From: an uncultured delta proteobacterium
GTDB taxonomy: Bacteria > Desulfobacterota > Binatia > UBA9968
DNA: 32,000 nucleotides
Assembly: GCA_963804165.1 (NCBI GenBank)
Contig: CAWDPO010000011.1
Coordinates: forward strand, 51,759-83,758
Direction: 5' to 3'
Shown: positions 1-32,000 of the stretch, one piece after another
Numbering within the stretch: position 1 is the stretch's first letter
Layout of the letters: each line of letters opens with the position of its first letter
Translations under genes and position numbers: made by a program
Notes under the pieces: generated by a model
What the model saw: only the letters and a program-made list of their open reading frames with translations
What the model was told of the DNA's origin: nothing
Database searches by the model: none

Positions 1-1
1 T

Positions 2-769
2 GCCGGAGCCGAAAAAAGTGGCGCGGCGCCGGAGCGAAAAAAAGTTCACCTTGCTCAAGTTCAGAAGAAGCTCCCGAAGATTGTTCTTATATACCAGGTT
101 CAGAGCCAGATTCCTCTGGTTAGGACTTTTTACTACGGCGAAGAAATCTCGAAAACCCTTCCTTCATTCGTTCATCCGAATGAGTTCATCGATGGAGCGG
201 TGGTGAGCGGCACCTATAAAAGCGAGCGAAAAATTCCCACTTCGCTGCATTGTGCGAACCCTTTTATCGAGGAGATGCTCAAGCGGCACGGCGGCGAGTT
301 GGAGTTCCTCGGTGTGATTCTCTCGCGCGGATATAACGACAGCTTTGAGCAGAAAAAGAAAATGGGGCTGTGGAGCGCTCGCTTGGCCAGATGTTTGGGC
401 GCTGACGGCGCCGTGGCGATGATGGAGGGAACCGGCAATACGACCGTCGATTTTATGCAAACCGTCAAAGCTTGCGAAGCGGAAGGGATTAAGACCGTAG
501 CGGTTCTGCACGAGGATAACGGCGCCAAAGGCTATGAAAGGCCGCTGGTCGATCATCCGCGCGAAGCCGACGCGATGATCAGCCGTGGCAACCGCTCCGA
601 GAAATTGGTTCTTGCCCCACTCGACCAGGTCATCGGAGGAAAGGAGATCGACCTCCATCTTAAACTCAAACACGATCCGCATAAGCCACTGTTTTTCGAC
701 CCGACGATCTTTTTCGGTGCGCATTGTCAGATGGGAGCCAGCGGCTTTCGTGCTGCCTTTGAAAGCTGA
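2..769 (+). CDS. GrdE/PrdA-family protein (glycine/sarcosine/betaine reductase component B alpha/beta-like); 5' end lies outside the window
   Basis: Frame 2 is open from base 2; by hand translation there is no stop before the listed GTG at 200. The translation ...HPNEFIDGAVVSGTYKSERK...NPFIEEMLKRHG...LGADGAVAMMEGTGNTTVDFM...EGIKTVAVLHE carries motifs I recall from GrdE/PrdA proproteins. It ends 12 nt before the grdB-like gene. Confidence 0.6.
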   Translation, partial: AGAEKSGAAPERKKVHLAQVQKKLPKIVLIYQVQSQIPLVRTFYYGEEISKTLPSFVHPNEFIDGAVVSGTYKSERKIPTSLHCANPFIEEMLKRHGGELEFLGVILSRGYNDSFEQKKKMGLWSARLARCLGADGAVAMMEGTGNTTVDFMQTVKACEAEGIKTVAVLHEDNGAKGYERPLVDHPREADAMISRGNRSEKLVLAPLDQVIGGKEIDLHLKLKHDPHKPLFFDPTIFFGAHCQMGASGFRAAFES

Positions 770-781
770 GATGAAACCAAA

Positions 782-2086
782 ATGATCAAAGTTTTACACT
801 ATCTCAATCAATTTTTTGCCGGCATCGGCGGTGAGGAGAAAGCCGGACAGGAATTTTTCTTTCTGCCGAAGCCCGCCGGACCCGGTGTCCTGCTCCGCGA
901 CCTACTGAAGAACCAGGACATTGAGTATGCAACGGTGGTCTGCGGCGACAACTATTTTCATGAACATGAAGAAGCTGTTCTCGCTTCTTTGACGGAAGTG
1001 ATGGCGCAGTTTGCGCCGGACCTGTTTGTCGCCGGTCCGGCTTTTCATGCGGGGAGATACGGGCTTGCCTGCGCCAAAACCGCCAGCTTCGTGCGCGAGC
1101 GTTGGGGCGTGCCGGCGCTGACAGGGCTCTATGAAGAAAATCCGGGAACGAAGGAAGTCGGCCGGCATGTCTTGGTGATCCAGACGGGTTCGTCGGCTGC
1201 TTCGATGCAAACCGCCATTAAGCGGTTCGCCGATCTGGCGGTGCTTTTGCTCCACAAGAACGTTGAAAACCTCGAGGCCTTCAAAGAGGAATTTTGTCTA
1301 AAGATCCCGCGGCGATTTACCGTTCAAGCCGCTGCTCCCGACAGCGTACGAGCAGTGGAGATGCTGCTAGCTAAGCTGGGTGGCGCGGCTTTCGAGAGCG
1401 AGATCCCGCGAATCGAGGTGGCGCCCCATCCGGTTCCCGCCGCGATTCAAGATCTCTCTCAGGCAACTCTCGCCATGGTGACGGAAGGCGGTTTGGTGCC
1501 ATTAGGCAATCCCGACCGGCTGGAAAGCTCGCGCGGAACGAAGTACTTCAAGTACTCGATCAAAGAACGCGACGACTTGAAACCGGGCGAGTTCGAAGCC
1601 ATGCATACCGGTTACGACACCTCCACGGTCAACGCTGATCCCGACCGGCTTATTCCCGTAGACGCCATGCGGACATTGGAACGCGCCGGGAATTTCGGCA
1701 GACTTCACGATTACTATTATGTCACGACCGGAACCGGCGCCATGCCTGCCAAGATGCAGGAGCTCGGCGCAGGGATCGCCCAGGAGCTTTCGGCCTCGGG
1801 TGTAAACGGAGTCGTTCTCACTGCGACGTGAGGGACCGGCACGCGTAGCGGCGCTACGATCGCAAAAGAAATTGAGCGGAGAGGAATTCCGGTGGTGCTC
1901 ATCACCTGTCTCGCCAATGTGGCAACGCAAGTCGGGGCATACCGGATCATGAGCGGAAATAAATTTCACTACCCGGTGGGCAACCCGGATCTTCCGGCCG
2001 CCGAAGAAGCGAAGTGGCGCGCTGAGTTGCTGAGCGCGGCGCTGAAAATTTTACAAACCACAGTCGATGCCCCGACTGTCTTCTAA
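782..2086 (+). CDS. GrdB-family selenoprotein B-like reductase subunit, with selenocysteine encoded by the in-frame TGA at 1829-1831
   Basis: ORFs 782..1831 and 1892..2086 are in the same frame and are separated only by one TGA. The N-terminus (VLHYLNQFFAGIGGEEKA, GDNYF, AGPAFHAGRYG, TGLYEENPG) and the region after the TGA (GT.TR.GAT..KEIERRGIPVV ... LQTTVDAPTVF) match GrdB as I recall it. The TGA falls where GrdB has Sec (..LT.TU-GT..). Confidence 0.85.
1844..1858 (+). promoter_or_regulatory. Candidate bacterial SECIS hairpin for the UGA at 1829
   Basis: Perfect 6-bp stem cgtagc/gctacg around a G-rich loop (ggc, or cggcg if the top pair opens). It starts 13 nt after the UGA. Confidence 0.5.
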
Positions 2087-2099
2087 ATCGAATGCTGTC

Positions 2100-2246
2100 A
2101 TGGAACGTCGAGCATTGTTGTTGCTAGTCGCCGGCTTTGTTTTTGCTGTTAATTTCCTTTCAGTCAACGCGACGACGCGCGCGAATACCAAGATCCGCGT
2201 TGGTCTTCCCGATTTCACCAGCTGCTCTGGTCTTCATCCTATATAG
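2100..2246 (+). other. 48-codon ORF resembling the first ~40 residues of a solute-binding protein (possible gene remnant)
   Basis: Hand translation gives MERRALLLLVAGFVFAVNFLSVNATTRANTKIRVGLPDF..., a signal-peptide-like sequence followed by a KIRVG motif. It then stops and runs into the 3' end of the convergent bicupin. It is below the ORF-track size cutoff. Confidence 0.2.
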
Positions 2247-3373
2247 CCGGCATCGCACTGGCCACGCCACGTTTTCGCATCTCGTCTTCGTAGTGTTTGC
2301 GAATGTACGGGTCTTCATCGGCGTATTCGATCAAGGTGCCGCCTTCTTTCACGTCTATATAAACGCCGTCCTCACTCCGCTTGTCGGCAATCTTAAAGCC
2401 GATGGGGTGAATCCGGCTGCCATAGCGAAGCGCGAGATGTCGCGCCGGCTCGGGGCCGGTATTAAAATGTTGATGGAACCATCCCCCCGGCGGGCAATAG
2501 ACACTGCCGGCTTTCCATTTCACCTCGACGATTTCGTCCCCGCGGCCCGCTTCATAGGGCCCGAGGACCGAGTTCCTTCGACCATAACAAAACATAACCC
2601 GACGACTGCAAGCCCAACAGAATCGCGCCGGAACCGTGATAGTGCGCCTTGTGGTACCGAGCCGCCGGCCACTGTGCTAGATGGCCGATCAAACTATTGC
2701 CGGATAGCTCGAACTGAGTAATCCGCACCCCCGCTCCCTTGATCTCGCGTTGATCCAAATTCGCCGACTGAATGTCCATGATGAAATTGGTTTCCCAGAT
2801 ATGCTGCATTCCCGACTCGTAGCGCTTTTGTCCGACATGAAAAAAATCGTCTACCCCCGCGTAACGATCGGCAAAATTATAGGGGCAGTTAAAAATGAAC
2901 TCCTCATTATGCACGATGTCCATCACCAGCGGGGCGTTAGTGACCGCCAAAAATTTCACCGGCAGGCGCCCGCCGTTGATCAACCGATGCCAGGTGTTGA
3001 GCGGTGGCGCAAACAAGCTCCACGGCCCCCATTCGAACATCTGCTTGCGCCCACCCTCTTGCCATACTTCCGTGGCGCCTTGGCCGTCGAGTATGCAGAT
3101 CACTTCTTCGTAAAAATGCTTCTCGGCTAGAAGCGCGCCGCCGGCGGGAATCTCGCCGACATACATTCCGGTAACGCCTTCCATGCCGTATAGATTAATG
3201 AACGTCGCCTTGCCGCCGGTGCGTGTCCAGGGCGCCATGGCGACTTCCCGGACATCCTCGAGGCCGTAACCATCGATCACCGGAATCCCCTGGCAAGCCA
3301 TCCACTTGAAGTAAGTGGTTTTGTGAAACGCCGCCATCAAAGCTTTGATTCGTTCGTCCTGCGACATAATCAT
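2239..3373 (-). pseudogene. Bicupin (gentisate-dioxygenase-like, two cupin barrels) interrupted by one frameshift near 2556-2572
   Basis: ORF 2552..3466 carries cupin 1 and the start of cupin 2 (HKAHYHGSGAILLGLQSSGYVLLW). ORF 2239..2595 continues cupin 2 (EIVEVKWKAGSVYCPPGGWFHQHFNTG) in the next frame, overlapping at cctcgggccc. The likely start is the ATG at 3373 (or 3367), after AAGGAG. Confidence 0.75.
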
Positions 3374-3479
3374 CCGGCTCCTTCGCCGACGGAATTTTTT
3401 CTTAGTGAATGTTTCGATTGCAGATTGATTCGGCCATTGCATCGAAACGGAACGAAAACCTACCACAGTTCGATGAGAT

Positions 3480-3775
3480 CAGGAAGGTTTCCGATGCGCA
3501 ACGAAAAAGAGCCGGATCTTAAGCGTCAACGGCGCAACAGGTGATTGATTGGGTGCTGAAAGCGAAGATGATCGGAAAGGAGTTCGAGGATCTGGCGCGG
3601 ATGCGGGATGCGTTGACACGCGCCAAATCAGCTCTGGGCGGCGCTAGACGACACAGGGGGCGTTGGTTTCGACGTTCCGCTTTACATCGTGCATGCTCTC
3701 CGCTCTCTTAGCGAGATCAAAGCTATCAAGATGATGAGTGTCGGTGCACCCGAGGCGATGGCTGGTCGCTCAGGG
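3480..3775 (+). pseudogene. Decayed internal fragment of an MR/MLE (enolase superfamily) gene, paralogous to 5971..7038
   Basis: TAQQVIDWVLKAKMIGKEFEDLARMRDAL aligns with TAQHVIETVLKGKVVGKEIEDLPRIRADI, and EIKAIKMMSVGAPEAMA aligns with EIRVIKMVSVGDPDAMA. Nucleotide similarity is visible (ggaaaggagttcgaggatctggcgcggatg vs ggcaaggagatcgaggatctgccgcggata). Stops and frame changes lie in between, and the first ~45 codons are missing. Confidence 0.7.
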
Positions 3776-3822
3776 CGAAATCATGATCGACATCGATCGC
3801 AATTTCGCTACCGCGCAGGCGG

Positions 3823-5358
3823 TCAGCGCAAAACGAATGTTCCGACACGGCCGAGTCCGTCGGAACCCATGTCGCTATTTTGAACCAATTCCCCGCGAAC
3901 CAATGACCACGCCGAGGATCTTGAGGTAGGGCCGACATCGTCGACGACGGTCCAGCCGGTAAGAGTCGTGCGGTTGAAGTCATCCCAAAGCAACTCCGCA
4001 CCAGTGGCGAGGTCGACGACTTTTACGTCGTCGAAAGCGCTTCCCTGATTGCGCGAAGAGTAAAGCGCGACGGTGCCGTTTCGAAAACTTTGATCGTGAA
4101 CAGAGAAAACCGGTTTACCGTCGATGTTGACCTTCAGAGTCGTTCCCTGGGCGATAAGCTCGATCAAATAGTTGTGACCACTGACGTACGGGACAGTATC
4201 CTCAGCGATAACCTTGAAAATACCGTTTTCACGTTTTATGAGCTGACGTCCCGCGGGTTCTTGCGCCCATGAAAAGCGATAATAGTTGTCTCTGTCCTGA
4301 TAGCGGAACATGACCCCTAACGTGTCATCGTCGGCAGAGCGCATTTTTAGCGCGACGCGATAGTCTTTCCAGCTTGCTTGAGTGTACAAAGCGTAGGTTC
4401 CTAATTGCCCGCCTCGCGTTGAAGAGATATTGCTGCTTTGCACCAGGGCGCCCGTGGCTGCGGACCAATGGGATGGGCCGGCGGAGTCTCCCTCGTCGAT
4501 AATGGTCCAGCTTCGATGTATGCCGTCATTGAAGTTGGCAGAGAGTAAGGTATTACCGCCGTTGAGGTCATCAACCACGATGTCGTCGAAGGCACTTCCC
4601 TGGTTGGAATACGAATATAACGCAATCGTCCCTTCCGGGATGGCGCTGTCGGTCACGGAGAACACCGAGCGTCCATCGATCAAGACCTTCAAGGACGAGC
4701 CCTGGGTGACGATTTGTAAAGTATACGTTTGCCCCACTGTGTACGGCACTGAGTCTTTCGCCAATACCTGGAACACACCGCCGACACGTTTCTCAAGTCG
4801 CCGAGAGCTATTCCCCGCAGACCAGCTGAAACGATAGTAGTTGTTTGGATCCTGATAGCGAAACATTGCTCCTATGGAGTCGCTATCGGTGGAGCGGATT
4901 TTCATTGTCAGGCGATAATTGTTCCACCGACCGGCGCCCTCTGCGCCGGGTGAGGGATTTGAGCCCAGAGCCGTGGAGCCAGTCGAGATCTGGGTGGTGG
5001 GAGTCAAGGTCGTAGGAGCCAGGTTCGTGGAAGTGGGCTGAGAATTACTCGAAACGGTGGCGCACGCGCTGTTGGAAGTCAGCGAATCTCCCGCCTTGTT
5101 AAACGCCCGCACGCGATAGCAGTAAGTTGATCCGGCGTTTAATCCTGAATCCGTGTAGCTTTCCGTATTGGCGCCCACCCGGGCGATTTCAACATACTTA
5201 CCTGAGATCTGGCGCTCGATCGTAAATCCGACTTCCGTGGCAGAATTGTCTCGCCAGTTCAGGAGTAGAGTAGCGGACTCACTGATGCTGGCCCATAGCG
5301 TCGTGAAACCGAGGGTGAACAAAACAAAGGCCAAGAACGGCAGTGGAATTCGGAGCAA
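3823..5358 (-). CDS. Secreted protein: signal peptide, FN3 domain, S/T/P linker, then two tandem ~170-aa concanavalin/LamG/DUF1080-like repeats
   Basis: TTG start 5 nt after TAGGAGGTG. Hydrophobic N-terminus. FN3-like segment LLLNWRDNSATEVGFTIERQ...YCYRVRAFN. The two repeats are clearly alignable (W.NYRLTMKIRS..GAMFRYQDPNNYYRFSW vs WKDYRVALKMRS..GVMFRYQDRDNYYRFSW). Confidence 0.8.
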   Translation of the reverse strand: MLRIPLPFLAFVLFTLGFTTLWASISESATLLLNWRDNSATEVGFTIERQISGKYVEIARVGANTESYTDSGLNAGSTYCYRVRAFNKAGDSLTSNSACATVSSNSQPTSTNLAPTTLTPTTQISTGSTALGSNPSPGAEGAGRWNNYRLTMKIRSTDSDSIGAMFRYQDPNNYYRFSWSAGNSSRRLEKRVGGVFQVLAKDSVPYTVGQTYTLQIVTQGSSLKVLIDGRSVFSVTDSAIPEGTIALYSYSNQGSAFDDIVVDDLNGGNTLLSANFNDGIHRSWTIIDEGDSAGPSHWSAATGALVQSSNISSTRGGQLGTYALYTQASWKDYRVALKMRSADDDTLGVMFRYQDRDNYYRFSWAQEPAGRQLIKRENGIFKVIAEDTVPYVSGHNYLIELIAQGTTLKVNIDGKPVFSVHDQSFRNGTVALYSSRNQGSAFDDVKVVDLATGAELLWDDFNRTTLTGWTVVDDVGPTSRSSAWSLVRGELVQNSDMGSDGLGRVGTFVLR

Positions 5359-5970
5359 ACTACACCTCCTAAAGCCGGTAAGATCCCGACCTGTGAAGGT
5401 GCGGGGAATCGTCTCGGGCAGTCTTTCAGTACTCAGTAGCGTCCCGCCAGCGCCTTTCAGGGTAGCGGGCTAATCGTCCATGTGCAGAGTGATTTAATTC
5501 TGGCGCGTCGCCGCACTGCAACGCAATCGCGATGCCAAGTACGGATCATCGAAAAAATTTGCTAACCGCATTTTCTGACTCTGAAACAATGAAACCATCG
5601 ACGGGACAAATGCATGATTTTTTGGAGGAACTGTCGCAAGAAAATTTTCGGTAACTGCGACTTCGCCAAAGCACTCCCGCTCTTTGTCGAGGAGCGATGT
5701 ATGAAAAAGAAGTCAAAATAGTGACAAAAGAGTGCAGGGAGGTTCGGACACTTTGGGCTCATTCAATTCAGATAACTTTAGTCTCTCCCGGTGATGCTCA
5801 TTCGGTAACGACGAGAGAGCATCGGTTCTGACGCGTCGATCTTGGTCGCCATTGTGATACTGTTGTTCGCTTGTCGAATTAGATATCCGTCTAGTTAGGC
5901 TGGCAGCTTATCATTAAGTTATGCTATCCATCGCTACAGTTTTATCATTTTGAGATCGAGGTAGGGCGTT

Positions 5971-7038
5971 ATGCAGATCGCGAAAATCGATACCAGGTTG
6001 CTCGAAATGCCCTATAACAAGCCGTTGGTTACGGCAACGAATAATTTCACCGTCGCGCGCGGATTGCTCGTGAAGGTCGCTACGGACGGTGGCATCGAAG
6101 GTTACGGCTATTCCGATCTCTTCCCGCGCACCGGCGAGACGCCCCAGACGGCGCAGCATGTCATCGAAACAGTTCTAAAAGGTAAGGTGGTCGGCAAGGA
6201 GATCGAGGATCTGCCGCGGATACGCGCCGACATCGATCATACTTTGACCGGAAACCCGCGGGCCAAGGCGGCTTTGGAAACCGCGATGTACGACGCGCTG
6301 GCGCGGGGCTATCACATGCCGCTATCCGTCATGCTCGGCGGGAAATATCGAAGCGAGATTAGAGTCATCAAGATGGTGAGCGTCGGCGATCCCGATGCGA
6401 TGGCCGAAGAAGCGAAACAGCTTGTGCGTAGCGGACTGGCGCTGAAGCTCAAAGTCGGCGGGAAGATTGAGCAGGATTTGCCCCGGGTTGCGGCCGTACG
6501 CAAGGCGGTCGGCGCCGACGTCTTCATCAAAGTCGACGCCAATGAATCGTACGATGCAAAAACCGCCATTCGCTTGGCCAAAGGGCTGGCCGATCACGGG
6601 GTGGAAGTCTTCGAACAGCCGGTGCCGCGCGATCAACTCGACGCCTTGTGGGAAGTGAAAAAGCATTCGCCGATCAAGATCGAAGCGGACCAGTCGGCAC
6701 GATCCTTCGCCGACGTACAGATGATGATTAAAAATCGCATGGTCGATTCGATCAACACGGGTATCGCTAAAGTCGGTAGCATTGGAGAGGTGCGCAAAAT
6801 CGCTGATCTTTGTGAGCTGAACGGTATCCGCTGCGCCCTCTCGAACACGGCGGGCAGTATGGTTGGCGACGCTGCCGCGGTGCATCTCGCGGCGAGCACG
6901 CCCGGTATCTCACCGTTGTGCGAGCTGGGCGAGTTTGAAGTGATCACCGGCGATCCATTTTTCGGCCTGACGGTCGAGAAGGGCATGATCAGCGTGCCGG
7001 AGGGCGAGGGATTGGGGGTGAGTCTCAGGGGATTCTAG
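5971..7038 (+). CDS. Mandelate racemase/muconate lactonizing enzyme family protein (enolase superfamily, dipeptide-epimerase-like)
   Basis: 355-aa ORF with the characteristic KVDANESYD, FEQPVPRD and IKIEADQS metal-ligand regions. Confidence 0.9.
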   Translation: MQIAKIDTRLLEMPYNKPLVTATNNFTVARGLLVKVATDGGIEGYGYSDLFPRTGETPQTAQHVIETVLKGKVVGKEIEDLPRIRADIDHTLTGNPRAKAALETAMYDALARGYHMPLSVMLGGKYRSEIRVIKMVSVGDPDAMAEEAKQLVRSGLALKLKVGGKIEQDLPRVAAVRKAVGADVFIKVDANESYDAKTAIRLAKGLADHGVEVFEQPVPRDQLDALWEVKKHSPIKIEADQSARSFADVQMMIKNRMVDSINTGIAKVGSIGEVRKIADLCELNGIRCALSNTAGSMVGDAAAVHLAASTPGISPLCELGEFEVITGDPFFGLTVEKGMISVPEGEGLGVSLRGF

Positions 7039-7054
7039 GAAGAGTGGAAGCAAT

Positions 7055-7171
7055 CGTTGCAGACGTTCCAATCGTTCAAGTCGTTTCGAACGGACTCCGG
7101 ACTCGATCCCGGCGATTGAACGTTTTGAACGGAGCGTAGCGGTTGAACGGTTTGAACCATTTGAACTCTTA
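7055..7171. repeat. 13 consecutive 9-bp phased units: four CGTTnnAnn units followed by five TTGAAC-containing units in opposite orientation
   Basis: CGTT starts at 7055, 7064, 7073 and 7082. TTGAAC sits at 7116, 7125, 7143, 7152 and 7161, all at 9-bp multiples; the 7134 slot is degenerate. CGTTCAA is the reverse complement of TTGAACG. The array fills the MR/MLE-UbiD intergenic region. Confidence 0.8.
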
Positions 7172-7190
7172 ATCTTGAGGAAAGATACCT

Positions 7191-8624
7191 ATGCCGGATT
7201 TACGCACATGGCTTAACGATGTCGACAAGCTCGGTCAGCTGATGACCGTGGAAAACGTTCACTGGGATCTCGAGCTTTCGACCTTGACGGAAATTATCAA
7301 CGAGCGCTCGAAGACGCGACCGGCGATCATTTTCGATCGCATCAAAGACTACCCGCAAGGTTATCGCGTTGCCGCCAATCTGGTGTCATCTGTCGGTCGC
7401 TTGGCTCTCACGCTCGGCATGAAGGCCGACATGAGCGATATGGATTTCGTCCAAGCTTGGCGCCAGCAGGTTAAGAAGATCACACCGCTGCCGACAGAGA
7501 CAGTTGCGACGGGACGGCTGTTTGAAAACGTCAAGAAAGGTAAAGACATTAACGTACTGCAATTTCCCGTGCCACGCTGGCACGAGCTGGATGGCGGGCG
7601 CTACATCGGCACCGACGATCTCGTGATCACGCGCGATCCGGAGGAGGACTGGGTCAACGTCGGCACCTACCGAGTCATGGTTCACGGCCCCGATCGCCTG
7701 GGGTTACACATGTCGCCCGGTAAACATGGCCGCGTGCACAGGGACAAATATCACGCGTGGGGAAAACCGTTGCCGATCGCGGTTTCTTTCGGTCATCATC
7801 CGATCAACTTCGTCGTGGCGTCCACCGACGTACCGAATCGCGTCAACGAGTACGAGTACACCGGCGGCATTCTCGGCAAACCGCTGCAGGTCGTTAAAGG
7901 ACCGCTGACGGGTTTGCCGATCCCCGCCGACGCGGAGATCGCCATCGAAGGCGAAGTGGCGGTTGACGATGTCATGCCCGAAGGTCCGTTCGGAGAATGG
8001 ACCGGCTACTACGCAAGCAATCAGCCGGCGGTACCCGTGATTCAAATCAAAGCGCTCTACTTCCGCAACGATCCGATCCTCTGCGGCTTTCCACTGCTCA
8101 AACCCTCCGCAGGCGACAATATTCATTTCTCGCTGATGCGCTCGTCCTTGGTCTGGAACGCCCTGGATGAAGCCGGCGTGCCCGATGTCAGAGGCGTGTG
8201 GTGTCATCCCTCGGCGGGCCGCTTCCTTACCGTGGTTTCGATCAAGCAGCGCTACCCCGGTCATGCGCGCCAAGCCGGCATGATCGCTAGCCAATGCCGA
8301 TCCGGCGCTTATCTTGGCCGTTACGTCGTCGTGGTCGATGACGACGTCGACATAACCGATTCCGAAGAATTTCTCTGGGTGCTGAGCAGCCGTTCTGATC
8401 CGGCTGAGTCGATCGAGATTCTCCGGCGCGCCTGGAGCGGCCCGCTCGATCCGCGCATCGCGCGCGACCAGGTGGGTCACAGCTCGCGCGCGGTGATCGA
8501 TGCGACGCGGCCGTACGAATGGCGCGAGAAGTTTCCCAAAGTCAGCGGCGCGAGCCGAGAATTAAAAGACAAAGTCGCGGGCGATTGGCGTGAGTTTCTC
8601 GATCAGAAGGTCGCCGGAAAATAG
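7191..8624 (+). CDS. UbiD-family (prenyl-FMN dependent) decarboxylase
   Basis: 477-aa ORF after GAGGAAAG. The N-terminal DLRTWLNDVDKLGQL...IINE and the overall length are typical of the UbiD family. Confidence 0.9.
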   Translation: MPDLRTWLNDVDKLGQLMTVENVHWDLELSTLTEIINERSKTRPAIIFDRIKDYPQGYRVAANLVSSVGRLALTLGMKADMSDMDFVQAWRQQVKKITPLPTETVATGRLFENVKKGKDINVLQFPVPRWHELDGGRYIGTDDLVITRDPEEDWVNVGTYRVMVHGPDRLGLHMSPGKHGRVHRDKYHAWGKPLPIAVSFGHHPINFVVASTDVPNRVNEYEYTGGILGKPLQVVKGPLTGLPIPADAEIAIEGEVAVDDVMPEGPFGEWTGYYASNQPAVPVIQIKALYFRNDPILCGFPLLKPSAGDNIHFSLMRSSLVWNALDEAGVPDVRGVWCHPSAGRFLTVVSIKQRYPGHARQAGMIASQCRSGAYLGRYVVVVDDDVDITDSEEFLWVLSSRSDPAESIEILRRAWSGPLDPRIARDQVGHSSRAVIDATRPYEWREKFPKVSGASRELKDKVAGDWREFLDQKVAGK

Positions 8625-8692
8625 CGCAGCGTTTACGCGCTTCTAAGGGCGCGTGTCGCCCGTTGGAGTTCCGCAAACGCCGCAGCCCGTAG

Positions 8693-8718
8693 GTCGGGTT
8701 GGCTCAGCGTAACCCGAC
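8693..8718. repeat. REP-like hairpin immediately upstream of the RAYT gene
   Basis: GTCGGGTT (8693-8700) and AACCCGAC (8711-8718) form a perfect 8-bp inverted repeat around a 10-nt loop, preceded by GTAG. Confidence 0.55.
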
Positions 8719-8734
8719 GACTCCGATCGTACCG

Positions 8735-9043
8735 ATGCAATATCGCCGCCCTTTCGTTCCTGGTGGCACTTTCTTTTTCACGGTGGTGACAGCGGACCGT
8801 AAACCGGTGTTCGCCGAGCAAAAGAACGTCACTACGTTGCGGGAGGCCTTTCGCACGATTCGGTTGCGGCGGCCATTTAAACTGGATGCGGCCGTGGTTT
8901 TACGGGATCACTTGCATTGTATCTGGACGCTACCTTCCGGCGACGCAGATTTCGCGACTCGTTGGCGGTTGATCAAGACGTGGTTTACCAAGCATTGCGG
9001 TTCCGATACGTCGTCGGGGTACGCGAAGCTAACCCGAAGCTAA
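8735..9043 (+). pseudogene. 3'-truncated REP-associated tyrosine transposase (RAYT, IS200/IS605 Y1-type HUH transposase)
   Basis: MQYRRPFVPGGTFFFTVVT...LRDHLHCIWTLPSGDADFATRWRLIKTWFTK is the conserved RAYT N-terminal half, including the HUH motif (HLH). Similarity stops near 9000 and the frame runs into REP-like repeats. The C-terminal catalytic-Tyr half is absent. Probable true start is M13 of the listed ORF. Confidence 0.8.
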
Positions 9044-9055
9044 CCCGAAGCTAAC
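9023..9055. repeat. Three perfect tandem copies of the 11-bp unit CGAAGCTAACC
   Basis: Copies at 9023-9033, 9034-9044 and 9045-9055, followed by T7. The unit resembles the REP half-site (gcgTAACCCGA). With tcgggGt at 9012-9019 it forms a second REP-like hairpin. Confidence 0.85.
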
Positions 9056-9083
9056 CTTTTTTTAGCAACCTGCCAGGGCTAGC

Positions 9084-9274
9084 CTAGTGTCCTGTTCAGA
9101 AGTTCGCTGCATAATTGCCGCGCCACCAGTAGCCACAAATCTCCCTTGCCCTCTTTTGCAAAGAGGGTTAAGACGTTCGGAGAAAATTCCCAGAGGAACG
9201 GAAGGATTTGAGCGCGACTCCAGCCGCCATTCACTATTTGTACTTTTAAATGAACTTCTGGGTCAGAACACTAG
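9084..9274 (+). mobile_element. MITE-like non-coding element, copy A (~190 bp)
   Basis: Alignable by eye along its length with 26515..26721 (agtgtcctgt.tcagaag.tt.gc..cataatt...ccctctttgcaaagaggg...ggagaaaattccc...ggatttgag...ttttaaa.gaacttctg.g...cactag). 7-bp terminal inverted repeat CTAGTGT/ACACTAG. Internal hairpin ccctctttTGCaaagaggg. Confidence 0.7.
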
Positions 9275-9740
9275 ACGGTTTCTCCGATCGGGCCCGTGTG
9301 CATCGGCTCGTTGACGGCATCGTCCGGAACCTCACTGCGTAGGGCCTGAAGAATGTTGCGCGCAGCGCGAAGCTCTATCTGGCGCCGAACCTCGTCCACC
9401 GCGGAGCCAAGGTGCGGTGTAAATAGCGTTTGAGACGGGTTATTGAGAAGGGTTTGCGGAATCGACTTGAGGTGGTCTTGCCGTTGCACGTCTTCGAGAA
9501 TACGCCCGCGGTATAGCCCGCGAGCTTACCCGACTCCAGAGCCCGTGCCACGGCACCTTCGTCGACCACTGATCCGCGACCGATGTTCACGAGACAACTG
9601 CCGGGCTTCATGGCAGCAAGCGTCACATCATTGATCAAGTGGAAGGTGCCGTCGAGCAGCGGCGCCGCCAGAAATCCTTGTCTTAAAGCAAGCGGATCCG
9701 CATCAATACATGGTGGAAATATACCTGCTCGTCAGGATTC
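9271..9740 (-). pseudogene. 5'-truncated, frameshifted D-isomer-specific 2-hydroxyacid dehydrogenase (PtxD/glyoxylate-reductase-like), C-terminal ~150 aa only
   Basis: ...[49 protein letters not shown] continues in another frame as ...[41 protein letters not shown]. The frame break is near 9485-9500. The NAD-binding GxGxxG region is absent because the neighbouring gene ends at 9742. Confidence 0.7.
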
Positions 9741-9741
9741 T

Positions 9742-11010
9742 CTAGCGCTCGGTGACAAGTATTTTCCCGCTCATATAGGGGTGGATTGAACAGAGATAAT
9801 CATAAGCGCCGGGGCGATCGAAATTCGCGCTGTAACTGGAGCCCGGCATCACTGTGTCCGAGGCATGCGCCATTCTTCACGGCGATGCTGTGCGGCGCGC
9901 CATCGTCATTGAGCCAAGTCACCGTTTCTCCTGAGGTCACTTCGAGAAGCGCGGGATTAAAAGCGAACCCACTGATCGTCACCCGCCGACTCGAAGATCG
10001 TTGCTGCGGTCGCTGCCGTTTGCACCACAATCTTTCGCGGCGCATTGCCGACTGGCGATATTGGTCACTGTGCCGCTCTCGAGATCGACGATGGACACAT
10101 CGTTGGAGTCTTCGTTGGTCGTAAGCGCGGTTTTTCCGCCAGGCCCGCCCGCCACCCAATGGGGCCGCGAGCCGACTTTGATCGATTTCTCAACGCTGTT
10201 TGTCTGCGGATTGAAAACGGCGAGCAGGCTCGGGCCTTGAACCGCGGTGAGACCGCGTTTGCCATCCGCCGTGAAGTTCGCGTAATGCGGCGAGACGCCC
10301 ACAGGGATTTCGCCGACGATTTTATTGCCTGCTCGGATCGACCACGACCACGGAATCAATGCCCGCCTGGGTGATATATAGGTGTCTTCCGCCGGGGCCG
10401 AACTCCAATCCGCGCGGGGTCTTTTCCAGAGGTACGCGTATTCGTGAGCTTGCGATCCGCCAGGTCGATGATCGCGAGCGAGAACTTGCCCGGTGATTGT
10501 GATCCAACATAGGCGAGCCGTCCATTTGGATGGACGGCGATGTTGTGCGGCTTGCCCACTGCAACGCTGCCGACCACTTTGCGAGTGGTGGTATCGATGA
10601 GAGCGACTGAATCGGTGTCGTACACCCCGACCAGGACAAACTTGCCGTCCGGGCTCGACTGCAACGCCGTGGGGGTTTTTGCCCACTTCGATGTTTTCGA
10701 CCAGCTTGTCCGTCGCCGTATCGATGACGCTGACGGTCGATGCGCCGTCGCTGGCAACATAGACCCAGCGGTTATCGGCCGTAATGGCGATGCCATGGGG
10801 GCCGGGCGGAACCGGGATGGTTGCCGTGACTCGCTTCAGCTCAACGTCAATGACGCTGATCGTATTGTCCTTAAAATTGCCGACGTAAGCTTTAGGTCCG
10901 GCGGCGATGGCGGCACTGGCGGTGAGAAATATCGCTGCCAGTAACAGAATTGTAACCGAGCAGCCATTGCGAAAAAATGGGATTTGGTCAAAGTTGGCTT
11001 TTTGCGACAT
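9742..11010 (-). pseudogene. Secreted YVTN/YncE-type beta-propeller fused to a C-terminal cupredoxin domain, broken by about six +1 frame shifts
   Basis: ATG at 11010 after GAGGT, followed by a signal peptide. Propeller repeats read across three frames (GPHGIAITADNRWVYVA; DGKFVLVGVYDTDSVALID; GKPHNIAVHPNGRLAYV; PRGLEFGPGGRHLYIT; VSPHYANFTADGKRG; SRPHWVAGGPGGKTALTT). The cupredoxin reads VTISGFAFNPALLEVTSGETVTWLNDDGAPHSI...FDRPGAYDYLCSIHPYMSGKILVTER, with its stop at 9742-9744. Breaks lie near 10655, 10435, 10330, 10055, 9985 and 9865. Confidence 0.75.
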
Positions 11011-11091
11011 GTCATCTACCTCAATGTAACTTAGAATTTGCATGAGCTACTGGTAGGACTAGGGCAGAAATATTTTATTCCATGGCGTAAT

Positions 11092-11123
11092 TTCGGGAAT
11101 AATATCGTTTCCCGAATGGTCTA
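11092..11123 (+). promoter_or_regulatory. Candidate ECF-type promoter/operator upstream of the sigma factor gene
   Basis: GGGAAT (11095-11100) and GGTCTA (11118-11123) resemble ECF -35/-10 elements. They overlap a 7-bp inverted repeat, TTCGGGA (11092-11098) and TCCCGAA (11110-11116). Confidence 0.25.
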
Positions 11124-11144
11124 CATTATAATAGGGGAATCGGG

Positions 11145-11711
11145 TTGGATTCGGACAACAAGAAAGCTCGTTTCGAGAATAGCGTGTCGCCGCATGTCGA
11201 TGCCGCGTACAATTTAGCCCGCTGGCTCACCCGCAACGAGCACGATGCGCAGGATGTGGTCGCAAGAGGCGATGCTCCGCGCGTTTAAATTTTTCGATGG
11301 TTTTCGCGGCGCGGATGCGCGTTCATGGGTGCTCAAGATCGTCCGAAATACATGCTTCACATGGCTTCAGGCCAACCGTCCCAATGAGATCGTCGGAACC
11401 GTCCCGAATGAGTTGGACGAATTGCCAGACGTTACTGCCGCCGCCGTTCTGTTCCGGGTCGGCCGATGATCCGGAGACCCTCGCGCTGCGCCGGACTACG
11501 GCTGCACAGATCGATAAGGCGCTATCCGCATTGTCGGCCCCGTTGCTCGAAGTCGTCGTTTTGCGGGAGTTGGAAGGGCTCTCGTACAAGGAGATTGCAA
11601 CGGTGATCGATGCGCCGATAGGGACAGTGATGTCACGGCTGGCGCGGGCTCGAGCGGAATCTGCGGCGTATTCTCGCCGGCTCGCAGTGTTTCGTGGGAG
11701 CAAGAAAATGA
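11145..11711 (+). pseudogene. ECF (sigma-70 family) RNA polymerase sigma factor, reading frame broken two or three times
   Basis: Region 2 (HVDAAYNLARWLTRNEHDAQDVV | QEAMLRAFKFFDGFRGADARSWVLKIVRNTC) and region 4 (LLEVVVLRELEGLSYKEIATVIDAPIGTVMSRLARAR) lie in successive frames 0, 1, 2 and probably back to 0. Breaks lie near 11260, 11445 and 11659. The last frame ends in an ATGA overlap at 11708-11711. Confidence 0.8.
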
Positions 11712-11723
11712 CGCCGGAGACGA

Positions 11724-12476
11724 ATGTGCGTGCTATTGCACGCCTATATTGACGGCGAACTCGATGCCGCCTCGACCATCGAGTTGGAGTCTCGGCTTAA
11801 GGCGTCCACGGCATTGCGGCAGGAATTGGCGCGCTTGACCGCTTTACAGCGGTCCGTGCAGAATCACGCCACGCGTTTCAACGCTCCGTCCGGCCTTACT
11901 GAAGGTTCGTTTGCGGAGATCCCCGCGGTTCAACCCAAAGCAATTCCTGTCGGCGTTCCGCCTTGGTGGCGTACGCTCGCGATCGGAACGAGCATCGCTG
12001 CTGTGGCGCTTTTGGTTTGGAGTCTCTCTTCGATCTTTGTCGGTCGTGAAACGAATTCTGTCCAATTGGAGGAGGTCGTCAGCGCGCACGTCCGCTCTCT
12101 GCTCGCGGATCATCTGACGGATCTTGCGTCCGCGGAACGCCACTCGGTCAAGCCGTGGCTGTCCAACCGTCTCGATTTCGCGCCGCCGGTTCTCGATCTC
12201 GCAAACGAAGGCTTTTCGCTCGCGGGCGGCCGGTTGGATTATCTTGGAGGAAAGCCGGCGGCGGCAATCGTCTACCGTTATCGGCAGCACATTATCAATG
12301 TTTTTGTCTCGCCATCGCTAACAAACGACAGCTCGATTCGAGCTTTGACTCACCGCGGTTATAATACGGCCAAATTCGAGTCCAATGGCATGAGTTACTG
12401 GGCTGTATCCGACTTGAATCCGGACGACCTGGGCAAACTCGCCAACCTGCTCCAACACCCACCGGTCACGAAGTAA
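11724..12476 (+). CDS. Anti-sigma factor (single-pass membrane protein, RskA/zf-HC2-like N-terminus)
   Basis: It lies directly downstream of the ECF sigma gene. The N-terminal C.LLHAYIDGELD motif is typical of anti-sigma factors. One transmembrane helix (WWRTLAIGTSIAAVALLVWSL). The start may be the ATG at 11708 if a further single-base error exists. Confidence 0.75.
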   Translation: MCVLLHAYIDGELDAASTIELESRLKASTALRQELARLTALQRSVQNHATRFNAPSGLTEGSFAEIPAVQPKAIPVGVPPWWRTLAIGTSIAAVALLVWSLSSIFVGRETNSVQLEEVVSAHVRSLLADHLTDLASAERHSVKPWLSNRLDFAPPVLDLANEGFSLAGGRLDYLGGKPAAAIVYRYRQHIINVFVSPSLTNDSSIRALTHRGYNTAKFESNGMSYWAVSDLNPDDLGKLANLLQHPPVTK

Positions 12477-12491
12477 AGCCGCGTCGGCAGT

Positions 12492-12824
12492 TTATTGGAA
12501 ATGCGCGTTCGACCCCGACGATTCCGTTTCCCAAACTCGCAAGCATTTGCGTATGCTCTGAGCGTCCAAACCGAGCACCGCGCAGATCGACTCGAAGGAA
12601 AATAATCCGTCACGATCGTTGCCAAAAAACCATTCTCGATCGTCAATCAATGATTTTTTTGGGTTGCGCAGGCGTTTCCGATAATTCAGCAAAGCATCCT
12701 TTAAAACCGCCAGCATGAGATCTTGTTCCGGGTGCCCGTGGTCGTTGCGCTTGACGGTGTCCCAATAATTGGCGTTGGCGCAGTCGTCGATATCCGGACG
12801 ATGAATCGTCGATTCGAAGTCCAT
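12492..12824 (-). CDS. Hypothetical protein, 110 aa
   Basis: ATG 7 nt after AAGGAG, with a coding-like composition. I do not recognise the family. Confidence 0.6.
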   Translation of the reverse strand: MDFESTIHRPDIDDCANANYWDTVKRNDHGHPEQDLMLAVLKDALLNYRKRLRNPKKSLIDDREWFFGNDRDGLFSFESICAVLGLDAQSIRKCLRVWETESSGSNAHFQ

Positions 12825-12922
12825 GGGTTGCTCCTTTCAATCGAGTTCGGATGCCGCGTTCAAAATCCCGGCGGCGCTGAATCTTAGACCGGCGCAATCT
12901 TGAACGTTCAGCAAGGGCGACA

Positions 12923-13168
12923 CTATGTGCGGCGGAAGGTTAAGCGGAGATTAAGCGAATGCAAAATTTTGGCCTTGGCAATTGACCTTGCGGTTCTGGG
13001 CGTCACCCGGCGTGAATCTTCCAACGAGCGGCCATCAGCGAACCTGTATGACTGAATCGCCTCCAAGCCGACCGGATTGCCGATCGGGAAAAATCCATTG
13101 GCTCCGATCCGGTTGTTGGCGCTGAAATCAATCCGGCGGTCCATGGTTCCGGAGCGCTTCAAGAACAT
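12923..13168 (-). CDS. Hypothetical protein, 81 aa
   Basis: High GC3 by eye, and divergent from the PAP2 gene across 66 bp of AT-rich DNA. No recognisable domain. Confidence 0.35.
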   Translation of the reverse strand: MFLKRSGTMDRRIDFSANNRIGANGFFPIGNPVGLEAIQSYRFADGRSLEDSRRVTPRTARSIAKAKILHSLNLRLTFRRT

Positions 13169-13234
13169 TTCACACGCTGTTAAATAAAATGAAATTTTAG
13201 ATCTTTAGTGTGTCCCTGAAAGAGGGAAAGTCAC

Positions 13235-13771
13235 GTGAGCAAAGATCAACTCATCCTGTCGGTCAGGTGGATGGCGGATCGCGAGATTGCCGTCTGTGGA
13301 ATTCTCAATCGCATATCCCACCCGCCCAAGGTCAAGAAGTTTTTTGTCGTCATCAGTTGGCTTGGTGACGGCGGGGCTTGGTACGCGCTGATTCTGGCGC
13401 TGCCGTTAATTTACGGCCAGAGCGGCTTACCGACATCCTTCGCTATGGTCAAGGTCGGTGTGGTTAATCTGCTGCTTTACAAAGTCATCAAACATCTCAC
13501 CGGTCGTCCGCGACCCTGCGCGATTAGCCCGAACATCACGGTTGGAACAGCGCCGCTCGATCAATACAGCTTTCCTTCGGGCCACACGATGCACGCGGTG
13601 GCTTTCTCTATCGTTGTAACAGCGGATCATGCGGAGCTGGCCTGGGTGCTCGTCCCATTCAGCAGTCTGATTGCGTTGTCGCGCATTGTGCTCGGTCTGC
13701 ATTACCCGACCGACGTGATTGCCGGCGGCCTAATCGGCGGATACGTCGTATCAGTTTTGATGACGGCGTAG
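13235..13771 (+). CDS. PAP2-family membrane (lipid) phosphatase
   Basis: All three PAP2 signature motifs are present: KHLTGRPRP, SFPSGHT and SRIVLGLHYPTDV. GTG start after AGAGGGAAAG. Confidence 0.9.
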   Translation: MSKDQLILSVRWMADREIAVCGILNRISHPPKVKKFFVVISWLGDGGAWYALILALPLIYGQSGLPTSFAMVKVGVVNLLLYKVIKHLTGRPRPCAISPNITVGTAPLDQYSFPSGHTMHAVAFSIVVTADHAELAWVLVPFSSLIALSRIVLGLHYPTDVIAGGLIGGYVVSVLMTA

Positions 13772-13790
13772 AGCCGGAAGGGGGAAATGT

Positions 13791-14054
13791 ATGCTAGACG
13801 CAGCGGATCTACTCGATCAATCCGCGGGCAGAGCGCTACTTTCGTCTGATGATTTTCCACTTCATCCACCGCGCGACGGTGGCGCCGCGAAATTCGACGC
13901 CCCATGCGGTGCCTGACAGCAGTCCGCCGAAGCGGACTTGCCAACGTCGGCGCCGATGCCGATCGGCACTGAGATTAAGGTGTCGGGGAAATATCATAAT
14001 GGTCCTGTCGAATGTGTCGGGCGCATGGGGATGCCGGCAAAAGTTAGAAATTAG
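13791..14054 (+). CDS. Candidate small selenoprotein (87 aa) with an in-frame TGA at 13914-13916 giving a D-A-P-C-G-A-U motif
   Basis: ATG 7 nt after AGGGGG and 19 nt after the PAP2 stop. The 41 codons, TGA and 45 codons are all in one frame and exactly fill the 280-bp convergent gap. A perfect 7-bp hairpin, agtccgc-cgaa-gcggact (13921-13938), starts 5 nt after the TGA. The family is not recognised, so this could be chance. Confidence 0.3.
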
Positions 14055-14587
14055 CGCTCCAAGTACGCGCCGAGGATGTAATAAACGGTCTCAAGAGCCG
14101 GAACCAGATACCAATCGTCATGCGGGAATCGCATGACCAAGAAAAAGCCCCAGATGGAAAGTAATGTGCCGATGTATTGCGGATGATCGAGCAGCGAGAA
14201 GGGAAACTTTTGGCACCAGCGAACGGCGTAGCCGAACTTGTCACCGTAGAACACTCCGACTTTGCCGAGTCGATAGAACACTCCGATGTTTAGAATTTGG
14301 CCCGTGACGATCAAGACCCCTCCTAAAGCAAGGGACGACACGCTTCCAGCGAGCGGCAAAATTGATCCGTTGCCAAAGACAAAGCACCAGCCGATGAACA
14401 CCGCGCCTTGAAGCACCTTGAAGCAAAAAAAGAGGAACCGTAACGCATCGACCGGATCCTCGATGCGTGCGAGCGCGGGACGCGCGCAAAGGACGCGAAA
14501 ATCCGCGGGCTTGCGCCAGATCCATAGGTAGCAGATCCGCTCAAGGCTCAATAATATCGCGGCGCCGAAAAAGACCCATGGATTCAC
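14051..14587 (-). CDS. PEMT/ICMT-like membrane methyltransferase (phospholipid methyltransferase family)
   Basis: 178-aa polytopic membrane protein with the C-terminal HPQYIG...L motif region typical of PEMT/isoprenylcysteine carboxyl methyltransferase-like enzymes. It is the last gene of the GT4 / aminotransferase-fusion string. Confidence 0.75.
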   Translation of the reverse strand: MNPWVFFGAAILLSLERICYLWIWRKPADFRVLCARPALARIEDPVDALRFLFFCFKVLQGAVFIGWCFVFGNGSILPLAGSVSSLALGGVLIVTGQILNIGVFYRLGKVGVFYGDKFGYAVRWCQKFPFSLLDHPQYIGTLLSIWGFFLVMRFPHDDWYLVPALETVYYILGAYLER

Positions 14588-14626
14588 TGGACAGAGCTGC
14601 TTCGATCCAAGGATGTCGAAACCGTG

Positions 14627-16891
14627 TTAGGCGCTCTGGCGCCGGGGGAAATAGGCGACGATATCGGTCAATGGATCGGTGATCAGCTTGATGAACCAAA
14701 TCATCGAAATGCGAAAGTCGTGCTTCCACACCAGATAAACCACGCGCCCGAGGACCACCGCCAGGGTCCACAGAAACCAATTCAGCGCCACTGCGGCGAT
14801 CGTCGAGGTGAAGCCGTCCACCGTCCAATCGCCGGCTTGCGCCACATGGAACACTGGAATCAACAGATAGCCGAGGACGATCAGCGTCTTGTTGCGCGTG
14901 TTGTATCCTAAGAGTAATTTTTCCTTGTCATGACACGCGGGCTCCAAGATCGCATGACCGAACTGCCGCACAAAAAGGGCCGCCAACCCCAAACACATCG
15001 CGATGGTGAGATCGGAAAACGCCAGAACATAGCAGTAGATGAAGACACTCGAGCTCAACAGATGGAAGAATTGGTTTACGCCGTTGCTATGGGACGCGTG
15101 ATGATCATCATGTTTTCGTTGCATCACTTCGGCATAAAACGTCCGTAGGGGTTCTGGAGTTCGTACCAGACTGCCTAACATTTCTCGCATAAGACGAGCG
15201 CGCATAATTTTCTCCCTTCCCGGATATTGATCCGCGGTCAACCACCACGCGTCGATCTTCATCGAGTGCGCGGCGTTGAGCAGCTTTGCCTGCAAGTCAT
15301 TGTAGTCTGCCACAGTAAAATCCATGCTGCTTAAGCATCGGCCGGTGCCCACCCAACTAAGCGTCACGCCTTCGGCGCGGAGATAATACTGCAGCAGCCA
15401 GTTATAGCGACTCGGTTCCTTGAAGAGCACGGTCCATACCGTCGCGAGATTCACGACGCGCAAGGGTAACGCCGCGTCGGCGAGTTTCTGATTGGTCGAG
15501 TGCACCCATTCCGCGCAACGCTGATTGGACTCGTCATACAGTTTCACCGTGGCAGGCTCTACCACCCAGCGCAAAAATTCGTTCATCGCTCCCATCACCG
15601 CCGGATGCCCGGAAAACGTGCCGACAACGTAAGCGATGCGCATGGGATGCGCGGGATCGAAACGGCGCATGAGAGTTTTATTGCCGCACACCACGCCGAT
15701 GGGCAGGCCGCCGGCCACCGTTTTGCCGTACACGACCATATCCGCGCGCACGCCGAAGTATTCCTGTGCGCCACCCGGTGAGAGGCGAAAGCCGGTATAA
15801 ACTTCGTCGAAGATCAGTGGAATATCGCAGGCGCTGCACACCTCGCGTAGTTGGCGCAGCCACTGAGCGTAGCGCTCGGTGGAATCCTGGGTTTTACGCA
15901 CGTCGCTGGTGAGTAACACCGCATCATTGGGCGGTGGGGAATTAGGATGGAACGACTGCACCGGGTTGACCAGCACCCCGGCGATTTCTTTTGCCCGCCG
16001 GCGAATGACGGCGAGCGAGGCCGGATTGACGTCCTTGAGCGTGAGGCAATCATCGAGGGGGCGTTCACTCCCCAGTCCTGGCTGCACGCCGTCCCACCAG
16101 CCATGATAAGCCCCGGAAAAACAGACGACCAGTTTTCTCCGCGTATTGAACCGCGCCATGCGCACCGCGGCCATTACGGCTTCAGTGCCGCTCATATGAA
16201 ACGACACTTCGTCCAGGTGCGAAACATTCTTGAGCATAGCGATGTTGTCGGCGACGACCGGATGCACCGGGCCCAGGACCGGACCGAGATCTTTCACGCG
16301 TTCCCAGCCCTTCTGTATCCATTCTTTATAGCGGTCGAACCCGGCCACGTTGACGCCATAGGAGCCACTGACATCGATGGTCCAATGGCCATCGAGAGTT
16401 TGCAGGCGCGGGCCTTTTGAAGCCGTCACCACCGAGCAAAGATTGAATTTTTCCCGCATGACGCGCACAAACGGGAACGGTACGCGATTGGCGTCGGTGA
16501 AGCGCAGATCCGAGAAGCTCTCGCGGACCGCATTCGCCCAGGCGATGGACTGGTGATGCTGCGTTTGCAGAAACGTCGCCAGGCGATCAAGAGCTTTCTT
16601 GCGACGGTCAACCCAACTGTCTCCCGCTCCGTCAGCGCGCAAGAATTCTTCCTCCGTGTAATCGCGCGATTTCACCCAGTGCGACAGTTGCCGCGAAAGC
16701 GCCGGCATCCATGCCAGCGCCGGCAAAGTCATGAGAAATCGAATCAGCCTTTGCCCGGCGTAAGTTAGGAAAAACAGACAAAGAATAATTCCGAAGAAAA
16801 GCCAGCCGTCGAACAAAGCGAGCCGGCACGCCGCTGTCGAGCTCGCGTCAAGGCACACCGTCCATCTTTGCAAAGCTTCGTCGAAAATCAT
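14627..16891 (-). CDS. Tri-domain membrane protein: N-terminal TM segment, class-III (GSA-aminomutase-like) PLP aminotransferase, and C-terminal DUF962/Mpo1-like His-rich membrane domain
   Basis: ATG after GGGAGGAA. Residues 1-75 are hydrophobic helices. Residues ~150-540 (16444..15272) carry SGTEAVMAAVRMAR, FDEVYTGFR and the PLP-lysine context YGKTVAGGLPIG. Residues ~575-754 (15169..14630) carry HDDHHASH...FGHAILEP plus four hydrophobic helices, as in Mpo1/YGL010w-like proteins. Confidence 0.85.
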   Translation of the reverse strand: MIFDEALQRWTVCLDASSTAACRLALFDGWLFFGIILCLFFLTYAGQRLIRFLMTLPALAWMPALSRQLSHWVKSRDYTEEEFLRADGAGDSWVDRRKKALDRLATFLQTQHHQSIAWANAVRESFSDLRFTDANRVPFPFVRVMREKFNLCSVVTASKGPRLQTLDGHWTIDVSGSYGVNVAGFDRYKEWIQKGWERVKDLGPVLGPVHPVVADNIAMLKNVSHLDEVSFHMSGTEAVMAAVRMARFNTRRKLVVCFSGAYHGWWDGVQPGLGSERPLDDCLTLKDVNPASLAVIRRRAKEIAGVLVNPVQSFHPNSPPPNDAVLLTSDVRKTQDSTERYAQWLRQLREVCSACDIPLIFDEVYTGFRLSPGGAQEYFGVRADMVVYGKTVAGGLPIGVVCGNKTLMRRFDPAHPMRIAYVVGTFSGHPAVMGAMNEFLRWVVEPATVKLYDESNQRCAEWVHSTNQKLADAALPLRVVNLATVWTVLFKEPSRYNWLLQYYLRAEGVTLSWVGTGRCLSSMDFTVADYNDLQAKLLNAAHSMKIDAWWLTADQYPGREKIMRARLMREMLGSLVRTPEPLRTFYAEVMQRKHDDHHASHSNGVNQFFHLLSSSVFIYCYVLAFSDLTIAMCLGLAALFVRQFGHAILEPACHDKEKLLLGYNTRNKTLIVLGYLLIPVFHVAQAGDWTVDGFTSTIAAVALNWFLWTLAVVLGRVVYLVWKHDFRISMIWFIKLITDPLTDIVAYFPRRQSA

Positions 16892-16928
16892 CTCTCAATT
16901 CCTCCCGCGAATGTAGATCTTGACCATT

Positions 16929-18167
16929 TCAGTAGCTAACCGGCGTCGCATCGAAGGCGTCATCGGCGACAGCAGCGTGAACTTCATGATCCTCGTCGAG
17001 AGCGCCGATCAACAACTCGGCAAATCTTTCGACTACACGCTGCCAATCCAAAGAGGCGGCGTACTCGCGTGCCCGGCGCCGCATTTCCGCCAGCGATGGC
17101 GGTTCGTTGGCGAGCTTGGCCGCCGCTTCCACGAACGCTCGTGGATTTCCATTTGGTACTAACACTCCCGTCCTGCCGTCCGCGATGTGTGTCCGCGCCG
17201 CGGCGTAGTTGAAGGCAACGACGATCAGACCGCTCGCCATGGCTTCCAACGTCACGTTGCCGAACGTTTCCGTTTCGCTGGGGAAGAGAAAAATATCCGC
17301 CGAGGCGTAGCGCTTGGCCAGCTCTTCGCCTGTGTGTACGCCGCAGTAGATCAGGTCGGGATGTTTTTCCTGGAGGTTTGCGCGCAGCGGCCCGTCTCCA
17401 ACGAGCACAAATTTTACCCGGCTGCTGACCTGTTGCATGGCGCGGTAAGCCTCGATGGCGAGCGTCAAGTTTTTTTCCGCCGCGATCCGTCCGACGTAGA
17501 GCGCGACCCGATCCTGGTCCGTTGCCCGCCACATGCGCCGCACGGCGGCGGAGCGGCGGCCCGGATTGAACAGGCGGCTGTCCACCCCGCGACCGAGAAC
17601 GCTGACGTTTTTTATTCCCAGCGCTTGCAACCGATCACGCAGGTCAGGGCTGGCGACCAACGTGCCGTGCGCACGGTTGTGGAATTTGTGTAGGTAGCAG
17701 GCGATCAAGGGCCGCGACCATCCCGCATGATAATACCTGGAGTAGCTATCGAAGTTTGTGTGAAAGCCACTGAAGACGGGAATCTTCAGGCGCCGCGCGG
17801 CGCGCAGCGCAGACCAGCCGAGCGGCCCTTCAGTGGCTACGTACACGACGTCCGGACGACAAATCGACCAGCGCCGCCGCAGCGCTGCGCCGGATGGTAA
17901 ACCCAAGTGCAATCCCTGATAGCCAACCAGCGGTAAGCCGGGAACCAGCGTGTCCATCGAACGATCCTTGCGCTCCGCCGAGTCGCTATTCGATTGGCGC
18001 GGGCGGACCACAGATACCGCGTGACCGTGCAGGCGCAAACCCTCGACCAAGCGTGCCAAGGTCAAAGCCACGCCGTTGAGCTCAGGAGGATAAGTCTCGG
18101 TGACAATACAGAAATGGCGCCGACGGTTGGCGTCGTGATCGGACCAAGTTTGATGTGTTGTGCGCAT
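16929..18167 (-). CDS. GT4-family (GT-B fold) glycosyltransferase, SqdX/MgtA-like
   Basis: N-terminal VTETYPPELNGVA and C-terminal FLFPSETETFGNVTLEAMASG (E-x7-E) motifs. The listed ORF starts at a TTG (18251); the ATG at 18167 is more plausible. It ends 37 nt before the aminotransferase fusion. Confidence 0.85.
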   Translation of the reverse strand: MRTTHQTWSDHDANRRRHFCIVTETYPPELNGVALTLARLVEGLRLHGHAVSVVRPRQSNSDSAERKDRSMDTLVPGLPLVGYQGLHLGLPSGAALRRRWSICRPDVVYVATEGPLGWSALRAARRLKIPVFSGFHTNFDSYSRYYHAGWSRPLIACYLHKFHNRAHGTLVASPDLRDRLQALGIKNVSVLGRGVDSRLFNPGRRSAAVRRMWRATDQDRVALYVGRIAAEKNLTLAIEAYRAMQQVSSRVKFVLVGDGPLRANLQEKHPDLIYCGVHTGEELAKRYASADIFLFPSETETFGNVTLEAMASGLIVVAFNYAAARTHIADGRTGVLVPNGNPRAFVEAAAKLANEPPSLAEMRRRAREYAASLDWQRVVERFAELLIGALDEDHEVHAAVADDAFDATPVSY

Positions 18168-18488
18168 CACCACGTGGTCTGTATGGGCGTGATCGGTTAA
18201 CTTGTTAAAGAAGTAACGGGCCGGGCATAAAACCAATTTTCTTAGAGACAACTTAGTCGGGAAATGTGTCGGTTGAGTTACCGATGAACTAAGACTATGT
18301 AAACGCCGCGCGATTTCCGGGAATCAGATCGTCGGGTCTTTAACAGAAGTTTATCCAAACGTCGCGGTTATGTAACGTGTGTTGGAGATGAAGATCCATC
18401 AAATTTCAGAACGAAAGGATGGTCTCCATGAATCTTCATCAGCAACTCAAGCTAGCGCACGGGGTTTTGCGACGGAATATCGGGTGCG

Positions 18489-19748
18489 ATGTCGCCGCGC
18501 CAACCACAACACGAACGAAGCCTTTTCTCGGCGGCATCGTTGAACTGCTCATGCTACTCGCGGGTGCAGCGCCGGCTGGCGCTGATCCTCACGGCGATTC
18601 CCTGCCCAAGCCCCTGGTCATTGGCCCATCGCGGCGCTGCGGGTTATCTGCCCGATCACACACTGGAAGGATATGCGCTCGCCGTAGAGCTCGGCGCCGA
18701 TTTTATCGAGCCCGATCTCGTGGCGACCAAAGACGGCCACTTGATCGCGCGCCACGAGCCAAATTTGATCGCCACGACGGACGTAAGCAAGCGCGCGGAG
18801 TTTGCTGATCGCAAACGCATCGCGATCGTCGATGGGTTTCCCGAGGAAGGATTCTTTGCGTCTGATTTCACACTGGCTGAAATCAAGAAACTGCGCGCCG
18901 TGCAGCCGCTCGGATCCGAACGCCCGGTATATTTCGACGGTTTGTTCCAGATTCCGACATTCGAAGAAGTGATCGCTCTCGCGAAACGGAAGTCGAAAGA
19001 GCAGGGACGGACCATAGGCATTTACCCCGAAACCAAGCACCCCACCTATCATAAGAATCTCGGCCTGCCGTTAGAGCCCAGATTAGTAAAAATCTTGCGG
19101 GCCGAAGGCTGGGATAAATACGATTCGCCCGTGTTCATCCAGTCCTTCGAGCAAGGCAACTTGAAGGAACTGCGTAAGATGACGCGCAACAAGCTCGTCC
19201 AGCTGGTGGACGCCAACGACGTCAAGGACGACGGCACACTGGATTACACGGCGCCGTTTGACCGTCCCTACGACTGGACCGCTTCAAACGATCCGGCGCT
19301 CCTCAGCCGGACATTCGGATTCTTCGCGACCGATGCAGGCTTGAAGGAGATCAAGAGTTACGCGGACGGCATCGGTCCGTGGAAACGCTACATCGTGAGC
19401 TGCGTCGTAGCGAACCTAGCCGGTCCCGGCGAGGCAAGCCGCACGTTGTTGCCGGCTAACGATCTGATCGATCGCGCGCACAAGGCCGGCCTCCTAGTCC
19501 ACACCTGGACCTTTCGCAATGAACAGCGCCGTTTGGTAAGCGATTATGCCGGCAATCCGGTGGAAGAATACTTGCAGTTTTATGATCTCGGCATCGACGG
19601 CGTGTTCTCCGATTTCCCCGATACCGCAGTCGCTGCCCGGGTTTTATTCAAGATCGACGAGCCCGGTTTTGCCCGTTGCTTTACTGAAGGATCTGGCAAA
19701 CAAAACTCTAAGCACTTTGACATCACGCAATGTTTCAATCTCGAATAG
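18489..19748 (+). CDS. Glycerophosphodiester phosphodiesterase (GlpQ-like, probably exported)
   Basis: [46 protein letters not shown] closely resembles the GlpQ catalytic N-terminus. The start is uncertain; an internal GTG or TTG giving M(Q)[11 protein letters not shown]... would make a better signal peptide. Confidence 0.9.
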
Positions 19749-19995
19749 TTCGCGATTGAAAGATTCATGCACGTTTGATCTTGATGAGGAGAACGTTGCG
19801 AGACGTGGCGGAGGTGCATTTGTCCGTTACGGTCTGAAGGAATTTGCCTTTGTCATTGTCCGGCTTTTTCCCTAAGTTAGAGTGGCAGTTATTCGCATGG
19901 TTGTTGATATGTCGCGTTTGTAAGGAGGATATTGGTCCGTCAGCGGCTGGCATAGTCTTTGATTCTGCATCTTTCTAAAGAAAGGAGTAGAAATC

Positions 19996-20679
19996 ATGAA
20001 CCCATTAAATCGATGCCGGCTCTCGTATGTTTTCCCGGTTGCCGTACTCGCGACCGGACTGACTTGGTTGGCTGGCTGCGTTCCATTGGAGACGGTCCAA
20101 AGACCGAGCTTGCCCGAGGTCCGTTCCGGTATTGCGCGAGGTCCATCCGCGGAGGACACAAGACTACGACCGGGTGAAATCCAGGGAGAAGTCGATGCCG
20201 TCGACCGAGCCAGACGTGAGATTCGAGTGATCGCGGAAGACGGTCGCAGCAACGTGTTGCGTTATGACGTCGACCGTACCAGAGTCACTTACCACGGCTG
20301 GGATTATGCTGTGGCCGACCTTGAGGCGGGCGATCGCATTGCGTACCAATCGGTACCGCGCAGTAGCGCATACGTCGAAACCATACGCGTCCTGGAACCG
20401 GTGCAAGCCCGGTCGGCTCCGAGCATTGCACGGCCCGGTCCAGCGCGACCTCGACCGGACATCGTCGAAGGCACAGTGGACCGAGTGGATCATAGTCTCG
20501 GCGTATTCGACATCAGACCGCGCACGGGCCGAACCGTTACAGTCTCCGTTCCCTACAATGCCAGGGCAGCCGACGTTGACAACTTCCGCGCTTTGCGTCG
20601 CGGCGATCCGGTGCGAGTCGAGGGTGAGTTCGTGAGCCCGGACAGCTTTCAACTTCTAGCCTTTCTATCGTCGCGATAA
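19996..20679 (+). CDS. Lipoprotein of unknown function with two internal repeats
   Basis: ATG after AAAGGAG. Lipobox LAGC. Two related ~60-aa segments (GEVDAVDRARREIRVIAEDG... and GTVDRVDHSLGVFDIRPRTG...). Confidence 0.75.
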   Translation: MNPLNRCRLSYVFPVAVLATGLTWLAGCVPLETVQRPSLPEVRSGIARGPSAEDTRLRPGEIQGEVDAVDRARREIRVIAEDGRSNVLRYDVDRTRVTYHGWDYAVADLEAGDRIAYQSVPRSSAYVETIRVLEPVQARSAPSIARPGPARPRPDIVEGTVDRVDHSLGVFDIRPRTGRTVTVSVPYNARAADVDNFRALRRGDPVRVEGEFVSPDSFQLLAFLSSR

Positions 20680-21062
20680 TTGCCGAGTAATTTCGAGCGC
20701 GGGCTGGCCGCGACCTATCGCTGAGACCACGGGCAGCTCGCGCAAACCGATCACGCCTCGACCGTCGCCTTCATTCGCGTGAAAATCCTTTCAGCGCTAG
20801 AGCGCGCAGAGTGACACTTGCTCGGAGCTGTCATCCTGGCCAAGTGAAGGAGGATCTCGCTTACTTCCTGCCTAACGATTCCACTCGTTTGACACGACGC
20901 TTGCTCTTCGGCTAGCGTCCGTCGACACATCATCGAGGGCAAGCTTGATCAACATTAGCCGATCATTCGCGACTCTGAAGTTCATGACGGCCAGCATCGC
21001 GGGTACCCAGTGCAACGAATTGAGCGACGTGAATCGAACTCAACGTCTCCCTATGGCGATTC

Positions 21063-22568
21063 ATGCTTGATTCTCTGGCCAGCCTGGCCTTCGGTTTTTC
21101 GGTTGCCCTACAAGCGCAAAATCTTTTTTATTGCTTCATCGGGGTAACAATGGGGACCCTGGTTGGGGTTCTCCCCGGACTGGGTCCGACGGTGACGATT
21201 GCGTTGCTCCTGCCGGCCACCTTCCAACTCAATCCTGTTTCTGCCATTATCATGCTCTCGGGCATCTGTTATGGCGCCATGTACGGCGGCTCGACGACTT
21301 CGATCTTACTCAACATCCCCGGCGAAGCAGCTTCAGTGGTGACCTGCCTTGATGGCTATCAAATGGCCCGTCAAGGCCGCGGCGGTCCGGCTCTTGGAAT
21401 CTCGGCCTTCGGCTCCTTTATCGCGGGGACCATCAGCATCTTCGGCCTAGTCTTTCTCGCGCCGACCTTGGCCGAGCTTGGCCTCAAGTTCGGCCCGCCG
21501 GAGTACTTTGCCCTCATGGTCATGGGATTGACGGTCGTTGCGTACCTCGCGCGTAGGTCCATGGCTAAAGCTCTCGTGATGACTGTGTTCGGCATTGTTC
21601 TCGGATGCATCGGTTTAGATCCGGTGACTGCGACGCCGCGTTTTACTTTCGGCATGCTCGGGCTCGCCGACGGGATCAGTTTGCCGGCGATGGTCATGGG
21701 ACTGTTCGGCATCGCCGAAGTTTTAGAGAATCTCGGCGTGCGCGCCAAGGCAGAAGTTTATTCCGGGAAGATTCAAGGACTCTTTCCCGACCGGGAAGAC
21801 TGGCGGCGATCCGCGGGACCGATAGCGCGGGGCTCTCTTTTGGGATTCTTTCTCGGCCTGGTGCCCGGCGTCGGCGCGATCGTGCCGCAGTTTTTGAGCT
21901 ACGCGTTGGAAAAAAAGCTCTCGGCCCATCCAGAGCGTTTCGGCAGCGGGGAAATCGAGGGTGTCGCGGCACCCGAAGCGTGCAATAACGCCGCCATGGG
22001 CGGAACTTTCATTCCGCTCTTGAGTCTGGGTATTCCTTCGAGCGCCACCACCGCCGTGCTGCTCGGCGCTTTGATGATCTACGGCCTGACCCCCGGACCT
22101 TTGCTGATCAAAAACTCGCCGGATCTTTTCTGGGGTGTCATTGCGAGCATGTATATCGGTAATGCGCTGCTGTTGGTTCTTAACCTGCCGCTTATTCCTC
22201 TGTGGGTGAAAATTTTGCAGATCCCCTATGCTTACCTCGCGTCTTTTATTATTTTGTTCTGCTTGATCGGCGCCTATAGTCTCAACAACAGCACCGCGGA
22301 TATTTTTGTTGCCGTCCTGTTCAGTTTGATCGGGCTATTGTTAAAAAAATTTGATTTCGAGCCGGCGCCTTTGGTGCTGGCTTTTGTTTTGGGTCCCATG
22401 CTCGAGACCGCTCTAAGGCGCTCCCTGATATTATCGGACGGCAGCTTTGAGATCTTTCTCACGCGACCGATATCGGCCGCTTTTATACTGTTGGCTCTGG
22501 TTGCATTGACGGCGCCGCTGCTTGGCAAGAAGGTGAGGGTGGGACGTGGACTCAGTGAAGAAGATTAA
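21063..22568 (+). CDS. tctA: Tripartite tricarboxylate transporter, large permease TctA
   Basis: 501-aa polytopic protein with the N-terminal GVLPGLGP and IPGE motifs typical of TctA. Confidence 0.9.
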   Translation: MLDSLASLAFGFSVALQAQNLFYCFIGVTMGTLVGVLPGLGPTVTIALLLPATFQLNPVSAIIMLSGICYGAMYGGSTTSILLNIPGEAASVVTCLDGYQMARQGRGGPALGISAFGSFIAGTISIFGLVFLAPTLAELGLKFGPPEYFALMVMGLTVVAYLARRSMAKALVMTVFGIVLGCIGLDPVTATPRFTFGMLGLADGISLPAMVMGLFGIAEVLENLGVRAKAEVYSGKIQGLFPDREDWRRSAGPIARGSLLGFFLGLVPGVGAIVPQFLSYALEKKLSAHPERFGSGEIEGVAAPEACNNAAMGGTFIPLLSLGIPSSATTAVLLGALMIYGLTPGPLLIKNSPDLFWGVIASMYIGNALLLVLNLPLIPLWVKILQIPYAYLASFIILFCLIGAYSLNNSTADIFVAVLFSLIGLLLKKFDFEPAPLVLAFVLGPMLETALRRSLILSDGSFEIFLTRPISAAFILLALVALTAPLLGKKVRVGRGLSEED

Positions 22569-23016
22569 AAGAACGCTCGACACGGTCGGCGCGCTTTTCT
22601 GGTTTGTCTTGGCACTGGCAATATGTTACCGAGCCAGCTTACTCGGCATCGGCAGCGCCAGCGAGCCGGGCTCCGGGTTTATCTTTTTTTGGTCCGGAGT
22701 GATCATGGCATTTCTCGCGCTGCTGATTTTTGCCGATTCTCTGCGGGTAGGCGGCGAAGATGGCGCGAAGTTTATTGGAATAAATTGGCCGAAAGTGTTG
22801 CTCGTTCTGGGGGCTATCCTCCTATATGGACTTTTACTGGAAAAGGTCGGCTTCGTCTTGACAACCTTTGCGCTGATGAGCTTTCTACTTTGGATCAGCG
22901 ACGATACGAAGTGGCCGATTGCCCTCGCTGTTGCAGGTGCCGCCGCGTTGGGCAGTTTCGCGCTATTCGACCTTTGGTTACAGATCAGGCTTCCCAAAGG
23001 GATCTTCGGCATTTGA
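22546..23016 (+). CDS. tctB: Tripartite tricarboxylate transporter, small permease TctB
   Basis: 156-aa protein with four transmembrane helices, overlapping the tctA end by 23 nt and followed by tctC. Confidence 0.75.
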   Translation: MDSVKKIKRTLDTVGALFWFVLALAICYRASLLGIGSASEPGSGFIFFWSGVIMAFLALLIFADSLRVGGEDGAKFIGINWPKVLLVLGAILLYGLLLEKVGFVLTTFALMSFLLWISDDTKWPIALAVAGAAALGSFALFDLWLQIRLPKGIFGI

Positions 23017-23034
23017 CTCGAAACGGAGGAAACC

Positions 23035-24021
23035 ATGCGGTCGTCAGACAAAAGAATTTTGCTCATCTTAACTCTGGTTCTGGGTATTTCTTTGTTGCCG
23101 GCGATGGCTCGGGCGCAGGACAAATATCCCTCCCGGCCGATCGAAATGGTCGTCGCCTTTCCGGCGGGCGGCTTCGCCGATCTGACGGGAAGGATCTTCG
23201 CCGACGAAATGTCGAAGCTGCTCAACGTTACTTTTGCTCCCGTGAACAAAGGCGGAGCCACCGGCAGTCTCGCCGCCAGTGGTGTCCTGCGCGCGCCCAA
23301 GGACGGCTACAATCTGCTCGTCAATACCCTGGGGGGCATGGTGCTGGCGCCGATCGTCCTGAAAGATGTCGCCTACGATGCCCAGAAGGATTTTTATCCG
23401 GTTGCGTATATTACTTCCGCGCCGGACGGGCTTACGGTGCGCGCCGACTCTCCGTTCAAATCTATTCATGATTTGATCGACGCGGCCAAAAAGAACCCGG
23501 CAAAATTATCCTACGGCACGGCGGGGACCGGAGTCGGGGGTCACTTCAACGCGGCGATCTTTGCGCACAGCGCCGCTATCAAAATTAAACACGTGCCGTT
23601 CAAAGGCGGCGGCGAGTATGTTCCATCGCTCTTGGGAGGACACATCGATTTCGTCGTCGGCACCGCGATCGCTACGCTGCCCCAAGAGCAGGCGGGCAAA
23701 CTGAGAACTTTGGCGTTTCTTAGCGACAATAAAATGCCCGCTCTACCCGGCGTCTCGACGGCTTCTCAACTCGGTATCAAGGGAGATTTTCTCGATAGCT
23801 GGGCGGGTTGTTTCGTCGCGACGGGGACACCGAAGGCCGCGATCGACGCGCTCGTGACCGCCGCCGATAAAGTGCTCAAGTCCAAACCGTTCGCCGAACG
23901 GATCGAAAAGACCGGCGGCATCGTGCAGTACCTTTCGCCGTCTCAGTTTCAGTCGATGATCGAGAAAAACAAAAACAGCGCCATGGAAACAGCCAAGAGG
24001 GAGGGGCTGCTACCGCAGTAA
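23035..24021 (+). CDS. tctC: Tripartite tricarboxylate transporter substrate-binding protein (Bug/TctC family)
   Basis: ATG after GGAGG, followed by a signal peptide. YPSRPIEMVVAFPAGG..D...R and the ~325-aa length are typical of the Bug family. Confidence 0.9.
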   Translation: MRSSDKRILLILTLVLGISLLPAMARAQDKYPSRPIEMVVAFPAGGFADLTGRIFADEMSKLLNVTFAPVNKGGATGSLAASGVLRAPKDGYNLLVNTLGGMVLAPIVLKDVAYDAQKDFYPVAYITSAPDGLTVRADSPFKSIHDLIDAAKKNPAKLSYGTAGTGVGGHFNAAIFAHSAAIKIKHVPFKGGGEYVPSLLGGHIDFVVGTAIATLPQEQAGKLRTLAFLSDNKMPALPGVSTASQLGIKGDFLDSWAGCFVATGTPKAAIDALVTAADKVLKSKPFAERIEKTGGIVQYLSPSQFQSMIEKNKNSAMETAKREGLLPQ

Positions 24022-24263
24022 GAATAGTTTCAGAATGATTCACGCGAAAAAACAGATTTCCAGGTGATTCTGTCTATGAGGGAAATAACTTGCCATCGCA
24101 TGATTCGGTGCTGATCTCACGGAGGAACTGTGGACGATCCAGACAGAAATCTTAGTGGTGAGGCGCAACCTTGAGTATATTTTCGAAGTAAGCCGTCGGG
24201 CGAACCACAAATATGAAAATTTTCTTGGCCGCGCGCTTGTGACGTGTTAGTCTCCGAGGAGAA

Positions 24264-24989
24264 ATGGTTCCAAAGAAAATTTTTTACACCAAAGGAGTCG
24301 GGGTTCATAAGGAAAAGCTGGCTTCTTTTGAAATGGCGCTGAGGGTTGCCGGCCTGGCCCACTGTAATTTGGTCCTGGTTTCGAGCATCTTTCCGCCAGA
24401 CTGCAAGATTGTTCCCAAGGAGGAAGGCTTAAAGCTGTTACGACCCGGCGAGATCGTATTTGCCGTTTATGATCGAGAAAGTAACAACGAGCCGAATCGC
24501 CTCATTGCAGCTTCGGTCGGCGTGGCGATCCCCGCAGATTCGTCCGTGCATGGGTATCTTTCCGAGCATCATTCGTTTGGTGAAACGGACGAAAAAGCCG
24601 GCGAATATGCCGAAGACCTTGCCGCTAGCATGTTGGCGACCACCTTGGGGATCGAATTTGATCCTGAATTGGATTGGGACGAGCGAGAGCAGATTTTTAA
24701 GATGTCGGGAAAGATCGTCCGTACCACCAATATCACTCAGTCTGCGGTTGGCAATAAGGATGGTCTCTGGACCACGGTGTTTGCAGCTGCGGTTTTTATC
24801 AATGACGAAAGCCTATCTTTTGACATCGGAAAGTCCGTCACTGTTAGCAATAAGGCTCCGCTTCAGGAAGAAGTCTTGAGGCAAACGTTACAGAGCCAGT
24901 CTAAAACGATCCAAGCCAACGACAAACTAGCGCAGCGTAACATAGAGCAGCCTAGACTCGCTCCGGCGACAAAAAAGAGCCTTTCGTAA
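24264..24989 (+). CDS. pdaD: Pyruvoyl-dependent arginine decarboxylase with a ~60-aa C-terminal extension
   Basis: [45 protein letters not shown] contains the family's self-cleavage Ser-Ser site. ATG after GAGGAG. The Q/S/K-rich tail beyond ~aa 180 is not part of the family as I recall it. Confidence 0.85.
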
Positions 24990-25192
24990 ACTCCTTCTAC
25001 TTACGTTCTAAGTCGTTTGACTTTGAGAATTCTCAAGGTCGAAAAGGTTCTGAGCAAGAAGCTAAGCCGTTAACCTATTGGATTGCTGTGCAGCCCGCTG
25101 TTCGGCGAGAAGTTGCGTCAAGAAGTACCAAGAGAATCGTGCTAGCGTGATTTCGCAAGGCGGTAAACCGGAACCGATCGAAGAGATGACCT

Positions 25193-25777
25193 GTGGCTAG
25201 GAACGAGCAAACAGTTTATTTATTGCGCCATGGGGAGACCGAGTGGAGTCTCAATGGACAACACACCGGCGTCACCGATATTCCACTGACCGAGAACGGC
25301 CGCAGGGCCGCGCGCCTCCTCAAAACCATTCTAGCCAAGGTGACCTTTGCATTGGTCCTCACCAGTCCGCTCCAGCGCGCTCGCGAAACCAGCGAGTTGG
25401 CCGGGCTTGGCCAACTCGCTAACGTCGAGCCCGACTTAATCGAGTGGAACTATGGCGAGTACGAGGGACTCAAGACGGAACAAATCCGCCTGACGAGACC
25501 CGCTTGGTCGGTGTTTCGAGACGGCTGCCCCGGCGGCGAGACACCGGAGCAGGTGGGCGCGCGCGCCGATCGCGTCATCACGAAGGTTCGCGCCGCAGAG
25601 GGAGACGTTGCCCTATTCGCGCACGGCCATATCCTGCGCGTTCTCGCGGTGCGCTGGATCAACCTATCGCCAGGCTATGGCGAGAACTTCTTGCTCGACA
25701 CGGCGACCCTGAACGTCCTCGGTTACTACCGCGAGTCTCCAGCCTTCAAGATTTGGAACGCGCCGCTGGCGCGCTGA
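25193..25777 (+). CDS. Histidine phosphatase family protein (phosphoglycerate-mutase-like)
   Basis: The LLRHGETEWS catalytic RHG motif and a later HGH motif. 194 aa. Confidence 0.85.
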   Translation: MARNEQTVYLLRHGETEWSLNGQHTGVTDIPLTENGRRAARLLKTILAKVTFALVLTSPLQRARETSELAGLGQLANVEPDLIEWNYGEYEGLKTEQIRLTRPAWSVFRDGCPGGETPEQVGARADRVITKVRAAEGDVALFAHGHILRVLAVRWINLSPGYGENFLLDTATLNVLGYYRESPAFKIWNAPLAR

Positions 25778-25803
25778 ACGTCGAACATAGACGTTGCTCA
25801 GCC

Positions 25804-26496
25804 TCATCCTTCCAGCGCCAATCTAACGGCTTCGTTTACGTGAAGTGCCATCGTATCGAACAGCCTGACCGGGGTATCTTCAACGTGAATAAGTAAGGGG
25901 AGCTCCGTACACGCAAGGACCACCGCTTCTGCGCCCGCTCGTTGGAGATCCAGAATCATTGCTTTAATCTTTTGTTTGGATTCGGGAATCAGCTTTCCCG
26001 CGCACAGCTCGTTAAATATCACGTTGTGGACATAGTCGCGCGCTACCCGGTCGGGGACCACAACATCTATTCCCCTAGCGCGAAACCGTTCCTTATAGAA
26101 ATCCTGTTCCATCACGAAACGGGTGCCCAAAAGGCCAACCCTGGAGATCTCAGCCTTGGTGACCTCCTCCGCAGTGACATCGGCGATGTGCAACAACGGG
26201 ACGTGGATCGATCGCTGCACTGCATCCGCGACCTTGTGGGCTGTATTCGACGCCATGATTGCAAACTCCGCGCCGGCTTTTTCAACGCGGGCAATTGCGT
26301 CAATTAGAATTGTCGCTAGTTCCTCCCAACGTTCCTCCAGTTCGAGTTGTGCGGCTCGCTGGAAATCCATGCTGTACATGACCAGCTCTGCGGAATGAGC
26401 CGGCCCTAATCTTGATTTGATGCTCTCATTGATCAAACGGTAATACTCGGCTGAGGACTCCCAGCTCATGCCGCCAATAATGCCGATGGTTTTCAT
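25804..26496 (-). CDS. Aspartate/glutamate racemase family protein
   Basis: MKTIGIIGGMSWESSAEYYRLINE... and VLACTELPLL are hallmark motifs. The true start is the ATG at 26496 after GGAGAG. The listed 304-aa ORF extends spuriously upstream into the MITE-like repeat. Confidence 0.85.
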   Translation of the reverse strand: MKTIGIIGGMSWESSAEYYRLINESIKSRLGPAHSAELVMYSMDFQRAAQLELEERWEELATILIDAIARVEKAGAEFAIMASNTAHKVADAVQRSIHVPLLHIADVTAEEVTKAEISRVGLLGTRFVMEQDFYKERFRARGIDVVVPDRVARDYVHNVIFNELCAGKLIPESKQKIKAMILDLQRAGAEAVVLACTELPLLIHVEDTPVRLFDTMALHVNEAVRLALEG

Positions 26497-26514
26497 GGTT
26501 CTCTCCGTTCTTGT

Positions 26515-26721
26515 CCAGTGTCCTGTCTCAGAAGGTTTGCGACATAATTCTCGCGTCATTCCGTCGGAAAATCTCCCCTTCCCCTCTTTGGCAAAGAGGG
26601 GTGAGAATCGCACGGAGAAAATTCCCCCTTTGAAAAAGGGGGACAAAGGGGGATTTGAGTTCAACTTCAGAGGCTGCCATCGTTTGGACTTTTTAAACGA
26701 ACTTCTGAGACGCCACACTAG
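26515..26721 (+). mobile_element. MITE-like non-coding element, copy B (~205 bp)
   Basis: Same orientation as copy A (9084..9274) and alignable with it. It carries two perfect hairpins, cccctctttGGCaaagagggg and ccccctttGAAaaaggggg, and ends in ACACTAG. It is followed by two AGCA(A/G)CCTNC motifs (26838, 26862) like the one preceding copy A (9064). Confidence 0.7.
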
Positions 26722-26878
26722 CAGTCTACTGAAAAAGACTCATAGGCTTCGTTGCGCTCAATCGCCTCGCGTCAAGGTACTGCCGATGTACGCCTCCGCT
26801 CCCCGATTTTTCGCGCGCCTCGCCTCTAAGTCTTTTTGAGCAGCCTGCAATCCGGGTTTTCAGCAACCTACTGGAACC

Positions 26879-27133
26879 CTAAGACAGACGTGTTACGCGA
26901 GTGAAAAATCCCGGAATAAGACAGATGAAAAACTTTTTCAGATATCGTTTGGCGCGCCCTGTTGAGGCGCCGTAACGCTGACGCCACTCTTCCTGCGCCC
27001 ACAGCTCCCGCTGCACTCTCATGCGATCCGCCCTGGTTAAGCGTTGCTCACAGACCGGGCCACGGCAGCAGCGACAGATCAGAGAGAGGCCGCAATCCTC
27101 TGTGTGAAATAAATGGTTCATGGTCAGTTCCAT
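26879..27133 (-). CDS. Small Cys-rich hypothetical protein (84 aa), divergent from the MocR gene
   Basis: The ORF has a CGLSLICRCCRGPVC cluster and a hydrophobic C-terminus. The RBS is weak and the family is not recognised. Confidence 0.35.
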   Translation of the reverse strand: MELTMNHLFHTEDCGLSLICRCCRGPVCEQRLTRADRMRVQRELWAQEEWRQRYGASTGRAKRYLKKFFICLIPGFFTRVTRLS

Positions 27134-27289
27134 CGATCCGGATGGAAATTAACCACTATCCGCATTAGAGTACAGATTCAGTTACATGAAATTAGAACCA
27201 TAACAGTTTTAATTTCTTGCAACTGTACCGGCGCAGTTTCACCACTGCTGTATCTGCCAAAAAAGCGAAGGGAGCGTTAGTATCGGCTC

Positions 27290-28732
27290 ATGCTTAAGCA
27301 AGACTCTCGAAGTGTGGACCTGCTTTACGAGCGAGTCGCGGATCACATCACCCAGCTTATCGAAAGGGCACTTTGCACGCAGGTGAGCGGCTTCCATCGA
27401 TCCGTAAACTGAGCTCGCAGATGGACGTCAGCATTTCCACGGTGCTCCAGGCCTACATGACTCTCGAAGATAGGAACTGGATCGAGGCCAAACCGCAATC
27501 GGGATTTTACGTGAGGCCAGCGCGCAATCTTCCGCCTGAGCCGAAGGCATCGACCCCGTCACCGCTTGTCACGCGCGTCGGCGTGAGCGAGCTCGTCGCG
27601 CAGGTTTTTCAGTCCGCGCATGACCCGGAGATGATTCAACTGGCGCTATCCACGCCAAGCCCGGATCATCTTCCGGTCAAAAGATTGAACCGACTGATGG
27701 CCGCCGCCACGGCGAGGTCGGGCGCCCGCGCCTTGAGTTACGATTTTCCTCCCGGCTACGCCCCGCTCAGACATGAGATTGCCAAGCGGTCGATCGACTG
27801 CAGGATGCCGGCTCTCCGAAAATGAGATCGTCACGACCCATGGAACGATGGAGGCGCTGAATCTCTGCCTTCGCGCAGTTGCGAAGGCGGGTGATATCGT
27901 TGCGATCGAATCGCCCGCGTTCTACGGAACCTTACAAATTATCGAAAGCCTCGGAATGAAGGCGTTGGAGATCCCTGCCGATCCGAGGGATGGAATTATT
28001 CTCGATGCCTTGGCTTCGGCAATTCGGCGACAAAAGGTTAAAGCCTGCCTGTTCGTTCTGAATTTCAGCAATCCCCTGGGGAGTTGCATGCCGGACGCCA
28101 ACAAGAAGGAGTTGGTCGAATTACTCGCGCGGCGTGAAATTCCGCTGATCGAAGACGACATCTACGGTGACTTGTGTTTTGGCTCGGTTCGACCCAGAAC
28201 TGCAAAAGCCTACGACAAACAAGGACTCGTGCTTTTGTGCTCTTCGTTCTCGAAGACCCTGGCTCCGGGATATCGGGTTGGCTGGACGGCGCCGGGCCGG
28301 TTCAAGCCGCAAGTCGAAAGCCTCAAGTTTACGAGCTCCATGGCGACCGTCACTGCGCCACAGATGGCGATCGCGGATTTTTTGCAAAGCGGCGGCTACG
28401 ATCGTTACCTGAGAAAGCTTCGCCGGATCCTAATGGCCCAAGTTCAGCAGATGAGCAATGCCGTTGGCCGATACTTTCCCGCCGGTACGAAAGTCACGAG
28501 ACCGCAAGGCGGATATGTTCTCTGGGTCGAACTGCCGCGATCTGTCGATTCGCTCGACTTGCATCGCCGAGCGTTACAGCAAAAGATCAGCATCGCACCC
28601 GGCCCGATCTTTTCCGCCAAGCAGAAATATAAGAACTTTATTCGGCTAAGTTGCGGTCTGCCGTGGTCGGACAAGATCGATCGAGCGGTTCAAACTCTAG
28701 CGGAGTTGGCGCGGAAGTCTGATTCTTCGTAG
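27290..28732 (+). pseudogene. MocR-type regulator (GntR winged-HTH plus class-I aminotransferase-like domain) with two frame breaks
   Basis: MLKQDSRSVDLLYERVADHITQLIER | LHAGERLPSIRKLSSQMDVSISTVLQAYMTLEDRNWIEAKPQSGFYV (break near 27366, one base missing in a G run). ...LRHEIAKRSID | AGCRLSENEIVTTHGTMEAL... (break near 27799, one extra t). The rest is a complete aminotransferase fold with SSFSKTLAPGYRVGW. Confidence 0.8.
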
Positions 28733-28832
28733 AGCACGGTAGGTAGATGACAGGCTCTCGATGGTCGTCTTGATCGAAAAGCAATCTGGTTCGCGCACGG
28801 ACCATTTTTTCCCGCGTTTTTGCCGTGCGGAC

Positions 28833-29087
28833 TCAGTTGTTTCTATAGGCTAAGACTTTCTCAAGCACAGGGTCTCGTCCAGCGAAATAGTCGGTAGCCG
28901 TAACCTGCACAGGAATGTCTCGGACGAGGGTGGGCGGGTCGTTTTGAATTCGCTTGAAGTGCTGTGTCGAATAAGAAACGGATATGCCTGAATTTGGCAA
29001 TGTGAAGTGTCTGTAGTCACCATACATATTTGGTCGAGATCCTGTCGGTTCGCCAATGGCTAGACTGGCATAGAAGTAACGCTTCAT
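28833..29087 (-). pseudogene. 3' fragment resembling the C-terminal ~80 aa of an S41-family peptidase
   Basis: ...AIGEPTGSRPNMYGD.RHFTLPNSGISVSYSTQHF...DIPVQVTATDYFAGRDPVLEKVL resembles the S41 C-terminal region. A stop lies 7 codons upstream of the Met and the catalytic region is absent. GC is lower than the surroundings by eye. Confidence 0.5.
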
Positions 29088-29242
29088 TCTGTGTGGAATT
29101 TTGCCCTAGGAAGGTTTCGCTTTACGGTCGTAATGACGAACATTGGAGTGTCCGTCCATGGGCTTGTGTGGCGTTGCCGAATTGGGAAAAGGTGTTCGCA
29201 ATCACAGGCCAAATTTGGTTTGAAAGGCATTTGGCAGGTGTT

Positions 29243-29706
29243 CTACCTTTGTTGCCGTCTAGTTTTCTCTAAGAGCTTGATATCTCCAAGATCCTTGTTT
29301 CGGTTGGCGGCGCGTTTATTCTTGATTAGAAGATCTCGGCTAATAATGTAAACCGAAACTTCTGATATACTTCCGTGCTCCCGGCTATCCCAGGCATCCT
29401 CAAAGCTAACTCCGCTGATTCCTGTCAGTATGTCGATACGATTGGGCTCCCGCCCGAGTTGAATAACATGATCCACTTGCAGGAAATCGGTTCGTGTGAT
29501 GCCGGTCTGTCCGAAGCCGAAGGCTTCGATGACTTCCATCAATCTTTCGGCATTAGTGTCTTCCCGGAAACAAAGATATCAAGGTCGCCGGTATAACGCG
29601 GGCGGCCGTGAAAAGCCACGGCCCAGGCGCCGACGATCACGTACTTAACACTCTTGGTGTTGAGTAAGCGGATGAATTCGCGCAGATCGCTCGACAACGG
29701 CCGCAT
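29243..29706 (-). pseudogene. Small nucleotidyltransferase-fold protein (toxin-antitoxin-associated type) with one frame break
   Basis: MRPLSSDLREFIRLLNTKSVKYVIVGAWAVAFHGRPRYTGDLDIFV | REDTNAERLMEVIEAFGFGQ...VIQLGREPNRIDILTGISGVSFEDAW...LIKNKRAANRNKDLGDIKLLE. The break is near 29563-29570 (one base missing). Confidence 0.65.
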
Positions 29707-29836
29707 CAGGGTTCTCGGGCATGATCAATTCAAGGAGGATTTGGAGCTTCTCATTTCCGGAGAGCATCCGGTAATACTCACAGTCGGCATCATCGGCTTC
29801 ATCAAATGAGTCGAATTTTCGGACGACGATTTCCAT
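29645..29836 (-). CDS. Small partner protein (63 aa, antitoxin-like) upstream of and overlapping the nucleotidyltransferase gene
   Basis: MEIVVRKFDSFDEADDADCEYYRMLSGNEKLQILLELI... is the pattern I recall for the small proteins paired with this nucleotidyltransferase family. The true start is the ATG at 29836, inside the listed 105-aa ORF. Confidence 0.45.
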   Translation of the reverse strand: MEIVVRKFDSFDEADDADCEYYRMLSGNEKLQILLELIMPENPDAAVVERSARIHPLTQHQEC

Positions 29837-29975
29837 GAAATTTCCGCGTGTACCGCTTCGAATGGCCTTTAGGATAGCACACTCGTCAGACAATCGACAG
29901 TCGCGTCGCGTCAACCCACCCGGTAATTCAAATGCTGCCACGAGCAGGTTAGGCCCGAACAAATTACCGACCGAC

Positions 29976-30660
29976 CTAGTTCACCGCGAAGCAGTAAAAC
30001 AAACCGTTTCCACCTGAGCTGCGCAACCCTTCTTGGCTGCATCCGCCGCTGGCATCTGTCCCGCGGGATGGGTGAGACGAGTTCCACGATTTGGAAGATT
30101 CGCCCTCGCCGCGTCCTTGGCGGTCGTGGTGACCGAGCATCGCCGAGCCTGTGGTGCTGCTCGTCCAGTTGCGGCAGGTTCTGTCCTCACTCGCCGGAGA
30201 AGGCACGGCCGTCGGGTTGAGAGCCGGTGAGTATATCGTGCATGTTCGGCTTGTCGCCGCGCGCGTTGATGGTTTCACCTTTCTCGCTAAGGGCGTTTTC
30301 TTTGTTGATCTTATTGTTGTTGCTGTGCAGATCATCGACGTCTTTGGCGATGACGACGCCTTTGGCGTTTTGCCAGGGACCTTTGCCGATGCGATCACGG
30401 GCGTTGACGGCGGGCTTGCCATCGGCTGCGCTGGTGCTCAAGTAGGCGTGCCAGGTGCGGTTGCCGGCACCGGCCGCTTGCGCAAGCGCTTGACAATGTT
30501 TGTCCGCGCCGGCCAAGCCGCCGAGATCGGCGCCCTTTCCGGAACCGGCGCTGGTGATGAAAAACGTCATGCTGCCTTTTTGTTCCTGCGAGCTGGCGAC
30601 CCAGCTTAGCGAAAGCAGCACCAGCAGAACGGCCAGTGACATCCAGACTTTGTTTTTCAT
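29976..30660 (-). pseudogene. Secreted endostatin/C-type-lectin-like (DUF1554-like) protein with one frame break
   Basis: Signal peptide, then FFITSAGSGKGADLGGLAGADKHCQALAQAAG..TWHAYLST...DILTGSQPDGRAFSGE | EDRTCRNWTSSTTGSAMLGHHDR...SWNSSHPSRG...GGCSQEGLRSSGGNGLFYCFAVN. One extra base near 30187 creates the apparent stop. Confidence 0.6.
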
Positions 30661-30969
30661 GCTTTCCTCCTTGATTGAGCTCGTGCGGGCATGACTCCCA
30701 TCGTTTGGCGGACGATTCTATATCACACGAGCCGTGGGCGAGTGAAGATGGAGATAGAAAGAATGGCGCAAGGTCAGATAGAGCGGGAAACTCGTGGCGC
30801 ACCTTAATTCATATTTGCCCGTCTTGGATATCGGCGACTACGGTCTGGTTAGGTGATAGTGTGCTCAGATATGACTCGTGATAAGTTGACGCTCGCTTCG
30901 GTGATTTGTTAAACGGATGTCAGCTACCATCGGACTTTGAAAGTCGACGCGACAAATAGGAATCGAGCC

Positions 30970-32000
30970 ATGAGTCGAATCGTTCAATATATTTTCGGGT
31001 GCTTTACTTTTTTGATTTTCCTCTTTACGGGCGTGTCGCCGTCGGTTTTCGCAGCGACCATCGCCGAAGTCGCGGCCAAAGTAAAATCGCTCAAGCCGCA
31101 AGAACAGACTCAACTATCTTTTCAAGGGCGCGCAGGCCGAAGGAGAATTGGTTTACTACGGCACGCTGCCGATCGACGAGTTTTTGCCGCTCGCGCGCGT
31201 TTTCAACTCTCGCTATCGGTCGATTGCGCTGCAGCATTACTTTTCACCGCGCGATGGCATACTCAGCCGCACTTTGACCGAGGCGCGGGCGGGACGCCAC
31301 GCGGTCGATGTGATTCAGGTCGACCTGAGTTACGGTTATCAATTGCTGACCGCCAATCTGGTACAGCCCTATGCGGTCCCCGGTGCGAAACGTTTTTACG
31401 AGGGCACTTACGATCCGGAGGGTTACTGGCACAGCATGTACTATTTGACCACAGCGCTGATTTACAACACCAACGCCGTCAAGCCGGAACAGGCGCCGAA
31501 AAGCTATGACGAGCTACTTAGCTCCGCTTGGAAAGGCAAGATGCTATTCGATCCGGAGGCGGGCTATATTCTGGCGGCTCTGGAAGAAAGCTGGGGGCGA
31601 GAAAAGGCAGTCGCTTACTTGTCGAAGCTTGCCAAACAAGACTTGAGCTATCGACGCGGCGGCACACTGACGACACAAGTGGTGACCTCGGGCGAATATC
31701 CTCTCGGCATCGCGATCAACGGTGAAACTTCGGCGGCGATTCGCGAGAAGGGAGCTCCGCTGGGATTCAAAGTGCTGGCACCGACCATCGTCAAACCTGA
31801 AGGGCTGTTCTCGGCGAAGAACGCGCCCCATCCGCACGCCGCTTTGCTCTTTGTCGATTGGGTGCTCTCGGATGAAGCTCAGTCTTTTCTGGCGACGACG
31901 TTGGGCAAAGGCAGCGCGATGAAAGGGGTGCGCAGCAAGTTTAAGGATTTTCAAGTCAAGCCGGACTTCGTCGTGAGCCCCAAGCTCGGCGCCAATCTGC
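30970..32000 (+). pseudogene. ABC transporter periplasmic substrate-binding protein (family 1, iron(III)/polyamine-like); frame break after the signal peptide; 3' end outside the window
   Basis: MSRIVQYIFGCFTFLIFLFTGVSPSVFAATIAEVAAKVKSLKPQE | RLNYLFKGAQAEGELVYYGTLPIDEF... The second frame is open from 31085 to the window end, and is missing from the ORF track because it has no stop. One extra base near 31105. Confidence 0.8.

What the first reader, a model, noticed from the sequence alone, without database searches (positions are those of the whole stretch)
2..2086. The GrdE/GrdB-like pair lacks the canonical redox and processing residues, so it may be an undescribed member of the reductase family
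- As I recall, clostridial selenoprotein B subunits carry UxxCxxC. Here the sequence is U-G-T-G-T-R-S, with both cysteines replaced.
- In the GrdE-like partner, the position where I recall the Asn-Cys self-cleavage site that forms the pyruvoyl group (..DGAIVSGNCVS..) reads ..DGAVVSGTYKS.., with no Cys.
- No grdA, thioredoxin or thioredoxin reductase follows. The next genes are convergent and unrelated.

This suggests a Sec-dependent enzyme with a different partner chemistry or substrate from glycine, sarcosine, betaine or proline reductases.
Basis: partly seen in the sequence, partly recalled or inferred. Interest (0 to 1): 0.75.

Follow-up and report, generated by a model that had tools for sequence, protein, structure and literature searches.

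The report
Stripped-down selenoprotein B reductase pair
The window carries a working, selenocysteine-containing relative of the glycine/betaine reductase "protein B" pair. It belongs to a tight, uncharacterised clade of soil and groundwater bacteria (Binatia and allies) that has lost the cleavage cysteine, both redox cysteines and every usual partner gene, so it probably does different chemistry on an unknown substrate.

Summary
Window 2-769 is the C-terminal 255 codons of a GrdE-like gene (PF09338). Window 782-2086 is a GrdB-like gene (PF07355/TIGR01918) with an in-frame UGA at 1829-1831.

In a gapless alignment, canonical proteins read TSTUGTCTRCGAT. This one reads TATUGTGTRSGAT. The canonical GrdE cleavage site SGNCVSAC reads SGTYKSER here.

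It is not a decaying copy:
- dN/dS is 0.08-0.14 for both genes, and 0.055-0.19 for the 84 codons after the UGA.
- The SECIS hairpin is kept by a compensatory change: Cys UGC to Ser AGC, paired with Ala GCA to GCU.

It is a discrete clade. Members are at least 60% identical to each other, and the next relatives are at most 46% identical. It occurs in Binatia and "Deltaproteobacteria" MAGs and reaches no NCBIfam equivalog cut-off (glycine, sarcosine, betaine, proline, fluoroacetate).

None of 14 clade loci has grdA, grdC, grdD, trxB or trx within reach. Of 43 canonical loci, 41 do. Transporter binding-protein genes are the recurrent neighbours instead.

There are precedents for the separate losses. 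GrdI is unprocessed. The FarE/FarB fluoroacetate reductase lacks both features.

My verdict is a new variant of a known kind. The mechanism and the substrate are inferred, not shown.

The parts
2..769 (+). GrdE-like subunit. These are the C-terminal 255 codons plus the stop; the 5' end is cut by the window edge. The full length is 428 aa in syntenic L004 8702-9988.
   Evidence: PF09338 196 bits. 92% identical to the L004 ortholog. dN/dS of the orthologs is 0.08-0.17.
212..217 (+). Thr-Tyr at the position of the canonical Asn-Cys self-cleavage (pyruvoyl-forming) site.
   Evidence: Alignment to 62 canonical GrdE/GrdG, all SGNCV; the clade has SG[TN][YF]K.
251..253 (+). Clade-specific invariant Cys (SLHC, residue 257 of the full-length protein), 12 residues after the former cleavage site.
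   Evidence: Cys in 6 of 6 clade E proteins. Canonical proteins have L/Q/M here.
782..2086 (+). GrdB-like selenoprotein, 434 codons including Sec350, plus the stop.
   Evidence: PF07355 384 bits; TIGR01918 403 bits (cut-off 65). Read-through is supported by dN/dS of 0.055-0.19 on the 84 post-UGA codons.
1829..1831 (+). In-frame UGA read as selenocysteine (Sec350).
   Evidence: Same column as U in all 69 canonical proteins. 115 of the 120 closest database homologs end exactly here as called by gene finders.
1838..1849 (+). Gly353 to Ser356, replacing the two cysteines of UxxCxxC.
   Evidence: Gapless alignment: C to G and C to S in every clade member.
1844..1858 (+). SECIS-type hairpin CGUAGC-GGC-GCUACG, starting 12 nt after the UGA.
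   Evidence: The canonical hairpin is CGUUGC-GGN-GCAACG. All 15 distinct Ser-variant sequences carry the compensating A...U change.
1295..1297 (+). Clade-specific invariant Cys172 (canonical Tyr).
   Evidence: Cys in 7 of 7 clade proteins against Tyr in 67 of 69 canonical proteins.
1907..1909 (+). Cys376 at the end of the beta-strand that follows the Sec helix. The canonical Cys is one residue earlier (375).
   Evidence: Alignment. The AlphaFold model of homolog P0047 gives strand 343-349, Sec350, helix 352-366, then strand 371-376.

Best explanation
**What it is.** A two-gene unit encodes a heteromeric 'protein B'-type enzyme. One subunit is an unprocessed GrdE-like protein with no pyruvoyl group. 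The other is a GrdB-like selenoprotein whose UGA is read as Sec through a conserved SECIS hairpin.

**Shown here.**
- Family membership of both genes.
- Real Sec decoding.
- Strong purifying selection on both genes.
- A discrete clade.
- Loss of six otherwise conserved cysteines (B 353, 356, 375; E 245, 248, 328).
- Gain of four invariant cysteines (B 172, 376; E 257, 331).
- Absence of grdA, grdC, grdD, trxB and trx from every neighbourhood examined.

**Inferred mechanism.**
- As with betaine and fluoroacetate, the substrate is probably an alpha-substituted carboxylate whose leaving group needs no Schiff-base activation.
- It is probably imported by the adjacent ABC, TAXI-TRAP or Tct systems.
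- Sec350 attacks the alpha carbon and forms a selenoether.
- That intermediate is resolved inside the enzyme or by a small thiol. The relocated cysteines are the candidates, Cys376 first. GrdA and GrdCD are not involved, so the product is the free reduced acid and no acetyl phosphate is made.
For: - **Family and Sec:**
- **Discrete clade:** within-clade identity is 60-93%. There is then a drop to 46% or less. One full-length 50% cluster scores 489 bits, and the next scores 290 bits.
- **No pyruvoyl site and no CxxC:**
- **No accessory genes:** 0 of 14 clade loci (218 kb in total), even at tblastn E<=1, against 41 of 43 canonical loci with at least 4 kb on both flanks. Fisher's exact test of 41/43 against 0/8 (an approximate count of clade loci with comparable flanks) gives p = 7e-8.
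- **Pattern across variants:** variants that keep only the +6 Cys (L065, L088) still sit next to grdA, grdC and trx. Variants lacking the +6 Cys have no grdA nearby: the clade, L046, L062, L091 pair 2, and PrdB itself (UGTCHRT).
- **Cysteine turnover:**
- **Beta-alpha-beta placement of Sec350 and Cys376:**
- **Transporter neighbours:** present in nearly every locus.
- **Precedent for non-amine or quaternary substrates with an unprocessed partner:** PMC10838667.
Against: - No biochemical data exist for any member.
- Whole genomes could not be searched, so grdA, grdCD or trx may be encoded elsewhere. FarEB is proposed to use such a trans-encoded GrdA.
- The transporter types differ between loci and no catabolic neighbour is universally conserved, so the substrate is unconstrained.
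- The proximity of Cys376 to Sec350 rests on secondary-structure order in a moderate model (mean pLDDT 72). The tool returns no coordinates.
- The role of the canonical CxxC is itself not settled. It is described as protection against oxidation in PMC6778437 and PMC10838667.
Confidence: 0.45

Rival explanations
1. It is a substrate-specific protein B that still feeds a GrdA/GrdCD/thioredoxin system encoded elsewhere in the genome. This is what has been proposed for the fluoroacetate-specific FarEB.
For: FarB also lacks CxxC and FarE lacks the cleavage cysteines, yet grdA is up-regulated with fluoroacetate (PMC10838667). Many bacteria have several B components sharing one A/C set (same paper). 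Two of 43 canonical loci also lack nearby accessories.
Against: - 0 of 14 clade loci have any accessory gene, against 41 of 43 canonical loci.
- Among the 80 best GTDB relatives, Binatia appear only as clade members, never with a canonical grd cluster.
- Loss of the +6 Cys tracks with absence of grdA across four independent variant groups.
- A GrdA search returned only close relatives of the soil actinobacterial query and was uninformative.
Confidence: 0.25
2. It is not a reductase. The Sec acts in a non-reductive reaction such as group transfer, isomerisation or lyase chemistry on a transported acid, or it acts as a redox sensor.
For: All residues tied to the reductive cycle are gone: the pyruvoyl site, the CxxC and the partner genes. 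Substrate-contact motifs are also altered: AHGG becomes MHTG, and TxGNxTxV becomes TTGTGAMP.
Against: Sec, its flanking T-x-T-U-G-T-x-T-R-x-G-A-T frame and most family-invariant residues are retained. This argues for the same nucleophilic step. Every characterised family member is a reductase.
Confidence: 0.15
3. It is an ordinary betaine (GrdH/GrdI) or sarcosine reductase of an unusual phylum, as JGI and NCBI names suggest.
For: Source names include 'betaine reductase' and 'glycine reductase'. The partner is unprocessed, like GrdI. The best NCBIfam scores are to GrdF and GrdH.
Against: - Scores are about half the cut-offs: GrdF 403 against 800, GrdH 389 against 775, GrdB 376 against 602, GrdG 207 against 780.
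- GrdH keeps UGTCTRC and sits with trxB-trx-grdA-grdC-grdD and a BCCT transporter.
- The published GrdB and GrdF motifs are not met (one search compared).
Confidence: 0.05
4. It is a decaying pseudogene pair. A B component lacking UxxCxxC was treated this way in the DCMF genome paper.
For: PMC6778437 called a B component without UxxCxxC a likely pseudogene. One homolog (L001) carries a 1-nt frameshift in the GrdE-like gene.
Against: - dN/dS is 0.08-0.14 over synonymous divergence up to saturation, including the post-UGA codons.
- Gene lengths are identical at 434 and 428 codons across 60-93% identity.
- The SECIS hairpin carries a compensatory substitution.
- More than 100 database clusters are truncated only at the UGA.
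Confidence: 0.02

Closest known systems
Fluoroacetate reductase FarE/FarB of Cloacibacillus porcorum (farACEB operon; NCBIfam NF053623)
   Same: It is a GrdE-like/GrdB-like pair with Sec. FarB lacks the CxxC and FarE lacks the cleavage cysteines, so there is no pyruvoyl group. A radical SAM gene lies beside the pair in some loci here (L001, L004, L093).
   Different: - It is not orthologous. The GrdE-like protein scores 100-104 bits against a 675-bit cut-off and is closer to GrdG.
- There is no oxalate/formate-type antiporter.
- The radical SAM gene here is a B12-binding class, is divergent, and is absent from more distant clade members.
- The host is a soil or groundwater Binatia-type bacterium rather than a gut anaerobe with several grd clusters.
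Betaine reductase GrdH/GrdI
   Same: The GrdE-family partner is unprocessed (S-F at the site in E. gilvus). A Sec-containing B subunit is encoded immediately downstream.
   Different: GrdH keeps UGTCTRC. Its operon carries trxB, trx, grdA, grdC, grdD and a BCCT transporter. Identity to GrdH is 37% for the B subunit (E. gilvus partner 31%), and the GrdH model scores 389 against a cut-off of 775.
Glycine and sarcosine reductase protein B (GrdE/GrdB, GrdG/GrdF)
   Same: Same two Pfam families, same gene order, Sec at the same column, same SECIS position. Identity is 41-46% for B and 31-36% for E.
   Different: There is no Asn-Cys cleavage site and no CxxC. 35 positions in B and 54 in E are invariant in the clade but differ from residues that are at least 90% conserved in canonical proteins. 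There are no accessory genes.
D-proline reductase PrdA/PrdB
   Same: It is a Sec enzyme of the same superfamily that works without GrdA and GrdCD. PrdB also lacks the +6 Cys (UGTCHRT).
   Different: PrdB keeps the +3 Cys, is only about 240 aa long, and needs pyruvoyl-PrdA plus PrdH. TIGR04483 scores 88 bits against a cut-off of 300.
Uncharacterised variant L062 (Thermodesulfobacteriota MAG), the sister in a neighbour-joining tree
   Same: UGSGTRSGAT with both Cys lost. The partner reads GANYKTGTK without Cys. The same AGC/GCU SECIS compensation is present, and no accessories are seen on its short contig.
   Different: Identity is only 46% for B and 38% for E. It lacks the clade's gained cysteines (B172, B376, E257, E331).

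Membership tests
Glycine/betaine/sarcosine/D-proline family reductase selenoprotein B (PF07355, TIGR01918 subfamily) | Full-length match above the curated cut-off | tested here: met
   PF07355 scores 384 bits (cut-off 22). TIGR01918 scores 403 bits (cut-off 65), covering residues 3-434.
Glycine/betaine/sarcosine/D-proline family reductase selenoprotein B (PF07355, TIGR01918 subfamily) | In-frame UGA (Sec) at the conserved column, with a downstream SECIS hairpin and a translated C-terminal extension | tested here: met
   UGA at 1829-1831 aligns with U of 69 canonical proteins. The hairpin shows a compensatory change. Post-UGA dN/dS is 0.055-0.19.
Glycine/betaine/sarcosine/D-proline family reductase selenoprotein B (PF07355, TIGR01918 subfamily) | Adjacent upstream partner of the GrdE/PrdA family (PF09338) | tested here: met
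   PF09338 scores 196 bits on window 2-769. The partner ends 12 nt before the GrdB-like start.
Glycine reductase protein B (GrdE/GrdB, TIGR01917) | Equivalog score at or above 602 bits | tested here: not met
   376 bits.
Glycine reductase protein B (GrdE/GrdB, TIGR01917) | UxxCxxC after Sec (Wagner et al. 1999, as cited in PMC6778437) | tested here: not met
   The window has U-G-T-G-T-R-S. All 69 canonical proteins have U-G-T-C-T-R-C.
Glycine reductase protein B (GrdE/GrdB, TIGR01917) | Asn-Cys self-cleavage site in GrdE that gives the pyruvoyl group | tested here: not met
   The window has SGTYKS against SGNCVS in 62 of 62 canonical proteins. Cleavage itself is not testable here.
Glycine reductase protein B (GrdE/GrdB, TIGR01917) | GrdB sequence motif of Nobu et al. 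2022: GPxF[NF]AGRYG ... AHGGxD ... RV[IL]PxD ... TxGNxTxV | tested here: not met
   The window has GPAFHAGRYG, MHTGYD, RLIPVD and TTGTGAMP (one search read against the motif).
Glycine reductase protein B (GrdE/GrdB, TIGR01917) | Clustered with grdA, grdC, grdD, trxA and trxB | tested here: not met
   0 of 14 clade loci against 41 of 43 canonical loci. The rest of the genome is not testable.
Sarcosine reductase GrdG/GrdF (NF040793, NF040794) | Scores at or above 780 and 800 bits | tested here: not met
   207 bits (full-length ortholog L004) and 403 bits.
Betaine reductase GrdI/GrdH (NF040795) | Score at or above 775 bits, with UxxCxxC retained | tested here: not met
   389 bits. GrdH of E. gilvus keeps UGTCTRC.
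Betaine reductase GrdI/GrdH (NF040795) | Unprocessed GrdE-family partner (no cleavage Cys) | tested here: met
   Both lack the Cys: S-F in the GrdI-type partner, T-Y here. This feature is shared but does not define the family on its own.
D-proline reductase PrdA/PrdB (TIGR04480, TIGR04483) | Equivalog scores (700 and 300 bits) and the UxxC motif | tested here: not met
   26 and 88 bits. PrdB has UGTCHRT, the window has UGTGTRS.
Fluoroacetate reductase FarE/FarB (NF053623) | FarE equivalog score at or above 675 bits | tested here: not met
   50 bits for the window fragment, and 101-104 bits for full-length orthologs.
Fluoroacetate reductase FarE/FarB (NF053623) | B subunit without CxxC and E subunit without cleavage cysteines | tested here: met
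   As described for FarB and FarE in PMC10838667. The same holds here. No FarB sequence was available for direct alignment.
Fluoroacetate reductase FarE/FarB (NF053623) | Operon with a radical SAM gene (farC) and an oxalate/formate-type antiporter (farA) | tested here: inconclusive
   A B12-binding radical SAM gene lies divergently upstream in L001 and L004 and 3.6 kb upstream in L093. It is absent from L005, L006, L011, L013, L091 and L092. No such antiporter gene was noted in the neighbourhoods examined.

The most novel reading that the evidence does not exclude
This is a self-contained, GrdA-independent selenoenzyme of largely aerobic soil bacteria (Binatia). It reductively cleaves a C-X bond of a non-amine alpha-substituted carboxylate, for example a halo- or sulfo-acetate-like compound brought in by the adjacent NMT1/SsuA-like, TAXI-TRAP or Tct systems. 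It uses Sec350 as the nucleophile and relocated cysteines (B Cys376/Cys172, E Cys257/Cys331) as the resolving thiols. That would be a third way of closing the catalytic cycle in this family, beside GrdA transfer and the PrdB +3 Cys.
Probability: 0.3. Interest if true: 0.8.

Novelty: new variant of a known kind. Interest (0 to 1): 0.6.

Why it matters
Selenoprotein B enzymes are textbook markers of anaerobic Stickland fermentation. In metagenomes they are routinely annotated as glycine or betaine reductase. This clade shows that such calls are wrong for a widespread group of soil and groundwater bacteria.

It also offers a natural experiment on what the UxxCxxC cysteines and the pyruvoyl group are for. 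Across the variants seen here, the +6 Cys tracks with the presence of grdA.

If the enzyme works without GrdA and GrdCD, it would define a new catalytic solution and probably a new substrate class for Sec-dependent C-X bond reduction. Fluoroacetate defluorination by FarEB is the only known parallel. It would also extend the demand for selenium to a phylum not known for it.

Tried and rejected
- **PDB by sequence.** No solved relative was found. The only hits were chance matches to AMPA receptor domains.
- **AlphaFold plus Foldseek.** The model is moderate (pLDDT 72, pTM 0.48). PDB matches have TM about 0.2 to generic SIS or periplasmic-binding alpha/beta folds. This was useful only for secondary-structure order. 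The tool gives no coordinates, so Sec-Cys distances could not be measured.
- **Rfam gathering scan and tRNA scans.** The window gave no Rfam match, and no tRNA-Sec was found in the window or in 10 clade loci.
- **MFE fold of the 60 nt around the UGA.** The z-score was +0.65, so the energy is unremarkable. The hairpin is supported by covariation instead.
- **GrdA search with a Gaiellaceae GrdA.** The top 120 hits were all near-identical soil actinobacterial GrdA without taxon names. This says nothing about Binatia.
- **Literature.** No paper in the library links Binatia/Binatota with selenoproteins or glycine reductase. The main Binatota genome paper never mentions selenium, glycine or betaine.
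- **Radical SAM as an obligatory partner.** I rejected this because it is present only in the closest relatives.
- **The 400-bp spacer between E and B in L014 and L091 as a hidden grdA-like gene.** I rejected this because it is non-coding repeat sequence.
- **The 189-aa ORF starting at GTG 200 as a separate gene equivalent to the cleaved alpha subunit.** I rejected this because Pfam homology continues upstream in the same frame and orthologs are single 428-codon ORFs.
Full report
**1. What is in the window**

Frame 2..769 is open from the window edge and ends at a TGA stop (767-769). It matches Pfam PF09338 (Gly_reductase, the GrdE/GrdG/GrdI/PrdA family) over profile positions 189-385 of 426 (196 bits). 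So it is the C-terminal 255 residues of a gene cut by the window edge.

Twelve bases later, in the same frame, ORF 782..1831 matches PF07355 (GRDB) end to end (384 bits). It then continues past the TGA at 1829-1831 for 84 more codons to a stop at 2084-2086. NCBIfam places the 434-residue read-through product in the subfamily model TIGR01918, 'glycine/betaine/sarcosine/D-proline family reductase selenoprotein B' (403 bits, cut-off 65).

Every function-specific model is missed by a wide margin:

| Model | Score (bits) | Cut-off (bits) |
|---|---|---|
| GrdB (glycine) | 376 | 602 |
| GrdF (sarcosine) | 403 | 800 |
| GrdH (betaine) | 389 | 775 |
| PrdB (D-proline) | 88 | 300 |
| GrdG, full-length ortholog of the partner | 207 | 780 |
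| FarE, full-length ortholog of the partner | 104 | 675 |
| PrdA, full-length ortholog of the partner | 26 | 700 |

**2.

I obtained experimentally anchored and annotated comparators from the plasmid collection:
- P. acidaminophilum grdG/grdF.
- An E. gilvus trxB-trx-grdA-grdC-grdD-grdI-grdH operon.
- An A. noterae cluster and a Photobacterium cluster.

A scan of one genome per GTDB species gave 80 more loci.

In all 69 canonical selenoprotein B sequences the Sec region reads T-S-T-U-G-T-C-T-R-C-G-A-T. In the window and every member of its clade it reads T-A-T-U-G-T-G-T-R-S-G-A-T. There is no gap, so the alignment is not in doubt.

In the partner, 62 of 62 canonical GrdE/GrdG proteins read DGAIxSGNCV[SA]xCDK. 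The clade reads DGA[VI]VSG[TN][YF]KSERK. Both cysteines of the self-cleavage region are absent. The UxxCxxC motif and the Cys-dependent pyruvoyl formation are documented in PMC6778437, PMC13188914, PMC10838667 and PMC11229817.

**3. It is a working selenoprotein gene, not a relic**

One published genome analysis treated a B component without UxxCxxC as a likely pseudogene (PMC6778437). That does not apply here, for four reasons.

- **Selection.** Pairwise dN/dS between the window and orthologs is 0.08-0.14 for the GrdB-like gene and 0.08-0.17 for the GrdE-like gene. This covers the pairs where dS could still be estimated (up to about 2.7); one GrdB-like pair was saturated. The 84 codons after the UGA give 0.055-0.19, so they are translated.
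- **Length.** Both genes keep exactly 434 and 428 codons across 60-93% identity.
- **Stop position.** 115 of the 120 closest database homologs stop, as called by gene finders, exactly at the LT[AST]T that precedes the UGA. One was read through as Trp by a code-4 translation. No Cys ortholog was seen.
- **SECIS hairpin.** The hairpin 12 nt after the UGA is CGUUGC-GGN-GCAACG in canonical genes and CGUAGC-GGC-GCUACG in the clade. The Cys to Ser change is UGC to AGC. The Ala codon opposite it in the stem has changed from GCA to GCU, which restores the pair. All 15 distinct Ser-variant sequences use AGC and carry the compensating base. These are the clade's 12 distinct sequences plus three other variant lineages. 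Several also show a second compensated pair, CGC...GCG. The raw folding energy of the region is unremarkable. The covariation is the evidence.

**4. It is a discrete clade**

- The closest 120 protein clusters are 62-93% identical to the window protein. Where they carry a source name, it is Candidatus Binatia, 'Deltaproteobacteria' or 'Alphaproteobacteria' MAGs from soil, farmland and groundwater.
- In a library clustered at 50% identity, the clade collapses to one full-length representative (63% identity, 489 bits). The next hit has 42% identity and 290 bits.
- Among the 80 best relatives in GTDB species representatives, five belong to the clade (79, 72, 62, 60 and 61%). All the others are 41-46% identical.
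- A neighbour-joining tree puts the clade on a long stem. A Thermodesulfobacteriota sequence (L062, UGSGTRS) is its sister and a Gaiellaceae sequence (L088, UGTGTRC) is next. This is a rough distance tree, not a tested phylogeny.
- Relative to canonical proteins, 35 positions in B and 54 in E are invariant in the clade but differ from residues at least 90% conserved elsewhere. These include the motifs used by Nobu et al. to define GrdB and GrdF: AHGG becomes MHTG, TxGNxTxV becomes TTGTGAMP, and GPxF[NF]AGRYG becomes GPAFHAGRYG.

**5. Partner genes are absent**

I searched with GrdA, GrdC, GrdD, TrxB and Trx from E. gilvus and P. acidaminophilum as tblastn queries.
- 41 of 43 canonical loci with at least 4 kb on both flanks carry grdA. 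Nearly all of those also carry grdC, grdD, trxB and trx.
- None of the 14 clade loci (218 kb in total) gives a hit, even at E<=1, apart from chance fragments.
- Fisher's exact test of 41/43 against 0/8 (an approximate count of clade loci with comparable flanks) gives p = 7e-8.

The region upstream of the window's base 1 can be read in the syntenic contig L004, which has the same downstream cupin, 3-keto-disaccharide-hydrolase-like and MR_MLE genes. It holds, in order:
- a divergent B12-binding radical SAM gene;
- an SBP_bac_1 / long permease / ATPase ABC transporter;
- an AsnC-type regulator;
- a dienelactone hydrolase and an amidohydrolase.

**6. A pattern across the family's variants**

Mapping the Sec motif onto neighbourhoods gives a small but consistent picture.

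| Sec motif | Examples | grdA nearby? |
|---|---|---|
| UxxCxxC | canonical proteins | yes, almost always |
| +6 Cys only | L065 UGTSTRC; L088 UGTGTRC | yes, with grdC and trx |
| +3 Cys only | PrdB UGTCHRT; second pair in L091 UGTCSRS | no |
| neither Cys | the clade; L046 UGTSTRS; L062 UGSGTRS | no |

PrdB is known to complete its cycle without GrdA. The numbers are small: five variant lineages plus the clade. L062 and L069 sit on short contigs. Still, the pattern suggests that the +6 Cys goes with GrdA-coupled chemistry. This is an inference from co-occurrence, not a demonstrated role.

**7. Cysteine turnover**

The clade has lost six cysteines that are conserved in canonical proteins: B 353, 356 and 375, and E 245, 248 and 328.

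It has gained four invariant cysteines:
- B Cys172, where 67 of 69 canonical proteins have Tyr.
- B Cys376, one residue after the canonical Cys375.
- E Cys257, in SLHC[ADS][NS]P, 12 residues after the former cleavage site.
- E Cys331.

An AlphaFold model of homolog P0047 was built from a shallow alignment and has mean pLDDT 72. It gives strand 343-349, then Sec350, helix 352-366, and strand 371-376 ending at Cys376. That is a beta-alpha-beta unit in which both residues sit at the C-terminal ends of successive parallel strands.

This makes Cys376 a reasonable candidate for forming a selenenyl-sulfide with Sec350. The tool returns no coordinates, so the distance is not measured.

**8. Neighbourhood and substrate**

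Only the two-gene unit is conserved. What recurs beside it are solute-binding proteins and transporters:
- NMT1/SsuA-like ABC binding proteins: L001, L002, L011, L013 and L091. In L001 and L002 the gene starts 16 bp after the stop of the GrdB-like gene.
- An SBP_bac_1 protein with a two-domain permease: L004, L013, L091 and L092.
- TAXI-TRAP systems: L005 immediately upstream and L092 downstream.
- TctCBA: L093, L006 and the window at 21-24 kb.

A UbiD-family gene lies downstream in the window (7191-8624), directly after the pair in L093, and in L011. These are close relatives, so this may be inherited synteny.

L091 holds a second, different GrdE/GrdB-like pair on the other side of an ABC transporter cluster.

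The mixture of transporter types fits an organic acid anion but does not identify it. Any specific substrate, such as haloacetate or sulfoacetate, is speculation.

**9. Most likely mechanism and its rivals**

*Established for the family.* Sec attacks the alpha carbon of the bound substrate and displaces the leaving group, giving a selenoether. Glycine, sarcosine and proline need the pyruvoyl Schiff base. Betaine and fluoroacetate do not, and their partners (GrdI, FarE) are unprocessed.

*Inferred for this clade.*
- The substrate has a leaving group that needs no imine activation.
- Sec350 performs the same attack.
- GrdA, GrdCD and thioredoxin genes are never nearby and the +3 and +6 cysteines are gone. 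So the selenoether is resolved by a relocated protein thiol or a small thiol, giving the free reduced acid without acetyl phosphate.

I put about 0.45 on this. I put 0.25 on use of a GrdA system encoded elsewhere, as proposed for FarEB. I could not test that rival because the whole genomes are out of reach, and a GrdA protein search was uninformative. I put 0.15 on a non-reductive role, 0.05 on ordinary betaine or sarcosine reductase, and about 0.02 on a pseudogene.

**10. Novelty**

The family is known. The individual losses have precedents in GrdI and FarE/FarB. The clade is already swept up by a generic NCBI subfamily name.

What I did not find described in the literature library is:
- this clade itself;
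- its restriction to Binatia-type bacteria, whose main genomic description never mentions selenium or glycine reductase (PMC8262859);
- its complete separation from the GrdA/GrdCD/thioredoxin system;
- its replacement set of cysteines.

I therefore rate it a new variant of a known kind. Interest is moderate to high for selenoprotein and Stickland enzymology, and it has practical value for correcting metagenome annotation.

Noticed in passing
window 2239-3466 (- strand): The convergent cupin gene is split into two overlapping ORFs in different frames (2552-3466 and 2239-2595). The L004 ortholog is one intact 375-aa gene. tblastn shows the switch from frame -3 to frame -1 near 2480-2560, which means a frameshift or a sequencing error.
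   Followed up: yes
L001 9380-9440: In this 88%-identical homolog, the GrdE-like gene carries a one-base insertion exactly at the region homologous to the cleavage site (GAGTTCTTACGATGG against GAGTTCATCGATGG). Gene callers therefore split it into 257-aa and 189-aa ORFs. This is probably an assembly error in a long-read contig.
   Followed up: partly
L091 775-3427 (- strand) and 3465-7911: A second, divergent GrdE/GrdB-like pair (Sec motif UGTCSRS, like PrdB's UxxC; partner without Cys) lies 5 kb from the clade pair. It appears to be operonic with an ABC transporter cluster (SBP_bac_1, NMT1, ATPase, SBP_bac_3-permease fusion).
   Followed up: partly
L014 3959-4366 and L091 9594-10000: About 400 bp of non-coding sequence is inserted between the GrdE-like and GrdB-like genes. 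It is rich in short direct and inverted repeats (CACGAAGG..., GCTTGGCG...) and looks like a small repeat element. The GrdB-like gene keeps its own AAGGAG ribosome-binding site.
   Followed up: partly
proteins P0134, P0161, P0180, P0197 and P0135, P0229: The wider family contains natural GrdE-GrdB fusion proteins (774-798 aa). It also contains Cys-for-Sec homologs, one with CCGTCQRC and one with CCGTGTRC (first motif Cys lost).
   Followed up: no
window 7191-8624; L093 11502-12941; L011 9681-10367: A UbiD-family (prFMN-type decarboxylase) gene recurs downstream of the pair, directly adjacent in L093. In the window it is preceded by an MR_MLE enolase-superfamily gene (5971-7038). This could be functional linkage or only shared synteny of close relatives.
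   Followed up: partly
window 24264-24989: A pyruvoyl-dependent arginine decarboxylase homolog (PF01862, 204 bits) is present. It is an unrelated pyruvoyl enzyme in the same window, next to a histidine phosphatase and an Asp/Glu racemase-family gene.
   Followed up: no
window 14627-16891 (- strand): A 754-aa ORF has a class-III aminotransferase match only over residues 342-516. The N-terminal 340 residues match no Pfam family. It sits beside glycosyltransferase, phospholipid methyltransferase and PAP2 genes.
   Followed up: no
L004 6919-8700 (-), L001 7044-8603 (-), L093 3367-5082 (-): A B12-binding radical SAM protein lies upstream of the pair in the closest relatives. Its best but far sub-threshold NCBIfam match is Sden_1168/PhpK-type P-methyltransferases at 125 bits against a cut-off of 575. 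In L004 it is followed by a binding protein weakly resembling 2-aminoethylphosphonate binders. Its family is unassigned.
   Followed up: partly

Follow-up and report, generated by a model that had tools for sequence, protein, structure and literature searches.

Positions 782 to 2086 of the forward strand of the window (that is, the whole 32-kb stretch of DNA analysed here) are, on the evidence of sequence comparison, one gene of the GrdB/GrdF/GrdH/PrdB "selenoprotein B" family, and the in-frame UGA of this gene at positions 1829-1831 is almost certainly read as selenocysteine (Sec) with the help of a conserved RNA hairpin. Recoding of this type is textbook and well known; here it is found in a branch of the family from soil bacteria that is as yet uncharacterised. 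We consider it highly probable that the explanation as a whole is correct, i.e., that a single gene, whose UGA is decoded as Sec via a grdB-type SECIS element, encodes a variant protein B-type reductase, with the functional part of this explanation being derived from missing residues and missing neighbour genes.

A single gene with an in-frame UGA codon

Automatic gene calling splits the gene into two ORFs, 782..1831 (349 aa, ATG start) and 1892..2086 (64 aa, GTG start), which lie in a common frame according to the ORF list and translation. Conceptual translation of 782-2086 yielded 435 codons (434 plus the terminal TAA at 2084-2086), the sole internal stop being the TGA at 1829-1831 (residue 350), which bears out an earlier, sequence-only reading of two ORFs in one frame separated by a single TGA. 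Between this TGA and the GTG at 1892 there are 20 codons (GTGTRSGATIAKEIERRGIP) that include no in-frame ATG, GTG or TTG and yet are conserved at the protein level, with the first ten residues identical in every locus of the clade to which the window gene belongs and the others nearly so; hence, these codons must be translated. Further, all 84 codons downstream of the TGA show protein-level conservation while their synonymous sites vary. Given the conserved codons before its GTG, the "second ORF" is an outcome of mechanical gene calling and not a separate gene, and it recurs in databases as fragments of 64-66 aa. If UGA is decoded as Sec, gene callers will truncate the protein at 349 aa, as the sequence-only reading had anticipated, and the public calls indeed consist of 349-aa products and separate ORFs of 55-69 aa. 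An exact-sequence look-up of the GrdB-like protein of the window returned no record.

The conceptual protein matched the family model TIGR01918 with 402.9 bits (cut-off 65.45), with its residues 3-434 aligned to positions 1-430 of the 431 of the profile and the match thus crossing the TGA, and it matched Pfam GRDB (PF07355) with 384 bits against a cut-off of 22 (E-value 9e-115). In contrast, the scores were below the cut-offs of all four curated equivalog models, i.e., GrdB (TIGR01917; 376.1 vs. 602.2), GrdF (NF040794; 403 vs. 800), GrdH (NF040795; 389.2 vs. 775) and PrdB (TIGR04483; 88.4 vs. 300), and therefore the protein is not an orthologue of any of these. That is, the kinship with selenoprotein B suggested previously stands at the level of the family and over the full length of TIGR01918, whereas orthology to GrdB, GrdF, GrdH or PrdB does not. 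A sequence search of the PDB revealed no solved relative of either the GrdB-like protein or its GrdE-like partner subunit (below). The AlphaFold model of a homolog with W at the Sec site (P0047) has a pLDDT of 94, and Foldseek comparison of this model to the PDB gave weak matches only, to periplasmic-binding-protein-like folds (TM 0.17-0.28).

The codon at position 350 was compared among 87 aligned sequences (the window, six genome loci, 79 metagenome loci and grdF of P. acidaminophilum) that span 40-93% identity. All 87 carry TGA in this column, with no TAA, TAG or sense codon, and the preceding Thr codon varies (ACG, ACT, ACA or ACC). In the alignment, the TGA coincides with the Sec codon of GrdF from P. 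acidaminophilum and with that of a canonical GrdB, in agreement with the previous placement of the TGA at the Sec position, and the columns of the surrounding T-U-G-T-x-T-R-x-G-A block are invariant in a 21-sequence alignment (A3). The sequence-only reading would have been contradicted by close homologs that end at this position or carry a sense codon there. The terminations seen among homologs were introduced by gene callers, the coding sequence beyond the TGA being conserved, the clade yielded no homolog with a sense codon here, and a search with the C-terminal 84 aa for Cys-containing close homologs recovered separately called fragments only.

It is, therefore, highly improbable that the TGA is a genuine stop, either of a pseudogene or of a split gene composed of a 349-aa protein and a separately initiated C-terminal peptide. 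While these are exactly the two products that appear in gene calls and public databases, and our search of the 32-kb window for selA, selB, selD and tRNA-Sec revealed no tRNA and no Sel protein among the ORFs longer than 300 aa, a genuine stop is at odds with the retention of TGA (never TAA or TAG) across the alignment, the 20 conserved codons that precede the first possible in-frame start, and the covarying structured element at the place expected for a SECIS (below). The arrangement is also that of selenoproteins established by biochemistry, GrdF of P. acidaminophilum being one.

It also seems very unlikely to us that a standard amino acid is inserted at the UGA, be it under an alternative genetic code (TGA as Trp or Gly) or by near-cognate suppression. 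Database homologs with W (P0047, P0276 and P0290) or R (P0064) at this position could be taken to favor it. However, TGA is the stop of 8 of the 19 other confidently called genes in the window, among them the partner gene immediately upstream, and occurs internally in none of the others, while plain read-through would need no conserved SECIS. Lineages with reassigned TGA are known, and the G+C content of the window (52-60%) is unlike theirs. The contigs behind the W translations are short JGI metagenome contigs of 1.0-1.6 kb, and since all 87 aligned loci carry TGA, we attribute these translations to the use of a wrong translation table. Decoding of the UGA as Sec, the reading that we favor, would mean that the source organism is capable of Sec decoding, judging from its sequence.

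The RNA hairpin downstream of the UGA

The mRNA segment at 1832-1869 (forward strand) is predicted to fold as a SECIS of the grdB type, with a 6-bp stem and a GGN loop located 18 nt past the UGA. Elements of this type are known to bring SelB and Sec-tRNA(Sec) to the ribosome. Its upper stem-loop, CGUAGC-GGC-GCUACG at 1844-1858, consists of a perfect 6-bp stem closed by a 3-nt GGC loop, with 12 nt between the TGA and the stem, in line with the hairpin originally noted. The bacterial SECIS consensus (the Zhang & Gladyshev model as summarised in PMC13188914) calls for a loop of 3-9 nt, a stem of 4-16 bp, a G in the first two loop positions, a UGA-to-loop distance of 16-37 nt and a minimum free energy of -7.5 kcal/mol or lower. 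The element falls within all of these ranges, with a 3-nt loop that has G at both positions 1 and 2, a stem of 6 bp, a spacing of 18 nt and a folding energy of -9.6 kcal/mol for the 42 nt at 1829-1870 (-6.0 kcal/mol for the hairpin alone). Relative to shuffled sequences, the z-score of the folding energy was +0.56 to +0.65 for segments of 42-60 nt, i.e., without significance given the high G+C content here, and -2.1 for the hairpin by itself. We therefore base the case for the hairpin on the comparative evidence and not on folding energy.

Across 85 sequences, 97.4% of the cells of the hairpin are paired, the range in slid controls being 10-64%. At pair 19:27, 47 distinct sequences have U-A and 29 have A-U, pair 18:28 occurs as U-A, C-G or A-U across the family, the third base of the Ala codon follows the Cys-to-Ser change (GCA to GCU along with UGC to AGC), and the third base of the Arg codon covaries with the residue encoded at codon +9; the count of covarying sequences reflects, in part, one inherited, clade-wide change, and the number of independent compensatory events, judged from the locus motif groups, is about four. 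Further, codons +5 to +9 (CGT AGC GGC GCT ACG) show zero synonymous variation among 30 unique clade sequences, corresponding to a codon entropy of 0-0.2 bit; at other sites, codons for these amino acids have about 1-2.2 bits. Hence, the lack of a conserved structure at 1840-1870, which would have counted against the sequence-only reading, is not what we observed. A lower stem that would extend the hairpin is not claimed here, as the flanking positions vary without consistent pairing.

The covariance model of the grdB-type element (Rfam SECIS_4, RF01990) aligned to 1832-1869 over its entire length (1-38 of 38) with 32.1 bits (E-value 3.5e-6 in a 101-nt search), i.e., below its gathering score of 38, whereas the canonical grdB and grdF loci scored 46-65 bits at an equal offset from their TGA. 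An Rfam scan of the whole window at gathering thresholds gave no hits, the SECIS_4 match being found solely in a permissive local scan. The window element shares with SECIS_4 the 6-bp stem, the GGN triloop, the offset from the UGA and the end-to-end alignment, and differs from it by the change of UGU to GGC, that of UUGC/GCAA to UAGC/GCUA and one non-canonical pair in the lower stem. These departures occur where the coding sequence departs as well. Although the match is below threshold, the suggestion that the hairpin fits a bacterial SECIS is upheld by this alignment and by the consensus features described above.

Variant residues, partner subunit and gene neighbourhood

The window protein and all 32 clade sequences share the Sec motif U-G-T-G-T-R-S, as opposed to the canonical U-G-T-C-T-R-C, and thus both cysteines of UxxCxxC have been lost. 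Two other cysteines are specific to the clade and invariant in it, namely Cys172 (codon at 1295..1297), which is part of an E-x-x-C-L-x-I-P-R-R-F motif, invariant in alignment A1, and missing from canonical GrdF and GrdB, and Cys376 (codon at 1907..1909), which is found 26 residues past the Sec in the motif [IV]-T-C-L. Members of the clade are present in soil-type MAGs labelled as Binatia, Chloroflexota, and delta- and alphaproteobacteria, and the clade is widespread, with 577 metagenomic relatives confirmed in one scan. We found no papers in the literature on Binatia and selenocysteine.

A GrdE/GrdG-like gene at 2..769 on the forward strand, truncated at its 5' end by the window edge, encodes the partner (protein B alpha/beta-type) subunit; its stop codon (TGA at 767-769) is located 12 nt upstream of the ATG of the GrdB-like gene. 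The partner matched PF09338 (Gly_reductase; E-value 4.5e-38) and, far under the cut-off, the NCBIfam GrdG model (125.6 bits). The cut-off of the FarE equivalog (NF053623; 675) was reached by neither a full-length orthologue (110.6 bits) nor the window fragment (49.8 bits); full-length orthologues are about 428 aa long (L001-L004). In canonical GrdE and GrdG, the Cys of the SGN|C site is cleaved and converted to a pyruvoyl group. Alignment with P. acidaminophilum GrdG and partners from more than 40 loci revealed a Tyr codon (TAT, 215..217) at this position in the window, with the canonical SGN|C-V-x-x-C being replaced by SGTY-KSERK (SG[T/N][Y/F] in the clade) and the second Cys gone too. The partner also possesses a Cys codon at 251..253, within TSLHC[A/D/N]NP in the clade vs. 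the canonical YHHLNNP, which may represent a relocated thiol; this Cys occurs without exception in the clade partners and also in L042, which alone among the other lineages has Ser at position U+6.

Other components of the canonical system were not detected close to the pair. tblastn searches (E-value <=1e-5) for grdA, grdC, grdD and trxA/trxB gave no match in the window or the 32 clade loci, the area covered being the gene neighbourhoods, i.e., flanks of up to 10 kb and 30 kb of the window downstream of the pair, so that grdA and grdCD could be encoded elsewhere in the genome. In comparison, grdA adjoins grdB in 38 of 54 non-clade loci, and the reference locus (L052) carries grdA, grdC, grdD and trx.

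A cupin-like gene at 2552..3466 on the reverse strand (weak Cupin_2 match) is convergent with the pair and is retained beside it in the loci most closely orthologous to the window, with synteny in seven loci and a Cupin_2 match of 5e-7 for the orthologue at L001:10183-11334; it may or may not be functionally linked to the reductase pair. The conserved neighbours across 33 loci include solute-binding proteins (SBP_bac, NMT1), cupin and radical SAM genes, and none of the neighbours in these loci names a substrate. In a single lineage (L026/L029), a fluoride riboswitch/crcB is found 2.2 kb from the pair. It is the only hint of fluoroacetate use in the clade, and we rejected it as evidence for defluorination because it is restricted to that lineage and separated from the pair by intervening genes; it is a lead at most.

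Possible reaction and meaning for the family

The GrdB-like product and the presumably co-transcribed GrdE-like subunit (2-769) would form a "protein B"-type, substrate-specific reductase, in which Sec350 would attack the alpha-carbon of the bound substrate. Like betaine reductase GrdH/GrdI and fluoroacetate reductase FarB/FarE, the clade probably works without Schiff-base activation of the substrate, using one whose leaving group is good in itself. The resulting selenoether could go to a GrdA whose gene lies elsewhere, or a clade-specific cysteine could resolve it.

Compared to GrdB, GrdF and GrdH, the window protein is equal in length and two-domain architecture, shows 41-44% identity, and is similar in its Sec column, the location of its gene directly downstream of a GrdE-type gene and the SECIS offset. 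It differs in that the clade has Ala for Ser in S-T-U-G, has lost UxxCxxC and has no grdA, grdC, grdD or trx nearby, and in that the clade hosts are soil-type MAGs as opposed to Clostridia-type fermenters. The clade might nevertheless represent an ordinary protein B for glycine, sarcosine or betaine that delivers a carboxymethyl-selenoether to a GrdA and GrdCD from other genomic loci, with the energy being recovered as acetyl-phosphate, a possibility that we regard as real but rather unlikely. The best-scoring curated models are indeed GrdF, GrdH and GrdB (403, 389 and 376 bits), and two non-canonical loci with a UGTGTRC motif (L058 and L080) retain grdA and grdC nearby. FarEB, with equal motif losses, has been reported to work with a GrdA and a protein C that are encoded elsewhere (PMC10838667). 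On the other hand, all of these scores are about half of the curated cut-offs, neither the 32 clade loci (flanks of up to 10 kb) nor the 30 kb of the window downstream of the pair have the A, C, D or trx genes that most canonical loci have, and the UxxCxxC motif, a presumed contact site of GrdA (PMC13188914), is absent here.

FarB and FarE are the protein B homologues of the fluoroacetate reductase of Cloacibacillus porcorum; FarB is without CxxC, and FarE, like GrdI, is without the processing cysteines (PMC10838667). The clade resembles FarB in having lost CxxC, and FarE and GrdI in having lost the pyruvoyl-processing cysteines, and betaine reductase (GrdH/GrdI) provides a precedent for a substrate with a good leaving group. 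To our knowledge, only one analogue with these losses has been characterised, and it cleaves a C-F bond. Both farB/farE and the pair in the close orthologues of the window have a radical SAM gene next to them, which in the latter is of the B12-binding class and divergently transcribed; the clade differs from FarB/FarE by having no MFS antiporter, and the organisms are unrelated. The Sec-containing, GrdB-homologous PrdB and the GrdE-homologous PrdA of D-proline reductase work without GrdA or GrdCD and could be a model for the two-subunit system of the clade, although PrdB corresponds to the C-terminal half only (about 240 aa), unlike the full-length window protein, and PrdA is a pyruvoyl proprotein (the clade partner scores 24 bits against the TIGR04480 cut-off of 700).

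More speculatively, and with a probability that we judge to be low, the clade could be a self-contained, two-subunit Sec-dependent reductase that dispenses with the pyruvoyl cofactor, GrdA and GrdCD. In such a cycle, Sec350 would displace a good leaving group (a quaternary ammonium, or a halide as in fluoroacetate) from an alpha-substituted acid, and the selenoether would be resolved by a relocated thiol, for which the partner Cys (251-253), Cys376 and Cys172 are candidates; in the subgroup of the window, the divergent B12-binding radical SAM protein might mature or repair the complex.

Irrespective of the exact reaction, the gene of this clade is systematically mis-called, with hundreds of public entries that are either truncated at 349 aa or orphan ORFs of some 64 aa, Trp being given at the Sec position in some translations, and Rfam SECIS_4 at its threshold misses the element of the clade. 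The recoding would imply that Sec machinery is maintained in soil lineages (MAGs labelled as Binatia and others). Finally, the residues to which glycine reductase is thought to owe Schiff-base activation and the protection of its Sec are all missing from the clade; coupled to the lack of A and C components nearby, this makes the clade a tractable candidate, in the setting of the Stickland-type selenoenzymes, for a new substrate specificity or a simpler reaction cycle.

Gene structure and translation of the TGA

The GrdB-like gene occupies 782-2086 (+) of the window and directly follows a GrdE/GrdG-type 'component B' subunit gene (2-769, cut by the window edge; PF09338, 4.5e-38), with 12 nt between the stop of this partner ORF and the GrdB-like ATG. 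It consists of two ORFs in one frame, 782-1831 (+; 349 codons, ATG start, ending at the TGA at 1829-1831) and 1892-2086 (+; 64 codons, GTG start), and conceptual translation of the whole yields 435 codons with a single internal stop and a TAA at the end; translation and inspection of the sequence showed that the sequence-only reading had described the ORFs, the TGA and the downstream hairpin correctly. That reading had also proposed a single GrdB-like gene, which is borne out by the 434-aa product (placeholder at residue 350): it matches Pfam GRDB (9e-115) and NCBIfam TIGR01918 (glycine/betaine/sarcosine/D-proline family reductase selenoprotein B; 402.9 bits), the latter over residues 3-434, i.e., across the TGA. 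Using the experimentally studied grdG-grdF pair of Peptoclostridium acidaminophilum as reference, the GrdF Sec codon aligns with the window TGA (VILTST-U-GTCTRCGATMVKEIERAGIPVV in GrdF vs. VVLTAT-U-GTGTRSGATIAKEIERRGIPVV in the window), placing the latter at the family's Sec position, as proposed.

Orthologous loci were found in species-representative genomes (n=6; MAGs labelled Candidatus Binatia, Chloroflexota or 'delta proteobacterium'), and 577 relatives were confirmed in one metagenome scan, the best 80 of which were retained. The codon is TGA in all 87 sequences that reach the site (window and grdF included); TAA, TAG, or the sense codon that would have spoken against recoding, occur in none of them, and about 84 codons after the TGA are open and conserved in the same set. 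Within the window's own clade of GrdB-like relatives, which carry the motif U-G-T-G-T-R-S (30 unique sequences at 57-93% protein identity), the Thr codon before the TGA takes all four synonymous forms and the TGA is invariant. No ATG, GTG or TTG occurs among the 20 codons that lie between the TGA and the earliest in-frame start, yet these codons are conserved at the protein level, with the first ten residues identical across the clade and the remainder nearly so.

Alternatively, the protein might simply end at the TGA, and close homologues that terminate there do exist in the databases, nearly all of the top 120 being 348-349 aa long. Yet the downstream coding sequence is conserved, the C-terminal piece is recorded as separate 55-69-aa ORFs, and the two kinds of piece adjoin on one 301-kb contig; judged from these sequences, the short entries are gene-caller truncations, as had been anticipated for standard callers. 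Three entries have W at the Sec site (P0047, P0276 and P0290, from short JGI metagenome contigs), probably through translation under the wrong genetic code table, and one of unclear origin (P0064) has Arg at the Sec codon and breaks off 12 residues past it. A reassigned TGA code in the window was ruled out: TGA ends 8 of the 19 confidently identified window genes, the partner gene among them, and no internal TGA was found in the others. We consider it nearly certain that this is a single gene whose UGA is read through and translated.

The hairpin downstream of the TGA

The segment 1844-1858 (CGTAGC-GGC-GCTACG) forms a perfect 6-bp hairpin, with 12 nt between it and the TGA. Folding energy by itself is unconvincing (z-scores of +0.56 to +0.65 for stretches of 42-60 nt, and -2.1 for the bare hairpin), whereas the comparative evidence is strong. 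Conservation of the structure in orthologous loci, suggested as a check on the sequence-only reading, is evident from an ungapped alignment of 85 sequences (TGA to +45), in which 97.4% of the cells for the six proposed pairs are paired, as opposed to 10-64% after shifting the 3' arm by 1-3 columns; RNAalifold independently predicted the same stem. Of the distinct sequences, 47 have U-A at pair 19:27 and 29 have A-U, although much of the A-U count represents one change inherited clade-wide, leaving about four independent compensatory events as judged from locus motif groups, and pair 18:28 is U-A, C-G or A-U. The change of the family's second motif Cys (UGC) to Ser (AGC) coincides with a change of the silent third base in the opposite Ala codon (GCA to GCU), and the Arg codon (CGU/CGC/CGA) varies at its silent third base with the first base of codon +9 after the TGA (ACG/GUG or GCG/UCG); such tracking is hard to explain otherwise than by selection on RNA pairing. 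Codons +5 to +9 of the clade are CGT, AGC, GGC, GCT and ACG in 30, 30, 29, 30 and 30 of the 30 unique sequences, respectively, whereas the codon entropy for Arg, Ala, Thr and Gly at other positions of this alignment is 1-2.2 bits.

The window element has the features summarised for bacterial SECIS elements in PMC13188914, i.e., a 6-bp stem with a 3-nt loop whose first two positions are G, a UGA-to-loop spacing of 18 nt and a folding energy within range (-9.6 kcal/mol for 1829-1870). A permissive local scan of 1832-1869 aligned RF01990 (SECIS_4) end to end (1-38 of 38; 32.1 bits, E 3.5e-6); the whole-window Rfam scan returned no SECIS match because this score does not reach the gathering score of 38. 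Canonical grdB/grdF loci score 46-65 bits against SECIS_4 immediately downstream of their TGA; therefore, SECIS_4 is the grdB-type SECIS and the window copy has diverged from it. The pairing, covariation, frozen synonymous sites, published criteria and SECIS_4 alignment all argue that the hairpin is a bacterial SECIS, as first proposed, and it is very probable that the 1832-1869 element directs the insertion of Sec at the UGA. No tRNA gene was found in the window, nor SelA, SelB or SelD among its ORFs >300 aa, and a literature search for Binatia and selenocysteine found nothing; we infer the organism's Sec decoding capacity from the conserved UGA and SECIS.

Position within the selenoprotein B family

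The window protein scored below the cut-offs of the GrdB (376 vs. 602 bits), GrdF (403 vs. 800 bits), GrdH (389 vs. 775 bits) and PrdB (D-proline reductase subunit; 88 vs. 300 bits) models, shares 41-44% identity with canonical proteins and, by these comparisons, is the orthologue of no characterised member. All clade members have U-G-T-G-T-R-S in place of UxxCxxC. The canonical partner is cleaved at SGN|C-V-x-x-C, the Cys (residue 242 in C. difficile GrdE; PMC9908766) becoming the pyruvoyl group, whereas the clade has SG[T/N][Y/F]-KSERK, and alignment with canonical partners places a Tyr (215-217, +) at this position in the window. Across loci, partners of selenoproteins with Gly at U+3 (counted from Sec) have lost the pyruvoyl Cys. 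Reference locus L052 has the order trxB-trxA-grdE-grdA-grdB-grdC-grdD, and grdA adjoins grdB in 38 of 54 non-clade loci; GrdA, GrdC, GrdD, TrxA and TrxB were found neither in the 32 clade loci, searched with up to 10 kb of flank, nor in the 30 kb of window downstream. In all, three hallmarks of canonical protein B are absent: the redox motif, the partner processing site and, in the neighbourhoods searched, the operon.

The Ser of the canonical 'S-T-U-G', suggested in the fluoroacetate reductase study (PMC10838667) to be a possible formylglycine/carbonyl site of GrdB, is Ala in the clade (motif L-T-A-T-U; window 1826-1828); this change is not strictly tied to the other losses, as locus L087 has TAT-U with CxxC intact. 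Natural GrdE-GrdB fusions were also observed (P0135, P0161, P0180, P0199 and P0242; called lengths 697-798 aa, the majority stopping at the Sec position), and their GrdE-like half is likewise without the pyruvoyl-forming Cys (SGDS, SGNF, SGQY, SASF). In two PrdB-length homologues, P0200 and P0215, the active-site column is neither Cys nor Sec but Thr ('TATTGTGTRSGA') or Asp ('TCGDGTATRAGA'), and these relatives may be non-catalytic or may catalyse differently.

Gene neighbourhoods and possible chemistry

Published precedent for these losses comes from the fluoroacetate reductase of Cloacibacillus porcorum, whose FarB is without CxxC and whose operon includes a radical SAM gene (PMC10838667): FarB and its partner FarE have the same losses as the clade pair, although the clade partner is not FarE (110.6 bits for a full-length orthologue and 49.8 bits for the window fragment vs. 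a cut-off of 675). The window's closest relatives (83-87% identity), L001, L003, L005, L008, L009 and L088, have a B12-binding radical SAM gene (PF02310 + PF04055; it reached no NCBIfam equivalog) that recalls farC of that operon. The gene is divergent from the GrdE-like gene and lies ~70 nt upstream of it (L001:5713-7392, -, 559 aa; L005:6834-7943; L088:7044-8603), and it occurs in every close orthologous locus whose flank is long enough; the matching position in the window is past its left edge. It was not found in the 60-64% subgroup within the available flanks. In two loci of this subgroup, a fluoride riboswitch (RF01734; L026:2438-2505, -, 42.3 bits; L029:2423-2492, -, 40.7 bits) precedes crcB-DUF190 ~2.2 kb upstream of the GrdE-like gene, with PPK2 and one unannotated ORF in between; the window and the remaining clade loci that were scanned have none. 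In the light of FarEB, it is a lead rather than evidence, because it concerns one lineage and is not adjacent.

Glycine riboswitch aptamers were observed upstream of the trxB-trxA-grdE-grdA-grdB-grdC-grdD operons of canonical comparison loci (L039:2321-2422, L052:2364-2465, L048:1865-2038) and in neither the window nor any clade locus scanned. The GrdE-like gene is a single ~430-aa ORF in L001-L004 and is frameshift-split into two ORFs in L005:8682-9985 and L088:8665-9988, most likely by assembly error rather than biology. A cupin-like gene (2552-3466, -) lies downstream in the window, convergent with the pair. Farther on are a 754-aa ORF (14627-16891, -) with a class-III aminotransferase domain only at residues ~342-516, after a long unassigned N-terminal part, and TctA and TctC tripartite tricarboxylate transporter genes (21063-24021, +) followed by a pyruvoyl-dependent arginine decarboxylase gene (24264-24989, +), the last three with no evident link to the GrdB-like pair.

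By analogy, the pair would most likely bind a substrate whose leaving group requires no Schiff-base activation, with Sec350 attacking the alpha-carbon. The selenoether may then be handed to GrdA encoded elsewhere, as proposed for FarEB, or may be resolved by a thiol inside the complex, as in D-proline reductase. Clade-specific candidate thiols are the 'LHC' Cys of the partner (251-253, +; found only where U+6 is Ser, i.e., the clade and L042), Cys376 (1907-1909, +) and Cys172 (1295-1297, +). The AlphaFold model of homologue P0047 is confident (pLDDT 94), and PDB sequence search and structure comparison found no informative solved relative. We regard Schiff-base-independent chemistry as an evenly balanced proposition, and independence from GrdA/GrdCD as rather unlikely.

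GrdB is a classical bacterial selenoprotein with few or no Cys homologues that usually co-occurs with GrdA (PMC1794560; PMC13188914), and Binatia homologues already carry the NCBI name 'family reductase selenoprotein B'. Since the family and these homologues are named and the SECIS type is modelled in Rfam, the recoding itself, which TGA conservation and the SECIS evidence support as originally interpreted, is known biology. The new part is modest: a widespread, uncharacterised clade that departs from the defining features of GrdB/F/H and PrdB, seems to form a two-gene unit in the neighbourhoods surveyed, and has the losses common to FarB/FarE without being their orthologue. Current tools mis-annotate this clade as truncated proteins, orphan ORFs and sub-threshold SECIS elements.

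Follow-up and report, generated by a model that had tools for sequence, protein, structure and literature searches.

The 32,000-nucleotide stretch of DNA analysed here (the window) contains a minus-strand open reading frame (14627..16891) that encodes a 754-residue protein composed of a membrane anchor, a class-III aminotransferase, and an Mpo1-like domain. The ORF starts with ATG and stops with TAA, and a ribosome binding site, GGGAGG, is situated 8–13 nt 5′ of the start codon. It is the middle gene of an apparent operon on the same strand. A gene for a GT4 retaining glycosyltransferase (16929..18251, minus strand; Pfam Glyco_transf_4 and Glycos_transf_1) lies 37 nt upstream and a gene for a PEMT-family membrane methyltransferase (14051..14587, minus strand) lies 39 nt downstream; the latter scores well above the profile cut-off for its family (PF04191, 55 bits against 25), although N-methylation by its product is inferred. 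The best NCBIfam matches of the glycosyltransferase are to lipid glycosyltransferases (GlcNAc-PG synthase, 157 bits; Mgs, 95 bits), both below cut-off, and it reaches no NCBIfam equivalog. The GlcN-PG synthase (PMC12713373) is related to it only distantly (157 versus 480 bits).

The operon is bordered by two plus-strand genes. A PAP2 lipid phosphatase gene (13235..13771; PF01569, 78 bits) converges on it and is conserved only in the closest related locus (L001); its product is a possible source of diacylglycerol, with only a weak link to the system. A gene for a GlpQ-like glycerophosphodiester phosphodiesterase (18489..19748; PF03009, 146 bits; NCBIfam PRK11143, 190 bits, cut-off 254), a type typical of phosphate scavenging, is divergent from the operon, and in L001 its counterpart is co-directional with the glycosyltransferase gene and directly upstream of it. 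A scan of the operon for promoters and terminators yields nothing above shuffled expectation, and no E. coli-type Pho box is present 5′ of the glycosyltransferase gene; two matches in the window lie elsewhere and are no more than expected by chance. TTACAT repeats can be seen by eye in the region upstream of the glycosyltransferase gene.

Architecture and conservation of the fused protein

The initial annotation, made from the sequence alone, described a single ORF joining three parts, with the reservation that an indel could have fused two genes. The ORF itself, its hydropathy, its Pfam matches, and its conserved homologs confirm the former. All 80 genome loci that were fetched encode full-length homologs (60–90% identity), more than 120 protein clusters at 71–90% identity are full length, and a relative is encoded by ~480 GTDB species genomes, with conservation uniform over all three parts. 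The joining of two genes by a sequencing or indel error is ruled out by retention of the full-length fusion in hundreds of genomes from several phyla, and the ORF product is a genuine membrane protein conserved across many bacteria. Carriers of the pair of catalytic parts, fused or split, include Binatia, Nitrospira, Vicinamibacterales, Acidobacteriota, Methylomirabilota, some Burkholderiales, and Sphingomonas; they are abundant and mostly uncultured soil and freshwater bacteria, Nitrospira being nitrite oxidisers and Binatia, Acidobacteriota, and Methylomirabilota dominant lineages in soil. The annotation also knew of no characterised enzyme with this architecture, and a literature search likewise found neither such an enzyme or pathway nor any description of an aminotransferase/Mpo1-like system. 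Three variant homologs (P0243, P0245, and P0247) have N-terminal extensions without similarity to any of the context proteins; the long extension of P0243, ahead of the aminotransferase, has a weak GT2-like match (PF00535, 22.4 bits; cut-off 23.3).

The N-terminal region (residues 1–125; 16517..16891, minus strand) bears out the proposed membrane anchor, with one TM helix at approximately residues 27–47 (nt 16751–16813) by hydropathy, followed by conserved juxtamembrane helices containing the motifs SRxLSxWVKSRDYxEEEF and RADGAG. This region is conserved also in short, unfused aminotransferases. Five K+R residues follow the TM helix and two precede it, so that the helix is predicted to be oriented N-out/C-in. 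In the C-terminal domain, every K/R-rich loop and every conserved polar residue is placed on the side that bears the aminotransferase, which is taken to be the cytoplasmic one.

Residues ~126–560 (15212..16516, minus strand) constitute a class-III PLP aminotransferase domain (PF00202 Aminotran_3, 103.9 bits; curated cut-off 30.5), and the PLP lysine of YGKTVAGGLPIG is K390 (codon 15722–15724); the domain is complete, as had been claimed. K390, D362 (15806–15808), and the motif S234-G235-x-E237 are invariant among homologs down to 24% identity. Among solved structures in the PDB, the closest is the MycA aminotransferase domain of mycosubtilin synthase (6kfm; E 5e-45, residues 126–523), which shares the class-III fold and whose YGK lysine aligns with K390, and GSAM matches at 1e-30; class-III 6′-aminotransferases and an aminopentol aminotransferase (6hbs) are also among the matches. 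Aminotransferase domains within NRPS/PKS proteins are ~39% identical to that of the window and, like MycA, aminate the carbonyl of a lipid-like substrate. Sequence comparison places the domain nearer to these β-ketoacyl aminotransferases of lipopeptide PKS/NRPS systems than to HemL. It is not embedded in a megasynthase as the MycA-type domains are, beside a carrier protein that presents the β-ketoacyl substrate, with no PP-binding, KS, or C domain encoded in the ORF or elsewhere in the operon, and it further differs from MycA in being membrane-anchored, in a 21-residue insertion (residues 323–343), and in its fusion to a metal-binding-type membrane domain. The earlier designation as GSA-aminomutase-like holds only at the level of the subfamily: HemL models give the top NCBIfam scores (TIGR00713, 166.6 bits; NF000818, 166 bits) but the equivalog cut-offs of 527 and 398 bits are missed, the former by about two thirds, the nearest solved relative is MycA, and the protein carries additional membrane parts, its gene lying outside any tetrapyrrole context.

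The C-terminal domain (residues 580–754; 14630..15154, minus strand) has four TM segments in the last 150 residues by hydropathy (607–626, 628–648, 668–688, and 694–723), and an AlphaFold2 model of the domain (pLDDT 90) contains six helices, four transmembrane and two interfacial. A full-length AlphaFold2 model built with 20 close homologs has a pLDDT of 45, and only the C-terminal domain is modelled well. The domain had been assigned to the Mpo1/DUF962 type, for which a domain search was the suggested check, and PF06127 (Mpo1-like) is indeed the sole Pfam family that it matches, although at 17 bits (E 0.006) it falls below the gathering score of 24. A full-length homolog with 34% identity to the window protein (P0260) reaches 38.6 bits, a further six diverse members score 14–22 bits over the same profile region, and 19 of 42 C-terminal sequences match PF06127 and no other relevant family. 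Invariant positions are D596, H601, N606, H610, S613, S614, R642, Q643, G645, H646, E650, K668, W732, K735, D739, and T742; H601, H610, H646, D596, and E650 are invariant in standalone homologs also, and H597 is invariant or nearly so. These residues and the model fit a small multi-TM domain with conserved histidines as in Mpo1-like proteins, Fe2+ binding being presumed. The His-rich, four-TM character thus stands but the kinship is only distant: from the transitive matches and the conserved His/Asp/Glu motif, the domain is judged to be a divergent member of the Mpo1/DUF962 superfamily. A role merely as an anchor is rejected, because neither divergence to 24% identity nor separation from the aminotransferase in standalone homologs has altered the polar His/Asp/Glu residues.

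Yeast Mpo1 is an Fe2+-dependent 2-hydroxy fatty acid dioxygenase; its action on 2-hydroxy fatty acids was reportedly described by Seki and colleagues in 2019. To our knowledge it is the only Mpo1-family enzyme to have been characterised, and the Pfam description of PF06127 gives the same substrate. The domain in the window resembles yeast Mpo1 and PF06127 in its His-containing motifs, which are found on either side of a TM hairpin and correspond to profile positions 8–70, but it is very divergent, is always paired with an aminotransferase, and has an extra conserved C-terminal interfacial helix (W-x2-K-x3-D-P-x-T-D).

Gene neighbourhoods of fused and split relatives

Co-occurring genes were counted among the 80 fused-type loci, and direct adjacency among 77 or 76. 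A GT4 gene is located within 4 kb of the fusion in 72/80 loci and directly upstream in 43/77, and a PEMT-like methyltransferase gene is directly downstream in 44/76. Genes for a PlcP-like metallophosphoesterase are present in 26 of the 80, as well as in L084 and L088, and those of Nitrospira-type loci are ~50% identical to that of a Burkholderiaceae Pho locus; the window itself has no PlcP-like gene. Less frequent neighbours encode PPK1 (10/80), PstS-family proteins (8/80), and OmpR-type regulators (12/80), and an acyl-CoA synthetase gene is near five loci. No PSD gene is found in any of the 80 loci, nor a PSD-like gene in the window. Locus L088 has the order PPK1, Metallophos-fusion-PEMT-GT4, OprO/P porin, PstS, and PstC. 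A survey of how often the fusion occurs and what accompanies it, as the initial annotation had suggested, returns ~480 species with GT4, PEMT-like, and PlcP-like genes as recurrent partners.

In Alpha- and Betaproteobacteria the aminotransferase and the Mpo1-like part are encoded by separate adjacent genes, an arrangement present in six loci (L081, L083, L084, L085, L086, and L089) including that of a cultured Sphingomonas; the standalone Mpo1-like proteins are 28–32% identical to residues 582–748 of the window protein. Because both parts also occur in this form, the functional unit is the aminotransferase/Mpo1-like pair and not the fusion as such, and the fusion in ~480 species together with adjacency in the six split loci is counted as evidence that the two catalytic parts are functionally coupled. 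The split-system methyltransferases are PmtA-like (best NCBIfam match phospholipid N-methyltransferase, 130–151 bits; next family ≤75 bits), and the PSD-like decarboxylases of these systems pass TIGR00163 (143 bits; cut-off 112). The presence of two unrelated methyltransferase families, PEMT-like and PmtA-like, in the same position points to methylation of a lipid amine. In the cultured Sphingomonas the module consists of four genes (PSD-AT-Mpo1-like-PmtA-like) with no GT4 gene within 9 kb, so that the link to glycolipids is not universal. The cultured strain with the split form is Sphingomonas parapaucimobilis YK209, whose module is on plasmid NZ_CP155753.1 (ABDZ99_RS12245-12260).

Several loci have additional neighbours. 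UDP-glucose dehydrogenase and GalU genes adjoin the L086 cluster, and L083 and L084 are beside PhoR-PhoB-PhoU-PhoX and a phosphonate ABC transporter, with an OlsB-like acyltransferase gene adjoining the module. The L082 cluster contains an AMP-binding/PP-binding/acyltransferase gene together with genes for GpsA, a HAD protein, and two alditol/lactone-oxidase-like FAD enzymes.

A proposed lipid head-group pathway

The ORF product is proposed to be a bifunctional inner-membrane enzyme that would aminate a membrane lipid at its head group. The TM helix would tether the cytoplasmic aminotransferase beside the four-TM Mpo1-like domain, whose His/Asp/Glu cluster, presumed to bind Fe2+, would be at the cytoplasmic membrane face. 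Using O2, the metal domain would convert a hydroxyl-bearing head-group position to a carbonyl; this oxidase activity is inferred, and by analogy with Mpo1 the position would most plausibly be of the α-hydroxy-acid type, giving a keto acid, or an aldehyde after decarboxylation. The aminotransferase would then convert the carbonyl to a primary amine, to be N-methylated by the downstream PEMT-like enzyme. The lipid is probably phosphorus-free and diacylglycerol-based, and could be made by the putative Agt-like GT4 enzyme from diacylglycerol supplied by the PlcP-like phosphoesterase in many relatives, or by PAP2 in the window. The module would thereby be an add-on to the known remodelling of lipids in phosphate starvation, with an amine or methylammonium head group replacing PE- or PC-type phospholipids. 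That the pair oxidises and then aminates a lipid head group, that its neighbour N-methylates it, and that an amine-bearing, phosphorus-free lipid results under phosphate scarcity is the preferred reading, although it is held tentatively and at slightly less than an even chance, with the catalytic steps, the product, and the regulation all inferred; the evidence itself extends to architecture, conservation, domain families, predicted topology, and gene linkage.

The enclosure of a soluble-type aminotransferase between two membrane modules had been taken to imply a lipid or membrane-embedded substrate. This is strongly backed by gene context (GT4, PEMT-like, PlcP-like, PSD-like, and PAP2), although the substrate itself remains an inference. 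Support for action on the head group comes from the recurrent partners, all of which are predicted from their families to be lipid head-group enzymes, together with the weak GT2-like match in P0243 and the UDP-glucose dehydrogenase and GalU genes at L086, and support for the phosphate link from Pho-regulon genes in several genomes and the GlpQ-like gene beside the operon in the window and L001. The closest aminotransferase relatives, in aminating lipid-like substrates, further support a substrate of this kind, but those that are characterised act on acyl-thioesters and not on head groups. Also against action on the head group are the lack of a PlcP-like gene, a PSD-like gene, and a Pho box in the window, and the failure of its GT4 to reach an equivalog. 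A pyranosidic glucuronate lacks a free α-hydroxyl, which leaves the details of the reaction on a glucuronosyl lipid uncertain.

In known responses to phosphate starvation, phospholipids are swapped for glycolipids, DGTS, or ornithine lipids. Among the systems responsible is the plcP-agt operon (PMC4796936). The PlcP-Agt operons of Sinorhizobium, SAR11, Pseudomonas, and Burkholderia are similar to some of the loci described here, though not to the window, which lacks PlcP, in having an LpxH-like metallophosphoesterase gene adjoining a GT4 gene, with Pho-regulon neighbours; the kinship of these genes to plcP and agt is putative. However, they end at the glycolipids MGDG and GADG, whereas window-type loci add the aminotransferase/Mpo1-like pair and an N-methyltransferase. 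The logic of oxidation followed by transamination is that of ArnA/ArnB (Ara4N) and of NeoQ/NeoB-type 6′-amination, in which a sugar position is oxidised and then transaminated, ArnA also decarboxylating the uronate. Those enzymes use soluble nucleotide sugars or aminoglycosides and NAD or FAD oxidases, whereas the activities of the pair would be membrane-bound and the oxidase an Mpo1-like metal enzyme. PSD-like and PmtA-like or PEMT-like enzymes are shared with the route from PS through PE to PC (Psd, PmtA/PEMT), and an amine or methylammonium head group, as expected for the product of the pair, is common to PE, PC, and DGTS (BtaA/BtaB), but here the amino group would arise on the lipid by oxidation and transamination and not from serine or SAM.

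A more specific version, possible but doubtful, has the pair at the centre of a hitherto undescribed pathway in which a phosphorus-free lipid would directly acquire a head group resembling ethanolamine or choline, giving new cationic or zwitterionic 'betaine-like' (glyco)lipids. A hydroxy acid or uronate would pass through a carbonyl and an amine to an N-methylammonium, in split systems via an amino-acid intermediate decarboxylated by the PSD-like enzyme, and in fused systems directly via an aldehyde or keto-pentose in the manner of ArnA/ArnB.

What distinguishes these loci is that an operon of the kind known from lipid remodelling carries a conserved extra module, comprising the oxidase-like domain, the aminotransferase, and the N-methyltransferase. 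If the preferred reading is correct, membrane lipids that contain nitrogen but no phosphorus, and that are made when phosphate is scarce, would form a class so far overlooked. Such lipids would have a bearing on 'aminolipid' signals that environmental lipidomics has left unassigned, on the charge of membranes and cationic-antibiotic resistance, and on the microbial trade of nitrogen for phosphorus. A bacterial Mpo1/DUF962 protein would also have been given a function for the first time, and a PLP enzyme and a membrane metal oxygenase would be physically joined, which is rare. The question is directly addressable in the cultured S. parapaucimobilis strain.

Alternative roles for the pair

Modification of the acyl chain is the best surviving of the alternatives, although unlikely. 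The Mpo1-like domain, like yeast Mpo1, would α-oxidise a 2-hydroxy fatty acid, here to a keto or aldehyde intermediate, from which the aminotransferase would produce a 2-amino fatty acid or fatty amine, or else, in the manner of MycA, a β-amino acyl group, to be methylated or glycosylated. This would agree with the β-ketoacyl aminotransferase domain of MycA as best solved homolog, with the NRPS/PKS-embedded domains as next-closest relatives, and with the substrate of the sole characterised Mpo1-family enzyme, as well as with the AMP-binding/PP-binding/acyltransferase gene in L082 and the acyl-CoA synthetase near five loci. However, a carrier protein, a ligase, and a fatty-acid 2-hydroxylase are missing from most loci, and the recurrent partners (GT4, PlcP-like, PSD-like, and PmtA-/PEMT-like) are head-group enzymes acting on diacyl lipids.

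Next, and with little more than a slim chance, is the conversion of one phospholipid to another, in which a PG-derived glycerate- or glycerol-type head group would become a serine-type one, to be taken on to PE and PC by PSD and PmtA/PEMT as an alternative PS/PE/PC route. The Sphingomonas module, without GT4, suits such a route, as do the PSD-like proteins of split systems, which score as genuine PS decarboxylases, and GpsA, HAD, and the two alditol/lactone-oxidase-like FAD enzymes of L082 could oxidise a glycerol head group. It is at odds with the linkage of GT4 in 72/80 fused loci, with the lack of PSD in all 80, and with the association of the module with PlcP-like and Pho-regulon genes, a setting in which phospholipid synthesis normally falls.

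A catabolic direction is improbable. The aminotransferase would deaminate PE, PS, or an ornithine lipid with a keto-acid acceptor and the Mpo1-like domain would oxidise the resulting carbonyl or hydroxy acid, stripping head groups for the recycling of phosphorus or nitrogen. Class-III aminotransferases can work in either direction, and among the relatives are enzymes that remove the amino group from lipid-like amines (e.g. the aminopentol aminotransferase 6hbs). In the window, the enzymes encoded by the neighbouring PAP2 and GDPD genes break down parts of phospholipids, and the OlsB-like acyltransferase is beside the module in L083 and L084. The N-methyltransferases and glycosyltransferase of the same operon are nonetheless biosynthetic, and a degradative route would have no use for a methylated amine.

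Finally, a membrane-tethered HemL paralog for tetrapyrrole synthesis, for which there is the JGI annotation of homologs as glutamate-1-semialdehyde 2,1-aminomutase and the ranking of HemL models as top NCBIfam matches, and an artefactual fusion of two genes are refuted as far as sequence evidence allows, the former by scores of 166 bits against cut-offs of 398–527 and by neighbourhoods without haem genes, and the latter by the full-length fusion in hundreds of genomes across several phyla.

Integrity and distribution of the fused gene

The fused gene lies on the minus strand (14627..16891) and is intact, with an ATG start codon, 754 codons and a TAA stop codon, and with a GGGAGG ribosome-binding site 8–13 nt 5′ of the ATG. 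Hydropathy indicates one N-terminal transmembrane segment (~residues 27–47) and four more within the last 150 residues. Full-length versions are found in more than 120 protein clusters with 71–90% identity, a scan in which each GTDB species is represented by a single genome finds a relative encoded in 480 species, and the three parts (membrane anchor, aminotransferase and C-terminal domain) share one frame in all 80 fetched fused-type loci, with conservation even across the parts. The three-part fusion proposed in the initial annotation is thus real, and an indel or error joining two genes is ruled out.

By record title the carriers are mostly uncultured and include Binatia (many labelled ‘delta proteobacterium’), Nitrospira, Rokubacteria/Methylomirabilota, Vicinamibacterales and other Acidobacteriota, Myxococcota, Dormibacterota, and some Burkholderiales and Gammaproteobacteria. 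The proteins of these loci (L001–L080) are 60–90% identical to the 754-aa protein across Nitrospirota, Acidobacteriota, Binatota, Methylomirabilota and Pseudomonadota. Membrane enzymes are seldom so well conserved, and this suggests strong constraint, a recent horizontal spread or the two combined. Five gene calls contain only the C-terminal domain (P0123, P0130, P0132, P0170 and P0210; 190–280 aa, 65–83% identity to the window protein). Their contigs are 90–634 kb long, so they are not simply cut off at contig ends, and a frameshift or a natural split of the fused gene may account for them.

The aminotransferase and Mpo1-like domains

The class-III aminotransferase domain is complete, as first annotated (PF00202, 103.9 bits against a cut-off of 30.5). 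The lysine in YGKTVAGGLPIG that was assigned to PLP binding is K390 and, together with D362 and an SGTEA motif, is invariant among homologs down to 24% identity. The designation ‘GSA-aminomutase-like’ holds only at the level of the subfamily. HemL models give the top NCBIfam scores, but at 166 bits these are far under the cut-offs of 398–527, so the protein is not a glutamate-1-semialdehyde aminomutase. The best match among solved structures is the aminotransferase domain of the mycosubtilin synthase MycA (6kfm, E 5e-45, residues 126–523), with GSAM well behind (E ~1e-30). Outside the family, an all-against-all search of representatives finds the closest similarity in large NRPS/PKS proteins with several domains, ~39% identical over the aminotransferase core and with Pfam layouts of ACP-AMT-C-A or KS-ACP-AMT-C-A. 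Judged by these two relationships, the domain belongs to the lineage whose members aminate carbonyls on lipid-like, tethered substrates.

Three homologs (P0243, P0245 and P0247) are 48–51% identical over the anchor and aminotransferase and lack the Mpo1-like domain. They carry long N-terminal extensions (620, 330 and 208 aa), in some cases containing several hydrophobic stretches, and appear eukaryote-like by eye. A GT2-like match in the P0243 extension is weak (22.4 bits against a cut-off of 23.3), and no similarity was found between the extensions and any context protein.

The isolated C-terminal domain has a sole match, PF06127 (Mpo1-like, formerly DUF962), at 17 bits (E 0.006). This falls under the gathering score of 24, and for the window protein alone the Mpo1/DUF962 assignment is not secured; support comes from P0260, a full-length homolog at 34% identity that scores 38.6 bits. 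Six more diverse members match the same profile region at 14–22 bits, and PF06127 is matched by 19 of 42 C-terminal sequences and by a standalone Sphingomonas homolog. Residues D596, H601, N606, H610, S613, S614, R642, Q643, G645, H646, E650, K668, W732, K735, D739 and T742 are invariant in fused and standalone homologs, and H597 is nearly so. On the strength of these related sequences we place the domain in the Mpo1/DUF962 superfamily, as a divergent branch whose catalytic activity has yet to be established.

An AlphaFold2 model of residues 575–754 is confident (pLDDT 90) and has an interfacial helix, four transmembrane helices and a second interfacial helix. The K/R-rich loops and every conserved polar residue lie on one side of the domain, the two short loops on the opposite side lack K/R, and the segment following the N-terminal transmembrane helix is also K/R-rich. 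From this distribution the predicted topology is N-out and puts the aminotransferase in the cytoplasm, beside a His/Asp/Glu cluster located at the cytoplasmic membrane face.

Split systems, gene context and phosphate

A large sister family of 550–580 aa consists of the anchor and aminotransferase without the C-terminal domain. At every such locus examined—in Methylocella (L081), Burkholderiaceae (L083, L084), Xanthobacteraceae (L085), a JGI metagenome contig (L086) and a plasmid of cultured Sphingomonas parapaucimobilis YK209 (L089)—it adjoins a gene for a 200–215-aa protein that is 28–32% identical to window residues 582–748 (E 1e-18 to 1e-22). Such an alternation by lineage between one fused gene and two neighbouring genes is classic evidence that the aminotransferase and the Mpo1-like part work as a functional pair.

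A phosphatidylserine-decarboxylase-like (PSD-like) gene is always present in the split systems (143 bits on TIGR00163, cut-off 112). Those of Alphaproteobacteria also encode a class-I methyltransferase whose best NCBIfam match is the phospholipid N-methyltransferase PmtA (130–151 bits, next family ≤75 bits), still under the equivalog cut-off. The Sphingomonas module (NZ_CP155753.1, 69.5–73.6 kb; 385-kb plasmid) has four genes, encoding the PSD-like protein (‘asd’), the aminotransferase, the Mpo1-like hypothetical protein and the PmtA-like methyltransferase, with no GT4 gene within 9 kb; this cultured strain provides an experimental handle on the split module.

In the window the fused gene is the middle of three minus-strand genes (gaps of 37 and 39 nt), between an upstream GT4 glycosyltransferase gene, whose best family matches are lipid glycosyltransferases (under cut-offs), and a downstream gene for a PEMT-family membrane methyltransferase. 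A PAP2 lipid phosphatase gene is convergent to this unit and a GlpQ-like glycerophosphodiester phosphodiesterase gene is divergent from it. Among the fused-type loci, GT4 is within 4 kb in 72 of 80 and immediately upstream on the same strand in 43 of 77, a PEMT-like gene is immediately downstream in 44 of 76, and an LpxH-like metallophosphoesterase, far under LpxH cut-offs, is within 3 kb in 26 of 80. Lipid-active members of the PmtA and PEMT types methylate the amine of PE. The equivalent position of these two unrelated families argues, by analogy, that the aminotransferase product would be a lipid amine. The gene context points to lipid head-group chemistry, with the acyl chain as a rival site of action.

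PlcP is a metallophosphoesterase. A plcP gene adjoining a GT4 gene (agt) is the signature of an already described operon for remodelling under phosphate starvation, whose glycolipid products MGDG and GADG are formed from diacylglycerol (PMC4796936). The metallophosphoesterases of Nitrospira-type loci and of a Burkholderiaceae Pho locus are ~50% identical. Both Burkholderiaceae split loci are directly beside PhoR-PhoB-PhoU-PhoX, an OlsB-like acyltransferase and a phosphonate ABC transporter, and L088 has the order PPK1, metallophosphoesterase-fusion-PEMT-GT4, OprO/P-type porin, PstS, PstC. PPK1 (10/80), a PstS-family protein (8/80) and an OmpR-type regulator (12/80) occur far more often than expected by chance for single-copy genes within 8 kb, with the caveat that many loci are related. 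The window has no E. coli-type Pho box beyond two matches at the level of chance, neither of them upstream of GT4, and the expression side of the phosphate link is only inferred.

The OlsB-like N-acyltransferase gene (Acetyltransf_5; L083 5292–6092 and L084 6292–7092, both + strand) adjoins the PSD-like gene, and ornithine-type aminolipid synthesis may be co-regulated or connected with the split module. In the window, an ECF-type sigma factor gene (Sigma70_r4_2) overlaps that of a putative anti-sigma factor, which matches zf-HC2 weakly and has a transmembrane segment at its centre; the two genes (11297–12476, + strand) are 0.8 kb from the PAP2 gene, and no evidence was found that this pair controls the lipid operon.

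Candidate routes and other observations

The analysis demonstrates how the protein is built, the pairing of its two catalytic parts and their linkage to head-group enzymes, as well as the conservation of a putative metal site at the cytoplasmic face of the membrane. We infer that the metal domain would oxidise a head-group position with O2, the aminotransferase would aminate the carbonyl left behind, and the PEMT-like enzyme would N-methylate the resulting amine. Taken together, the typical activities of the four families would give a coherent chain, in which the Mpo1-like protein converts an α-hydroxy acid to an α-keto acid, the aminotransferase forms the α-amino acid, the PSD-like enzyme decarboxylates it to an amine, and the PmtA-like or PEMT-like enzyme methylates the amine. 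This would resemble a PS-to-PE-to-PC series built on the lipid itself; phospholipid head groups as the substrate, and a catabolic direction of the pathway, are rival explanations.

PSD is absent from all 80 fused-type loci; a further locus (L082) has the fused gene together with PSD, GT4, GpsA, HAD, an acyl-activating acyltransferase and two FAD oxidases of the alditol/lactone-oxidase/DprE1 kind. Without PSD, the fused systems might decarboxylate oxidatively, with an aldehyde as the product, or follow an ArnA/ArnB-like route that turns a glucuronosyl lipid into an amino-pentosyl one. The present data cannot decide among the amino acid chain, the aldehyde route and the ArnA/ArnB-like route: Mpo1 chemistry would call for a free α-hydroxyl, which a pyranosidic glucuronate does not have, and no GT4 is near the Sphingomonas module.

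The JGI contig encodes a 904-aa GT4 (L086 9599–12313, + strand) whose N-terminal region resembles a PHP-type metal phosphoesterase by eye (HCHDHNSD...) and may stand in for PlcP. Neighbouring UDP-glucose 6-dehydrogenase and GalU-like genes (4327–6569, − strand) hint at a glucuronosyl donor.

Among the papers covered by the literature search, none links plcP-agt or any bacterial lipid with a DUF962 protein or with an aminotransferase of class III, and DUF962 in bacteria receives only passing mention, in keeping with the initial remark that no characterised enzyme is known with this architecture. Neither the enzyme families nor the remodelling framework is new; the pair, its fusion and its predicted product are not previously known. 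That the system defines a new lipid class is a tentative idea that we regard as rather doubtful.

Elsewhere in the window, a GrdB-family ORF (782–2089, + strand; PF07355, 385 bits) has an in-frame TGA after codon 349 (1829–1831), beyond which the same frame runs for ~85 more codons. A perfect hairpin, CGTAGC-GGC-GCTACG (~1844–1858), begins 12 nt past the TGA, which looks like a selenocysteine codon with its SECIS element in a glycine/sarcosine/betaine-reductase-B-like selenoprotein.
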